Sequence record: DRR723986_2292
Reading direction: 5' to 3' (one strand)
DNA: 52,782 nt
The notes under the pieces were generated by a model. It saw nothing but the letters and a program-made list of their open reading frames with translations, made no database searches and was not told the DNA's origin. Numbering within the stretch: position 1 is the first letter of the stretch; each line of letters begins with the position of its first letter. A program made the position numbers and the translations under genes. Below, in pieces: positions 1 through 52,782 of this stretch.

Positions 1-709
1 GCATCAAATGGTTTTGCACCATATCGCGCAGCTGCCCGACACCGTCGTAGTAGGACCAACGCCCCTCTATGCCGACGGTTTCCGCCACCGTGATCTGGAT
101 ATGGTCGATACAGCTTTGATCCCACTGGGCATTGATAAAACGGTTAGCAAAGCGCAGCACCAACAGGTTCTGCACCGTTTCTTTACCGAGGTAATGATCA
201 ATGCGATAGATATTCTCTTCACTGAAAAACTGCGCAACCGTCTCATTGACGGCCTGGCAACTGGCAAGGTCCTGGCCAACGGGCTTTTCAAGTACCAGAC
301 GGCTTTGCGGGTCGATAAGCGCATTGGCGCCGAGCTTCTCGCATATCGGGCCAAACAAACTGGGTGGCGTTGCCAGATAAAATATGGCGCGCCGCCCCGG
401 CGACAGTTGCGCCGCCAACTGCTGGTATTCCTCGCTCTTGCCGAAGTCGATACAACAGTAGTCCAAGCGCTGACAAAAGCCCGTCCACTGCTCGGTGGCA
501 GAATCGCCCTCACTGGCCTGGGCCACACGATGTTTGATTGCCTCCAGAAATTGCTGCCGATCCTGGTGGCGCCTAGCTAAACCGATAATGCGCATATCAG
601 CAGGCAACAGATCCGCGCAGTGCAGCTGAAAAAGTGCTGGATAGAGCTTACGCCCCGAGAGGTCGCCAGCGGCACCGAATATCAGCAAGTCGCAATCATT
701 ACTCACCAT
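1..709 (-). CDS. zwf: Glucose-6-phosphate 1-dehydrogenase (N-terminal part; runs off the left edge)
   Basis: Not in the ORF track. The minus strand from ATG at 709 reads MVSNDCDLLIFGAAGDL...RIDHYLGKETVQNL...YYDGVGQLRDMVQNHL, the G6PD signature motifs. The start overlaps the eda stop region. Confidence 0.95.
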   Translation of the reverse strand, partial: MVSNDCDLLIFGAAGDLSGRKLYPALFQLHCADLLPADMRIIGLARRHQDRQQFLEAIKHRVAQASEGDSATEQWTGFCQRLDYCCIDFGKSEEYQQLAAQLSPGRRAIFYLATPPSLFGPICEKLGANALIDPQSRLVLEKPVGQDLASCQAVNETVAQFFSEENIYRIDHYLGKETVQNLLVLRFANRFINAQWDQSCIDHIQITVAETVGIEGRWSYYDGVGQLRDMVQNHLM

Positions 710-1361
710 TCACCCCCATCGATGCCCGCAAGGTCTGTGCACGCTTGGCTGCCACAGTCGCTCGCTCGCGAATAGCCGGCCAGTTTTCCTCTGCCTGAAG
801 CGCTGGCGGCGCGATCCACGACCCTCCCATACAGGCCACTGATGGCAGGGCCAGGTAGTCCGCCATATTGTCCAGACTGACACCGCCCGTCGGACAAAAA
901 CGCATCATTGGCAGCGGCCCGGCAAGCGCCTGCAAAACCTTCGCTCCGCCCATCGCCTCGGCGGGGAAAAACTTCACAAGGTCTATGCCCTGCTCCAGAC
1001 AGCGTATCGCCTCCGTCGCGGTGGCGACCCCAGGCATATAGGGCAAGTCGCTGTCGGCACAGCAAGCCATCAACGCTTCGGTCGCGCCGGGCGTAACAAG
1101 AAACTCACTCCCCGCCGCGCGCGCCCGCTTTACATCGTGCGCGTTCAACAGCGTTCCGGCACCAACGCACACGCCGTCGACCCGCTGCCGAATCACATCT
1201 ATCGCTTCCAGCGCCGCCGATGTTCGCAGCGTCACTTCCAGTACCGGCAAGCCACCATCACGCAAGGCGATAGCCAACGGCTCTGCGTATTCCGGGCGGG
1301 CCACGCTCAATACCGGGATAATCGGCGCGCGGCTGACAATCTGCATCATTGTGTTACTCAT
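699..1361 (-). CDS. eda: KDPG/KHG aldolase
   Basis: LEVTLRT, VGAGT, VKFFPAE (Schiff-base Lys) and FCPTGG motifs. Start moved to ATG at 1361, which forms an ATGA overlap with the edd stop. Confidence 0.95.
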   Translation of the reverse strand: MSNTMMQIVSRAPIIPVLSVARPEYAEPLAIALRDGGLPVLEVTLRTSAALEAIDVIRQRVDGVCVGAGTLLNAHDVKRARAAGSEFLVTPGATEALMACCADSDLPYMPGVATATEAIRCLEQGIDLVKFFPAEAMGGAKVLQALAGPLPMMRFCPTGGVSLDNMADYLALPSVACMGGSWIAPPALQAEENWPAIRERATVAAKRAQTLRASMGVNGE

Positions 1362-3193
1362 GGCTGCGCCCTCTCTTCGCTTATAAATAGCACCGAGGCT
1401 CCCATTTCCGCGCTGGTCACCTGCTGGCGCACCCCGGCAAACATTTCCCGGCCGACCCCGTCTGTCGCCACCGTAGATGCCAGCGGCGTACGCGAGGCCC
1501 ATTCGTGCTCGTCGACCAGGCAATTCAATTCGCCTGCGTCGGCATCGATGACGATCTCATCGCCATCGCGCAGCCGCGCAATCGCTCCACCGGCTGCCGC
1601 TTCGGGCGAAAGGTGAATCGCAGCTGGCACCTTGCCCGAGGCGCCGGACATCCTGCCGTCGGTAAGCAACGCCACGCGATGACCGCGGTCCTGCAAAACG
1701 CCAAGCAGCGGAGTCAGTTTGTGCAATTCAGGCATACCATTGGAACGTGGCCCTTGATAAGGCAGCACGACCACACAGTCTTTGTCTAATTCCCCGGCAC
1801 GAAAGCGGCTTTGCAAGTCATCCTGGCTTTGAATAACCAGCGCGGGGGCGCGAATCTTGCGCCGTGAAGAGGGTACCGCTGACACTTTGATTAACGCGCG
1901 CCCGAGATTCCCTGTTACCAGCCTGAGCCCGCCCTCGGCATCGAATGGCGAACTCATCGACGCAATAACGTCGGTGTCCAAGCTTTTCTCGGCAGCCTGC
2001 CGCCAGCGCAGCTCGCCCTGTTCCAGGTAGGGCTCACATACATAATCGCTCAGCGTCTCCGCCCACATCGTTCTGGCATCGCCATGCAATAAGCCGGCGC
2101 TTAACAGCTCAGAGAACAGCAGCCCGCTGCCCCCCGCGGCGTGAAAATGATTGATATCCGCCTCACCGTTTGGGTAGGCGCGCACCAACAGCGGGACAAG
2201 CCGCGACAGCGCATCCAAGTCATCCCAATTCACTAACACGCCGGCAGCTCGCGCTATCGCCGGTATATGTATGCCGTGATTGGTCGATCCACCAGAGGCG
2301 AGTAAAACCACCATGGCATTAACGATCGAGCGCTCATCAATCACCTCGACCAGCGGGCGGCATCGCGGGCCAGCGCGGCTTATTTTGCAGATATGCTGAG
2401 CGGCCTCGCCGGTAAGCGCTTCGCGCAGCGCCGACCCCGGGTTGACGAAAGACCCGCCCGGCAATTGCAAGCCAAGGGCCTCAAGTATTAGCTGGTTACT
2501 ATTGGCAGTACCGTAAAAGGTGCAGGTGCCTGCGCTGTGATAAGACGCAGCCTCGGCGTCGAGCAGGGCCTCGCGATCTATTTTGCCCTCGGCAAATAAC
2601 TGGCGAACGCGCTGCTTCTCGCTATTTGGAATACCGCTGGGCATCGGGCCAGCCGGAATAAACAGGGTCGGCAAATGGCCAAAATGCAAGGCACCGATAA
2701 GCATACCGGGGACAATTTTGTCGCAAATGCCCAGGCACAATACGGCGTCAAACATCTGATGGGAAAGCGCCACCGCCGTTGCCTGGGCGATCACATCACG
2801 ACTGAACAAGCTCAGCTCCATGCCCGCCTGCCCCTGGGTCACACCGTCACACATCGCCGGCACACCACCGGCCACCTGGGCGGTGCAACCGAGCTCTCGG
2901 ACGTAGTTTTTTATGCGCTCTGGGTAATCGCGAAAGGGTTGGTGAGCCGACAACATATCGTTGTAGGCCGTGACAATACCTACATTGGCCGACTCCATCA
3001 GCCGAATGCGCGCTTTGTCAGTACTGTCGCAGGCGGCAAAACCGTGGGCAAGGTTGCCACAGCTGAGCTGCTGGCGATCGGGCTGTTGCCCCCCTGTCCG
3101 ACGCTGACGACTCAGGTACGCTGCACGGCAATCGCGACTGCGGTGTGCAATCGCATCAGTAATGCGCAGCAATTCCGGGTGTATGGAAACCAT
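1358..3193 (-). CDS. edd: Phosphogluconate dehydratase
   Basis: LSCGNLAHGFAAC, YNDMLSAHQP, GGVPAMCDGVTQG, CDKIVPG and TDGRMSGASG motifs; 611 aa; AGGAGAGG RBS. Confidence 0.97.
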   Translation of the reverse strand: MVSIHPELLRITDAIAHRSRDCRAAYLSRQRRTGGQQPDRQQLSCGNLAHGFAACDSTDKARIRLMESANVGIVTAYNDMLSAHQPFRDYPERIKNYVRELGCTAQVAGGVPAMCDGVTQGQAGMELSLFSRDVIAQATAVALSHQMFDAVLCLGICDKIVPGMLIGALHFGHLPTLFIPAGPMPSGIPNSEKQRVRQLFAEGKIDREALLDAEAASYHSAGTCTFYGTANSNQLILEALGLQLPGGSFVNPGSALREALTGEAAQHICKISRAGPRCRPLVEVIDERSIVNAMVVLLASGGSTNHGIHIPAIARAAGVLVNWDDLDALSRLVPLLVRAYPNGEADINHFHAAGGSGLLFSELLSAGLLHGDARTMWAETLSDYVCEPYLEQGELRWRQAAEKSLDTDVIASMSSPFDAEGGLRLVTGNLGRALIKVSAVPSSRRKIRAPALVIQSQDDLQSRFRAGELDKDCVVVLPYQGPRSNGMPELHKLTPLLGVLQDRGHRVALLTDGRMSGASGKVPAAIHLSPEAAAGGAIARLRDGDEIVIDADAGELNCLVDEHEWASRTPLASTVATDGVGREMFAGVRQQVTSAEMGASVLFISEERAQP

Positions 3194-3361
3194 TGCGGCC
3201 TCTCCTGTGGCGCTGGCAAGCGCCCGGCACAGCGTATCAAAAGCCCGTTGATACGGGCCGAACAGCCAGCTGTGTATTCACTATAGATGCCATGCGAGAA
3301 GCATACCAGCCCCAATATTCGGGCCTGCAGGAGAGCAGCAATACCTATGACTACGGCGTGC

Positions 3362-4501
3362 TTAGGTCAATACGCCTTCCGCTCGCAACGCTGCCAATTG
3401 CGCCCGATCATAACCGGCCTCGGCCAGTATTTCGTCGGTGTGCTGCCCTTGGCGCGGCGCTGGCTGGGGGACCTCAGGGCGGGAGCGGCTAAACTTCGGT
3501 GCAGGACCGGGCTGAACATGGCCGCCGACCTCGACAAAACTTTCCCGGGCTTTATTGTGAGGGTGCAGCGGGGCCTCGCGCATCGATAATACCGGCGCGA
3601 CACAGGCATCTGTGCCCTCCAATAGTTCACACCAGGCATCGCGCGTACGCGTCTTGAACACCGCCGCCAGTTTTTCCTTCAGTTCCGGCCAGCGGGCCAC
3701 ATCAAACTGACCACCAAAGGTATCCTCGTCCAGGCCGATCTTTTCTTTGAACAGTTGATAGAACTGTGGCTCGATCGGCCCCACCGACAGATATTTACCA
3801 TCTTGGGTTTCATACACCTCATAGAAATGCGCCCCGGTATCCAGCACATTCACGCCGCGCTCGTCCTGCCAGTTGAAAGCCTCGGTATTCAAATAGCTGT
3901 ACATCATATGCATCAGCGCCGCGGAGCCCTCAACCATCGACACATCCACCACTTGGCCAGCACCGCTGCGCTGTGCTTCGAGCATGGCCGACACCACGCC
4001 AAACGCCAAAAACATGCCGCCGCCACCAAAGTCGCCTACAAGGTTTAAGGGGGGGACCGGTTTGTCACCCGCACGACCAATCCCGTGCAGGGCGCCGGAT
4101 AACGAAATGTAATTGATATCGTGGCCAGCTGCCTGAGAGAGAGGCCCGGTCTGCCCCCAGCCCGTCATGCGGCCGTAGACCAGCTTGGGGTTGCGAGCCA
4201 TACACTCCTCGGGGCCGATACCCAAGCGCTCGGCGACACCGGGGCGGAAGCCTTCAATTAAGGCATCGGCCGTTTCACATAAATTCAGCAGGGCCTCAAC
4301 CGCCCGCGGATCTTTCAGATTCAAGGCGATCGATTTTTTGCCACGCTCGCTAATGCTGTTTTGAGGCTGGGCGCCGTCAGCCAATGACCGTCGCGTAACC
4401 GAGATAACTTCAGCCCCCATGTCGGCAAACATCATCCCCGCGAAGGGGGCAGGCCCTAAACCTTCTATCTCGATAATACGCAGTCCGTGAAGCGGTCCCA
4501 T
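3362..4501 (-). CDS. CaiB/BaiF family III CoA-transferase (alpha-methylacyl-CoA racemase-like)
   Basis: [37 protein letters not shown] and [10 protein letters not shown] motifs. Start at ATG 4501 after a GAGGG RBS. Confidence 0.9.
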
Positions 4502-4541
4502 TGTTATCCCTCTTAGTATGTGAAACACGTGACGAGCCGCC

Positions 4542-4565
4542 AATAAAAAGGCGGCTAAAGCCGCC
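4542..4565 (-). terminator. Intrinsic terminator downstream of tetR
   Basis: Minus strand reads GGCGGC-TTTA-GCCGCC followed by TTTTTATT. Confidence 0.6.
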
Positions 4566-4600
4566 CATTATTGCCCCATTTCCACTGCCCTGCCAACACA

Positions 4601-5200
4601 TCATGCGACGAGCATACGGTGCACACTGTCGATAGTTGCCTTAGCCGTAGCCGCCTCGCCACCGTCTCTCTCGGGAGAGGACGAACAGCCAAAACGCTGA
4701 GAAATGGTGTCTAATGCATTGTGCAGCGCCGCGCCAAGCAACAAGTAGGCAATGGCGCGGGCATTCACCTGTCGGGCAATACGTCCATCCTCCTGCAGAC
4801 GCTGCAGGCGCCGACACAGCGCATAGTGGACAAGGAAAAGATTGTCGGTGGGTGCACCGCCGTTGTTATCGCGATGACTACCCGTCCAAAACGAGGCCGT
4901 CAGCGGCGCGCCGGTAATATAAAATCGCTCAGCATGGTGATAAACCAGCTCCAGCCACTGGCGCAGGTCTTCGGTGGATCCATGCTCAACACAGTCTTTT
5001 GCTTCCACCAGCTCCGGTAGACGTTCGTTGATCAGCGCCCGCAACATCCCGGCTTTATCACCAAAATTATTGAATACGCTGGCTTCTGTGGTACCCGCTT
5101 TTGCAGCAACGCCGCGCGTGGTCAGCGCTCTCGCCCCCTCATCGCGCAGTAGCATATAGGCCGCGTCCAGCAGCCTTTCTCTTACTCTAGGTCTAGCCAC
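4601..5200 (-). CDS. TetR/AcrR family transcriptional regulator
   Basis: N-terminal HTH: RERLLDAA...LTTRGVAAKAGTTEASVFNNFGDK. Confidence 0.9.
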   Translation of the reverse strand: MARPRVRERLLDAAYMLLRDEGARALTTRGVAAKAGTTEASVFNNFGDKAGMLRALINERLPELVEAKDCVEHGSTEDLRQWLELVYHHAERFYITGAPLTASFWTGSHRDNNGGAPTDNLFLVHYALCRRLQRLQEDGRIARQVNARAIAYLLLGAALHNALDTISQRFGCSSSPERDGGEAATAKATIDSVHRMLVA

Positions 5201-5317
5201 CTTTAATCACTCCATTGATATAGGCTGGCGTTATTACACCCGAGCCATCGCGCAATGTACAAGTCGCTGCGCTAATATCTGGCTGAAATTTCAATAAAAA
5301 TGCAGGAAACCGCCAAT

Positions 5318-6106
5318 ATGAGTATTACCGCGCCCGTTTCATCTCACACTGATGGAGATATTTGCCACATCCGTATACGGCGACCCGCCCACCGCAATGC
5401 GGTAGATGGTCCTACTGCCAGAGCCCTGGCCCTGGCAATGCGCAATTTCGACAATGACCCCGAGAGCAAAGTGGCAATTCTCAGCGGCGAAGGCAGCCAC
5501 TTTTGTGCCGGAGCGGACCTGAAAGCCTTCTCCAGTGAGGACCCTGAGCGGTACAACCCATTAGACGACGACGGCGACGGCCCCATGGGCCCCAGTCGCA
5601 TGCAGCTACAAAAACCCGTAATCGCCGCCATTGATGGCTATTGCGTGGCGGGTGGCCTGGAGCTGGCCCTGTGGTGTGACCTGAGAGTCGCCACCGAGGA
5701 CGCGATATTCGGGGTGTTCTGCCGACGGTTCGGCGTGCCGCTCATTGACGGGGGCACCGTTAGACTGCCACGACTGATTGGCCACAGCCGCGCAATGGAC
5801 ATGATTTTAACCGGAAGGCCTGTCGATGCTAATGAGGCACTGGCCTTCGGCTTGGCCAATCGGGTTGTCCCAAAAAATCAGCTGTTAGACAGTGCCAAGG
5901 CACTGGCGCAACAAATCGCTCAAACTCCCCAGCAATGCATGCGTAACGACCGTCGCAGCGCTTTAGAGCAGTGGAGCATGGCCGAAACTGACGCGCTGAA
6001 AAATGAATTTGCACTAGGGAAAGCCAGCTTAGCGGCCGGTGAAGCACTGAGCGGCGCAAAGGCTTTTAGTCAGGGTGCGGGTCGCCACGGTCAGTCACGA
6101 GAGTGA
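5318..6106 (+). CDS. Crotonase / enoyl-CoA hydratase family protein
   Basis: FCAGADLK, KPVIAAIDGYCVAGGLELALWCD and CRRFGVPLIDGGTVRLPR motifs. Start at 5318 (5300 is an alternative). Confidence 0.9.
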   Translation: MSITAPVSSHTDGDICHIRIRRPAHRNAVDGPTARALALAMRNFDNDPESKVAILSGEGSHFCAGADLKAFSSEDPERYNPLDDDGDGPMGPSRMQLQKPVIAAIDGYCVAGGLELALWCDLRVATEDAIFGVFCRRFGVPLIDGGTVRLPRLIGHSRAMDMILTGRPVDANEALAFGLANRVVPKNQLLDSAKALAQQIAQTPQQCMRNDRRSALEQWSMAETDALKNEFALGKASLAAGEALSGAKAFSQGAGRHGQSRE

Positions 6107-6616
6107 GCTCGGCAAGGCGGACTCAGGCAGCGGCACTAATGCATCGCCCACAGCAACGCGACCGCCACGCACCACCCGCAGGCAAAGACCTCCGTAGCCG
6201 AGCATGGCCACTACGGCGCCGTCTCCCAAGGCCTGTTCCATCCGCGAGCAGGGCTGGCAAAGGGCATTGGCTTGGAAAATTGCCTCGCCAATTTGAAAAT
6301 ACTGATACCGCAGAGCATTGAGATTGATACCTGAGACAACCAAGTTGCGGCGCAGCAGGGCCGGGTCGACACTGTCTCTCCCCAAATGCGCTGCGATACT
6401 ACGCATAAATTCTCGGCTGATTAGTGACACCTGGCGACCGGAACCGGCGCGGCCGCGCAAACGGCGGTCGCCCTGTAAGCCCATGCCCTCAAGCGCCTGG
6501 CACTGTTCCAGCACGACCATCGGTGCCTTGCGCTCCGGGCGCACGCCGATCCACTCCAAGCGTCCCTGCGGAAGGTCGGCCAAGTATCGAGATAACAACC
6601 GACCCTGCGCGTTCAT
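6095..6616 (-). CDS. MOSC domain protein
   Basis: GLQGDR, RQVSLI, LRRNLVVSG and CQPCSRME motifs. ATGA overlap with the upstream desaturase. Confidence 0.85.
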   Translation of the reverse strand: MNAQGRLLSRYLADLPQGRLEWIGVRPERKAPMVVLEQCQALEGMGLQGDRRLRGRAGSGRQVSLISREFMRSIAAHLGRDSVDPALLRRNLVVSGINLNALRYQYFQIGEAIFQANALCQPCSRMEQALGDGAVVAMLGYGGLCLRVVRGGRVAVGDALVPLPESALPSSLS

Positions 6617-7416
6617 GTGTTACTCCTCGGCCCATTACCGTCCCGACGAAACGGCAGAATAAGCAGCGCGAGCAACTGCCCCGCCCGCTGCTGCGCGCCG
6701 GGCAGGCCCAAACGCACCGCCGCATCCCCCTCTCGGGCGTGCGCCCGAAAACTCCCAAACAACCAGTCCCACCAGGGCACGCTAAAACCGAAATTACTGT
6801 TGGTTTCCTCAACGCGCTGAGAATGGTGAATGCGGTGCAGAGTGGGCGTTATCAATACCCGGCGCAGGCTGTGTTCCAACGTGTTGGGTAGGGCGATATT
6901 GCTGTGGTTGAACATAGAGCAGGCATTTAGCACCACCTCAAAGATCAGCACAGCCAAGGCCGGAGCGCCAAGCGCCACAATGAAAACGCTTTTTATCACC
7001 ATGGAAAGCAGCAACTCGATGGGGTGAAACCGCAGCCCGGTTGTTACATCCAAGGCCGTATCGGCGTGGTGAACGCTGTGCAGCCGCCACAGCCAGGGTA
7101 GACGGTGAAACACGCGATGCTGCCAGTATATTGCGCAGTCCAACACCGCAACGGCAATGATAATTTCAAGCAGCGCTGGCCACTCAATCTGATTCAAAAA
7201 CCCCCAGGATTGCTGTTGCGCCCAGAGGGCAACCCCGGTGGCCGCCAAGGGAAAGACAACGCGCAGGGCGACACTGCCTATGGCCAACAAGCCCAGGTTC
7301 GCCAACCAGCGGCGGCGAGAGGCCTTGCGAAAGGGCTGCCACACTTCCAGCAGCGCCAGCACGATAAACAGGCTAGAAAATACCCCTAAGCGCAGCGCGC
7401 CCTCCCATTCAGCCAC
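6613..7416 (-). CDS. Sterol desaturase / fatty acid hydroxylase family membrane protein
   Basis: His boxes YWQHRVFH, LHSVHH, FNHSN and LHRIHH; SNFG...WDWLFGS. GTG start 7 nt after AAGGAG. Confidence 0.85.
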   Translation of the reverse strand: MAEWEGALRLGVFSSLFIVLALLEVWQPFRKASRRRWLANLGLLAIGSVALRVVFPLAATGVALWAQQQSWGFLNQIEWPALLEIIIAVAVLDCAIYWQHRVFHRLPWLWRLHSVHHADTALDVTTGLRFHPIELLLSMVIKSVFIVALGAPALAVLIFEVVLNACSMFNHSNIALPNTLEHSLRRVLITPTLHRIHHSQRVEETNSNFGFSVPWWDWLFGSFRAHAREGDAAVRLGLPGAQQRAGQLLALLILPFRRDGNGPRSNT

Positions 7417-8065
7417 TGACACGCTCCTTATAGCTGCGCAGCGGCGGGCAGCATTCAATAAACGCCGCGGGCTGTGCTGAAATGTCCGAGGCGACGTCCA
7501 GGTCGGGCAGCGGCGTGTGCTCCTGCCAGCGAAAGCCGGCATCAGCCAAACGACGACGTGTTTGCGCAAGAACCTTGTCCGTACTCCACGCCACGCCGTC
7601 AAAGACGGCTGCACATTCCCCGGCCAAGGCCAATAGTACATAGCCGCCATCGGTAGCGGGTATCACCGCAGCGTCAACGTTTTGCAGCGCACTCTCGGCC
7701 CAGCGCAAATGTGCGGCGGTCAGCGACGGGCAATCTGTTCCAATCAAAATCACCCCGCTTGCCTCGCGAACGCCACGCGACGCCGCCCGCGCCATCCGCT
7801 GCCCCAGATCCCCTTCCCCTTGCTCGACACTGGAAAAAGCCGACAAACCGCGAAACGCTTGCCAGCATGCCGCGTCAGGCCCTGGGCTCAATTGGTACTC
7901 CACCGCCATTGTCGGTGGCAGCTGTGAGCATAGCTGCGCATTCCAGGCCAACAGCGACTCCGCCACTTCCGCCGCTGCCTTCTCCCCCAAGGCAGGGGCC
8001 AGGCGCGTTTTGGCACGACCGGGTAAGGGCGCTTTGGCGAAAACTTTGACTGCTGTGACTGTCAC
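7409..8065 (-). CDS. TIGR04282/DUF2064 family transferase (arsenosugar/rSAM-selenodomain-associated)
   Basis: VFAKAPLPGRAKTRL, QGEGDLGQRM, ILIGTDCP, PATDGGYVLL, WST and DLD motifs. GTG start after AGGAGG. Confidence 0.85.
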   Translation of the reverse strand: MTVTAVKVFAKAPLPGRAKTRLAPALGEKAAAEVAESLLAWNAQLCSQLPPTMAVEYQLSPGPDAACWQAFRGLSAFSSVEQGEGDLGQRMARAASRGVREASGVILIGTDCPSLTAAHLRWAESALQNVDAAVIPATDGGYVLLALAGECAAVFDGVAWSTDKVLAQTRRRLADAGFRWQEHTPLPDLDVASDISAQPAAFIECCPPLRSYKERVSG

Positions 8066-8081
8066 CCCTCCCTCCTTAGCC

Positions 8082-8792
8082 TTAACCGTAATAGCGGCGC
8101 GCAATATCGTCGGCCGAACGACCCATAAAATAGGCAATTCGCAGTCGCCACATCAGCAGAATTGTCGCCCACACGCCCTTTTCATCCCAGCGCCGCCCAG
8201 AGGTAATTACCGGCTGGGATAGACAGTGTGGTCGGCCCGTTCGCTTCAGTCGTCGACTGATTTCGATATCCTCCATCAGCGGCTGTTCCGGAAAACCCGA
8301 CACCGCCGTAAATACCTCTCGGTGGACAAAAATGCCCATATCACCGGTGGCGATACCGGTAATGCGTGACCGCCAGTTCATCATGCTTGCAACCACCTTT
8401 AGCATTGACGAGCGCCCGTGTATTCGCACATCAAATCGTCCCCAGCCGGGCGGCCGCTCCTCGCAGTGACGACGCAACGCCGTTAGCGCCTCTGTGCTGA
8501 GTAGCGTATCGATATGCAAAAATAACAACCATGCTCCACTCGCCTGCGCGGCCCCGGCATTCATCTGCCTAGCCCGGCCCGCATCACTGGCAATGACGCG
8601 CAAGCCCTGCGCTTGCAAATACTCGACAGAGCCATCGCCACTGCCGCCATCGACAAACAGCCACTCTACGGCGCCGTGGCTTTGCTTCAAACGCAAAATG
8701 GTGGGCAGCACAGCAGGCAATAGCGCCCGCTCATTGAGCAGAGGAACGATGATCGACAGCAACGGCGGACCTTGGCAGCTGGACTCAGTCAC
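8082..8792 (-). CDS. TIGR04283 family GT2 glycosyltransferase (arsenosugar/rSAM-selenodomain-associated)
   Basis: LSIIVPLLNE, VDGGSGD, GRARQMNAGA, LFLHIDT, TGD, LMEDIE and TSGRRW motifs. Confidence 0.88.
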   Translation of the reverse strand: MTESSCQGPPLLSIIVPLLNERALLPAVLPTILRLKQSHGAVEWLFVDGGSGDGSVEYLQAQGLRVIASDAGRARQMNAGAAQASGAWLLFLHIDTLLSTEALTALRRHCEERPPGWGRFDVRIHGRSSMLKVVASMMNWRSRITGIATGDMGIFVHREVFTAVSGFPEQPLMEDIEISRRLKRTGRPHCLSQPVITSGRRWDEKGVWATILLMWRLRIAYFMGRSADDIARRYYG

Positions 8793-9585
8793 GCTTATTC
8801 AGCGCCCAGTTATAATCGGTATGGCGAATGCGCAAGGCGCCGCTGCGCAACTGACGTTGCTGCGCGCTGCTTAATCCGAGCGCGTTACCATAATGGGCAA
8901 GAAAATCCGGCAGCGAGTGTAGGTCGCGCCAGCCTTTGGCGAAATCCTCTTCGTACCAATCAAATATTGGCGACACCCGCAACGCCCCCTTGCTTAGGCC
9001 ATTGCGCTGACGATCTGATAAAAATCGCTGGGTCGCGGCTTCCAGCTGGCGCTCCAGTTCATCGCCTCGATAAGGCTCCCTGGCCAGCGCGGGACAGCCG
9101 ATGCTGGCGCAATTTACCGCGAAATGAATGCGAGGCTCGGCATAATTTTCTCGAATCATTTCGTGCTCCAGCTCATCGAGACTGCGACGTTTGCCAAGTA
9201 AGTCAAAGAACGACAGCTTCCAGGGCGAGCGAAACCAGCCACCGATCTCTCGAATGGAATCGATGCCAGGGTAATGGCGCAAAATCAGCTCCACTGTCCA
9301 GGCGTTATAGGCATTGATCAAAAAAGCCAACTGCCGCGCTTCTGACCAGCGATCAAATTCCGCCGGCGACACCGCAGATAACGTTTCGAGGTAACGCGCA
9401 AGCACGGCACGGTCTTTGGTAAAGCTGCTGTAATCGACCGTTGTCGCGTAGCCACCCTCAGCCACATAGACATGCTTGGATAATAGGCTTTGCCAGAGCG
9501 CGTGCTGATCGTCAGCCCGAGAAAACTGCCCAACAATCGTCAATACCGCAAATGCAAGCGCCTGCCACCAAACTGACTTCGCCAC
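8785..9585 (-). CDS. DUF547 domain exported protein
   Basis: Signal peptide; LAFLINAYNA, EPRIHFAVNCASIGCPAL, IFDWY and YNWALN motifs. GTG start at 9585, just after the upstream stop. Confidence 0.85.
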   Translation of the reverse strand: MAKSVWWQALAFAVLTIVGQFSRADDQHALWQSLLSKHVYVAEGGYATTVDYSSFTKDRAVLARYLETLSAVSPAEFDRWSEARQLAFLINAYNAWTVELILRHYPGIDSIREIGGWFRSPWKLSFFDLLGKRRSLDELEHEMIRENYAEPRIHFAVNCASIGCPALAREPYRGDELERQLEAATQRFLSDRQRNGLSKGALRVSPIFDWYEEDFAKGWRDLHSLPDFLAHYGNALGLSSAQQRQLRSGALRIRHTDYNWALNKRD

Positions 9586-9589
9586 GTGA

Positions 9590-11752
9590 TTATCCCCCTC
9601 TCTGCCAGCGGAAGAAACGCGCCAAGAGCCGCAGTATTCGCTCCGGCTGATGGGCCTTGCGCCACTCTCCGGCAAGGTATTTGTTACCCTCTGCCCAGGT
9701 GGGGTAAGGGTGAATCGTCGCCAGTATTTTCCCCAAGCCGAGCTTGTGTTTCATCGCCAGCACAAATTCCGCCAGCAAATCACCGCCCTGACTCCCGACA
9801 ATGCACACGCCCAGAATACGGTCACTGTTCACTGGGGTAAGGACTTTGATAAAGCCCTGCGCGTTGCCGTCGCAAATCGCCCGATCTAAATCGTCTAGCC
9901 CGTAGCGCGTGACCTCGTAGTCGATACCCTGCGCTTTGGCTTCCTGCTCATTCAAACCCACACGCGCCACTTCCGGGTCGACATAGGTCACCCAAGGTAT
10001 CACTGAATAATCTACGGCAAATTTCTTAAATTGCCCAAACAGAGCATTAACGCTGGCATACCACGCTTGATGCGCTGCGACATGGGTAAACTGATACGGC
10101 CCGGCAACGTCACCCGCGGCATAGATATTGGGCATCAAGGTCTGCAAGTACTCATTGGTATCCACCGTCCTGTCAGTGGTGATTCCCAATTCTTCCAAGC
10201 CAAACCCGGTCAATCTGGCACTGCGGCCAACCGCGCAGATCAACAGGTCGTAGGCGACTGCCGACTCGCCCTCCGCATCGCCGTGCTGGACAATCAAACA
10301 CTTTTCGCCATCGCGCATTTCACAACGCACGGCCCTGGTATTACACCGCACATCAACCCCGTCGCGGCGCAGTTGCTCGGTAACAAATTCGGCAACATCC
10401 TCGTCCTCTTTCAGCAGCAGCCGCGGTAGCATCTCGACCTGGCTTACGGCGCTGCCCAATCGAGCAAAACACTGGCTTAGCTCGCAGCCAATAGGCCCGC
10501 CACCAAGCACGACCACTCGCTGGGGTAGCCGCTCACAGCGCTCCAAGTGATCCCACAGCGTATCGCTAGTAACAAAACCGAGCTCGGCCATACCCGGCAG
10601 CGGCGGCACAGTCGGCGACGCTCCCGCCGCGATGACAATTGACCGCGTTGTTAACCGCCGGCTGCCTCCGTCACGATCACGAATTTCCACCGTCCAGGGA
10701 TCGACAATCGTGGCGTAGCCCTGAATCACATCAACCCCCAGCTCGGTGTAGCGCTCCACACTGTCGTGGGGGGCAATGGCTGCAATCACGTCTCGTACGC
10801 GGGCGATCAAACGCGGGAGATTTAACGCTGGTTTGTGTTCCTCAAAACCATATTCCTCAGCGCGGCGGGCAGTAGCCGCCACCTTGGCCGACTTTATAAG
10901 CGCCTTACTCGGCACACAGCCGGTGTTCAGACAGTCCCCGCCCATCTCGTTTGCTTCGATCAGGCTGACCTTCGCCTTGACCGCCGACGCGATATAGGAA
11001 GTCACCAGCCCGGCTGCACCGGCACCAATCACCACCAGATTTCGGTCAAAGGATGTTGGTCGCGACCATCCGCGGTACACACGCCGTGCCTTGACGAACG
11101 CGATAATACGCTTGGCAATAAGCGGAAAAACTCCCAGCAAGGTGAAGGACAGCAACAGCGCCGGAGATAAAATACCGGACAGGCTTTCCAGACTGCCCAA
11201 CTGAACACCCGCATTCACATAGACCGTGGTGCCGGGCAGCATCCCCAACTGGCTCACCCAGTAAAAGCGCCGCGCCGACATAGCCGTTAAGCCCATCAAT
11301 AGGTTGATTAGGAAAAACGGAAAAATCGGCACCAGACGCAAGGTAAATAGGTAGAAACCGCCCTCTTTACTCACCCCTTCATCAATACGCTGAAGGCGCT
11401 GAGGAAATCGCCGCTTCAGGCTGTCGCGAAGCAGGTAGCGCGCGACGAGAAACGCCAGCGTCGCGCCAATCGTCGAGGCGAAAGACACTAACAGCAGCCC
11501 CTGGAAAAGGCCGAAAAACGCCCCGCCTGCCAGCGTCATCACCGCCGCGCCAGGCAGAGATAATGCCGTCACCAGTACATAACAGATGAAAAAAAGTGCA
11601 AAGAAACCTGCCGGATGAGCCGTTTGAAACGCCGCTACCTGAGACCTTGCCTGCTTGAGGCCATCCAGGCTCAAATAATCCCCGAGCCCGCTGCTTAGCA
11701 ACAGCACACCGGCTCCAAGCAACAGCAGTATTAGCAGTATTTTCTTTTTCAT
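9590..11752 (-). CDS. Fusion of a VTT (TVP38/TMEM64, DedA-like) membrane domain and an FAD-dependent pyridine nucleotide-disulfide oxidoreductase
   Basis: N-terminal hydrophobic domain with LSLPGA..TLAGG and LRLVPIFPF. Then VIGAGAAG, the redox-active GGDCLNTGCVPSK, GGGPIGCE, YAAGDV and IHPYPTWAE. Confidence 0.9.
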   Translation of the reverse strand: MKKKILLILLLLGAGVLLLSSGLGDYLSLDGLKQARSQVAAFQTAHPAGFFALFFICYVLVTALSLPGAAVMTLAGGAFFGLFQGLLLVSFASTIGATLAFLVARYLLRDSLKRRFPQRLQRIDEGVSKEGGFYLFTLRLVPIFPFFLINLLMGLTAMSARRFYWVSQLGMLPGTTVYVNAGVQLGSLESLSGILSPALLLSFTLLGVFPLIAKRIIAFVKARRVYRGWSRPTSFDRNLVVIGAGAAGLVTSYIASAVKAKVSLIEANEMGGDCLNTGCVPSKALIKSAKVAATARRAEEYGFEEHKPALNLPRLIARVRDVIAAIAPHDSVERYTELGVDVIQGYATIVDPWTVEIRDRDGGSRRLTTRSIVIAAGASPTVPPLPGMAELGFVTSDTLWDHLERCERLPQRVVVLGGGPIGCELSQCFARLGSAVSQVEMLPRLLLKEDEDVAEFVTEQLRRDGVDVRCNTRAVRCEMRDGEKCLIVQHGDAEGESAVAYDLLICAVGRSARLTGFGLEELGITTDRTVDTNEYLQTLMPNIYAAGDVAGPYQFTHVAAHQAWYASVNALFGQFKKFAVDYSVIPWVTYVDPEVARVGLNEQEAKAQGIDYEVTRYGLDDLDRAICDGNAQGFIKVLTPVNSDRILGVCIVGSQGGDLLAEFVLAMKHKLGLGKILATIHPYPTWAEGNKYLAGEWRKAHQPERILRLLARFFRWQRGG

Positions 11753-11990
11753 GACTCACCTAGGGCCTGTTTACACTCATTGGCTTTCGTCAAGCATTCG
11801 CTCGACGCTCACCGTTATGACGCACCGAATGCGCTACCGTTACACTCATCGAACGAGCTATGCACGCATGGCACATAATCGAAAAAGTGCGTATTATCCC
11901 CCGCTGCCTTCAACGGAGTATGTGGTACCAGCTGGCGGCAAACGAGAGATGGAACCCTCAATTAATAATAATGTTGAATAGACGCTAGCC

Positions 11991-13133
11991 ATGATTCCAC
12001 ACATTCAAGACCTCTTGTTCAGGGTGATCGACCCCTGGATACCCCCCAGAGTGCCAGTCGGCAGCACCGAGCGATCGCTGTACCGTTTCCTGGCCAGTAT
12101 TCTGGTTGGCACTTTCGCCTATCTCATTGTCTTGTTAACGGTAAATCAGACACTGCTGCCGCTAACACAAGACGGTAAACGCCTCATCAATTATTTTTCT
12201 CTGGGTCTTACGTTTGGTATCACCATAGCACTGCTGACGCTACGTATTGCCGCAAAACGCCACCTGGCATTGCATATATTTATCACCACCCTCACTGGCG
12301 GCCTGGTCTATGTTGCGAGCATTACCGGTGGCTTGGGCTCACCCGCGGTGATCTGCTCGGTGATTATTCCCGCCCTCGCGACCCTTAGCATCGGTGCGAA
12401 GGCGGGCATTGGCTGGAGCCTTTGTGTTGGTTTAATTGGCTCGGGAATGTTCATTGCTGAACAACAGGGGCACAACTATCGCAACATCATCATCGACGCC
12501 AACCAAAGCCTGGCCGAATTTTCCTGCCTGGTGACCACCCATGCTTTTATCATTTTCATCGCCGTTTACTACGAGCTGAACAGCAGAAAACTGAGCAAGC
12601 AACTCCGTTTCGAGCAAAGCAAGTACTTCCACCTTGCCCACCATGACAGCCTGACCGGAATCGCCAACCGCCGCCACTTTATCGACGCCATCAATCGGGA
12701 AATTTCCCGAGCCAAGCGCAAGGGCGATCAATTCAGTGTTCTTTACTTCGACTTGAATAAATTCAAAGAAGCCAACGACAAACACGGCCACCACTTCGGC
12801 GATGAGATTTTGATCGCCTTTGCCAACCGGCTTCGTCAGGAAATCCGCGAAGACGACTTTGTTGCTCGACTGGGTGGTGATGAGTTTGCCTTGCTGCTGC
12901 GCTCGCTAGGGCGCGCAGAAATTGTGGAGCAGCGTTTAGATGCCCTGATCCACAACCTGTCCACGCCGCTGCAACTCGGCGGCGTCGACTATCAGGTAAG
13001 TGCCAGCGTCGGCTACGCCATTTACCCTCAACACGGCAGCAATGACGAGGAACTGCTGAAGGTCGCAGACCAAAACATGTACCGGGTGAAGCGCGGCGAG
13101 CGCGACAATGTTGCCGCGCCCCAATCGGTGTAG
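11991..13133 (+). CDS. Membrane-bound diguanylate cyclase (GGDEF)
   Basis: About 6 N-terminal TM helices; AHHDSLTGIANRR and DLNKFKEANDKHGH motifs; intact RLGGDEF with an RxxD I-site (REDD) 5 residues upstream. Confidence 0.92.
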   Translation: MIPHIQDLLFRVIDPWIPPRVPVGSTERSLYRFLASILVGTFAYLIVLLTVNQTLLPLTQDGKRLINYFSLGLTFGITIALLTLRIAAKRHLALHIFITTLTGGLVYVASITGGLGSPAVICSVIIPALATLSIGAKAGIGWSLCVGLIGSGMFIAEQQGHNYRNIIIDANQSLAEFSCLVTTHAFIIFIAVYYELNSRKLSKQLRFEQSKYFHLAHHDSLTGIANRRHFIDAINREISRAKRKGDQFSVLYFDLNKFKEANDKHGHHFGDEILIAFANRLRQEIREDDFVARLGGDEFALLLRSLGRAEIVEQRLDALIHNLSTPLQLGGVDYQVSASVGYAIYPQHGSNDEELLKVADQNMYRVKRGERDNVAAPQSV

Positions 13134-13160
13134 CGCATCGCGTCGCTGGCGCAAGGACTG

Positions 13161-13631
13161 TTAGCGGTTTAAGGCCCGCAACATCCACGCGGTTTTCTCG
13201 TGAATGCGCATGCGGTCTCCAACTAAGGCAACGGTCGATTCGTCGTCGGCTTCAGCGGCCGTGCTGAGCACCTCTCGGCAGGTTTTTACCACTTGTTCAT
13301 GGCCGCGAGTCAGAATATCGACCATGTCCTCGGCGCTGGGCACGCCATCCACTTCTTGCACTTTGCTCAATGACGCAAAGGCTTTGTAGGTGCCTGGCGC
13401 GGCAACATCCAGGGTGCGAATGCGCTCTGCAATATCGTCCACGGCGGTGGCGAGCTCGGTGTAATGCTCTTCAAACATCAAATGCAGGTCGCGAAAACGC
13501 GGCCCGGTAACGTTCCAATGAAAGTTGTGCGTTTGCAGGTAGAGGGTGTAGGAATCAGCCAACAGGCGGCTCAGGCCGTCGGCAATCTGCTGTCGATTTG
13601 CTTCGTTAATACCGATATCTATCTTTTGCAT
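13161..13631 (-). CDS. dps: Dps family DNA starvation/stationary-phase protection protein
   Basis: [30 protein letters not shown] and HEKTAWML motifs; AGGAG RBS. Confidence 0.95.
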
Positions 13632-13765
13632 AATGACTCCTATTGTCGTTTTTGACTCCGTATCACGCCGCCTGCAAGGCGACGTCTTTTTCCTACGCGA
13701 GATCGACCTCAGCCGATTGTTTCGCTGTCAGTATCGACAGTTCTCAGCTTACGCATTCACACCTG

Positions 13766-13811
13766 ATAGGAATATTCGTTTATATCAATGGAGGTCATTG
13801 CCAAAAACAAT
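13766..13811. promoter_or_regulatory. Putative OxyR-type (LysR) site upstream of dps
   Basis: TTCG-N7-CAAT-N7-ATTG-N7-CAAT (13775-13811) plus ATAG at 13766 resembles the ATAG-N7-CTAT-N7-ATAG-N7-CTAT consensus. Confidence 0.45.
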
Positions 13812-13876
13812 CGCGACTACCGCAAACGCACCCGCCGCATTATGATGACAACACTCTCTTTTTATCGAGCTTATTT

Positions 13877-14191
13877 ATGCAGCGCCCGAACCTTGGACTC
13901 TCCGGACTTTTTTTATCGCTCACACTGCTGGGCGCGTGTTCCACCCCACCCGTACAAAGCGACGCATCACGCGAAGGTTTCATCCACTGCGAGTCACCGC
14001 GATCGGAAATATGTACTCGCGAGTATCGACCGGTGTGCGGCCACCTCGACAGCCAAATTCAGTGCGTTACTCAGCCCTGTGCGGCGCCCACCCACAAAAC
14101 CTATGGCAATGCCTGCAGCGCCTGCGCCGACGAGGCTGTCGTGGGCTATGAGTTTGGCAGTTGTGAGTCGTTTGGAAAGGGACGCCTGTAA
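13877..14191 (+). CDS. Lipoprotein with a Kazal-type protease-inhibitor-like domain
   Basis: Lipobox LLGAC; C-x7-CTREYRPVCG...KTYGNACSAC...GSC. Start reassigned to ATG 13877. Confidence 0.75.
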   Translation: MQRPNLGLSGLFLSLTLLGACSTPPVQSDASREGFIHCESPRSEICTREYRPVCGHLDSQIQCVTQPCAAPTHKTYGNACSACADEAVVGYEFGSCESFGKGRL

Positions 14192-14301
14192 GGACGCCAG
14201 CGAAGACATGTCAAAGCACTGTTAGCCCGCGGCCAAGAACATCACCGCCCCCCTAAACAAGAGCTAGGACGAGACCATAAACAAGGCGGCACCGCAGGAG
14301 C

Positions 14302-14330
14302 AAAAAAAAAACGGGGCCGAAGCCCCGTTT
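14302..14330 (-). terminator. Intrinsic terminator of the thiolase gene (possibly bidirectional)
   Basis: AAACGGGGC-TTCG-GCCCCGTTT followed by a long T tract on the minus strand. Confidence 0.85.
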
Positions 14331-14352
14331 AGTGTAACGCGATGGCTATGCC

Positions 14353-15651
14353 TTAGCGCTCGACAATCGCCGTTACACCCTGGCCACCGGCGGCACAGAT
14401 CGAAATAAGGCCTCGACCGCTGCCTTTCTCTTCCAGCATTTTCGCCAACGTCGCGACAATACGACCACCCGTCGCCGCGAAGGGGTGGCCAGCAGCCAAA
14501 GAGCTACCATTCACATTGAGCTTGCTGCGATCAATGCTGCCCAACGCCCGATCCAGACCCAAGCGCTGTTTGCAGAATTCTTCGTCTTCCCAGGCCTTCA
14601 GTGTAGCCAGTACCTGGGCGGCAAAAGCCTCGTGAATTTCATAAAAATCGAAGTCTTGCAGCGTTAAACCAGCGCGAGCGAGCATGCGCGGAACAGCATA
14701 AGCTGGTGCCAGCAACAGGCCTTCTTTTTCGCTACCCACATCTTTGCCAAAGAAGTCGACCGCTGCCGTTTCCACAAAGCTCAGGTAGGCCTTGATCGGC
14801 AGCCCCTGCTCTTTGGCCCACTCTTCACTTGCCAACAATACCGCCGATGCGCCATCGGTGAGTGTTGAAGAGTTGCCTGCGGTCAACGTACCCTGGCCGC
14901 TCTCTTTGTCAAAGGCAGGCTTCAGGGTCGACAGTTTCTCGATGGTAGTATCTGCGCGCAAAATATTGTCGCGACCCACCCCATTGAAAGGTGTGATTAA
15001 GTCCTCAAACAAGCCGCGCTCATAGGCAGCAGCAAGATTTTTATGGCTGTTGTATGCCAATTCGTCCTGCTCCTGGCGAGGGATGCCCCACTCTTTCGCA
15101 GTCACTTCGGTGTGCTCACCCATCGACATGCCAGTACGCGGCTCTGAGTTGACAGGGATCTGTACACCCAGATCTTTGCCTCGCAGCTGCAGGAAGGGCT
15201 TAACGCGCTCACCCAGGCTGCGCGCCTTGTTCACTTGCAACAGAATTTTGCGCAGACCCTCGCTCACGCCAATAGGAGCATCAGAAGTGGTATCCACACC
15301 ACCGGCGATCGCAGCATCGATCTGCCCGAGGGCAATCTTGTTGGCCACCAAATTCAGCGCTTGTAAGCCAGTACCACAGGCCTGCTGTACATCGAAGCAA
15401 GGCGTTGCGGGGTCGAGAGAAGTACTCAGTACCGATTCGCGAGTAAGGTTGAAGTCACGGCTGTGCTTCATTACCGCACCAGCGGCAACTTCGCCAAGGC
15501 GCTGGCCTTGGAGCTGGTAGCGCTGAACCAAGCCCTCAATCGCTGCGGTTAGCATGTCTTGGTTGCTAGCACCGAAATAAGCGGTATTAGAGCGGCAAAA
15601 AGGGATGCGGTTGCCGCCGATAATAGCGACGCGCTTGATGGTTTGAGCCAT
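14353..15651 (-). CDS. Acetyl-CoA C-acyltransferase (thiolase, FadA2/FadI-like)
   Basis: QQACGTG (catalytic Cys), IHEAFAAQ, GHPFAATG and ICAAGGQG motifs. Confidence 0.93.
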   Translation of the reverse strand: MAQTIKRVAIIGGNRIPFCRSNTAYFGASNQDMLTAAIEGLVQRYQLQGQRLGEVAAGAVMKHSRDFNLTRESVLSTSLDPATPCFDVQQACGTGLQALNLVANKIALGQIDAAIAGGVDTTSDAPIGVSEGLRKILLQVNKARSLGERVKPFLQLRGKDLGVQIPVNSEPRTGMSMGEHTEVTAKEWGIPRQEQDELAYNSHKNLAAAYERGLFEDLITPFNGVGRDNILRADTTIEKLSTLKPAFDKESGQGTLTAGNSSTLTDGASAVLLASEEWAKEQGLPIKAYLSFVETAAVDFFGKDVGSEKEGLLLAPAYAVPRMLARAGLTLQDFDFYEIHEAFAAQVLATLKAWEDEEFCKQRLGLDRALGSIDRSKLNVNGSSLAAGHPFAATGGRIVATLAKMLEEKGSGRGLISICAAGGQGVTAIVER

Positions 15652-15821
15652 GACAGGTCCTCAGGTGTTTTGTCAGGTGGCGCAGTGTAACAAGCCGCAG
15701 CAAGGCCACATTGGCTGAGGCGACACGGCAGCAGCGGCGGCGATGTCAATTCACCACCGGCGGTCTGCGCGTAGAATTGCCGCCCATAACACAGGGCACA
15801 CCCTCATTCAGGAGTCATTTT

Positions 15822-17207
15822 ATGTCTGATCGTATCGAGAACTTTATTAATTCCAACGCAGGTAAAAAGGTACTTGGCGCACTGGGCGTCAACGCTCCTC
15901 GTGAACTCGCCCGCTACACCCCCTCCCAGCGCAGCTTTTTTAAAGGGCGCCTACTGCTCGGCGCTGGCGACAACGCTGCCTTACTGGCACAGGTATCAAA
16001 AATTCTCGCCGAGAGCGACGCAGAGGTATTTGGCGACGACAATGCCCGTCTGCAATGTACTGCCCTGACACAAGACAATGGTAGCGATGCCCCCTTTGCC
16101 GCACTGGTATTCGATGCGACCGGCATGCGCGACTCACTGGAGCTGGTTGCCGCCTACCGCTTCTTCAATGCCAACATTCGCAAGCTGGCTCCCGGCGGCC
16201 GCATCGTTATTCTGGGCCGTCCGCACATGGGCGCCGATAACGCCGAACAGGCAGCCACCCAGCGTGCACTGGAAGGCTTGAGCCGCTCACTGGCAAAAGA
16301 AGTGGGCGCGCGCGGCAGCACTGCACAACTGATTACCGTTGCCAACGGCGCCGAGGGAGACTTCGGCAGCAGCCTGCGCTTTGTCTTGTCGCCGAAATCG
16401 GCCTATGTCACTGGCCAGGTCATTGCCGTTAACGCCGTCGAGCAATCGGGTAATGTCGATTGGCACAAACCTCTGGCGGGCAAAACCGCTCTGGTGACCG
16501 GCGCTTCTCGCGGCATTGGTGAAGCGATTGCCGACACGCTGGCGCGCGATGGCGCCACCGTTATCGGTGTCGATGTTGCGCCAATGGAAGACGACCTTGT
16601 GAAAGTGATGACCCGCCTGGGTGGTCAGCCCCTGATCGCAGACATCACCGCTGAAGACGCTCCCGCCAAGATTGCCAGCGCCGCTAAACAGGCAGGTGGT
16701 ATCGATCTTATCGTCCACAACGCCGGTGTTACTCGCGACAAAACCATTGCCAATATGACCGAGCAGCAATGGCAAATGACGCTGGATATCAACTTGGCCG
16801 CAGCACAGCGCATTACGCGTGAACTACTGGACCAGGGCCTTATCCGCAATGGCGGCAGCATCGTTGGCGTGTCGTCAATGAACGGTATTGGCGGTCAGCG
16901 CGGGCAAACCAACTACGCCGCATCCAAAGCGGGTGTCATTGGTTATGTTGACTTCATGAAGAATGACGAGCAGCTACGCGCTCACAATATTACGGTCAAC
17001 GCCGTTGCCCCCGGCTTCATTGAAACCGCAATGACCGCGGCGATTCCGCTATTCACCCGGATGTTCGGCCGACGCCTGAACTCGCTGTCCCAGGGCGGGC
17101 TGCCAGTAGACGTTGCCGAGGCGATCGCCTTCTTCGCCAACCCTCTCTCTCGCGGAGTGAGTGGCAATACACTGCGTGTATGCGGCCAGTCCTGGTTCGG
17201 CGCCTAA
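15822..17207 (+). CDS. High-molecular-weight 3-oxoacyl-(ACP/CoA) reductase, FabG4-like SDR
   Basis: N-terminal extra domain, then TGASRGIG, HNAGVTRD, YAASK and NAVAPGFIET. Start at ATG 15822 after an AGGAG RBS. Confidence 0.88.
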   Translation: MSDRIENFINSNAGKKVLGALGVNAPRELARYTPSQRSFFKGRLLLGAGDNAALLAQVSKILAESDAEVFGDDNARLQCTALTQDNGSDAPFAALVFDATGMRDSLELVAAYRFFNANIRKLAPGGRIVILGRPHMGADNAEQAATQRALEGLSRSLAKEVGARGSTAQLITVANGAEGDFGSSLRFVLSPKSAYVTGQVIAVNAVEQSGNVDWHKPLAGKTALVTGASRGIGEAIADTLARDGATVIGVDVAPMEDDLVKVMTRLGGQPLIADITAEDAPAKIASAAKQAGGIDLIVHNAGVTRDKTIANMTEQQWQMTLDINLAAAQRITRELLDQGLIRNGGSIVGVSSMNGIGGQRGQTNYAASKAGVIGYVDFMKNDEQLRAHNITVNAVAPGFIETAMTAAIPLFTRMFGRRLNSLSQGGLPVDVAEAIAFFANPLSRGVSGNTLRVCGQSWFGA

Positions 17208-17240
17208 GACGGCTTCAGTGGGCGGGGCATTGCGCGCCGC

Positions 17241-18272
17241 CTACTGTTGTTTCTGTTGGCGATACTCTATCGGCGTTAGGCCGGTCCAGCGTTTAAATGC
17301 CCGATAAAAGGTACTGGGCTCGGAAAACCCCGTCAGATACACCACATCGGCAATGCTTTCATCGGTGCGCGACAACAAGCGCTTAGCGAGTATGCAGCGA
17401 TAATCTGCCAACACCTGGTTAAAACTGGTGCCCGCCTCCGTCAAACGCGAGCGCAGCACTCGCTCATTCATCCCCAGGCGTTCTGCCACACTTTCCAAGC
17501 TGGGCTGACCCAGCTCAAGCATTTCCGCAATCACTTGCTTAACATCGCCCACAACGTCCTGACGTGAGAGCCGTTCAAGCTGTTTGCTGGCGACTTTTTC
17601 ATGGAGTTTCAGCAAATCCGGCTCGGCATGGCTAGATGGTGTTGCCAGAATATCAGCGGCAAATACCAAGCTCTGCTCTTTGGCATCGAAATGTACCGGG
17701 CAATTGAAGTGCTTTTCATACTCGGCAACATCCCCCTGCAGCGGGTGGCCAAGGTTTATCTCTCGGGTTTGAAACGCGCCGTCGGTCAGCGCTTCAAAGT
17801 AGCGCTGCATAAAACGCACAAAGCACTCATCGCGGTGGCGCAGCTCTGCCTCACTGTCGCCAATAAAATCCAGTACCACGCGCGCTTCATCGCCTTCCAC
17901 GTGCAGCTTAAACTGCATGGCATCGGTCACTAAGCGCTGATAATTTTCCGCCCGGCGCAAACCATCGCCAAAGCTGGGGCTACTCAGAAATAGGTATTCC
18001 AGTACCTGACCACGGTATACCGGTACATGGTTGGCCAGATGCAAGCCAATGCTTTTGTCGCCGCTGACTTCTTCTAACACGCGCCAAAATTGCACCTGCG
18101 CGGCGTGGGGGAAACGCGCGCTGCGATCTTTCAACAACTTGGGAGAAATTTTGCACTCGCTGACGATCCGCTCAACATCCAACCCCAGCTCTTGAATGGC
18201 CGGGTAAGCCAGCTGGATCAGGAAGCTGGAATCACTCAGTTCTGAAAAACCTTTTTCCGTGGAATCGCTCAT
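17241..18272 (-). CDS. AraC family transcriptional regulator (OruR-like N-terminal domain)
   Basis: C-terminal HTH: SLESVAERLGMNERVLRSRL...LTGFSEPSTFYRAFKRWTG.TP.EYR. Confidence 0.92.
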   Translation of the reverse strand: MSDSTEKGFSELSDSSFLIQLAYPAIQELGLDVERIVSECKISPKLLKDRSARFPHAAQVQFWRVLEEVSGDKSIGLHLANHVPVYRGQVLEYLFLSSPSFGDGLRRAENYQRLVTDAMQFKLHVEGDEARVVLDFIGDSEAELRHRDECFVRFMQRYFEALTDGAFQTREINLGHPLQGDVAEYEKHFNCPVHFDAKEQSLVFAADILATPSSHAEPDLLKLHEKVASKQLERLSRQDVVGDVKQVIAEMLELGQPSLESVAERLGMNERVLRSRLTEAGTSFNQVLADYRCILAKRLLSRTDESIADVVYLTGFSEPSTFYRAFKRWTGLTPIEYRQQKQQ

Positions 18273-18420
18273 TACACTCGCTATCTATGGCTGTTCTAGA
18301 CGCTGACTTCATGGCTGGGATTGGCCGGAGCGCAGAATCAATTCTGCCTCATCAGCAAATAATTTACTGCTCAGCATTGATTATACTGTGAAGCTGCACC
18401 GAATAAGGAGTAAGAGTAGC

Positions 18421-19287
18421 ATGAGCGTCGCTCAGGAACTAAAAATCAAACGTCTACCGGCCCTCGCCCCCCTCCTCGCCAGAGCGGCATTACCCAAGCG
18501 CCAAAGCAAAGCGCTTAACTTCCCTGAGCGCAGCATTGAGCTGGCGCCAGTGCGTTACAGCCAACGACAGCTCAAACGCTATGCCAAATCCTGCGGCTTT
18601 AGCCTGAACGGCAACACCCTGCCCGCGAGTTTCTTGCATATTATGGCCTTCCGGCTGCAAATGCAGCTAATGATACAGCGCGACTTTCCCGTTGCGGCAA
18701 TGGGCTGTGTGCACCTGAACAATGAAATCATTCAGCACCGCGCTATTAACAGCAGCGAAACACTGCGTATGGTGTGCCGCCTGAGTGACCATGAACTCAC
18801 CGCCAGAGGGGTTGAGTTTACATTTGAATGTCTCGTGTACGCTGGCGATGAGTGTGTCTGGGAAGACCGCAGCCAGTACCTGTCGCGACGCAAGACCGGG
18901 ATCGCCAAACCCGCCAAGAGCAAGCCGCGCGAAGCCCGGCGCTATGCGAACCAAGAGGCCATGCACATCCCTAACAGCACGGCTCGTCATTACGCCCTTG
19001 CCTCGGGCGACTTCAACCCCATTCACTTACACGATCTCAGTGCCAAGGTGCTGGGCTTTAAGAAAATGGTGGTACACGGCATGTGGAGTAAGGCCGCGTG
19101 CATGGCGAAGCTCATCGATGGCGGCGACGCCCTGCGCTGTCGCGTGGAATTTAAGACCCCCGTGTTTCTACCATCGAAGGCCGAACTTCACTACGAAAAA
19201 GGCCCCGACAACACAGTATTTGAACTGCGTGACGCCGCTAGCGGCAAGCCACACCTGATCGGGGAATTGTCACCGATCAGCGCTTAG
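18421..19287 (+). CDS. MaoC-like double hot-dog (R)-specific enoyl-CoA hydratase / acyl dehydratase
   Basis: YALASGDFNPIHL...HGMW hydratase-2 motif. Start taken at ATG 18421. Confidence 0.85.
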   Translation: MSVAQELKIKRLPALAPLLARAALPKRQSKALNFPERSIELAPVRYSQRQLKRYAKSCGFSLNGNTLPASFLHIMAFRLQMQLMIQRDFPVAAMGCVHLNNEIIQHRAINSSETLRMVCRLSDHELTARGVEFTFECLVYAGDECVWEDRSQYLSRRKTGIAKPAKSKPREARRYANQEAMHIPNSTARHYALASGDFNPIHLHDLSAKVLGFKKMVVHGMWSKAACMAKLIDGGDALRCRVEFKTPVFLPSKAELHYEKGPDNTVFELRDAASGKPHLIGELSPISA

Positions 19288-20210
19288 GCAAGCAGTAACT
19301 CTGGCGCCAGCTGCTCTACCATTTCTCGCAGCCCCTGGCGCCAGTCTTTTTTAGTCGGCCCGATTAATGCGTGCATTTTTTCGGTGTCGATTTGCAAGCT
19401 ACCAAAGGCTTGTGGGTTGTCTCGAAAGCGCGGCTGCAAGCCACAGAGCTCGCCCAAGTATTCACACCACTGCTCAATACTCACCGCTTCAGAGCCGCCG
19501 AAATTTACCGTGCACACCTCTGTGCTGGCCGCCGCCAGCAGGTAGGGCAACTTCTCGATATAGTCACTGCTGTGCAACAAGTTATAGAAGTTCGGCGCCT
19601 CCGGGTGGACGTCAATCTCCATGCCCTCTTTCATCATCAGCAGGTGGAAAAACGGCCAACCGCCATTGTTGCCATAGGGGACACTCAAGCGGGCAATCGT
19701 CGTTGGAATACCGTATTGGCGAGCGGCGAAGCGACAGACCGACTCAGCAGCAATCTTCGACAAACTGTAGGTCGGGAACATTGCCCGGTGATTATCGCCC
19801 AGCGGCGCACTCTCTTCGCGCGGCTGCTGACCGGCGTATTCATAGACGGCCGTCGATGAGAAATGCAGCACGGCTTTGGCACTGCGGCAATGCGCCATCA
19901 AATTCCCGATGCCTTCGGCGTTTGCTCTCAGGTCGTAGTCAAAGTCACCACTTTTGACCACCGCCAGGTTGATCACGTAGTCCACATCACTAGGGCAGGC
20001 CTGCAAACTGCGGTGATCCGCAAGGTCTCCTTTAACAGTGTTGACGCCCATTGCCTCGAGCTGCTGACGCTGCTTCTCGTCAGTAAAACGCGCCACCGCG
20101 GTCAGCTCACACTGCGCAGCAAGCGCTTCGACAATGGGCGCGGCCACTTGGCCACCGGGGCCAGCAAGAAGGATTCGACTACCGGAAATATCAACAGGAG
20201 AAAGGGTCAT
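19284..20210 (-). CDS. NAD(P)-dependent epimerase/dehydratase family (extended SDR)
   Basis: ILLAGPGGQVA, SSTAVY, YSLSK (YxxxK) and RLSVPYG motifs. GAGG RBS before ATG 20210. Confidence 0.8.
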   Translation of the reverse strand: MTLSPVDISGSRILLAGPGGQVAAPIVEALAAQCELTAVARFTDEKQRQQLEAMGVNTVKGDLADHRSLQACPSDVDYVINLAVVKSGDFDYDLRANAEGIGNLMAHCRSAKAVLHFSSTAVYEYAGQQPREESAPLGDNHRAMFPTYSLSKIAAESVCRFAARQYGIPTTIARLSVPYGNNGGWPFFHLLMMKEGMEIDVHPEAPNFYNLLHSSDYIEKLPYLLAAASTEVCTVNFGGSEAVSIEQWCEYLGELCGLQPRFRDNPQAFGSLQIDTEKMHALIGPTKKDWRQGLREMVEQLAPELLLA

Positions 20211-20258
20211 AGCTGCCTCATTATTCATCTTTGAGGCGAGTGTAGCGTGGGAGGGATC

Positions 20259-20287
20259 TTCAGCCACCCTCCAAACGGGTGGCTGAA
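20259..20287. terminator. Strong hairpin downstream of the DUF3014 gene
   Basis: TTCAGCCACCC-N7-GGGTGGCTGAA is a perfect 11-bp stem, but there is no clear U tract. Confidence 0.45.
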
Positions 20288-20295
20288 AGCAGGCC

Positions 20296-21084
20296 TTACA
20301 AGTAGCTTTGTAGCTGACGCAACCAGTCTTGCAATGACTTCATGTTATCCGGGCCCAAACGCCACAGCCACTTACTGAGCGGGTCGGCATTTTCCAGAAC
20401 CGGGTCAGCGTATTCATAGAACACTTTTGGGCGGCGCAATTCCGCATCGGCGGGAATCGGCTCAACGATCAGCAAGTGCTCAATCGTGGTACGTAGCTGA
20501 TTATCAAAGGACTGCGGATTACCTAATTCGTTGTAGCTCGACTCCAGGAAGGGCGACCATTTTTTATAGTAGATCGCGACTTTTTTCGGATCTAAGGCGG
20601 TAACCGCATTTACCAGCGGTTCCCAGCGGCGGAAGTTACCGGGGTCGTTTGCCATGCCCTTTTCAGTCTTAATGACCAAAAAGGCCTCTTTGTCGTAACT
20701 GATCGGCAGGTGTTTGTTTGGCAGGCGAAAACGCGCCATTTGATCGACCAAAGCGACCCACTTACGAATTTGATGCTGTGGTTGCAGCCACTGCCCCAAT
20801 GACGGAGACAGTTCCGTTGCCGCGTCTCGCACCTGGTCATCACTGCCATCTATTTCTCGCGGAGGCGCCGGCGCCTTGGCCGCTTGCTCTTGATAGTCTT
20901 GCTCCTGCTCGACCGCCAGCGTTTCTTTTATCGCAGATGTTTTCGGCGGCATAGAGGCCTGCAAATCCTCCGAGCTGGTCTCAGGCTCGTTGAATTCACT
21001 GTTTGCCGAGCGCTCGACCACAAACCAGACGAAGGCGCCAACAGCAGCAATGATCACGATCGCAGACAGGGATTTCCAGTTCAT
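20296..21084 (-). CDS. DUF3014 domain membrane-anchored protein
   Basis: N-terminal TM anchor; DGSDDQVR, YNELGNP, YEYADPVLE and LWRLGPDN motifs typical of DUF3014. Confidence 0.75.
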   Translation of the reverse strand: MNWKSLSAIVIIAAVGAFVWFVVERSANSEFNEPETSSEDLQASMPPKTSAIKETLAVEQEQDYQEQAAKAPAPPREIDGSDDQVRDAATELSPSLGQWLQPQHQIRKWVALVDQMARFRLPNKHLPISYDKEAFLVIKTEKGMANDPGNFRRWEPLVNAVTALDPKKVAIYYKKWSPFLESSYNELGNPQSFDNQLRTTIEHLLIVEPIPADAELRRPKVFYEYADPVLENADPLSKWLWRLGPDNMKSLQDWLRQLQSYL

Positions 21085-21282
21085 TTACGCTTCCTGTTAT
21101 GTTTTTTGATTGTGCAAGAAATAACGTTGTCGCAGCGACAGCCCAATGACGCTGCAACGTGACATTTGCCCATGGTATCCCCGCGGACTATGCGCGGCAA
21201 CTGTGGGGAAGAATATTCGAGGGAAAATAATGCGCCAGCACCCATCGTGACCGCCGACGGGTGCCAGTTAAGAATGGAAGGC

Positions 21283-21477
21283 CTACAGGTCGAGGTCGTC
21301 TAGCAGTTCCAGCTCCTCCATTAGCCTTTTACGTTCGAGCCGCTCTTCAATACGTCGGCGAATACTGTTGTCTCGCCCCCCCATATCAGGGCCGTCGTCG
21401 TAGTTTGCACCACCATCGTCAAAGAAGTTGTCATCGAAGTCGTCAACACTCTCTGACACTGCCATTTCTCTAGCCAT
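21283..21477 (-). CDS. Small acidic protein, PA3496-like
   Basis: Asp-rich N-terminus followed by IRRRIEERLERKRL.EEL; GGAG upstream. Confidence 0.65.
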   Translation of the reverse strand: MAREMAVSESVDDFDDNFFDDGGANYDDGPDMGGRDNSIRRRIEERLERKRLMEELELLDDLDL

Positions 21478-21635
21478 ATCAAGCTCACTCCAGCACGATT
21501 AAATACGGAAGCAACCATCGGCAATTAGCACGGTTGTTCAGCTGACTATTTATGCTGAGATCGGCAGTCTGTCAATGAAAATTTACCCCTACTTTGGTCT
21601 CGGTTTATATCAGCCAAGCGCAGAGCAGGCATAGC

Positions 21636-23027
21636 CTACAAGCGATTAAGGCCATTCAGCGCCGCGGTGCGATAAGCCTCGGCCATAGTGGGGTAGTTAA
21701 AGGTGGTTCCCAGGAAGTAACGCAGGCTGTTTCCACCGTTCTTCTGTTTCATAATTGCCTGGCCGATATGAATAATTTCCGCCGCTTCGGCACCGAAACA
21801 GTGAATCCCGAGAATCTCCAGGGTTTCTACATTAAACAGCAGCTTCAGCATGCCAACGGTTTCCCCGCTGATCTGCCCCCGGGCGGTGTCTTTAAAAAAT
21901 GCCCGGCCCACTTCATAGGGTACGCGTTGCTCGGTGAGCTCGCGCTCATTCAGGCCCACTGAACTAATTTCCGGCAGGGTGTATATCCCTGTGGGTACGT
22001 CGTCGACAAACCGGCACTGCTCCTTACCGCGCGCCGACGCCGATGCCGCCCGCCCCTGGTCGTAGGCAGCGCTGGCCAAGCTCGGCCAGCCAATCACATC
22101 GCCGGCGGCGTAGATATTCTCAACATTCGTCTGGTAGTGCTCGTCCACGTTTAACTGGCCGCGATGATCCGGCGTGATGCCCACGGTCTCTAGCCCCAGG
22201 CGGTCGGTATTACCGCTGCGCCCGTTACACCACAGCAGGGCATCGGCGTGAAGGCGCTTGCCACTTTCCATTTTTAGGACGACTTCCTTATCACTGGCCT
22301 CAACCTCGCTATAGACCTCGCGGTGGCGAATCATTACGCCGAGGTGGCGTAAGTGATAACTCAGTGCATCGGAGATTTCGTCGTCGAGGAATTCCAACAA
22401 GCGGTCACGGGTATTGACCAGTTCCACCTTGATCCCGATACCAGAAAAGATTGAGGCGTACTCGCAACCAATCACACCAGCGCCGTAAACAATAATTTTA
22501 CGGGGCGTATTGGTCATCGCCAGGATACTGTCACTGTCGTAAACACGCGGGTGACTGAAGTCGATATTCGCGGGCCGGTAGGGGCGCGAGCCCGTTGCAA
22601 TCACAATGTTCTCGGCGCTGTAGTGCTCTTGTTTGCCGTCTTCACCTTCCACAGCCAATGTATGCGCATCGACAAAGCTCGCCCTGCCGGGAATCACACG
22701 AATATTATTGCGATAGTAAAAGCGGCTGCGCATGGCCACTTGGCGGGCGATCACCTCGTTAGCGTGGCTGAGTAAACGCGGATACGTGAGCGTTCGCGGG
22801 TCGCCAATTTCCCGGAAAATGGGCATGCGATTAAAGCGGATCGCCTGTCGCACCATATGGCGCAGGGCCTTGGAAGGAATGGTTCCCTGGTGAGTGCAAG
22901 CCCCCCCAACCTGTGACTGCTCCTCGATAACAGCAGCACTTTGACCATGTTTGACCGCGTTCAATGCCGCGCTTTCGCCGGCAGGCCCGCTGCCAATTAC
23001 CAGTACATCAAAATCATAGTTGGCCAA
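21636..23027 (-). CDS. sthA: Soluble Si-specific NAD(P)+ transhydrogenase
   Basis: [39 protein letters not shown] and [21 protein letters not shown] motifs. TTG start at 23027 after AAGGAAGG gives 463 aa. Confidence 0.95.
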
Positions 23028-23154
23028 TTTACCCTTCCTTATCGCCGCTGCGCGGGGCGTTAACCACTTAGAGCTATTCAGGCAGTATACTACCGCCATC
23101 GCAAGAGAAAGGGGATTCGACCTTGGTCTGTCCCCAAGCCCAAGAGACCAAGCC

Positions 23155-23769
23155 GTGCCCACAAGCTCCCACCAACGAGAACACTATGGCCTGCGCTATA
23201 TGATGGCGAGCGCGCCAGCAATGCGCCGCCTCAAGCGCGGCAACAACAGCCGCTTGCACGGCAGCAAAAATTGGGGCGCGGCATTCTTATTGATGGAATA
23301 CCTGAGCCAGCACCCTCTCCCGCCCAATCGCTCCGTACTCGATGTCGGCTGTGGCTGGGGGCTGGCGGGACTGTATTGCCGCAAACGCTTTCATTCAGCG
23401 GTGACTGCCAGCGACGCTGACCCAGCGGTATTCCCCTATCTTCAGGCGCAGGCCGACATTAACGACCTCACTATCGACACCGAGGTCTGGCGCTTTGCCG
23501 ACATTCCAGACAACGCGCTTGCGGCGGCCGATACTCTGATCGCCAGCGATATTTGCTTTTGGGACGATATGGCTGAAGAGGTTTACCAGCTTATCGCCCG
23601 CGCTGTTGAAGCCGGTTGCGGCAGAATTCTCATTGCCGACCCCGGTCGGCCACCCTTTTTAGCGGTAGCGGAGGCCTGTATTGAGGACTTCTATGCCGAG
23701 CTCGTGCCCGTCAAAGCCCATACGTCACGGCCACACCGCGGCTATGTGCTGCGTATCGAGAACGCCTGA
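23155..23769 (+). CDS. Class I SAM-dependent methyltransferase (METTL21/Methyltransf_16-like)
   Basis: [32 protein letters not shown] and LIADPGR motifs. Start uncertain; GTG 23155 chosen. Confidence 0.8.
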
Positions 23770-23770
23770 A

Positions 23771-23826
23771 CTGTCTCAATACTGCAATATTGCTGTCACG
23801 TAACTGAAAGCTGTCAGGGGTAGTGT
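23771..23826 (+). promoter_or_regulatory. Pho-box array (4 x 11-bp direct repeats) plus -10 element for the PAP2 operon
   Basis: CTGTCTC (23771), CTGCAAT (23782), CTGTCAC (23793) and CTGAAAG (23804) at exact 11-bp period; TAGTGT 10 bp after the last heptamer. Confidence 0.7.
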
Positions 23827-23847
23827 TTGATTCGAGAGGATTAAACT

Positions 23848-24375
23848 ATGCGCTTGATACAGACAATAAATCAGTTCGATGTGCGGATGTTTCTCGCTTG
23901 CGTTAACACTCGCCACCAACAGCAACTCTGCCGGCTCGCCTTTGCCATATCAAAGAGTGGCGATGGCTATACGCAGCTCTTTCTGCCACTCGCGCTCTAT
24001 GCACTGGGCGTGCACAGCAGCGAGATATTTGTTGCTAGCGTAGCAACCGGATTCGCGGTGTGGCTACCGCTCTACTGGGTGTTGAAAAATACCTGTCGCC
24101 GCAAGCGGCCTCCCGCGGCAATCCCGCAATTCAATGCCGCCATCATTGCCTCGGACGAGTTTAGCTTTCCATCAGGGCATACCGCCGCCGCCTTTCTACT
24201 CGCGACCTTAGCCGTACTGTGCTTTGGCGCCGCCGCATCAGTACTCTTCCTTTGGGCGGTGGCCGTGGGCGCTTCACGAGTGGTACTGGGCGTGCACTTC
24301 CCAACTGACACCTTTGCCGGCGCTGGCCTTGGCATTGCCCTCGCGCACGTTGCCCACAGTCTGGTGATCGGTTGA
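23848..24375 (+). CDS. PAP2 family membrane phosphatase
   Basis: LKNTCRRKRP (KxxxxxxRP), SFPSGH and SRVVLGVHFPTD: the three PAP2 motifs. Confidence 0.92.
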   Translation: MRLIQTINQFDVRMFLACVNTRHQQQLCRLAFAISKSGDGYTQLFLPLALYALGVHSSEIFVASVATGFAVWLPLYWVLKNTCRRKRPPAAIPQFNAAIIASDEFSFPSGHTAAAFLLATLAVLCFGAAASVLFLWAVAVGASRVVLGVHFPTDTFAGAGLGIALAHVAHSLVIG

Positions 24376-24406
24376 TCTTAGCAATCAAAGAGACACGCGC
24401 TTCACA

Positions 24407-25462
24407 ATGAAACTACTCTATGGGGTCCAGGGCACTGGCAACGGACACATCTCCCGCGCTCGCATGATGGCGAAGCACTTCGCCGCTCGCAACGTCGATG
24501 TGCAATATCTGTTTAGCGGTCGCTCGCCAGAACAGTACTTCGACATGGACGTATTCGGCGACTTTCAGCTGCGCCACGGCCTCACTTTTGCAACGCGGGA
24601 TGGCCGGATAAGCACCCTGCAAACCCTGCGAGAGTCGCGGCCGCTGCAATTTATAAAAGATGTGCGCTCGCTCGATCTCAGCGACTACGATCTTGTGATT
24701 ACCGACTTCGAACCCGTTACCGCCTGGGCCGGCCGACTGCAAGGGAAAACCGTCATCGGCGTCGGCCACCAGTATGCATTTGGCCACCCCGGTGTACCCG
24801 AGGACGGCGTAGATTTGCGCAATCGCTTGATCATGAAACTGTTCGCTCCCGTTAAAGTGGGGCTCGGCCTACACTGGCATCACTTTGGCGGCCCAATTGT
24901 GCCGCCAATTATTAACCCCGACGAGAAACGTTTAGCACCGGCGCCGCACACCCTCGTTTATCTTCCCTTCGAGGATCAGCAGCGCGTCACCGCGTTGCTA
25001 CAAAGTTTCAAAGATCAACATTTCATCCAATATGCGCCGACGCTCTCTGACGCTGACCACGGCAACGTTTCACACCGAAAAACCAACCTTCACGGGTTTA
25101 AGCACGATCTGTGTAGTGCCCGAGGCGTAATCTGCAACGCCGGCTTTGAGCTGGTTAGCGAATGCTTGCACATGGGCATTCCGGTATTGACCAAGCCCGT
25201 TGCCGGCCAGTCAGAGCAACTGGGTAACGCGGCGTCACTGCGTCAACTCAAACTTGCCGACACCATGGCCGACATTGATCGCGAGCACATCGCGAGCTGG
25301 CTGCGACAGCCTCAGTACAGTGCCGCGCAAAACTACCCCGATGTCGCCGGCGCAATTTGCGAGTGGTTGCTTTCCGGGCAATGGCACAATCGCCAGGCTC
25401 TCGTGGATGCCCTTTGGCAGAACGAGCAAAACCACGCCCTGACCGCCGACCTGTCCCTTTGA
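24407..25462 (+). CDS. MJ1255/VC2487 family GT-B glycosyltransferase
   Basis: MKLLYGVQGTGNGHISR, ITDFEP, GHQYAF, VYLPFE, NAGFELVSE and GQSEQ motifs. Confidence 0.88.
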   Translation: MKLLYGVQGTGNGHISRARMMAKHFAARNVDVQYLFSGRSPEQYFDMDVFGDFQLRHGLTFATRDGRISTLQTLRESRPLQFIKDVRSLDLSDYDLVITDFEPVTAWAGRLQGKTVIGVGHQYAFGHPGVPEDGVDLRNRLIMKLFAPVKVGLGLHWHHFGGPIVPPIINPDEKRLAPAPHTLVYLPFEDQQRVTALLQSFKDQHFIQYAPTLSDADHGNVSHRKTNLHGFKHDLCSARGVICNAGFELVSECLHMGIPVLTKPVAGQSEQLGNAASLRQLKLADTMADIDREHIASWLRQPQYSAAQNYPDVAGAICEWLLSGQWHNRQALVDALWQNEQNHALTADLSL

Positions 25463-26574
25463 ATAACGACAGCCAGCCATCCGACAGACATTTTGTCGGG
25501 CCGCCCCCGCTCAATTTCCATGAATTAATGGACGACTGCCGCGGCCCCCTGCACCGGCGCCTGTCTGAGCTGTTGGCGGTTGAGCAGCTCTGCCGCCAAG
25601 CCGGGCCGCTGCTAAAAAGCCGCTGCGAAGCGGTAATTGATGTTGATAATTTTCGGCTGCCCATCGTCTCGCTAACCCTGGGGGATCCACAACGCGCCAG
25701 GAGCTGTTTGCTGCTGACCGGAGGTGTGCACGGAGTAGAGCGTATCGGCAGTCAGGTATTGATTGCCTGGTTGGAGTCAGCACTGGAACGCTGCCGCTGG
25801 GACACTCACTGGCGGCAGCAATTTGATGAAGACATCGCCATCATCGCCGTACCTATCGTCAACCCCGCGGGGATGCTGCGCGACGCCCGCTGCAACGCCA
25901 ACGCCGTTGATCTCAACCGCCATGCGCCGATAGATGCCGAAGACCGGGTTCCTTTTCTTGTTGGCGGGCAAAGGCTGTCGCGCCATTTGCCGTGGTACCG
26001 CGGGCGCTGGGAGAAACAGGTAGAGCCGGAGTTTCAGGCCCTGAGCGATATCATCGACAGGCATAGCCGGGGAGGCGACCGGATGATGATGGCGATAGAC
26101 TTTCACTCAGGCTTCGGCTTTCGCGACCACATTTGGATTCCTCACGCCTACCGCAAACAGCCCATCGATGATATCGGCAGCTATATGTCGCTGAAGCTGC
26201 TGTGGGAGCGCAACTTTCCCCACCACAATTACGTATTCGGCCCGCAGGCGATGCACTACCTCAGCCATGGCGACATGTGGGACTACTTTTATCTGCGTTG
26301 CCGCGAGCGCGGCTGCCGCCTGCTGCCACTCACCCTGGAAATGGGCAGTTGGCTGTGGGTGAAAAAACACCCCCGCCAACTGTTCAGCTTCGCCGGTCTA
26401 TTTAACCCGACCGTGCCGCACCGCCATGCACGTGTTTTACGGGGGCACTTATTGTTGATCGACTTCCTGCTGGCCGCCTGCCGAAATAGCGCAGAGTGGC
26501 TGACCCACGGCGAACAAGACCGGCAGATGCAGCAAATCGCGCAAACCCTTTGGTATCAGCACCTCAATGACTGA
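25459..26574 (+). CDS. M14 family zinc carboxypeptidase/deacylase-like protein
   Basis: GGVHGVE (HxxE), NANAVDLNR, IDFHSG and LTLEMG motifs. TTG start in a TTGA overlap with the glycosyltransferase stop. Confidence 0.82.
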   Translation: MNNDSQPSDRHFVGPPPLNFHELMDDCRGPLHRRLSELLAVEQLCRQAGPLLKSRCEAVIDVDNFRLPIVSLTLGDPQRARSCLLLTGGVHGVERIGSQVLIAWLESALERCRWDTHWRQQFDEDIAIIAVPIVNPAGMLRDARCNANAVDLNRHAPIDAEDRVPFLVGGQRLSRHLPWYRGRWEKQVEPEFQALSDIIDRHSRGGDRMMMAIDFHSGFGFRDHIWIPHAYRKQPIDDIGSYMSLKLLWERNFPHHNYVFGPQAMHYLSHGDMWDYFYLRCRERGCRLLPLTLEMGSWLWVKKHPRQLFSFAGLFNPTVPHRHARVLRGHLLLIDFLLAACRNSAEWLTHGEQDRQMQQIAQTLWYQHLND

Positions 26575-27316
26575 ATCATCGCCAAAGCACTGGCTCTTTT
26601 TGCGAGGCCTGGCCAGAGAGACCGGCCACTGGCAACCGTTTATCGAACAGTGTCAGAACACCCTAGCCTGGCAGTGCCACAGCCTGGATCTGCCCGGCTT
26701 TGGCACAGAGCACAATGGCGTATCGCCGCTGTCGATCCGACAAATCCGCCAGAACCTGCAATCCCGGCTCACTCTGCCCGAAGGCGAAGCCATCGGCATT
26801 GTTGCGCTGTCACTTGGCGGCATGGTTGCCCTGGACTGGTTAGCCCACGACCCACAGCGTGTGCACCGCGCCATACTCATCAATTCCAGTAGCGCAAATT
26901 GCCCGCTCTGGTGGCGCATTCAGCCACGCGCCCTGCCACTGCTTGTACGCGGTGTTTTTGCGCCGTCGATCGACAGTCAGGAGCGCTGGGCGCTGCGCAT
27001 GGTGAGCAACCAACACAGCGAGGATGCGTCGGTATTGAATCGGCACAAACAATTGCGCGCGCGGCACCCCGCCCAAAAAAGTAATGTACTGCGACAGCTC
27101 TGGGCCGCCTCGCGCTTTCGCGCACCCGCAAAACTGGCCCCACATCAACGCCTGCACCTGCTTGCCAGCCACGGCGATCGCATGGTGTCGTGGCGCTGCA
27201 GCAACGCACTGGCTGAGCGTTTTAACTGTTCGCTGGATGTTCACCCCAACGCCGGACACGACCTTCCCCTGGATGCCCCGGACTGGGTAATTCAGCAGTT
27301 TGCCGCGCGGCGATAA
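26567..27316 (+). CDS. Alpha/beta fold hydrolase
   Basis: FLRGL, LDLPGFG, nucleophile elbow ALSLGG, HGDRMV (Asp) and AGHDLP (His). 8-bp overlap with the M14 gene. Confidence 0.88.
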   Translation: MTESSPKHWLFLRGLARETGHWQPFIEQCQNTLAWQCHSLDLPGFGTEHNGVSPLSIRQIRQNLQSRLTLPEGEAIGIVALSLGGMVALDWLAHDPQRVHRAILINSSSANCPLWWRIQPRALPLLVRGVFAPSIDSQERWALRMVSNQHSEDASVLNRHKQLRARHPAQKSNVLRQLWAASRFRAPAKLAPHQRLHLLASHGDRMVSWRCSNALAERFNCSLDVHPNAGHDLPLDAPDWVIQQFAARR

Positions 27317-27327
27317 TCCACAGCGCT

Positions 27328-27362
27328 AAAAAAACCGCGCAAGCCTGTTTGGCCTGCGCGGT
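27328..27362 (-). terminator. Intrinsic terminator between the convergent operons
   Basis: Minus strand ACCGCGCAGGCC-AAACA-GGCTTGCGCGGT followed by TTTTTT. Confidence 0.75.
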
Positions 27363-27393
27363 CTTCGCCATTACCTTGCTGTTTTTAACGCGC

Positions 27394-29100
27394 TCAGTAG
27401 CCCAAGTAGCGCTTGCGGCGTGCGGGTTTCATTTTCTCTATGTCGACGAGTACCAGGCCATCAATGCAGTCGGCAAAATCCGGGTCCACATTAAAATCGG
27501 CAAAGCTCACGCCACCCGGCTCACATAGCTCTGTATATTGCTTGTAGAGGGTGGGCACCGAACACCCCTGCTGAGCCAGTGATGCCTTGAGCTGCACAAA
27601 TTCTTCCTTGTAGTCCTTGCCGTAACTCACCGGTGTGTTTAGCTCGCTGCGATACGGCATCTTGGCGCTCGCCCACTGTCGCTCATCGGCAAAGTGGCTG
27701 CGATAAAAATGCAATAGTTCATCTTTGGCGGCCTTCGGCAACTCGTCACTCAAACTGACCGGGCCAAACAGGTAGCGCAACTCGGGGTACTTCGCCAAAT
27801 ACTGCCCCACGCCCTGCCAGAGATAATCCAGCGCATTGCGGCCCCAATACTTCGGCTGAACGAAGGAGCGTCCTAGCTCGACACCTCGGGCAAAAATCTC
27901 ACTGGCGGCGTCCGCGTTGTAGTCAAACAGGGTTTGGCTGTAGAGGGTTTGCTCGTCGGTTAAAGTGGCAACCTGTTTCAGCCGATACGCACCGACCAAC
28001 TCCAGCTGCTCTTCATCCCACAATACAATGTGGTCGTAGTAAGCATCGTAACTATCAACATCGCGTCGGTGCCCAGTACCTTCGCCAACGGCGCGGAAAC
28101 TCACTTCTCGCAGCCGGCCGATCTCGCGCATGATGGTGCAATCACCACTGTACTGATAGCGGTATATCTCCATGCCGTCGCGGCTGCTCCCCAGGCGCTC
28201 ACAGCTTCGTATCGCCTTGCGCAGTTCCTGACGGTCCTCGGGGTGTGCCACCGGTTGCGCGTGAGGCATAAAACACGGCTCGCCCCGGCGTTTGCGCTTT
28301 CCCAGTTTGTATAGATGCTTTTTAAATAAATGGACTTTTGCCGGGGTAGTAAGCGGCAGTTGCTGGTATACCGAGGGCTCGACTGCCGCCCCAATGCTTA
28401 CTCTCACTGTGCGGTTATTCTGCTTGAACATTTCGCGAATCAACCACAGTGTAGAAAGCGGCTTGGCAAGCAGAGACAGGGCGTAGAAAAATACCGAGTT
28501 GCGAGCGCTAATATGCACCGGCAGAATCGGCGCTTCGGCACGCTCGGCAAACTTTAAAAAACCGTTGCGCCAGCGGCCATCGCGAATGCCAGCGGGGCTA
28601 AAACGCGAGACCTCTCCAGCGGGGAAAATGATCACGGCTCCCTCGCCTTCAATATGCTCATGAATCGCCTTGAGATTTTCCTTGCGATTGCGTTTGCCGC
28701 TCATATTATCCACGGGCAGTAACATTGAGCGCAGCGGTTTCAGGGCATACAGCAATTCATTGGCAACAACCTTAACATCGCCGCGCACTTCCGATACCAG
28801 TTTCAACAGCGCGAGGCCGTCGAGGCTGCCAATGGGGTGATTGGATATGATGACCACCCTGCCCGACACAGGGATACGCTCCTTATCCAGCGCGCTAACG
28901 GCATAGCCGAAGTCGAAGTAATGCAGCACCTGCTCAACAAAGTCCATGCCCTGTAGATGCGGGTAGTCCTTTTCAAACTGCTTAAACTCCGCCTCGTGAA
29001 ACAGGTAGCGCAACAAAGTGGTGAGCGTGCGTTTTATATGGGGATTGCCACTGGCAATACGCGGAAATCGCTCATTGATAACAGCATCAACGGAGATCAT
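27394..29100 (-). CDS. Bifunctional PlsC-type O-acyltransferase + OlsB-type GNAT N-acyltransferase (OlsF-like ornithine/amino-lipid synthase)
   Basis: N-terminal NHPIGSLDG (HX4D-like) and IFPAGEVS. C-terminal EIGRLREVSFR, D.DSYD..YDH, VGAYR, VELGRSFV, PTLYKQY and FNVDPDF. 568 aa. Confidence 0.8.
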   Translation of the reverse strand: MISVDAVINERFPRIASGNPHIKRTLTTLLRYLFHEAEFKQFEKDYPHLQGMDFVEQVLHYFDFGYAVSALDKERIPVSGRVVIISNHPIGSLDGLALLKLVSEVRGDVKVVANELLYALKPLRSMLLPVDNMSGKRNRKENLKAIHEHIEGEGAVIIFPAGEVSRFSPAGIRDGRWRNGFLKFAERAEAPILPVHISARNSVFFYALSLLAKPLSTLWLIREMFKQNNRTVRVSIGAAVEPSVYQQLPLTTPAKVHLFKKHLYKLGKRKRRGEPCFMPHAQPVAHPEDRQELRKAIRSCERLGSSRDGMEIYRYQYSGDCTIMREIGRLREVSFRAVGEGTGHRRDVDSYDAYYDHIVLWDEEQLELVGAYRLKQVATLTDEQTLYSQTLFDYNADAASEIFARGVELGRSFVQPKYWGRNALDYLWQGVGQYLAKYPELRYLFGPVSLSDELPKAAKDELLHFYRSHFADERQWASAKMPYRSELNTPVSYGKDYKEEFVQLKASLAQQGCSVPTLYKQYTELCEPGGVSFADFNVDPDFADCIDGLVLVDIEKMKPARRKRYLGY

Positions 29101-29117
29101 TATTCAGTACCTCTGGC

Positions 29118-29927
29118 TTAACTGGCGCGCCGCATTGGCAGCACATCTGCGCTTTTCGGTTCGCCGATCTTGTCGAGTGATTGCTGCGTTTCGGTCCACT
29201 GAAGCAGCTCAAGCTCGCCGTCATGGCTTTCCGACAGCAAAGTGCAATTCTCAATCCAGTCGCCGTCATTGCAGTACAGCAGGCCATCAATTTCCTTCAG
29301 CGCGGGCTGATGAATGTGGCCGCAGATAACACCGTCCAGACCGCGCCTCTCCGCTTCCTTAACAGCGGCACGTTCGAAGACATCGATCACTTGGCGAGCA
29401 TTGGGGATTCGTTGTTTGATATACGTGGCAAGCGACCAATAGTGGCGACCAAAGCGGCGGCGGAAAAAATTGGCCCAGCGGTTGAGGAACAACAGCAAAT
29501 CGTAAGCGGCGTCGCCGATAAGGCTCTCCCACTTTCGCAGTTGCATATGCTCATCGAGAATATCACCGTGAAACATCAACAGGCGCTTACCCTTCACAGT
29601 GGTGTACACAGCTTCTTTGCGAATTTCGATGGGACCGAAAATATTCCCAACATAGTCCCGGAACGGTTCGTCGTGGTTGCCCGGTATGTAGACAACACGT
29701 GTGCCAGCATTCGCTTTATGGAACAGCGTGCGGAGCACTTCGTAGTGGCTGGGAGGCCAGTACAGGCTACGTTTCATGGCCCATAAATCGACAACATCAC
29801 CAACCAAGTAAATCGTTTCACAGTCCACTCGGTTTAAGAAATCGAGCAGGTAATCTGCGCGACAATCTTTGAAGCCCAGGTGAATATCAGATAGCCATAT
29901 GGTTTTGTAATGTGTCTGCGCTGTCAC
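29118..29927 (-). CDS. Metallophosphoesterase, LpxH2/PlcP-like (candidate phospholipase C)
   Basis: WLSDIHLG, YLVGDVVD, YIPGNHD, FHGD, ICGHIH and YCNDGDW motifs. GTG start after GGGAG. Confidence 0.85.
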   Translation of the reverse strand: MTAQTHYKTIWLSDIHLGFKDCRADYLLDFLNRVDCETIYLVGDVVDLWAMKRSLYWPPSHYEVLRTLFHKANAGTRVVYIPGNHDEPFRDYVGNIFGPIEIRKEAVYTTVKGKRLLMFHGDILDEHMQLRKWESLIGDAAYDLLLFLNRWANFFRRRFGRHYWSLATYIKQRIPNARQVIDVFERAAVKEAERRGLDGVICGHIHQPALKEIDGLLYCNDGDWIENCTLLSESHDGELELLQWTETQQSLDKIGEPKSADVLPMRRAS

Positions 29928-29957
29928 GCGTCGCGCTCCCGCTATGCATTTGTGGCA

Positions 29958-30013
29958 ATGCTACGGCGCGTAAATGACAGCGTTCGGACAATTTAACGAC
30001 AAAATTATGACAA
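29958..30013 (-). promoter_or_regulatory. Pho-box array (4 x 11-bp direct repeats) plus -10 element for the plcP-olsF operon
   Basis: Minus strand reads TTGTCATaatt TTGTCGTtaaa TTGTCCGaacg CTGTCAT, then 10 bp, then TAGCAT. This matches the CTGTCAT-N4 PhoB consensus. Confidence 0.85.
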
Positions 30014-30026
30014 ACGGGGAGGCAAT

Positions 30027-30446
30027 CTAGTGGGAGCGAACGGCAGATGGGTAGTATTTTTTTAGCACAGCTTCGAGCTTTTCTTCATCGAGCGGCTTCA
30101 GAGTAAACTCGGATACCAGGCCTCTCTCTTCAGCTTTCGAGCGATCGTCAGGGTTCTGCGACGTCGTCAGCATCACAACGACCACGCCGGCCTTCTGCTT
30201 AGAAGGGAGGTTTTCATAAGCCTCCAGGAATTCCCAACCGTTCATCACCGGCATATTGATATCGAGCAAAATAAGTTCTGGCTGGGGGTGTTTATCCACG
30301 CCGCTGCGCAGATAATCCAGCGCCTGCGCACCGTCGCGGCACTCCACAACCGTCTCAGCGCAGCCATAATTATCGATCACAAGGCGGTGGATGAAATTGG
30401 TTGCCTGACAGTCATCCACCAATAAGATCGTTTTAAGTTTTGCCAT
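30027..30446 (-). CDS. Single-domain response regulator (Rcp1-like receiver)
   Basis: ILLVDD, PELILLDINMPVMNGWEFL, VMLTTS and KP motifs. Start at ATG 30446, overlapping the kinase stop. Confidence 0.9.
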   Translation of the reverse strand: MAKLKTILLVDDCQATNFIHRLVIDNYGCAETVVECRDGAQALDYLRSGVDKHPQPELILLDINMPVMNGWEFLEAYENLPSKQKAGVVVVMLTTSQNPDDRSKAEERGLVSEFTLKPLDEEKLEAVLKKYYPSAVRSH

Positions 30447-32418
30447 GCTGCTCTCCAAACAGAGTAAAACAGAAGCAGCTACCACCACCCCCAGCGCTTT
30501 CGATCCAGATATTGCCGCCATGCTGTTCGACAATTTTCTTGCACTGCGCCAAACCAATCCCCGTACCGGGGAAATCTTCCCGCCCGTGCAAGCGCTGGAA
30601 AATCAGAAATACACGCTCTCGGTGCGCCTCGTCAATACCAATACCGTTATCTTTCACGCAGAATTTCCAGCCACCATCACAGGCCTGAGCGTTAATTTCA
30701 ACACAGGGAACCACATCGTCCTTAACGTACTTCAAACCGTTGCCAATCAGGTTCTGAAACAGCATGCGTAAGCTGGCGGCATGACCAACAATCGTCGGCA
30801 ACCCGCGGAAGCGGACGTTAGCACCGCGCTCGCGAATCTGTACGGCTAAATCGTCGCAGACGTCAGCAACCAGCGACTGGCAATTCACTGGCTCCCAGGG
30901 AGCGTCTTGCCCCAGCCGGCTGTATTCAAGCAGGCCATTAATCAACAACTCCATCCGCGAGGCTGACTGGTTGATGAAGGCTAAAAATTGCTGCGATTGC
31001 TCATCAAAATTTTCGGCATTTTTTTGCTCAAACAAGCCGACAAAACTCTTAATCGTACGCAGTGGTTCCTGCAAGTCATGAGACGCAATGTAGGCAAACT
31101 GTTCCAGCTCTTTATTTGCTCTGGCCACTCGTCCCAGGTTCTGTTCAAGCTCCGTTTGCACCGCTCTACGCTGAACAACTTCGTTTTCCAGGGCGCGCTG
31201 CTGGGTGGTGAGTTCGTCGAGCAGTGCGCTGAACTCGCGGGCCAGGGCCCCGACCTCTGCATAGGCATCCACCGGCAAATCTTCAGCGCGCGTCGCCCTG
31301 CCTTTTTGCTGAATAACCGTGCGCATATGCTGAAGTGGCGCAACAATTTTCTGCGCGAGGATCGTGGCCAATGCAAGAAACACCAGCAAGGTGGTAACCA
31401 CGAACACACTTTGTTTCTTTAGCAGCTCGCGACTAACGACCATGGCATCCCGGTAGGGCAAGCTCACAACAACGGCTAGCTGCTGTCCCGCACTACCCAG
31501 TTGATAACCCAGTTTTTTGAGTGCAAAAAGGCGGCGCTGGTCGCCTACATTTGTTTGCGTTTGCCAAACTTGACGATTTGCATCGGCGAGAAACTGGTCC
31601 GCCTCAGGTAAATCATCGACAAGGGTGCTGCGCTCGCCGTATTCAAAGCGGAAGGTTTTACTGCGATCTGGGTGAAGTAAATAGTCACCGCCGCTCCGAA
31701 CAATATAGTGGGCTAACTCGTCCTGGGCCGCCTCGCCGATACGCGAGAACATTTCTTCCAGGCGGTGATTCACAACAATCACGCCACGGCGCTGCCCCTG
31801 GCTATCGTAGACCGGCGTCACCGCACGAATAACGGCATGGGGAGGTTGCATTATTTGGTGGTTTTCACGGTTTAAGCCGATGTCAGACAACCAGACGACA
31901 TCCTCTGGCAAGGTCAGGCCTGCCTGGACATAATCCCGGTGAGCCTTATTCTGCAAGTCGGCGTCTGCGACAATTCTGACCTGCCCACCGCTGCCATAAC
32001 GATCCACGCGCACCACTTCTTGGCCGCTGGCGTCGAGGAGTCGAATCTGCACGCTCATGGGTTTGGCGGCCAACATTTGCAAAAATGCTTGTTGAAGATG
32101 ATCGCGCCAGTGCGCCGAGGCCGCCGATTTTGCGTCGACAGCCCGGCTTTCCAGCAAGCCTGCAACAGCGGGAGCATGGCGCAGAAAAGCGACATCGCGA
32201 AGCAATTCGCCGATATAGGCATCAAATTGCAAGCTCAACCGCTCCGCCTCTGCACTCAACTGCTGCTGTCGCCGGTCGAGCAGCTGCTGTTCAAGAGTGG
32301 AAACGGTACTGAAAATCACCACCGCATTGCTGAGCACAACTGCGGCAAGCAATACCAGCAGGACGCGCCGAGCAATAGAGCTACCTTTGACGAGATTTAG
32401 GAATCGCTGCTTTTTCAT
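30433..32418 (-). CDS. Membrane sensor histidine kinase (periplasmic Cache-like domain, HAMP, HisKA, HATPase)
   Basis: Two TM helices; FAYIASHDLQEPLR H-box, FQNLIGNGLKY, DNGIGI, IFQRLH and GTGIGLA motifs. Start 32418 or 32439. Confidence 0.92.
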   Translation of the reverse strand: MKKQRFLNLVKGSSIARRVLLVLLAAVVLSNAVVIFSTVSTLEQQLLDRRQQQLSAEAERLSLQFDAYIGELLRDVAFLRHAPAVAGLLESRAVDAKSAASAHWRDHLQQAFLQMLAAKPMSVQIRLLDASGQEVVRVDRYGSGGQVRIVADADLQNKAHRDYVQAGLTLPEDVVWLSDIGLNRENHQIMQPPHAVIRAVTPVYDSQGQRRGVIVVNHRLEEMFSRIGEAAQDELAHYIVRSGGDYLLHPDRSKTFRFEYGERSTLVDDLPEADQFLADANRQVWQTQTNVGDQRRLFALKKLGYQLGSAGQQLAVVVSLPYRDAMVVSRELLKKQSVFVVTTLLVFLALATILAQKIVAPLQHMRTVIQQKGRATRAEDLPVDAYAEVGALAREFSALLDELTTQQRALENEVVQRRAVQTELEQNLGRVARANKELEQFAYIASHDLQEPLRTIKSFVGLFEQKNAENFDEQSQQFLAFINQSASRMELLINGLLEYSRLGQDAPWEPVNCQSLVADVCDDLAVQIRERGANVRFRGLPTIVGHAASLRMLFQNLIGNGLKYVKDDVVPCVEINAQACDGGWKFCVKDNGIGIDEAHRERVFLIFQRLHGREDFPGTGIGLAQCKKIVEQHGGNIWIESAGGGGSCFCFTLFGEQHGKT

Positions 32419-32517
32419 CGAGCCTCTAAAAGCCGGCATGCAGAATCGCCCCCTCTCCCTGGAAGCCGTCGATACATACTAGTCTAGTCACCGTGCCCGC
32501 GACTTGCGTATTAACCC

Positions 32518-35037
32518 CTACTCACCCTCGGCAGCACTGGGCATAGTGGGGCGCCGAATAAGCTGCAGCATACTCTGCTGTACATCCGGCCCAAGGAGAC
32601 TCACCCAACGCTGACTAAATACCGCCAGCCGCGGATTGCACCAAATACGCGGTTCTCCACCCTCTTCATCCTGCGCCAGTAACTCTTGCGAAATCAGGGT
32701 ATCCAGGTAAACCCTGAACAGGTTTTTATCGAAGTACTCCGGCGCCTCCCGGCCACTGACAATTGCCAGGCGTTGCGCCATGTCGATAATAGTCTTCTCG
32801 ATATCGCTGCGCGGCGACGGCGTCTCACCTGGGGCGTGCACCAGGAGCAAGCTGGTCATGGTATAGCGCTCAAAGGTTTCCCGCAGAATCCGCCCCAGTC
32901 CGGTTAGCACGGCATAGGCTTCTGTGCCCACTTCAGGCCGCGATAACACGCCTTCATCACAGCGCTCTAACAAGCCAAGCGCAACGAGATTATCGATATG
33001 AGACTCAACGAGCGCCTCGCCCTCCTGCTCGTCAACGCGCAAAAATAACTCGCGCTTGAGGAAGGGCAGGAGTTGCGCGCAAGACTCTTTCAATTCGGCC
33101 TCATTCACGCGCTCACTGTGGCGGAAAAAGCGCGCGATCAAACTCGGTGTGGCCAAAACGTGCATGACCGAGTTGCGGTAGTAGGTCAGCATCACCGCCT
33201 CTTTGCCGGTAGCGGTGATAATTGGCCCCCAACTGTGATCTATGCGCGACAGTCCCGCCGTGCGCGCCGCCGCATCGAGGATTTCTCGGGCGCTCCCCTC
33301 CGGCAGGATCACATCATCGCTGTAGGGCAGGCGCTGCAACAGCGCGATAAAATGGTCGATCTGCGCCAACAGCTCATCCTCAGCCATCGCACGCTGCGGA
33401 CTGGACAGCAGGATCATGGCCACCAAGCCTATCGGATTAATCACTGCCGCGGCATTGATACGCTCCATATTCTCCTGGGCGATGTGGTCGACAACACCGG
33501 GTATAAAGCTCTTATCACCGGCCTGCAGCTTACTGCGCCACTCCGGCTCAACCCGGCTCAAACATTCATCCAGACTAATCGGCTCACCGAAGGAGACATG
33601 AGGGCTGCCATACGATGACTTGAAAATTCGCGTGGCCTTCAACAAGCCACCGGCAGATTCACTCTGCTTGGCTGCGCCGCGCAATTCCTTCACATAGGAC
33701 GCGCCCTCCACCAGTTTGTCATAGCCGACATACACCGGAACCAGGGCAGCCTTGCGCGCAGGTTGCGCCAAAAAGCTCTCCACCGTCATGCGCAACATGC
33801 CTTTCTTCGGCGGCAATAATCGCCCGGTTCGCGAGCGGCCGCCTTCGGGAAAGAATTCCACCGGGTAGCCGCGCCCGAGAATAACATCGAGATAGTTGCG
33901 GAAAACGGCTGTATATAGCTGCTGGCCCGCAAAACTACGGCGGATATAAAAGGCGCCGCCGCGACGCAGCAAACCACCCACTGGCCAAAAATTAAGGTTT
34001 ACCCCCGCCGCAATATGGGGCGGCACCAAACCCTGGGTATACAGGCCGTAAGAAATGAGCAGGTAATCCAAATGGCTGCGGTGACTGGGCATGTAAATTA
34101 GCTGGCGGTCGTTGGCGGCGCGATTAAGGCGGTCAATATGGTGCAGGCGGATGCCACTGAAGATCTTGCGAAATACCCAGCTCAGAATCAGGTCCAGCAC
34201 CCGCAGCATTCGAGAGTCGAAATTCGCGGCGACCTCGTCTGCCATTTTTCGCGCTTGTTTTATCACCTGCGCATCAGTTAGCTGCTTTTCCTGCTGGTGC
34301 TGGGCCATCGCCGCTTTAACTTCGGGGCGGCGCAATACCAGGCGAATAATCGCCGGGCGCGATAGCAGGCTTGGGCCAAGTGCAGCCGTTTTTCGGCGGC
34401 TATAGTAGAAACTCAGGGTGCGAGCCAGCAGCTCCGCCGCCGACGCCGGCTCTTGGGTGCGGGCAACCAGTGTCTGAAAGTTAATGGGCATGGCGAAGTG
34501 CAAAATCACATTCTTGCGCTGCGCAATGATCACCATTAGCTTGCGGAAGGCCCCGCCGCGTTCACCATCGCCGAGCAGCAGTTTCAGAAATGATGTTTCA
34601 CTGCCGGGGTCGCGCCCCCAAAACATCGACACCGGTACAATCTGCATTTCCTTGGCCAGGGCACTGGCCGTGTCATCACCGAGGCGCGCGATAAGCGCCG
34701 ACATGGTCGCCTTACCGCGGTCATTGCCGCGCTCGCCGCGTAACACCGGCAAATACAGACACGCGGCGCGGCTGCTATCGGGCAGCTTACCCGGTGTAGC
34801 GCGCAGCAGTGGCAGCCCCTCAGCTTTAAGAATCCGCTCGAGCAAAAACCGGTCAGTCCAGCTGTGCTGGCGCAGCACATAGCACACCGGTCGACCGTCA
34901 ATGGCCTCGCGCAGCCCCTCGTCTACCTGCACAATATTCGGTCGAACAAGTGCGAACACGGGGGCCGAGACGAATCGACACAGCAAAAAAAACAGTTTGG
35001 TAAACCAGGGCATGGGTCTATGGCTTCCTGAAAGCAT
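32518..35037 (-). CDS. plsB: Glycerol-3-phosphate O-acyltransferase
   Basis: SHRSHLDY (HX4D), IAAGVNL, GAFYIRR, FPEGGRSRTG and VPVYVGY motifs; about 830-840 aa. Exact start uncertain (35013-35043). Confidence 0.93.
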   Translation of the reverse strand: MLSGSHRPMPWFTKLFFLLCRFVSAPVFALVRPNIVQVDEGLREAIDGRPVCYVLRQHSWTDRFLLERILKAEGLPLLRATPGKLPDSSRAACLYLPVLRGERGNDRGKATMSALIARLGDDTASALAKEMQIVPVSMFWGRDPGSETSFLKLLLGDGERGGAFRKLMVIIAQRKNVILHFAMPINFQTLVARTQEPASAAELLARTLSFYYSRRKTAALGPSLLSRPAIIRLVLRRPEVKAAMAQHQQEKQLTDAQVIKQARKMADEVAANFDSRMLRVLDLILSWVFRKIFSGIRLHHIDRLNRAANDRQLIYMPSHRSHLDYLLISYGLYTQGLVPPHIAAGVNLNFWPVGGLLRRGGAFYIRRSFAGQQLYTAVFRNYLDVILGRGYPVEFFPEGGRSRTGRLLPPKKGMLRMTVESFLAQPARKAALVPVYVGYDKLVEGASYVKELRGAAKQSESAGGLLKATRIFKSSYGSPHVSFGEPISLDECLSRVEPEWRSKLQAGDKSFIPGVVDHIAQENMERINAAAVINPIGLVAMILLSSPQRAMAEDELLAQIDHFIALLQRLPYSDDVILPEGSAREILDAAARTAGLSRIDHSWGPIITATGKEAVMLTYYRNSVMHVLATPSLIARFFRHSERVNEAELKESCAQLLPFLKRELFLRVDEQEGEALVESHIDNLVALGLLERCDEGVLSRPEVGTEAYAVLTGLGRILRETFERYTMTSLLLVHAPGETPSPRSDIEKTIIDMAQRLAIVSGREAPEYFDKNLFRVYLDTLISQELLAQDEEGGEPRIWCNPRLAVFSQRWVSLLGPDVQQSMLQLIRRPTMPSAAEGE

Positions 35038-35234
35038 CGCCAAGCATCAGTGCAACTGTGCTCGGTCACTATGGTTATCAAATCGAGTTTGAAAAATGGT
35101 AATTTTACCGCGTTAATGCGCCGAGGTCGCGCCTCGCTAAAAGAAATCCACGCATCGGCGACCCGAGCGGGCAGTGAACGTCGCGGCCACGTACAATGGT
35201 TGCCCGCCAAACCTCAGACGAGAGCCAGAACACC

Positions 35235-36734
35235 ATGCGCCCGATTCCCTTCGACAACAGCTACCAAACTCTGGCGGACAGCCTCTTTCATCGCCAGCAG
35301 GCAGAGCCGGTGTCCGCGCCGCAAGCCCTTCTGATTAACACCGGGTTGGCCAAAGCGCTGAATATCGACAGTAAGTGGCTGGCCTCGCCGGCAGGTATTG
35401 ATGTTCTGTCCGGCAATGCGCTGGCCGCGGGTAGCCAGCCCATTGCCTGCGTGTACGCCGGTCATCAGTTTGGCAACTACAATCCGCAACTTGGCGACGG
35501 CCGCGCATTGCTGCTCGGTGAAGTCATTGACCGCCAGGGCCAACGCAAAGATATTCAATTGAAGGGATCCGGGCGCACGCCCTACTCTCGCGGTGGCGAC
35601 GGCCGCTCACCACTGGGGCCGGTTATTCGCGAATACCTGCTCAGTGAGGCCATGCACTGCTTGGGCGTACCGAGCACGCGGGCCCTGGCTGCGCTGGCTA
35701 CCGGCGACTCGGTTTTTCGCGAGCACGGCCCTCTGCCCGGCGGTATTCTATGCCGCGTTGCCAGCAGCCACTTGCGCGTGGGTACGGTTCAGTTTGTCGC
35801 AGCGCAGCAGGACCCCGAACTACTGCAGCAACTAATGGATTACGTTATTGACCGTCACTACCCTGAGTGCAAACAGAGCGAATCGCCCTATGAGGCGCTG
35901 TTTAACGCGATCCTCAATGCCCAGGCAACGCTTATCTCGCGCTGGCAGGCCCTGGGGTTTATCCACGGCGTGATGAACACCGACAATATGTTGCTGTGCG
36001 CGGAAACCATTGACTACGGCCCCTGTGCATTTATGGAGGCGTATCACCCCGGCACGGTGTTCAGTTCGATCGACCAACAGGGGCGATATGCCTACGGCAA
36101 TCAGCCAGCCATCGCCCAATGGAACCTCGTGCAACTTGCCCAAGCCATGCTGACGTTGATGCAGCGGCCGGGCGAGTCGGACCTAAAACCGGCCGTGCAG
36201 CGCGCGCAGGACACCCTCAACACCTTCCCGGACACCTTCCTCCAGGCGTATCGACAGCGCATGGCCGAAAAACTCGGCTTCTCCCATATCAACGATGACG
36301 ACGAAGCCCTGTATCGCGATTTCCTGACACTACTGGAAGAGCACGACAGCGACTTCACCCTGAGTTTCCGCAGCCTGAACGACCGCGCAGCGGTAATGGC
36401 CAACTGCGAAAGGGGTGGTGACAGCATCGCTGGGCTTTTCCAATTGCCGGATGCCTTCGCGCCTTGGTTAGAACGCTGGCAGCAGCGCTTCAATGCCGAC
36501 GCCACACCAGCCGAGCAGCGCTACCTCACCATGCAAAAGGCCAACCCGGTATTTATTCCGCGCAACCACTTGGTGGAAAACGCCATAGAGAAGGCCTATG
36601 AGGGTGATATGAGCGTGTTCTTTGCCCTGCAAACGCGATTACAAGCCCCTTTTGAATACCAGTGCGATGCGGCCGAGTTCGCCGCACCCGCTACCGACGG
36701 CAACCGGGTAACGGCAACCTTTTGCGGAACCTAG
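35235..36734 (+). CDS. selO: Protein adenylyltransferase SelO/YdiU
   Basis: YAGHQFG, QLGDGRA, LKGSGRTPYSRGGDGR, GFIHGVMNTDN, IDYGP and NPVFIPRN motifs; C-terminal TFCGT. Confidence 0.93.
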   Translation: MRPIPFDNSYQTLADSLFHRQQAEPVSAPQALLINTGLAKALNIDSKWLASPAGIDVLSGNALAAGSQPIACVYAGHQFGNYNPQLGDGRALLLGEVIDRQGQRKDIQLKGSGRTPYSRGGDGRSPLGPVIREYLLSEAMHCLGVPSTRALAALATGDSVFREHGPLPGGILCRVASSHLRVGTVQFVAAQQDPELLQQLMDYVIDRHYPECKQSESPYEALFNAILNAQATLISRWQALGFIHGVMNTDNMLLCAETIDYGPCAFMEAYHPGTVFSSIDQQGRYAYGNQPAIAQWNLVQLAQAMLTLMQRPGESDLKPAVQRAQDTLNTFPDTFLQAYRQRMAEKLGFSHINDDDEALYRDFLTLLEEHDSDFTLSFRSLNDRAAVMANCERGGDSIAGLFQLPDAFAPWLERWQQRFNADATPAEQRYLTMQKANPVFIPRNHLVENAIEKAYEGDMSVFFALQTRLQAPFEYQCDAAEFAAPATDGNRVTATFCGT

Positions 36735-36750
36735 TGCTGTCCGAGTAATT

Positions 36751-36770
36751 GGGCCCGCGAAGGCGGGCCT
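36751..36770. terminator. Hairpin between convergent selO and alkB
   Basis: GGCCCGC-GAAG-GCGGGCC stem-loop. Confidence 0.5.
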
Positions 36771-36784
36771 GTACGGAACGGCAA

Positions 36785-37942
36785 TCAAAGGCCGAGTTTT
36801 GCCCGAACCTTCGGCGCAACGTTTGCCTGAGACAAGTCGCCGTTGTAGTGCGCCTTCACACGGCGGTCCATCACCCAGCGCCACAGCGGCGGGAAGTACG
36901 CCAGCGGCACCATTCCCGCATAACCACTGGGTAACTGGGGAACGTCCTCGTAGTGACGCAGGGCCTGATAACTGCGCGTGGGGTTGGCGTGGTGATCAGA
37001 ATGACGCTGCAATTGATACAGCAGAATGTTCGTCACCAAGTGATTGCTATTCCACGAATGCTCGGGCTGACAGCGCTCATAGCGCCCAGAGGACAGCTTT
37101 TTGCGGCACAAGCCGTAGTGCTCCAGATAATTGATCACTTCGAACAGGGTCATGGAATAGAGGGATTGGGCCGCCATAAATGGCAGTACCGCCCAGCCAA
37201 AGACCGCAGCAATAATGGCGTACAGCACCAGACTCATCGACCAGGCCTGAAGGTTGTGGTTCTGCCAATGCCATACTGGCTTGCCCTGACGCTCAAGTCG
37301 CTTCTTCTCCAACGCCCAGGCACTGCGGAGACTGCCTGTCATGGTGCGCGGCAAAAACTGCCAAAAGCTTTCCCCATACCGGGCACTGGCTGGATCTTCT
37401 GGCGTTGCCACCCGCACGTGGTGACCGCGGTTGTGCTCAACGCAAAAGTGGCCATAAAAGGTCGGCGCCAACGACAACATGCCCAGGTACTTTTCAACCT
37501 TGCTATTTTGGTGACCGAGCTCGTGGGCAGTATTGAACGCTACCCCGCTGACAATGCCGACCGATACCAACAGCCCGCTGATTCCCACCCAGCCCAGCTC
37601 GCCGCCGGCCAACACCGACATTGCCCAGAATAAGGTGGCAAATTGCAGGGGGAGGAACGCGTACACACAGTAGCGGTAGTAGCGGTCTTGCGACAACGCC
37701 GCAACCACCTCCTCGGGGGGATTGTACGGATCGTTACCAATTAGGTAGTCCAACGCGGGGATCACGGTATACAGAAACAGAGGCGCAAACCACCACCCCC
37801 ATTCCGATCCCGTCAGTGCTGCCATGCCCCCACTCATCAGCGGAAATAACGGCACGATCATGCCAAATAGCCACAAATACCGTTTGCCATCGACCCACTT
37901 TGCTGCGGACGACGGCGTGTTGATCTCAAGCTCACTAGCCAT
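36785..37942 (-). CDS. alkB: Alkane 1-monooxygenase
   Basis: His boxes HELGH, EHNRGHH, NYLEHYGL and LQRHSDHHA; DGKRYLW; ATPEDPASAR. Confidence 0.95.
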   Translation of the reverse strand: MASELEINTPSSAAKWVDGKRYLWLFGMIVPLFPLMSGGMAALTGSEWGWWFAPLFLYTVIPALDYLIGNDPYNPPEEVVAALSQDRYYRYCVYAFLPLQFATLFWAMSVLAGGELGWVGISGLLVSVGIVSGVAFNTAHELGHQNSKVEKYLGMLSLAPTFYGHFCVEHNRGHHVRVATPEDPASARYGESFWQFLPRTMTGSLRSAWALEKKRLERQGKPVWHWQNHNLQAWSMSLVLYAIIAAVFGWAVLPFMAAQSLYSMTLFEVINYLEHYGLCRKKLSSGRYERCQPEHSWNSNHLVTNILLYQLQRHSDHHANPTRSYQALRHYEDVPQLPSGYAGMVPLAYFPPLWRWVMDRRVKAHYNGDLSQANVAPKVRAKLGL

Positions 37943-37953
37943 TTCACCACCTA

Positions 37954-38051
37954 ATCTACTTATTGGATTTATTTACCTACTAATTTGTAGATTATTGGCG
38001 AAACAATGCCGTGTCAACATCTGGTAGACTTAATCCTACTATTTTGAAGAT
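37954..38051. promoter_or_regulatory. Repeated palindromic operator-like sites in the alkB/tetR divergent promoter
   Basis: ACCTAC-N6-GTAGAT (37975-37992), TCCTAC-N6-GAAGAT (38034-38051), GTCAAC-N5-GTAGAC (38013-38029) and a half-site ATCTAC (37954). Confidence 0.5.
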
Positions 38052-38063
38052 TATGGACTCACC

Positions 38064-38645
38064 ATGGCGCGGCCTCGCACACAACCCAACGCTCCCAGTA
38101 CCCGCAGTAAAATTCTCAATGCCGCGCGCATTGAATTCTCCACCCAGGGTATCGCCGCGCCGCTGGACGCTATCGCCAAGCGCTGCGGCATCCGGCGCCC
38201 CTCCCTGCTACACCACTTCCCCTCCAAGCAAGCGCTGATTGCCGCGGTTACCGACGATATTTTGGGAAAAGCGCGAGAGCGACTCATTCAGGCAGTTGGC
38301 GCCAAAGGCGGCGACTATGCACAGACCATGCAGGCCATTATCCGTGTGCTGAGAGACCTGGAGGCCGAAGAACAGGGGGTAGCCGGTGTGCTGCTGCACG
38401 CACTGATGAGCAGTGACACCGACAACCCGGTGTCGGGCAAAATGACCGAGTTTATCGATATTATTTTTGCCACCGTATTAATGGCGGGAAACCCCTCGGG
38501 CAAGCCCAAGGTCGAACTGCGCGCCGCTATCGCCCACCTGGTGATGGGCGAGTTGACCCGCGTGGCGCTGGCCAGCAGCGCCGATGCTATTTGGGGAGAA
38601 GGCGACGGCGTCGACCAGTTGTTTCGCAGCTACTTTTTACCGTAA
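38064..38645 (+). CDS. TetR/AcrR family regulator, divergent from alkB
   Basis: TRSKILNAARIEF...LDAIAKRCGIRRPSLLHHFPSKQAL HTH. Confidence 0.9.
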   Translation: MARPRTQPNAPSTRSKILNAARIEFSTQGIAAPLDAIAKRCGIRRPSLLHHFPSKQALIAAVTDDILGKARERLIQAVGAKGGDYAQTMQAIIRVLRDLEAEEQGVAGVLLHALMSSDTDNPVSGKMTEFIDIIFATVLMAGNPSGKPKVELRAAIAHLVMGELTRVALASSADAIWGEGDGVDQLFRSYFLP

Positions 38646-38661
38646 GCCGCTAGATACCTAT

Positions 38662-40314
38662 TCAGGGCTGTTCAAACTGCCACTCAAAACCGCCGCTTAA
38701 CGCGGACTTTGTGATGGTGATGCGCGATGGCACGCCGCTCATTCGCACATCGGTAAACGCCTTATCCTCAAGATAGAGGGTCAGGAATTGCCGCTGGCGA
38801 GCGCTCAGCGCTGCCTTTTGATTTCTCAGCGCTTCCGGCACCTCGATATTCCCGCGAAAGCTCCTCGGCTCGTCGTCCAAGCCCCTCGCGCGAGGCGTCT
38901 GCCGAATCACGTCCACCACATGCAGCGTCAGATCCATGCTCTCTTCGGGGCCCGTGTAAACGCGCAAGGTGGTTGGCGAGCAATACAAATTGAAGTCGCT
39001 CAGCTCCGCTGCCCAGTCCATGTCGTCGCGCAGATCACGCTCAGGCGCCAGAGTCGCTACCGAGGCCATATTCCGTTGATAGTAGCGATCCTCAGACTCG
39101 CCCAGGTCCCGCTGACTGGTATCCTTGGGGCTATTATCTAACAGGGTGCCGCGCAAGTGCCCGCCCGTTGGGTAAAACTGCCAGTCAGCCACCGACTCTG
39201 CGGCTACCGCTTTCTCCCAGTATCCGACGTTACCCTTCGCATCGCGTCCCTCTACGCGAATAAGCCGCTGCGCCATATTAATGCCGAGCTTATGAATACT
39301 AATAAGGTGGGTAATTTCACCCGGCACCTTGGGCTGCTGCACCCAGGGAAACGATGGCAACTGTATCTTCGGATTGGCTACACCGCGCTGATCCTCGAAG
39401 GCGTATTGAAAAAACACCTCGTTGTCGCCAGCCAGGTCAAAGTCGTAGTGACGGGTGTAGATATCACCATAGCGATTCACCGTGACCAACGTGGAGCCGC
39501 TGCTATTCAAATTGACGCCTTTAAACCGGCCGCGTAGGGGGCCGCATGCCTCGTAACTCTCGTCCTTGGGAAGCCAGGGGTCGATGAACGTATAGCGCTG
39601 CCCGTTATCTCGAAGCATCCAAATATGGGAAACCTTGCCGTCGCCCACGCGGTGCAAATTGCCGGCGGGATCACGCCAGTTCTTATCTTCACTGTTGGAG
39701 ATCACCGTCCAACTCCAGCTCAGATAATCCTCCTGAATGTAATAGCCGGTACCCAGCCAAATAGGCGCGCCCCAGCGCGACGTCCAGTTGAATAACAACG
39801 GATCTTTCAGGATGTTATCCAGCCCGTAGATATCGCCATTTTCACGAATAGCAATCAACTCATCATCGTCGGCCGAAATACCTATCAGGGTACCGGCCAA
39901 ACACGCGGGCATCGGCACCGCCAACCAAGGTCCAGCCTCTTCGACCGCCGCATTTTTCTTATACCAAACACGCCCCTCGTGAAGGTAAAACTGGTACTTG
40001 CGGTTAAATGTTGCCGTATCGCTGCGCAGATGAACTCGCTCGGGGAAACCCTCTGGCACTTCCGGCGACACCGCACCCAGTAGCCCGCTGCCAATATCGG
40101 GCAGCACATCCAGCGAGACGGGGTCAGGTATGCCCATTGTCCCCGCCAGCAATACACAGCTCGGCAAATCGGCGTGGTGATCCACCCGCTCGGTGAACGG
40201 CGCTTCCGGCCCCAACTCAAAGGGCGCAGCAGTTCGCGTAGCATTTGAGGTATTGCCACCTCCGCAGGACGCCAACAGCAACAATACACACAACCCTATC
40301 CCGGCTTTTCGCAT
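38662..40314 (-). CDS. Hypothetical lipoprotein (Trp/Asp/Gly-rich, probably beta-rich)
   Basis: 550-aa ORF; lipobox LLLASC; GGGA RBS; 9 bp downstream of the membrane-protein gene. Confidence 0.75.
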   Translation of the reverse strand: MRKAGIGLCVLLLLASCGGGNTSNATRTAAPFELGPEAPFTERVDHHADLPSCVLLAGTMGIPDPVSLDVLPDIGSGLLGAVSPEVPEGFPERVHLRSDTATFNRKYQFYLHEGRVWYKKNAAVEEAGPWLAVPMPACLAGTLIGISADDDELIAIRENGDIYGLDNILKDPLLFNWTSRWGAPIWLGTGYYIQEDYLSWSWTVISNSEDKNWRDPAGNLHRVGDGKVSHIWMLRDNGQRYTFIDPWLPKDESYEACGPLRGRFKGVNLNSSGSTLVTVNRYGDIYTRHYDFDLAGDNEVFFQYAFEDQRGVANPKIQLPSFPWVQQPKVPGEITHLISIHKLGINMAQRLIRVEGRDAKGNVGYWEKAVAAESVADWQFYPTGGHLRGTLLDNSPKDTSQRDLGESEDRYYQRNMASVATLAPERDLRDDMDWAAELSDFNLYCSPTTLRVYTGPEESMDLTLHVVDVIRQTPRARGLDDEPRSFRGNIEVPEALRNQKAALSARQRQFLTLYLEDKAFTDVRMSGVPSRITITKSALSGGFEWQFEQP

Positions 40315-40323
40315 CCCTGCCCC

Positions 40324-40971
40324 CTATAACCAGCCCAGCACGGGCACAAATAAAATTAACGACGCGGCGACAAACGTCCCCAGACCGGAGACAGCCACCA
40401 CCTGCCGTCGGCGGCTCGGCATATCGTGCACCCAAGCGCCAACAAGATAAAAAGGCAGGTAGCCCAGCAGAAAAATAAGCCAGGGCGACGAGGCATTCCA
40501 GAACGGCCACTCCCACACCAGCGCGCCGATATGGTTCAAGTAAATTTCCACCAGTACCGACAGTGCCGCGTTGGTAGCGGCCCACACCACACGGTTATTA
40601 ACGCCCAAAATTTTGGCCTTTGGGTCGCGAGGCAAAGTCAGCATTGCGGCCAAGCCCAACACCGCAAACATCAGGCTGATTTCAATATTCAGCCCCGCCA
40701 GTATCAGAAATGCCGTGTCACTGGGCGCACCCCAAACCGGCGCGTAACCGCTGAAATGCAGCACCAGGCCGTTCCATATCTCATTTACCCAATCCATTAA
40801 CCAGAATGCTAAACCACCCAGGATCACCGACCAGCGGCGGGCGTGCCACTGTTCGGAATACAGGTAGATGACCACCACCATCAACGGAATGACATACCAC
40901 TGAAACTGACTGCTATCGCGCAGAATTTGTTGCGCCGCAGCCGCCGAAGGTGCCAGAGTCGCGTCAACCAT
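40324..40971 (-). CDS. Hypothetical polytopic membrane protein (about 7 TM)
   Basis: Multiple hydrophobic segments with buried acidic residues (DWVNE, LNIEI, VEIYLN). Confidence 0.75.
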   Translation of the reverse strand: MVDATLAPSAAAAQQILRDSSQFQWYVIPLMVVVIYLYSEQWHARRWSVILGGLAFWLMDWVNEIWNGLVLHFSGYAPVWGAPSDTAFLILAGLNIEISLMFAVLGLAAMLTLPRDPKAKILGVNNRVVWAATNAALSVLVEIYLNHIGALVWEWPFWNASSPWLIFLLGYLPFYLVGAWVHDMPSRRRQVVAVSGLGTFVAASLILFVPVLGWL

Positions 40972-41185
40972 AATTGTTATCTGCCTATCTAAATAGCAGC
41001 AAGATTACGGTTGTTTAGCAGCCGCTGCTTGCCGACCGCGGCCATTTATTTTTGCAATTCGGCCAACCCCATAGCGGGCGGCAAGATGAGCTAGCTGAGG
41101 GATGCCGGTATACTCTTGCCCTACATTGTGGTGTTAGGTGGCGCACTTGCTACCCACTAAAACATGCCAGGCCCGAACAATAACC

Positions 41186-42226
41186 GTGAACAATAATAAA
41201 TTACTTGCCGCCTATGAGGCCTGCCATCACACCGTATCGGCATCGTATGCCCAGTGTCTTATCGACGTGGCCACCCGCCAGGGCGCCGACCGCTCCTCCC
41301 TGCTAGAGGCTGCCGCACTGACTAGTGAAGCACTCGCCACGCCCAGCCAACGATTGCCTCTGGGCAAAATGATCGCGCTATTCGAGAGCGCAATTGAGCA
41401 GTGTGCCGATCCACTGATAGGGCTGCATATGGGCCAACAGGTGCAAGCACGCACTTTCAGCGCACTGGGCTATGCCGCGATGAGCTGCGCAACACTCGGG
41501 GAAGCCATCGCGTTGATCCCGCGCTACGAGAGCCTGGTTTACGACGGCGGTAAAACGACCGTTAGCGCCAATCATCAGCAACTCACCGTCAGTTGGGACG
41601 CTGGCTTGCCAGCCTCACTGGAATACCAAGCGCTCAACGAGGTCATTGTCGCCGGTTGGTTAAGTTTTGGCCGCTGGATAACCGGAGAGCAGGGCTGGCT
41701 GAACGAAGTGCGCTTTCGACACAGCGCGCCTCTCGATTGCAGTGACTACGATCGCTTCTTCGGCTGCCCGGTGCATTTCGACGCGGACGACAACGCCCTG
41801 TGTGGCCCCGACTATTTCACAGACCTCCCCTTACTTCAGCACGATGGTGAGCTGAATACGCTGATGGCCAGACAAGCCGACTCGCTGCTCACAAAAATAC
41901 AGGCTAAACAAACACTTGCCGACCGTATTAGCCATCTTCTTGACGACATGCTCCCCAAGGGCAAGCCGCAACCGTCGCACGTTGCCAGTGCGCTACATAT
42001 CAGCGAGCGCACGCTGCGAAGGCGCCTTCAGCATGAGGGCGTTAGTTTCACACAGCTGCTGAATACCGCGCGGTTTGCCCGCGCTAAGCACTACTTGACC
42101 GAAACCCCACTAAGCCTGCTGGAGATCGCGTTGCTGCTGGGTTTCAGTGAACAGAGCTCCTTTACCAGCGCCTTTCAAAACTGGCAGGGCTGTTCCCCCA
42201 GCCAATACCGCAAAGATCGCAGCTGA
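41186..42226 (+). CDS. AraC family transcriptional regulator (OruR-like)
   Basis: GLHMG...FSALGYAAMSCATLGEA; C-terminal VASALHISERTLRRRL...IALLLGFSEQSSFTSAF. Start uncertain (41138 or 41186). Confidence 0.9.
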   Translation: MNNNKLLAAYEACHHTVSASYAQCLIDVATRQGADRSSLLEAAALTSEALATPSQRLPLGKMIALFESAIEQCADPLIGLHMGQQVQARTFSALGYAAMSCATLGEAIALIPRYESLVYDGGKTTVSANHQQLTVSWDAGLPASLEYQALNEVIVAGWLSFGRWITGEQGWLNEVRFRHSAPLDCSDYDRFFGCPVHFDADDNALCGPDYFTDLPLLQHDGELNTLMARQADSLLTKIQAKQTLADRISHLLDDMLPKGKPQPSHVASALHISERTLRRRLQHEGVSFTQLLNTARFARAKHYLTETPLSLLEIALLLGFSEQSSFTSAFQNWQGCSPSQYRKDRS

Positions 42227-42333
42227 CCGCGGCTATAGTCTTGCGCGGCAATCAGGTAAACTCTCTGACAAGATGAGTTTGCCGCAAACTCAAAGGAAGA
42301 CCGACACCTACTGAGAATCCCCGAGGTCGTATC

Positions 42334-42582
42334 ATGGACAATGCACAAGAGAAAACGGAACCCGCAGAGAATAACCAAAAACCTTTGAGCTTCTTCGAGG
42401 TTTTCAAGCAGGCCATTTCACTAATGTTCGCCCTGCAAAATCGCTCCGGGCAAAAGCGCTTAATGGACTTGGCAGAAACCAATCCCATGCCGCTGATCTT
42501 CGCCGGCGTGACGGCGATGGCGATCTTCTTCTTGTTCTGCTTTATCAGCTCGCAAATTGTGATCAGCCTGCTGACCTCGTAA
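42334..42582 (+). CDS. Small membrane protein, DUF2970-like
   Basis: SFFEVFKQAISLMFALQ...NPMPLIFAGV followed by a TM helix; GAGG RBS. Confidence 0.6.
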   Translation: MDNAQEKTEPAENNQKPLSFFEVFKQAISLMFALQNRSGQKRLMDLAETNPMPLIFAGVTAMAIFFLFCFISSQIVISLLTS

Positions 42583-42626
42583 CCGTCACACAGGGCTGCG
42601 CTGCCAGTGCAGACCAGCCCTCTCGG

Positions 42627-45005
42627 CTATGCGTTGCCATCTGTCGCGCTCGTGACTTGCTGATGGGGCTTGGCGCCAAACAGCCACGCTAATGCGGGAA
42701 GAACCAGCAAGGCACCCACCATATTCCAGAAGAACATAAAGGTTAGCATTAGCCCCATATCGGCCTGGAATTTAATGGGCGAGTAGATCCACGTCCCTAC
42801 CCCGACGGCCAGGGTTAAGCCCGTAAAGGCCACCGCGGTACCACTGGTTTTCAGTGCCGAAAAATACGCGCTGCGAAGGTCCTGACCCTCGCGCAAGAAA
42901 TGCGCTAAAGCGGTATAAATATAGATGCCGTAGTCGACCCCAATTCCCACCCCAAGCGCGATCACAGGCAGTGTTGCCACCTTGACGCCAATGCCCAGCA
43001 TCGCCATCAATGCCTGACCGAGTAAAGAGGTCAGCATCAGCGGCAGGATGATGCAGGCAGTGATTTTTAGCGAGCGGAAATTGAGCAGGCACAGCACAAT
43101 CACCACGCCATATACCCAGATCAGCATACGGTTCTGCGCGGTGCGAATCACAATGTTCGTTGCCGCTTCAACACCGGCATTGCCAGCCGCTAAGCGGAAG
43201 CTTATGTGTTCGCTATTGTACTGCTCGGTAAAGCCCTCTGCGGCAGCAATCACTTGATCAAGAGTGTCCGCCTTGTGATCCTCAAGGAATAGAATCACCG
43301 GCACCATCGAACAATCGGTATTTAACAAGTTGCTGGGCACGCGGCTCAGGGAGTTATTCAAAATATATTGATTGCGACTCAACGCATGCCACTGAGGGTT
43401 ACCCTCGTTCATGCCCATGATCACCAGCTTGGAAATATCAACCAGCGACAACGCCGATTGCACCCCCGGCACATTTTCCATAACCGCTTGAAAATGGTCT
43501 ATTGCCGCCAGCGACTGGTAGTTGCCACATTGCTGAGGCGGGGTATGCGCCATCACAACAAAGACATCGGTACTGGTCGAGTAATTATCGGTAAGAAAAG
43601 CGGTATCGAGATTGTAACGAGAGTGCGGGCGCAGCTCGGGCGCGCCGGGGTCGAGATCGCCAATCTTTTGCTGCTGGGCCAACCACCAGCCGCCTGCGAA
43701 AAGCACCGTGCAGGCCGCAACAATCAATTTGGCATTGCGCGGTAGACTCGCCGCCGACAGCTGGTGCCAATGACGATATTCGCTGTTGAGTTTGTCGTCG
43801 CGGTAGCGGTGACAGCGTTGACTGATTCCGGTGTAGGACAACACCAACGGGAGTAAGATCAGGTTGGTTAACACCAGCACCGCGATGCCGGTACTGGCGA
43901 TCAGAGCCAGCTCTTGAATAACCGGAATATCAATTACGCGAAGAGTAAGAAAGCCCACACCATCGCTAAGCAGGGCAATAAAGCCCGGCTTGCTCAACCG
44001 AACGAAGGTTAGCTTGGCGGCTTCCCGCGTGTCGACGGCGCTGTGGCTTAGGTGTGCAAAGCGGTTGATGATCTGCACCGAGTGGCTGATGCCCACCGCA
44101 AAGACCAAAAACGGCACCAGCATCGAATAGGGGTCTAAGCCGAGGCCCATAATGGGCAACAACCCCAGCTGCCAGACCACCGCAACCGTTGAACACAGCA
44201 ACGCGGCAAACGTGCTCCAATGGCAGCGACTATACAAAAACAGCATCACCGCAGTGATCACAAAGGCAACCGCGAAGAAGGTCCCTACCAGTGACGCCCC
44301 GTCGATCAGGTCCCCTACCAGTTTGGCAAAACCGGTAATGTGGATACGCAGGTCTTCTGTCTGATATTTGTCGCGCACCAGCGCTTCAAGGTCAGCCGAT
44401 AGTTGCTGGTAGTCAAGGCGCTCGCCCGTCTTCGGGTCGCGCTCAACCAGCGGCGCCACAATAATGGTGGAGCGGAAATTGTTGGCCACCAAGCGACCGA
44501 TCTGGCCCGACTTAAGTGTGTTAGCGCGAAGCTTTTCCAAAGCCTGAGGCGAACCGTCGTAATCGTCTGGAATAACTGCGCCGCCGACAAAGCCCTCTTC
44601 GGTCACCTCCAGCCAGCGGACGTTAGGCGTCCACAAAGACTGAAGGCCGGCGCGATCGACGCCGTTTATATAAAAAACCTCGTCGGTGATCTCTTGAAGG
44701 GTTTGTTGAAATTCCTGGCTAAATATATCGCCGTTTTTATTTTCAACGATGATGCGCACCGCATTACCCAGCCCGGACAGGTCTTCGCGGTTTTCCAGAA
44801 AATTAACAATATAGGGATGAGATACCGGGATCATTTTTTCGAAGCTGGCATCCGGTCGCAACCCCCGCAGCTGCCAGCCAAAAAATGCCGTCAGGATCAC
44901 AAATAGCAGTATTAGCGGCGCTCTGGCACGCAGTAACAGCGCGCCCAAAAACGGGCGTAAACGGCCATCCTCTTCCGTTAAGGTCAAGCTTTCTTCGCTA
45001 CTCAC
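42627..45005 (-). CDS. RND/MMPL family inner-membrane transporter
   Basis: Two repeats of a periplasmic domain plus TM bundle; GFAKLVGDLIDG, GISHSVQ and GVGIGVDYGIY motifs. GTG start after GGAGAGG. Confidence 0.9.
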   Translation of the reverse strand: MSSEESLTLTEEDGRLRPFLGALLLRARAPLILLFVILTAFFGWQLRGLRPDASFEKMIPVSHPYIVNFLENREDLSGLGNAVRIIVENKNGDIFSQEFQQTLQEITDEVFYINGVDRAGLQSLWTPNVRWLEVTEEGFVGGAVIPDDYDGSPQALEKLRANTLKSGQIGRLVANNFRSTIIVAPLVERDPKTGERLDYQQLSADLEALVRDKYQTEDLRIHITGFAKLVGDLIDGASLVGTFFAVAFVITAVMLFLYSRCHWSTFAALLCSTVAVVWQLGLLPIMGLGLDPYSMLVPFLVFAVGISHSVQIINRFAHLSHSAVDTREAAKLTFVRLSKPGFIALLSDGVGFLTLRVIDIPVIQELALIASTGIAVLVLTNLILLPLVLSYTGISQRCHRYRDDKLNSEYRHWHQLSAASLPRNAKLIVAACTVLFAGGWWLAQQQKIGDLDPGAPELRPHSRYNLDTAFLTDNYSTSTDVFVVMAHTPPQQCGNYQSLAAIDHFQAVMENVPGVQSALSLVDISKLVIMGMNEGNPQWHALSRNQYILNNSLSRVPSNLLNTDCSMVPVILFLEDHKADTLDQVIAAAEGFTEQYNSEHISFRLAAGNAGVEAATNIVIRTAQNRMLIWVYGVVIVLCLLNFRSLKITACIILPLMLTSLLGQALMAMLGIGVKVATLPVIALGVGIGVDYGIYIYTALAHFLREGQDLRSAYFSALKTSGTAVAFTGLTLAVGVGTWIYSPIKFQADMGLMLTFMFFWNMVGALLVLPALAWLFGAKPHQQVTSATDGNA

Positions 45006-46170
45006 TGGCCTCTCCTTGGGGAAGCGCCGCGGCGCCATTCATACCCACTGCAACGACTCGGCCACTGCCGTCGCCGCTTACCGACGAGAAGCTGCTGCGA
45101 CTGGGGTGTAGCTTTGACGCGAAGGGGGCGCCCTCTGGGCCAAGCAGATAGCCGCCTCCAGCGCCGACCAAAATCACCGTTCCATCGGCCAAGAGCGTGC
45201 CGCCATACAGGCTGAAAGGCGCGGCAGGCAGAGACTGCCAACGCGTGCCGCCATCCACACTTTTAAAAATATGGCCGCGCAAGCCGTAGGCCATTACCTC
45301 CTCGCCCCGCGTAACAACGCCGAATAGACTGCCATCATAAAACGGCCCCAGGCGCTGCCATTGGCGACCACCATCCAGCGAGCGATACATCAGTCCCGCC
45401 TCGCCACTAAGGTAAAGGCGGCCACTGCGATCGGCATCGACATCGTAATAGTGATAGCGGTCAGGGTTCTCAATTCCCGCCGCAGCGATCACCCAGTTTT
45501 CGCCGCCGTCTTCGGTGCGATAAATCATGCCGTATGCGCCAACGGCGACGCCGTTTTTGGCATCACCAAACCAAATATCAAGAAAGGGATCCACCGGGCC
45601 GGTCTGCAACGCGAGGGCGGCATCCTCCAGCGCGTACTCAGCGTCGTCCAGACGATATTCAAGGTCGTCGCGCTCAGCCTGCTGCGAGTCGTCCAGCTCC
45701 TCGATTGTCTCGGCCAGCGAGTCGCGACGTTGCTGAATAAAGTTCAACCACTGCCGGTTGGCCTGGTTACCGTCGAACTGCTTGTGCCACGTTTGGCCGC
45801 CGTCACCGCTGTGCAGGATGATGCCACCATGGCCCGCCGCCCAACCGTTTTGGGCATCGATAAACGTGACCGAAGTCAGCGTATTGCTGTGAGGCACAAC
45901 GGCTTGCTGCCATGTATCGCCGCCGGTGTCTGAGTACAAAACAACGCCGCGCTCACCCACCGCGACCAGTCGGCCACCCGCACGGGTGATATCAAGCAGA
46001 ACACGCTTCCCCGCCTCGGCCACGGTCAACGCGGGAAGTGCCTCAAAGTCGTTGGCGTAAGCGCTGCTGCCAGTGACTACACAAGACGAAATCAAGGCTA
46101 TGGCAGCGCAAACCTGGCGGACGATGCGCGGCCAATGCCGCGCAGTAACTTGTTTATTATTGTTTGTCAT
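44998..46170 (-). CDS. YCF48-related BNR/Asp-box beta-propeller protein
   Basis: Repeated SxDGGxTW Asp-boxes (SDTGGDTW, SGDGGQTW, TEDGGENW, SLDGGRQW, SVDGGTRW); VAVGERG; signal peptide. Confidence 0.88.
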   Translation of the reverse strand: MTNNNKQVTARHWPRIVRQVCAAIALISSCVVTGSSAYANDFEALPALTVAEAGKRVLLDITRAGGRLVAVGERGVVLYSDTGGDTWQQAVVPHSNTLTSVTFIDAQNGWAAGHGGIILHSGDGGQTWHKQFDGNQANRQWLNFIQQRRDSLAETIEELDDSQQAERDDLEYRLDDAEYALEDAALALQTGPVDPFLDIWFGDAKNGVAVGAYGMIYRTEDGGENWVIAAAGIENPDRYHYYDVDADRSGRLYLSGEAGLMYRSLDGGRQWQRLGPFYDGSLFGVVTRGEEVMAYGLRGHIFKSVDGGTRWQSLPAAPFSLYGGTLLADGTVILVGAGGGYLLGPEGAPFASKLHPSRSSFSSVSGDGSGRVVAVGMNGAAALPQGEASE

Positions 46171-46179
46171 AAGCCGGAC

Positions 46180-47568
46180 TTAACGTCGCCCAGCCCGGCG
46201 CAAAGCCGCCGGTGTGAAGTCTCTAAATTTACCCTGGTAATTAAAGTCGTACTGGTAGCCCTCTTCCTCATTATCGAGGCCAGTAACCAAATAGCGACCG
46301 GAGTTCAGGTCATACAGCGACTCGCACGCCAACCAGGGCACGGCCACTTGATAATGCATCACTTCATGGCCTTCTTTTACCTTCCACAACTCGCCGCGAC
46401 CGTCGTAATGATCTGCGATGGCGATCTGCCAGGTGTCCTCGTCAACAAAGAAGGTACGACGAGCATAAATATGTCGGGAGCCCTCTTTCAATGTGGCCTC
46501 AACCACCCACACTCGGTGCAACTCATAGCGCAAATGCTCGGGATTCATATGCCCTTTATTGAGAATATCTTTGTATGCCAGCTTGCCGTCTCTCAGGCGA
46601 TAGCTGTTATAGGGGATATATAACTCGCGCTTGCCTTTTAATTCCCAGTTGTAGCGATCCAGGGCGCCATTGAACATATCGAGGTCGTCGGAGGTGCGCA
46701 AACCGTCCGAGGCTGTGCCCGGGCCGTCATAGGCAATGGTCGGAGCCAAGCGCACGCGACGCTGCCCGGCATTGTAGAGCCAGGCGGAACGCGGCTCCTT
46801 AATTTGGTCAATATTTTCATGCACCAGCAATACATCGCCCTCTAAGCGCGCTGGCGCCAAAATACGCTGCAAGAACACAAACAGGCGATTGGGATTGGGA
46901 TTATCCGCGAAGCGGTTGGCAAACAATACCGACTCCTCGAATAACACTGGCGTAAAGCCGCCACTGGCCTGCACCGGGATCTGGGTATAGCGCCGCGACA
47001 CACCCAATGGAGTGCGGTAGCGAGTGATATGATTCCAGATAACCTCCTGTCCACTTTGCGGAATAGGGAACGGTACACTGGCCGAGAAATTCACCAAGCC
47101 ATTCCCGCCCTCGACCATATCGGTTTGGGTAGCCCCGGTTTTAATCCGCTGGTACTCGGTATCTGGCAAGCGAGCGCTACGGTGGCTGGGATAGACATTC
47201 ATCTTAAAGCTATCGGGGTATCGATTGAGCAATGCCAGTTGCCCCGGCGACAGCTTGTCCTTGTGTTGATTGGCATTTGCTGCGGTGATCGCAAACAGTG
47301 GCGCTTCCCCGGCATAGGGGTCAACCAACCGTTCACCGGGCTTGTACGCGGCCGGCAATTTTTTTAGGCCGCCCGTCCAAGCCGGAATACTGCCATCGGC
47401 ATTTGCCGCTCGCTCTGCGCCCATCGGCGTCAGCTGGGCACCGCCTAACTGCGCGGCTTTCTCAGGAGAAACCTTGGCAGAGGCGACGCTCGCCCCCAAG
47501 GCCGCAACGACGGTGGTGTAGAACAAGCCGGTCGTGATCGAGCGAATGCTGTGCTTGAAGCTCTGCAT
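46180..47568 (-). CDS. DUF1329 domain periplasmic protein (LolA-like fold family)
   Basis: LTPMGAERAANADGSIPAWTGG, PFPIP, WLYNAGQRRVR.AP and RYELHRVWVVEATLK motifs. Confidence 0.9.
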   Translation of the reverse strand: MQSFKHSIRSITTGLFYTTVVAALGASVASAKVSPEKAAQLGGAQLTPMGAERAANADGSIPAWTGGLKKLPAAYKPGERLVDPYAGEAPLFAITAANANQHKDKLSPGQLALLNRYPDSFKMNVYPSHRSARLPDTEYQRIKTGATQTDMVEGGNGLVNFSASVPFPIPQSGQEVIWNHITRYRTPLGVSRRYTQIPVQASGGFTPVLFEESVLFANRFADNPNPNRLFVFLQRILAPARLEGDVLLVHENIDQIKEPRSAWLYNAGQRRVRLAPTIAYDGPGTASDGLRTSDDLDMFNGALDRYNWELKGKRELYIPYNSYRLRDGKLAYKDILNKGHMNPEHLRYELHRVWVVEATLKEGSRHIYARRTFFVDEDTWQIAIADHYDGRGELWKVKEGHEVMHYQVAVPWLACESLYDLNSGRYLVTGLDNEEEGYQYDFNYQGKFRDFTPAALRRAGRR

Positions 47569-47580
47569 AGTAGCCCCCTC

Positions 47581-49467
47581 TTAAAATGCAACGGAAAAAC
47601 TCAGCGAGATAAAATCCCTATCCTGCTGATCGTTATAATCGGCACCAAAGTAATTGGTGTATGAAATATCAGCCTGATAGGTGCTCAAGTAATCGGCACT
47701 CAGGCCAATACTCAATGCCTGACGGCCTTCAATAAAATTCGGTGGTGGTGAATAACCGCTCACATCGTGAGACCACGCCATATTTGGTGTTAGGTTCACC
47801 CCCTTGAAAACATCGGAATAGGTCAGACGCGCTCGCACTCGGTAGCCCCAGGAGAAGTCCTCGACAAATCCGTCGTCGGTGCAGTTTTGCGGCTGTGAAT
47901 TCGGCTGGACACCCGCTAACAGGCTCAACACAGGGTGCGAGTCACAACTCACCGGAATAATCCCCGGTAGCGGCGGTAATAAGTTGAGGATGGCCGGCGG
48001 TAGCGGCAGCCCGCTGTTTATTGGCTCAAAGTCACCAATGCCAAAGGTTGCCGAACGACCATAGTTAATCGCCTCGTTCATCCCCCCTATCCACACCCCA
48101 CCTACTTCGGCGGCGATCGCCAAGCGGTCTGCGCCCATTACCTGCTCAAAGAAGCGGATAAAGGTCATCTGCGCCTGGGTGTATTCAACATTATCGAAAC
48201 CATGCACCACGCCGCCGGGACCAGCGGCAGCGCCACGATCAGCAATCCGCGACCACTCGTTAAGCGAACCCAGCGCCAGTGTCTGGCTGATTTCTACAGT
48301 ATTAATCTGCAAGGGAAGCTCAGGCCGGTAACTGACCTCACCCGACACCGCCCACAGGCCGAGGTTCGTTGCGAAGGTCAGCGCGTAAACTTCGATATCT
48401 TCAGGAAACTCGAAAAAGTACTGCGGATTTTCAGGCTGGCCGGTCAGCGGGCTGAAGCTGGTCGCATTAATACCGCTCAATATCGGCGTGCGGCTGTGAT
48501 AGTTGACGTAATAGGCACCAATTTCCGTGCCGCCCAACCAGTCAAAGAAGTACCGACCTGCAATACCCCACTGCCCGGAATCGCCCGCCTCGTCATCGGC
48601 AGCGCGTGGCATAAAGCCCCCGGCAGCGACCTGATCAGCGTCGGGCGCCGCCGTCGACAAGGTCAGCTTGTCGCAACCCCCGCCATAGACATCCGCACTA
48701 CTCCAGTAGGTGCCGCAGCCTTCAAGAACCGTTCGCTTCCATTCGTATTGATAAAAAGCCTCAATGCTTAATTCCGCGGTAACGCCAATATTGGCGTATA
48801 GCAGCCCCACCGGCAGCAGCGCCTCTTTGATCTCAGAGCCTGGGCGGTGCAGCGCGGTCACATCGAAGGGACTAATAATATTCACGCCGTTTTGAATAAA
48901 CGTGCTTTCCCCCCAGCTCAACACCATATTGCCGGCCCGCAGTTCTACGGGGGCGGAGCCAAGCTCAAAGTTGCCGTAGAGGTAGTAATCCAAAAACTCA
49001 GCACCCTGGCTTTGGGCCAGGTCATCAAAGCCCTCCGTTTCCAGAGTGCCGTCAACACGGTAATTGTTTGGCACATGGCCGTGAGCGACTTCGCCCTCAG
49101 CCAAGGCATAGTCATACCAATATTTGAAACGCGTGAACAAACCGATGTTGTCCAGGCTCAACTCAAGGTCGTGCACCCCCTTGAATAACAGGGAATACAT
49201 ATCACCTTTGTCGTAATTTAAATTCCCATCATCGGTGGTACTCACCGACGCGCGCCCCTTACCGTTGGTGTTACCCGGACTGAGATAGTCCTCATCCGGG
49301 TCCTCCGCACGCCAACTGGCACCGAGAGAGAGGGTCGAATTGAAACTGCCTTCAACCTCCCCCCAGTTAAACGTCAACGCCTGACTCTGGATGGGAACAC
49401 CCAAGGTCAACGCACTTATACACACTGCTAGATAACGACGGGAACCAACTGCTGAAGTGTTCGCCAT
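47581..49467 (-). CDS. DUF1302 family outer-membrane beta-barrel protein
   Basis: Signal peptide; DDGNLNY, SWGESTFIQNG and DRDFISLSFSVAF with a terminal Phe (beta-signal). ATG 49467 after GAGGAG. Confidence 0.88.
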   Translation of the reverse strand: MANTSAVGSRRYLAVCISALTLGVPIQSQALTFNWGEVEGSFNSTLSLGASWRAEDPDEDYLSPGNTNGKGRASVSTTDDGNLNYDKGDMYSLLFKGVHDLELSLDNIGLFTRFKYWYDYALAEGEVAHGHVPNNYRVDGTLETEGFDDLAQSQGAEFLDYYLYGNFELGSAPVELRAGNMVLSWGESTFIQNGVNIISPFDVTALHRPGSEIKEALLPVGLLYANIGVTAELSIEAFYQYEWKRTVLEGCGTYWSSADVYGGGCDKLTLSTAAPDADQVAAGGFMPRAADDEAGDSGQWGIAGRYFFDWLGGTEIGAYYVNYHSRTPILSGINATSFSPLTGQPENPQYFFEFPEDIEVYALTFATNLGLWAVSGEVSYRPELPLQINTVEISQTLALGSLNEWSRIADRGAAAGPGGVVHGFDNVEYTQAQMTFIRFFEQVMGADRLAIAAEVGGVWIGGMNEAINYGRSATFGIGDFEPINSGLPLPPAILNLLPPLPGIIPVSCDSHPVLSLLAGVQPNSQPQNCTDDGFVEDFSWGYRVRARLTYSDVFKGVNLTPNMAWSHDVSGYSPPPNFIEGRQALSIGLSADYLSTYQADISYTNYFGADYNDQQDRDFISLSFSVAF

Positions 49468-49804
49468 GCTTATTCTCCTCGCTTTTTGGAGAGCAAAGTC
49501 TCTGCTTATTGCAGTCAGGCTAATGCCCAAGACGAGGTCAGCACTTGTCCTAGATCAAGGAATGCGGCATCGCGCCCGCAGAAGTGAATACACAGGCGCA
49601 CTAAGACACAGGATCGCCAAATGCCTAAACAATGTAGGCTTAGCGCGAGATTACTATCAAAGACAAGTGCATGAAGAAGGGGGATTTATACATAGAAGGG
49701 ATGGTCTATGACCTGTTCACACCAACGACATCGTCGCTTTAGTGTGAACAGACCACCGACACACTCAACGCAGATATTGTGCGCAAAGGAAAAGTGTGAC
49801 CTAT

Positions 49805-50821
49805 TTACTGGGCAAGCAGCCCATTCACAATGCGGTCATTGGCCATATCTATCGCCTTAAGAACACCATATCGGTAATACTCAGGGGTAGCGACAACAGA
49901 GATTTCCGTTGTTTTAGCAGAACCGCCGGTGAACAGGCCCACAGCAGAACTAAAGGCATTGGCGGCTTTTTGACTGCCAGAAGTGGTGTCTTCGTTCCGC
50001 CCGTAGGCCCCTCCAACTACGATGGGGTCCTTGAGACTGACATAGCCGTTATCTGAAAAGGTCCCACCTAAGTCAACAAGGAACTGCGCGGCAGAACCCG
50101 TCGTCACCTGAATACCTTGCCCTACGGCCACCGAGGCGCTCAGCGTGGTGCTTGTGCCGCCACCAAGAGGCACATCCTTAAAGTAATTCACTTCATAGTC
50201 AGTATCACTATCAAAGTACGCGAAATGAACATTGTAGTTGATGGCAAATACTGGTGCGCCCGCAGCTTCAGCCAATTCAGCAAAGGCATAAGGCATCGGC
50301 TTAACTTGGCTAATTTGATCGGGCACCGAGTATATATTCAGTGAATTCGCGGAGAAGGTCACCTGCTCAGGAGACGATTTCTTCAAAAAAGAAGACAGCC
50401 CCGAAGGCGTATAGGGAGCCGCTAGAGGCTTTAATTTTTTCCAAGGTTTTAGCTTTTGCAAATCGCTGACCGGCCTAACATTGAAACCCTTTGCAGTTAA
50501 ATCAGCGACAAAGTCAGCATATGCCTCGTCGGTAATTTTTTGGAAGGTGGTATCTGGCACGCCGGTTAAATTGGCCTTCAGGGTACTCTTTGCGTATTGC
50601 GAGCCACTGCTTTGACGAATCATGGGGCTTACAGACTTCGACGAGCTTGAGTCCTTAGTTACGAAAGAAACCGCAAACTGCGCAACATAGACATCTTTAC
50701 GCGCCCCGAGCGTAGCAACATTCTTACTTTCGAGGCGATCACCACCGCCACCTCCTCCTACTGAAGCACACCCCACTATCAACGCGGCTATACCGACGAC
50801 GACAATTAGCCTTTCTTTCAT
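49805..50821 (-). CDS. Hypothetical lipoprotein
   Basis: MKERLIVVVGIAALIVGC lipobox, Gly linker, AAGGAG RBS; AT-richer codon usage than the neighbours. Confidence 0.75.
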   Translation of the reverse strand: MKERLIVVVGIAALIVGCASVGGGGGGDRLESKNVATLGARKDVYVAQFAVSFVTKDSSSSKSVSPMIRQSSGSQYAKSTLKANLTGVPDTTFQKITDEAYADFVADLTAKGFNVRPVSDLQKLKPWKKLKPLAAPYTPSGLSSFLKKSSPEQVTFSANSLNIYSVPDQISQVKPMPYAFAELAEAAGAPVFAINYNVHFAYFDSDTDYEVNYFKDVPLGGGTSTTLSASVAVGQGIQVTTGSAAQFLVDLGGTFSDNGYVSLKDPIVVGGAYGRNEDTTSGSQKAANAFSSAVGLFTGGSAKTTEISVVATPEYYRYGVLKAIDMANDRIVNGLLAQ

Positions 50822-51185
50822 GCCTATCTCCTTGTCAAAATTATTTTCCAACGATAGGAGAAGCGCATAACGCTTGCACCCCCTTGTTCAGGGGGGATAT
50901 GCAAAGTGTGTGATAAAAAGCTAAATCAAGGGCGTAAGCTACGGCGACGACGGTGACGAGAAATTTATGACGGTGCATTTAGTAATAACTTTTCCAACCC
51001 CGGAGGAAGTGGTTGTTGATCTTGATGCGCGAAATAAATACCTGCTCGAACCGAAGGACGAAAACCTATACTGCTGTGGCGGAGTCTCACCGCCATACTT
51101 GGTAACTCTTCATTCAGAGAGTTCGCCGTCAGCCGACTAATTATGGCCGGGCTACTGGGGGCAACACCGTAATTGTTCGTTAGCA

Positions 51186-51620
51186 CTACTTCATCACGCG
51201 CGCTTGCACAGCAATTTTATTCCCGCCGTCACACCGCAAATTGCCACTAAACTCCGCTTCATAGTGTTTTCGCGAGCTGTTAATCACCTTCGCCCGCTCG
51301 CTGCCATCTGGCTGTAAACGGCAGCTTGTACCGTCTGCTAAGGTAATATCCAATTGCTTGAGCGATGAAGGCTGGCCCGGAAGTGTCATCACCTTGGCGG
51401 AGATCGCGGCGGCACCCATCGACTTCATATCCTCGCTCATACTCGCGCCGCCTACCATGGCAACCATAGATGTCCCGCCAGGAACGACAATACGGCCTCC
51501 AACGGTACCACTAAGGTCACCGGTGTAGTTTACCGTCCAGCCCCTCTCTGATTCGGCGCGGGCACTCCCAACACCCCCTATACACACTCCAAGAATGAGT
51601 GAAAAAAACGCACGTATCAT
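51186..51620 (-). CDS. Hypothetical exported protein
   Basis: MIRAFFSLILGVCIGGVGSARA signal-peptide-like start (ARA cleavage site); two further Cys. Start uncertain. Confidence 0.6.
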   Translation of the reverse strand: MIRAFFSLILGVCIGGVGSARAESERGWTVNYTGDLSGTVGGRIVVPGGTSMVAMVGGASMSEDMKSMGAAAISAKVMTLPGQPSSLKQLDITLADGTSCRLQPDGSERAKVINSSRKHYEAEFSGNLRCDGGNKIAVQARVMK

Positions 51621-51763
51621 CAAGTTAGGCTCAGCGCCAACATCTGGCGCCGTAGCGGTCTTGGCCTGCAGGGTGGTATGAATCATCCGTGATCTCCAAT
51701 ACTGTTTTAGGATGGACTTGATACCCGCTGTCCAGCGGAGTATCAACTCCTCATGAGTGGGGT

Positions 51764-52111
51764 TCAATGAACTCGGGTATATTCAAGGCGCATCAGCTGG
51801 TTTCCCTGAACCAAGGTATCTTTCCCCTTAATTCTCCAAGCCTCTTCACTCTCTCCCCGTTTGAAGACTAAGTAGGCGCGATCGCCCGAGTCACGAACAA
51901 ATATATCATCGTATACCTGGCGGCTGCCGTTCGCTTCGACAAAGTCATGCCCAATGGTAATTTCCTCCACTCCCATTACCGAAGCCATGGATCCAATCAG
52001 GCCATCAGCGCGGTCTGCAGCAAGTCTGTATTGCCCTTCATAGCCGTGGTCACCACAGGCATGGAGTATAAGCAGGGCGGTAAAGGAGAAAATGAAGCGT
52101 AATAGATTCAT
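51764..52111 (-). CDS. Hypothetical lipoprotein
   Basis: MNLLRFIFSFTALLILHAC lipobox-like sequence; AAGGTG upstream of ATG 52111. Confidence 0.65.
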   Translation of the reverse strand: MNLLRFIFSFTALLILHACGDHGYEGQYRLAADRADGLIGSMASVMGVEEITIGHDFVEANGSRQVYDDIFVRDSGDRAYLVFKRGESEEAWRIKGKDTLVQGNQLMRLEYTRVH

Positions 52112-52382
52112 AACAACACCTTCCTTGGCTAATGTCATTACGACATAGTAAAGCGCGGAAGCACCTTTTTGGCTAGCCATGACCCTGCCTTTTTGCTGTA
52201 CCGGTGAAGCGTTCACTTTCGCCAACGCAGCACTTCGTATCACGTCTCGTTCCGAACTGGAGAATCAGAAAAACAAAGACAACGGGAGTATTTGTTTATC
52301 TAATTCAGATACTTAAATAGCGATTTGCTTTCAACTACCGCTATAGCGTCAAATGAAATGAACACTATATGTGGAGGTAGAC

Positions 52383-52514
52383 ATGGGAGAGTTTACGGGG
52401 CTGATTGCAGCGATCGCTTTAGTCGCGTCAGCTATCGCAATTCCTGTGGTGATGTGGCGGTACGGCGACAAAATCGCTCACTGGTTCGACCGTTCTGACA
52501 AGGACAAGAATTAA
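52383..52514 (+). CDS. 43-aa single-TM small protein (below the ORF-track cutoff)
   Basis: GGAGG RBS just upstream of ATG; MGEFTGLIAAIALVASAIAIPVVMWRYGDKIAHWFDRSDKDKN*. Confidence 0.6.
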   Translation: MGEFTGLIAAIALVASAIAIPVVMWRYGDKIAHWFDRSDKDKN

Positions 52515-52698
52515 GGATCTTTTTGAAACCGTCTTGCAGACGTCTAAATTTGCCGACCTTAGCCCCAACGACCGAGAAACGGGCTCACATTAAAACTTGA
52601 GAGCTACGCAGTAACTGAGAGGTGAGCTTGAGCGAGAGGTCTTCAAAATGTGTCACAGAACCTATCACGGTCGTGCCACAACACCTTTATGGGAGCAT

Positions 52699-52733
52699 AA
52701 AAAAACCCGGTGCTGCTTTCGCAATACCGGGTT
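52699..52733 (-). terminator. Intrinsic terminator downstream of the tRNA
   Basis: Minus strand AACCCGGTATTGC-GAAA-GCAGCACCGGGTT followed by TTTTT. Confidence 0.8.
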
Positions 52734-52742
52734 CTTAAATAG

Positions 52743-52782
52743 TGGCGCGCTCGGGAGGATTCGAACCTCCGACCGCCTGGTT
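52743..52782 (-). tRNA. tRNA 3' half, probably tRNA-Arg(ACG); anticodon lies outside the window
   Basis: Minus strand AACCAGGCGGTCGGAGGTTCGAATCCTCCCGAGCGCGCCA: T-arm GGAGG-TTCGAAT-CCTCC and encoded CCA end; resembles gammaproteobacterial tRNA-Arg(ACG). Confidence 0.85.

Follow-up and report, generated by a model that had tools for sequence, protein, structure and literature searches.

Replacement of membrane phospholipids by phosphorus-free lipids is a major phosphorus-saving route of marine bacteria and alters their sensitivity to antibiotics and phage. The lipid-replacement pathway is known for PlcP in combination with Agt or BtaAB. As presented in the accessible text of two studies, the PlcP-Agt renovation pathway occurs in Sinorhizobium, Phaeobacter MED193, SAR11 strain HTCC7211, and Pseudomonas aeruginosa, where the genes are PA3219, PA3218, and PA0842 (PMC4796936, PMC8528852). 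The main text of PMC4796936 names six plcP contexts, and olsF is absent from these; Supplementary Table S2 lies outside this statement. A consensus for the Pho box is printed in the body of PMC8528852 as CTGTCATNNNNCTGTCAT. OlsF is a bifunctional N-/O-acyltransferase described from Serratia proteamaculans and, as VC0489, from Vibrio cholerae. According to the sections of these reports that were available, a Pho box lies upstream of olsF in Serratia, and olsF expression is PhoB-dependent in V. cholerae (PMC12971839, PMC12186959).

The locus described here lies in a 52,782-nt stretch of DNA, the whole of which was analysed and is referred to as the window. It is very probably a PhoB-activated membrane-lipid renovation locus of a Spongiibacter (Spongiibacteraceae, Cellvibrionales). 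An earlier sequence-only reading had proposed a phosphate-starvation membrane-remodelling island of two convergent operons, and promoter geometry, conservation, family membership, and co-occurrence support that proposal. Each of 19 genomes of the genus carries the genes for the glycosyltransferase (GT), the M14 enzyme, OlsF, and PlcP, and in 17 of them these genes occupy one stretch.

Phosphate starvation would bring phosphorylated PhoB onto the two convergent promoters, each with two tandem Pho boxes that would stand in for a -35 element. In the minus-strand operon, a PlcP-type phospholipase C would convert phospholipids to diacylglycerol and a phospho-headgroup, and OlsF would build ornithine lipid. 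In the plus-strand operon, a PAP2 phosphatase most likely converts phosphatidic acid to diacylglycerol and would thereby act as a second source of this intermediate, so that de novo synthesis would be diverted too. A GT of the MJ1255/VC2487 family would then glycosylate diacylglycerol, performing the job of Agt from within another family, and its product is probably β-linked. The last two genes of this operon are predicted to encode a cytoplasmic zinc carboxypeptidase-fold amidase and an α/β-hydrolase, which form a conserved pair. Homology and genomic context suggest these substrates and lipid products, as they suggest the PhoB dependence of both operons.

The island resembles the PlcP-Agt pathway, as described in the available text of those studies, in having a Pho-box promoter before a plcP-led operon, an LpxH-like metallophosphoesterase as the likely diacylglycerol source, and a glycosyltransferase together with amino lipids that would replace phospholipids under phosphorus stress. 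It differs in that plcP is grouped with olsF rather than with agt or btaAB, and its GT is encoded apart from plcP, in a second operon that also contains the genes for a PAP2 phosphatase and two hydrolases. PlcP, OlsF, and the Pho boxes are of known kinds; the GT belongs to an uncharacterised family, and the hydrolase pair is likewise uncharacterised. The island ties this large GT family to the phosphate-starvation lipid response, adds PAP2 as a likely second diacylglycerol source, and points to a conserved amidase-esterase pair that is new to the accounts of Pho regulons found. No functional study of the GT family or of a plcP-olsF operon was found in the literature on Spongiibacter and Zhongshania lipids, subscription journals and supplementary tables excepted. 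Strains of both genera are cultured, which makes the predictions directly testable.

Promoter architecture and probable PhoB control

In enterobacterial pstS-type promoters, four direct 7-bp repeats with 4-bp spacers replace the -35 element and end 10 bp before the -10 element. The island arrays have the same repeats, spacers, and 10-bp gap, and likewise no -35 element. The regulatory features are as follows:

23771..23810, plus strand: left Pho-box array, four heptamers at an 11-bp period, equal to two tandem Pho boxes
23821-23826, plus strand: left -10 element TAGTGT, 10 bp past the last heptamer; the PAP2 ATG is at 23848
29974..30013, minus strand: right Pho-box array, four heptamers at an 11-bp period
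29963-29958, minus strand: right -10 element TAGCAT, 10 bp past the last heptamer; the GTG start is at 29927
27328..27362, minus strand: intrinsic terminator of the plcP-olsF operon, with a hairpin at 27334-27362 and a T-run on the minus strand

The left heptamers, 11 bp apart from start to start, are CTGTCTC (23771-23777), CTGCAAT, CTGTCAC, and CTGAAAG (23804-23810). Those of the right array, read on the minus strand, are TTGTCAT (30013-30007), TTGTCGT, TTGTCCG, and CTGTCAT (29980-29974). A methyltransferase gene, syntenic in about 20 loci, stops 2 bp ahead of the left array. At the other end of the island, genes for an orphan histidine kinase and for a receiver protein without a DNA-binding domain directly adjoin plcP.

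G001 is a stand-in genome that is 98% identical over the island. Its phoB and pstS promoters consist of heptamers followed after 10 bp by TTTAAT or TAAAAT, which is the layout of both island promoters, and the 10-bp distance from box to -10 element also occurs in 28 phoB promoters of the family. The lineage departs from enterobacterial tandem boxes in its consensus heptamers, TTGTCAT/TTGTCAC, and in the left heptamer nearest the -10 element, a conserved non-consensus CTGMAAN. The sequence-only reading had reported four heptamers at an 11-bp period on each side and a TAGnnT element exactly 10 bp past the last of them, and these are present in both promoters as it described. Its attribution of this geometry to PhoB agrees with the phoB and pstS promoters of the lineage, and the arrangement is kept 5' of both operons in relatives.

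Sites were scored with a matrix of 18 unique phoB-promoter boxes, trained only on the phoB promoters of 28 related genomes of the family. The right and left arrays score 25.0 and 15.1, which places them first and second in the window ahead of the next independent site (1.4); in 300 dinucleotide shuffles, the right-array score was reached by none and the left-array score by one. The best dimers of the right (15.5) and left (13.0) arrays are also the top two of about 105,500 window positions (next, 9.6), but 38 and 174 of the 300 shuffles, respectively, reach them, so dimer scores alone are not significant over 52.8 kb. Scoring with a PhoB matrix, the check put forward for both promoters in the sequence-only reading, thus places the four-heptamer arrays beyond chance and the dimers within it, and the evidential weight lies only with the four-repeat arrays and their conservation. 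Across the whole G001 genome, the consensus dimer with at most one mismatch has 17 matches, the plcP box among them, versus 13 for a reversed control; it is barely enriched and almost uninformative. A fourth pattern match, at 44357, falls inside an 803-aa open reading frame and is a chance match.

In alignments of six left and seven right promoters from Spongiibacter and Zhongshania, the invariant columns are the heptamers, the -10 element, and the ribosome site, with none upstream. Relatives keep heptamers 1, 2, and 4 of the right array along with a TAnnnT -10 element. The left heptamer cores are unchanged across all six promoters, with TATGGT or TATGTT in the column of TAGTGT, and Zhongshania and S. 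thalassae retain the same four heptamer positions and -10 element without retaining the flanks. The left array nevertheless falls well short of the right one: with the phoB-promoter matrix, its heptamers reach 4.3, 2.5, 10.5, and -2.2, and only one of them is strong.

A survey of 80 loci with the GT extends the association. Of 69 testable loci, 37 have the best site of the whole locus no more than 200 nt 5' of PAP2, where 0.57 would be expected; the same holds 5' of PlcP in 6 of 27. When only intergenic upstream regions are compared, the best site precedes PAP2 in 48 of 59 loci, against an expectation of 9.3, and PlcP in 8 of 22, against 2.9. Related genomes are non-independent, and counts across genomes, here and elsewhere, overstate the case.

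RNA contigs from four metatranscriptome runs of four studies begin at 23834, 23840, 23846, and 23846, past the left -10 element. On the right, contigs stop at 29939, 29933, and 29933 and the next ones start at 30016-30021, which leaves the right promoter uncovered. Contig ends just inside the predicted starts are a weak hint in favour of both promoters; contigs cannot prove transcript ends, and the libraries may contain DNA. Depth figures are per contig, and uncovered stretches in single runs were not counted as evidence.

OmpR-family regulators generally bind 11-bp direct repeats. It is very unlikely, however, that a different regulator of the OmpR/PhoB family, one responsive to envelope or osmotic stress or to low salinity, occupies the arrays and makes the island a means of envelope stress-proofing rather than of phosphate economy. 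This reading draws on four other close full-length PhoB paralogues in G001 (168-207 bits), on the two-component genes beside plcP, and on a second V. cholerae OlsF, which the available part of the report describes as induced by low salinity rather than by phosphate (PMC12186959). Yet the receiver protein lacks a DNA-binding domain, the heptamer sequences and their spacing from the -10 element agree with those of both the phoB autoregulatory box and the pstS promoter of the lineage, and the same boxes stand 5' of PAP2-GT in distant orders.

Still less probable is the view that only the plcP-olsF promoter is a true Pho promoter, with the left array a look-alike and the PAP2 operon either constitutive or read through from the methyltransferase gene. 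The proximity and synteny of that gene would fit such an arrangement, as would the three left heptamers that score 4.3 or less and the frequency with which shuffles reach the best left dimer. Against it stand the single shuffle that matches the full left array, the heptamer positions and -10 element that persist where the flanks do not, the placement of the best PhoB site upstream of PAP2 in most loci, and the four RNA runs whose contigs begin at 23834-23846, with no listed piece crossing the array. PhoB control of both operons is the preferred reading.

The hairpin at 27334-27362 sits 32 nt past the olsF stop. The seven A residues that precede it on the plus strand read as a T-run behind the stem on the opposite strand, so that the olsF operon has a canonical intrinsic terminator; for the plus-strand operon, the T tail is poor. 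The terminator earlier placed at the operon junction is thus present and canonical for the minus-strand operon but not for the plus-strand one. One RNA contig (26049-29939) crosses the hairpin. A generic promoter and terminator scan, which accepts a promoter only with a -35 element and a terminator only with a strict T-run on the strand being scanned, flagged neither the two promoters nor the hairpin.

The plcP-olsF operon

The minus-strand operon contains two genes:

29118..29927, minus strand: PlcP-like Mn-type metallophosphoesterase, 269 aa, an LpxH paralogue (PF00149)
27394..29100, minus strand: OlsF, bifunctional ornithine-lipid synthase, 568 aa (NF052615 equivalog, 827.6 bits versus a cut-off of 620)

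The PlcP-like protein is a calcineurin-like metallophosphoesterase that is related to LpxH yet distinct from it. It reaches 41-46 bits against LpxH models, under their cut-offs (41.4 vs 190), and its nearest PDB sequence is LpxH (E 3e-7); G001 encodes a separate, true housekeeping LpxH elsewhere (307.8 bits). The gene has a Pho box 5' and shares its operon with a synthase of a non-phosphorus lipid, and homology combined with this context makes it a probable PlcP. In PMC4796936, as far as its text was available, PlcP is defined by a BLASTP E < 1e-40 to the MED193 protein.

OlsF matches NF052615 over residues 1-566, with an N-terminal O-acyltransferase domain (Acyltransf_2, PF19576) and a C-terminal N-acyltransferase domain (Acetyltransf_5, PF13444), and in this respect it resembles the bifunctional enzymes of S. 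proteamaculans and V. cholerae, as portrayed in the accessible portions of PMC12971839 and PMC12186959. Unlike the Serratia and Vibrio genes, the island olsF is second behind plcP, starting 17 nt past the plcP stop; it shares the plcP promoter and has no box of its own in the window. Some relatives do show a separate box for olsF (loci L019, L021, L024, and L027). A literature search that left subscription journals and supplementary tables outside its range found no functional study of a plcP-olsF operon.

The PAP2-glycosyltransferase module

The plus-strand operon begins with two genes that recur together:

23848..24375, plus strand: PAP2-family membrane lipid phosphatase, 175 aa (PF01569, 71.7 bits)
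24407..25462, plus strand: MJ1255/VC2487-family GT-B glycosyltransferase, 351 aa (TIGR00661, 212.1 bits versus a cut-off of 195.9)

PAP2 enzymes are recognised by the signature motifs KX6RP, PSGH, and SRX5HX3D, all of which are present in the translation. The GT model (pLDDT 91.9) has a GT-B fold whose matches are GT1-type UGTs and MurG, which sets it apart, as a GT1/GT28-like enzyme, from Agt of family GT4. Its sole Pfam match at E <= 0.01 is PF13528, with no match to a GT4/Agt family; it may therefore work like Agt without being a member of that group. A sequence search of the PDB gave no match, and a search for fused forms of the GT found none. At E <= 1e-30, at least 4,579 proteins match the family, all of them annotated as nothing more than 'MJ1255/VC2487 family' or 'TIGR00661 uncharacterized'. 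Literature searches on VC2487, on TIGR00661/PF13528/MJ1255, and on PAP2-GT under phosphate limitation, with subscription journals and supplementary tables outside their range, found no functional study of the family.

PAP2 and the GT form a widespread module behind a predicted Pho box. In 70 of the 80 loci, PAP2 is the gene immediately 5' of the GT, and the PAP2-GT pair adjoins OlsF and PlcP in three families. In the Methylococcales loci L036, L050, and L087, PlcP, PAP2, and GT occur on one strand in that order, which ties the GT to PlcP-made diacylglycerol. The available text of PMC9239053 mentions 'another putative DAG glycosyltransferase' beside plcP in type Ia methanotrophs, reports its transcripts, and likens it to a processive enzyme of Bacillus. 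Compared by description only, the Methylococcales PlcP-PAP2-GT loci probably represent the same neighbourhood as this gene. Context thus favours the GT as a candidate diacylglycerol glycosyltransferase. Enzymes with GT1-like folds also use many small molecules other than lipids as acceptors.

It is unlikely that PAP2-GT acts on a different lipid, whether in undecaprenyl (di)phosphate recycling, lipid A dephosphorylation, or glycosylation of a hopanoid, carotenoid, or small acceptor, and makes no bulk membrane glycolipid. In NCBIfam, the PAP2 protein comes closest to undecaprenyl-diphosphatases and PgpB, with every score far under its cut-off, and the GT fold recalls natural-product UGTs and MurG, a lipid-I enzyme, in a family for which no characterised member was found. 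These resemblances are offset by the Pho boxes kept in front of PAP2-GT, by its adjacency to OlsF and PlcP, and by the same-strand runs with PlcP in Methylococcales, where it takes the place that Agt has elsewhere, as seen in the consulted text of PMC4796936. For diacylglycerol glycosylation, the preferred reading, glycolipids awaiting a synthase include MGDG in Methylosinus and UGL in P. aeruginosa, as stated in the accessible text of the two reports (PMC9239053, PMC8528852), and a new lipid-GT family would be a useful candidate class for these.

A conserved pair of hydrolases

The plus-strand operon ends with two further genes:

25459..26574, plus strand: M14 metallocarboxypeptidase-fold enzyme, DUF2817-like (PF00246, PF10994); starts at TTG 25459, overlapping the GT stop, or at ATG 25528
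26567..27316, plus strand: α/β-hydrolase, 249 aa (PF12697, PF00561); start overlaps the M14 stop by 8 nt

The M14 enzyme matches PF00246 with 40.4 bits against a cut-off of 21.6. Its catalytic set (HxxE, R, NR, H, E) comprises H68, E71, R121, R131, H193, and E271, which are invariant in 19 sequences. In M14 enzymes, HxxE and the later H are the zinc ligands, the Arg and the Asn-Arg pair bind the carboxylate, and the Glu is catalytic. The model (pLDDT 85) aligns in Foldseek with carboxypeptidases T, A4, and B at TM 0.63-0.72, and the profile matches carboxypeptidase B (E 4.8e-9) in an alignment whose register is ambiguous at the specificity pocket. The α/β-hydrolase is distantly related to esterase Est1 and PHB depolymerase. 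All six enzymes of the island, including these two, belong to the families to which the sequence-only reading had assigned them. That reading had also considered two extra hydrolases unusual for such regulons; this was right, and they prove to be a conserved pair. No account of Pho regulons found mentions them.

In sister genera, where the pair is unlinked from the island, the two genes are still adjacent in all seven loci, and the locus-best PhoB site lies just upstream in five. The hydrolase also lies beside the M14 gene in four of six other gammaproteobacterial loci; M14 genes in six other gammaproteobacterial families have no clear Pho box 5'. In Methylobacter and a betaproteobacterium, the pair stands beside PAP2-GT or PlcP (L047, L054, and L087). 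An OlsB/OlsF-type N-acyltransferase domain is encoded in seven of seven gammaproteobacterial M14 genomes versus 110 of 401 overall (hypergeometric p = 1e-4), and the GT in three of seven versus 10 of 400 (p = 4e-4); for OlsF-like genes on their own, the overlap falls short of significance (two of seven, p = 0.21). Co-occurrence of M14 with amino-lipid genes may merely mirror a shared low-phosphate lifestyle.

The OlsHI pathway of Singulisphaera, as far as its description was available, uses the α/β-hydrolase OlsI as the O-acyltransferase of ornithine lipid (PMC12971839). By description only, OlsI offers a precedent for an α/β-hydrolase that acts on an amino-lipid ester bond; it differs in that the island has OlsF for O-acylation and, in the same partial account, OlsI is not paired with an M14 enzyme. 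A tentative proposal, much more likely to fail than to hold, is that the pair trims or turns over acyloxyacyl amino lipids, with the ester cleaved by the hydrolase and the N-acyl bond, adjacent to the free carboxylate, by the amidase. A more specific and more doubtful version would make the two enzymes a dedicated ornithine-lipid deacylase pair, in which the hydrolase would take off the ester-linked fatty acid and the zinc enzyme would then liberate ornithine, with PAP2 and the MJ1255/VC2487 GT forming a second, Agt-independent route to diacylglycerol glycolipids alongside. If true, the pair would be the first known catabolic or editing enzymes for acyloxyacyl amino lipids, under Pho control, and the PAP2-GT route would assign a role to a GT family whose thousands of members are uncharacterised. 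A search for fused forms of the M14 protein returned one protein of 696 aa, covering 41% of the query.

Genes and promoters of the island

The island (window about 23771-30013) consists of two convergent operons, with PAP2, GT, M14 and α/β-hydrolase genes on the plus strand and plcP and olsF on the minus strand. GT is a glycosyltransferase of the MJ1255/VC2487 family. The sequence-only reading took this block for a Pho-regulon lipid-renovation island, and as a prediction this is supported: the promoter arrays, their matrix rank, their conservation and the gene families agree, and the core is of a known kind.

Features of the island; arrays, -10 elements, start codons and hairpin are from sequence reading
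From 23771, plus strand: left Pho array, four heptamers at an 11-bp period
23821-23826, plus strand: left -10 element TAGTGT, ten bases past the last heptamer
23848, plus strand: PAP2 start codon ATG
Plus strand: PAP2, 175 aa, PF01569 with all three signature motifs
Plus strand: GT, 351 aa, TIGR00661 above cut-off, PF13528 the sole Pfam match
Plus strand: M14-like enzyme, PF00246 and DUF2817
Plus strand: α/β-hydrolase, family match
27334-27362: inter-operon hairpin, A7 flank on the plus strand, stem then T-run on the minus strand
Minus strand: OlsF, NF052615, 827.6 bits against a cut-off of 620
Minus strand: metallophosphoesterase (PlcP-like), 269 aa, resembles LpxH, far under cut-off
29927, minus strand: plcP start codon GTG with GGGAG ahead
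29963-29958, minus strand: right -10 element TAGCAT, ten bases past the last heptamer
30013 to 29974, minus strand: right Pho array, four heptamers

Both four-heptamer arrays, each followed ten bp on by a -10 element, lie at the positions first proposed for them. Genes within the operons are closely packed: 31 nt separate PAP2 from GT, a TTG at 25459 overlaps with the GT stop, the M14 and hydrolase genes share 8 nt, and olsF follows plcP after 17 nt. The metallophosphoesterase scores 41.4 bits as LpxH, against 307.8 bits for the true LpxH, which is encoded at a separate locus in G001, the genome of a relative.

A terminator had been placed where the operons meet, and this holds for one of them. 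The hairpin lies 32 nt past the olsF stop and is a canonical terminator for the minus-strand plcP-olsF operon only, because its T-run is on the minus strand and its plus-strand tail has two T only. A generic promoter/terminator scanner reported neither the promoters of the arrays nor the hairpin in the window. The adjoining A7 run (27328-27334) is A6 in an environmental strain in three metatranscriptome runs, with one base missing at 27328.

Marine metatranscriptome runs contain 20-41% of the stretch's words. Contigs from four runs in four studies, about 97% identical to the window, start at 23834, 23840, 23846 and 23846; TAGTGT predicts a plus-strand start at about 23833. Contigs of three runs stop at 29939, 29933 and 29933, near the predicted minus-strand start at about 29951; the following contigs start at 30016-30021 and leave the right array uncovered. 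This agreement with the predicted starts is a weak hint, as RNA contigs cannot prove transcript ends and their depth is unusable; one contig spans the hairpin (26049 to 29939).

Significance and conservation of the Pho boxes

G001 is 98% identical to the window across the island, and its own phosphate promoters share the island layout. Its phoB promoter reads TTGTCAT, 4 bp, TTGTCAT, 10 bp, TTTAAT, and its pstS promoter has three heptamers, 10 bp and TAAAAT. A heptamer matrix was trained solely on phoB promoters of the family Spongiibacteraceae: phoB loci were gathered from 29 of 31 sampled genomes, and boxes from 28 of these loci gave 18 unique boxes. Scoring both island promoters with this matrix, a check proposed at the outset, ranks the arrays first and second in the window (right 25.0, left 15.1; next independent site 1.4). 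Dinucleotide shuffles match these scores in 0/300 (right) and 1/300 (left) cases. The best two dimers among about 105,500 window positions are the same boxes (right 15.5, left 13.0; next 9.6); on their own, these dimer scores are not significant, since 38/300 and 174/300 shuffles, respectively, match them. In the left array, one heptamer scores strongly (10.5) and the other three weakly (4.3, 2.5, -2.2). In G001, the consensus dimer with one mismatch allowed has 17 matches, one of them the plcP box, and a reversed control has 13; only the phoB promoter matches exactly.

A scan with the GT protein yielded 80 loci, the nearest from Spongiibacter and Zhongshania, and a protein search returned a 99%-identical GT named from Spongiibacter marinus. 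Aligned PAP2 promoters (6 sequences) and plcP promoters (7) are invariant in the heptamer cores, a TAnnnT -10, the ribosome site and the start codon, and neither alignment has conserved columns upstream of the arrays.

The single best matrix site on both strands was then located in the 80 loci, which are mostly 17 kb long. Of 69 testable loci, 37 have it in the 200 nt preceding PAP2, where position alone would give 0.57; for PlcP, it lies upstream in 6 of 27 (0.2 expected). Because intergenic DNA is AT-richer, the test was redone against other intergenic upstream windows only. The PAP2 upstream region is best in 48/59 loci against 9.3 expected, and that of PlcP in 8/22 against 2.9 with controls that include the PAP2 promoter; the loci come from related organisms and are not independent. 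They range over Spongiibacteraceae, Halieaceae, Methylococcales, Alteromonadales and metagenome-assembled genomes (MAGs) labelled Verrucomicrobiaceae.

The glycosyltransferase and its neighbourhoods

GT is not a GT4 enzyme of the Agt type, the diacylglycerol glycosyltransferase of the known pathway, because PF13528 is its only Pfam match. Its structural model (pLDDT 91.9) adopts a GT-B fold, with GT1-type UGTs, antibiotic glycosyltransferases and MurG as matches; some relatives also match the GT28 C-terminal domain. A GT1/GT28-like inverting enzyme would be expected to form a β linkage. The PlcP-Agt pathway with its Pho boxes is well documented (PMC4796936, PMC8528852). Published work also records Pho boxes ahead of olsF in Serratia and PhoB-dependent OlsF in V. 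cholerae (PMC12971839, PMC12186959). In type Ia methanotrophs, 'another putative DAG glycosyltransferase' is mentioned beside plcP in PMC9239053; this neighbourhood is probably the same as that of the Methylococcales loci L036, L050 and L087, where PlcP, PAP2 and GT follow in this order on a single strand. No functional study of the GT family and no plcP-olsF operon was found in the open literature, supplementary tables and subscription journals aside.

PAP2 lies directly upstream of GT in 70/80 loci, and upstream DNA is missing in 3 of the remaining 10. PlcP is present in 27 loci, OlsF in 17, M14 in 10 and the hydrolase in 11. Seven Spongiibacter/Zhongshania loci have the complete layout (L009 is truncated by a contig end), and PAP2-GT faces OlsF-PlcP without the hydrolases in Litorivivens, other Spongiibacteraceae MAGs and MAGs labelled Verrucomicrobiaceae. 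Of the loci from MAGs with this last label, L020, L023, L024, L026 and L028 carry a methyltransferase-PAP2-GT block whose GT is 52-54% identical to that of the window; OlsF and PlcP are also present in L024, L026 and L028, and PAP2 is preceded by Pho-like boxes. This suggests whole-block transfer or mislabelled bins.

Among the 31 sampled family genomes, M14 is matched in 27, GT in 26, and OlsF and PlcP in 25 each; each occurs in all 21 high-quality genomes. All four are present in 19/19 genomes of the window's genus and clustered in 17, the other two having a 15-kb insertion and a split across contigs. In two genomes of this genus, extra DNA of about 15 kb (G022:C1:704444-719415) and about 1.5 kb (G010:C1:3434007-3436395) separates the hydrolase side from olsF. 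Six of 10 sister-genus genomes have GT, OlsF and PlcP clustered, and the M14 gene is elsewhere. One sister-genus genome has a second, distant OlsF-like gene (G009:C16:143217-144794; 32% identity) in addition to the island copy, a situation like that of V. cholerae with its two OlsF paralogues.

Three parts merit bench work: this glycosyltransferase family outside Agt, which is widely linked with PAP2 and Pho boxes; PAP2 as the likely second source of diacylglycerol; and the conserved M14-hydrolase amidase-esterase pair, for which ornithine lipid is a candidate substrate.

The hydrolase pair and flanking genes

The M14 model (pLDDT 85) aligns with carboxypeptidases T, A4 and B (TM 0.63-0.72), and carboxypeptidase B is the top PDB match of its profile (E 4.8e-9). 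The zinc ligands, carboxylate-binding arginines and catalytic glutamate are invariant across 19 sequences. Both M14 and the hydrolase are probably cytoplasmic, since their translations have no N-terminal hydrophobic stretch.

The pair appears to keep its predicted PhoB regulation when relocated. In seven unlinked M14 loci from sister genera, the hydrolase adjoins M14 in all seven, and the best matrix site lies just upstream of M14 on the same strand in five (scores 11.8-15.7), three of which are near-identical. This retained site is the best argument for the pair's membership in the regulon. The two hydrolases had been considered unusual for a Pho regulon; no M14-hydrolase pair was found in the same open literature.

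Across 401 sampled Gammaproteobacteria, M14 occurs in 7 genomes of 7 families. The hydrolase adjoins it in 4 of the 6 outside Spongiibacteraceae, and no clear Pho box was found near M14 in these 6. An OlsB/OlsF-type N-acyltransferase domain is present in 7/7 M14 genomes against 110/401 overall (p = 1e-4), and GT in 3/7 against 10/400 (p = 4e-4). An OlsF-like gene occurs in 2/7 (p = 0.21), 5.6 kb from M14 in one. GT itself accompanies the N-acyltransferase domain in 7/10 genomes (p = 0.006); therefore, GT, M14 and the amino-lipid genes may co-occur simply through a low-phosphate lifestyle.

M14 enzymes require an acylated amine adjoining a free carboxylate. In ornithine lipid, the amino acid is N-acylated, its carboxylate is free and one ester is present, so an amidase-esterase pair fits this chemistry. 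Action of the pair on ornithine lipid is nonetheless a tentative and rather unlikely assignment. In the available part of a 2026 review of ornithine-type lipids, the words degradation, deacyl and turnover are absent, and the α/β-hydrolase OlsI is recorded as acting at the ester position (PMC12971839).

A SAM-dependent methyltransferase gene (Methyltransf_25/16-like; 23020-23769, plus strand; true start probably near 23200) ends 2 bp before the left array. About 20 loci, among them those of Litorivivens and of MAGs labelled Verrucomicrobiaceae, have it ahead of PAP2, and in L017 the locus-best PhoB site is 39 nt upstream of it. The enzyme may be part of the module; methylation of a lipid headgroup is one conceivable role. 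The plcP promoter is immediately preceded (30027-32439, minus strand) by genes for a dCache-type sensor histidine kinase and for a receiver protein that consists of a single domain and lacks a DNA-binding domain; both are syntenic in Spongiibacter/Zhongshania loci L009-L011. RNA contigs stop about 6-11 nt past the receiver gene stop.
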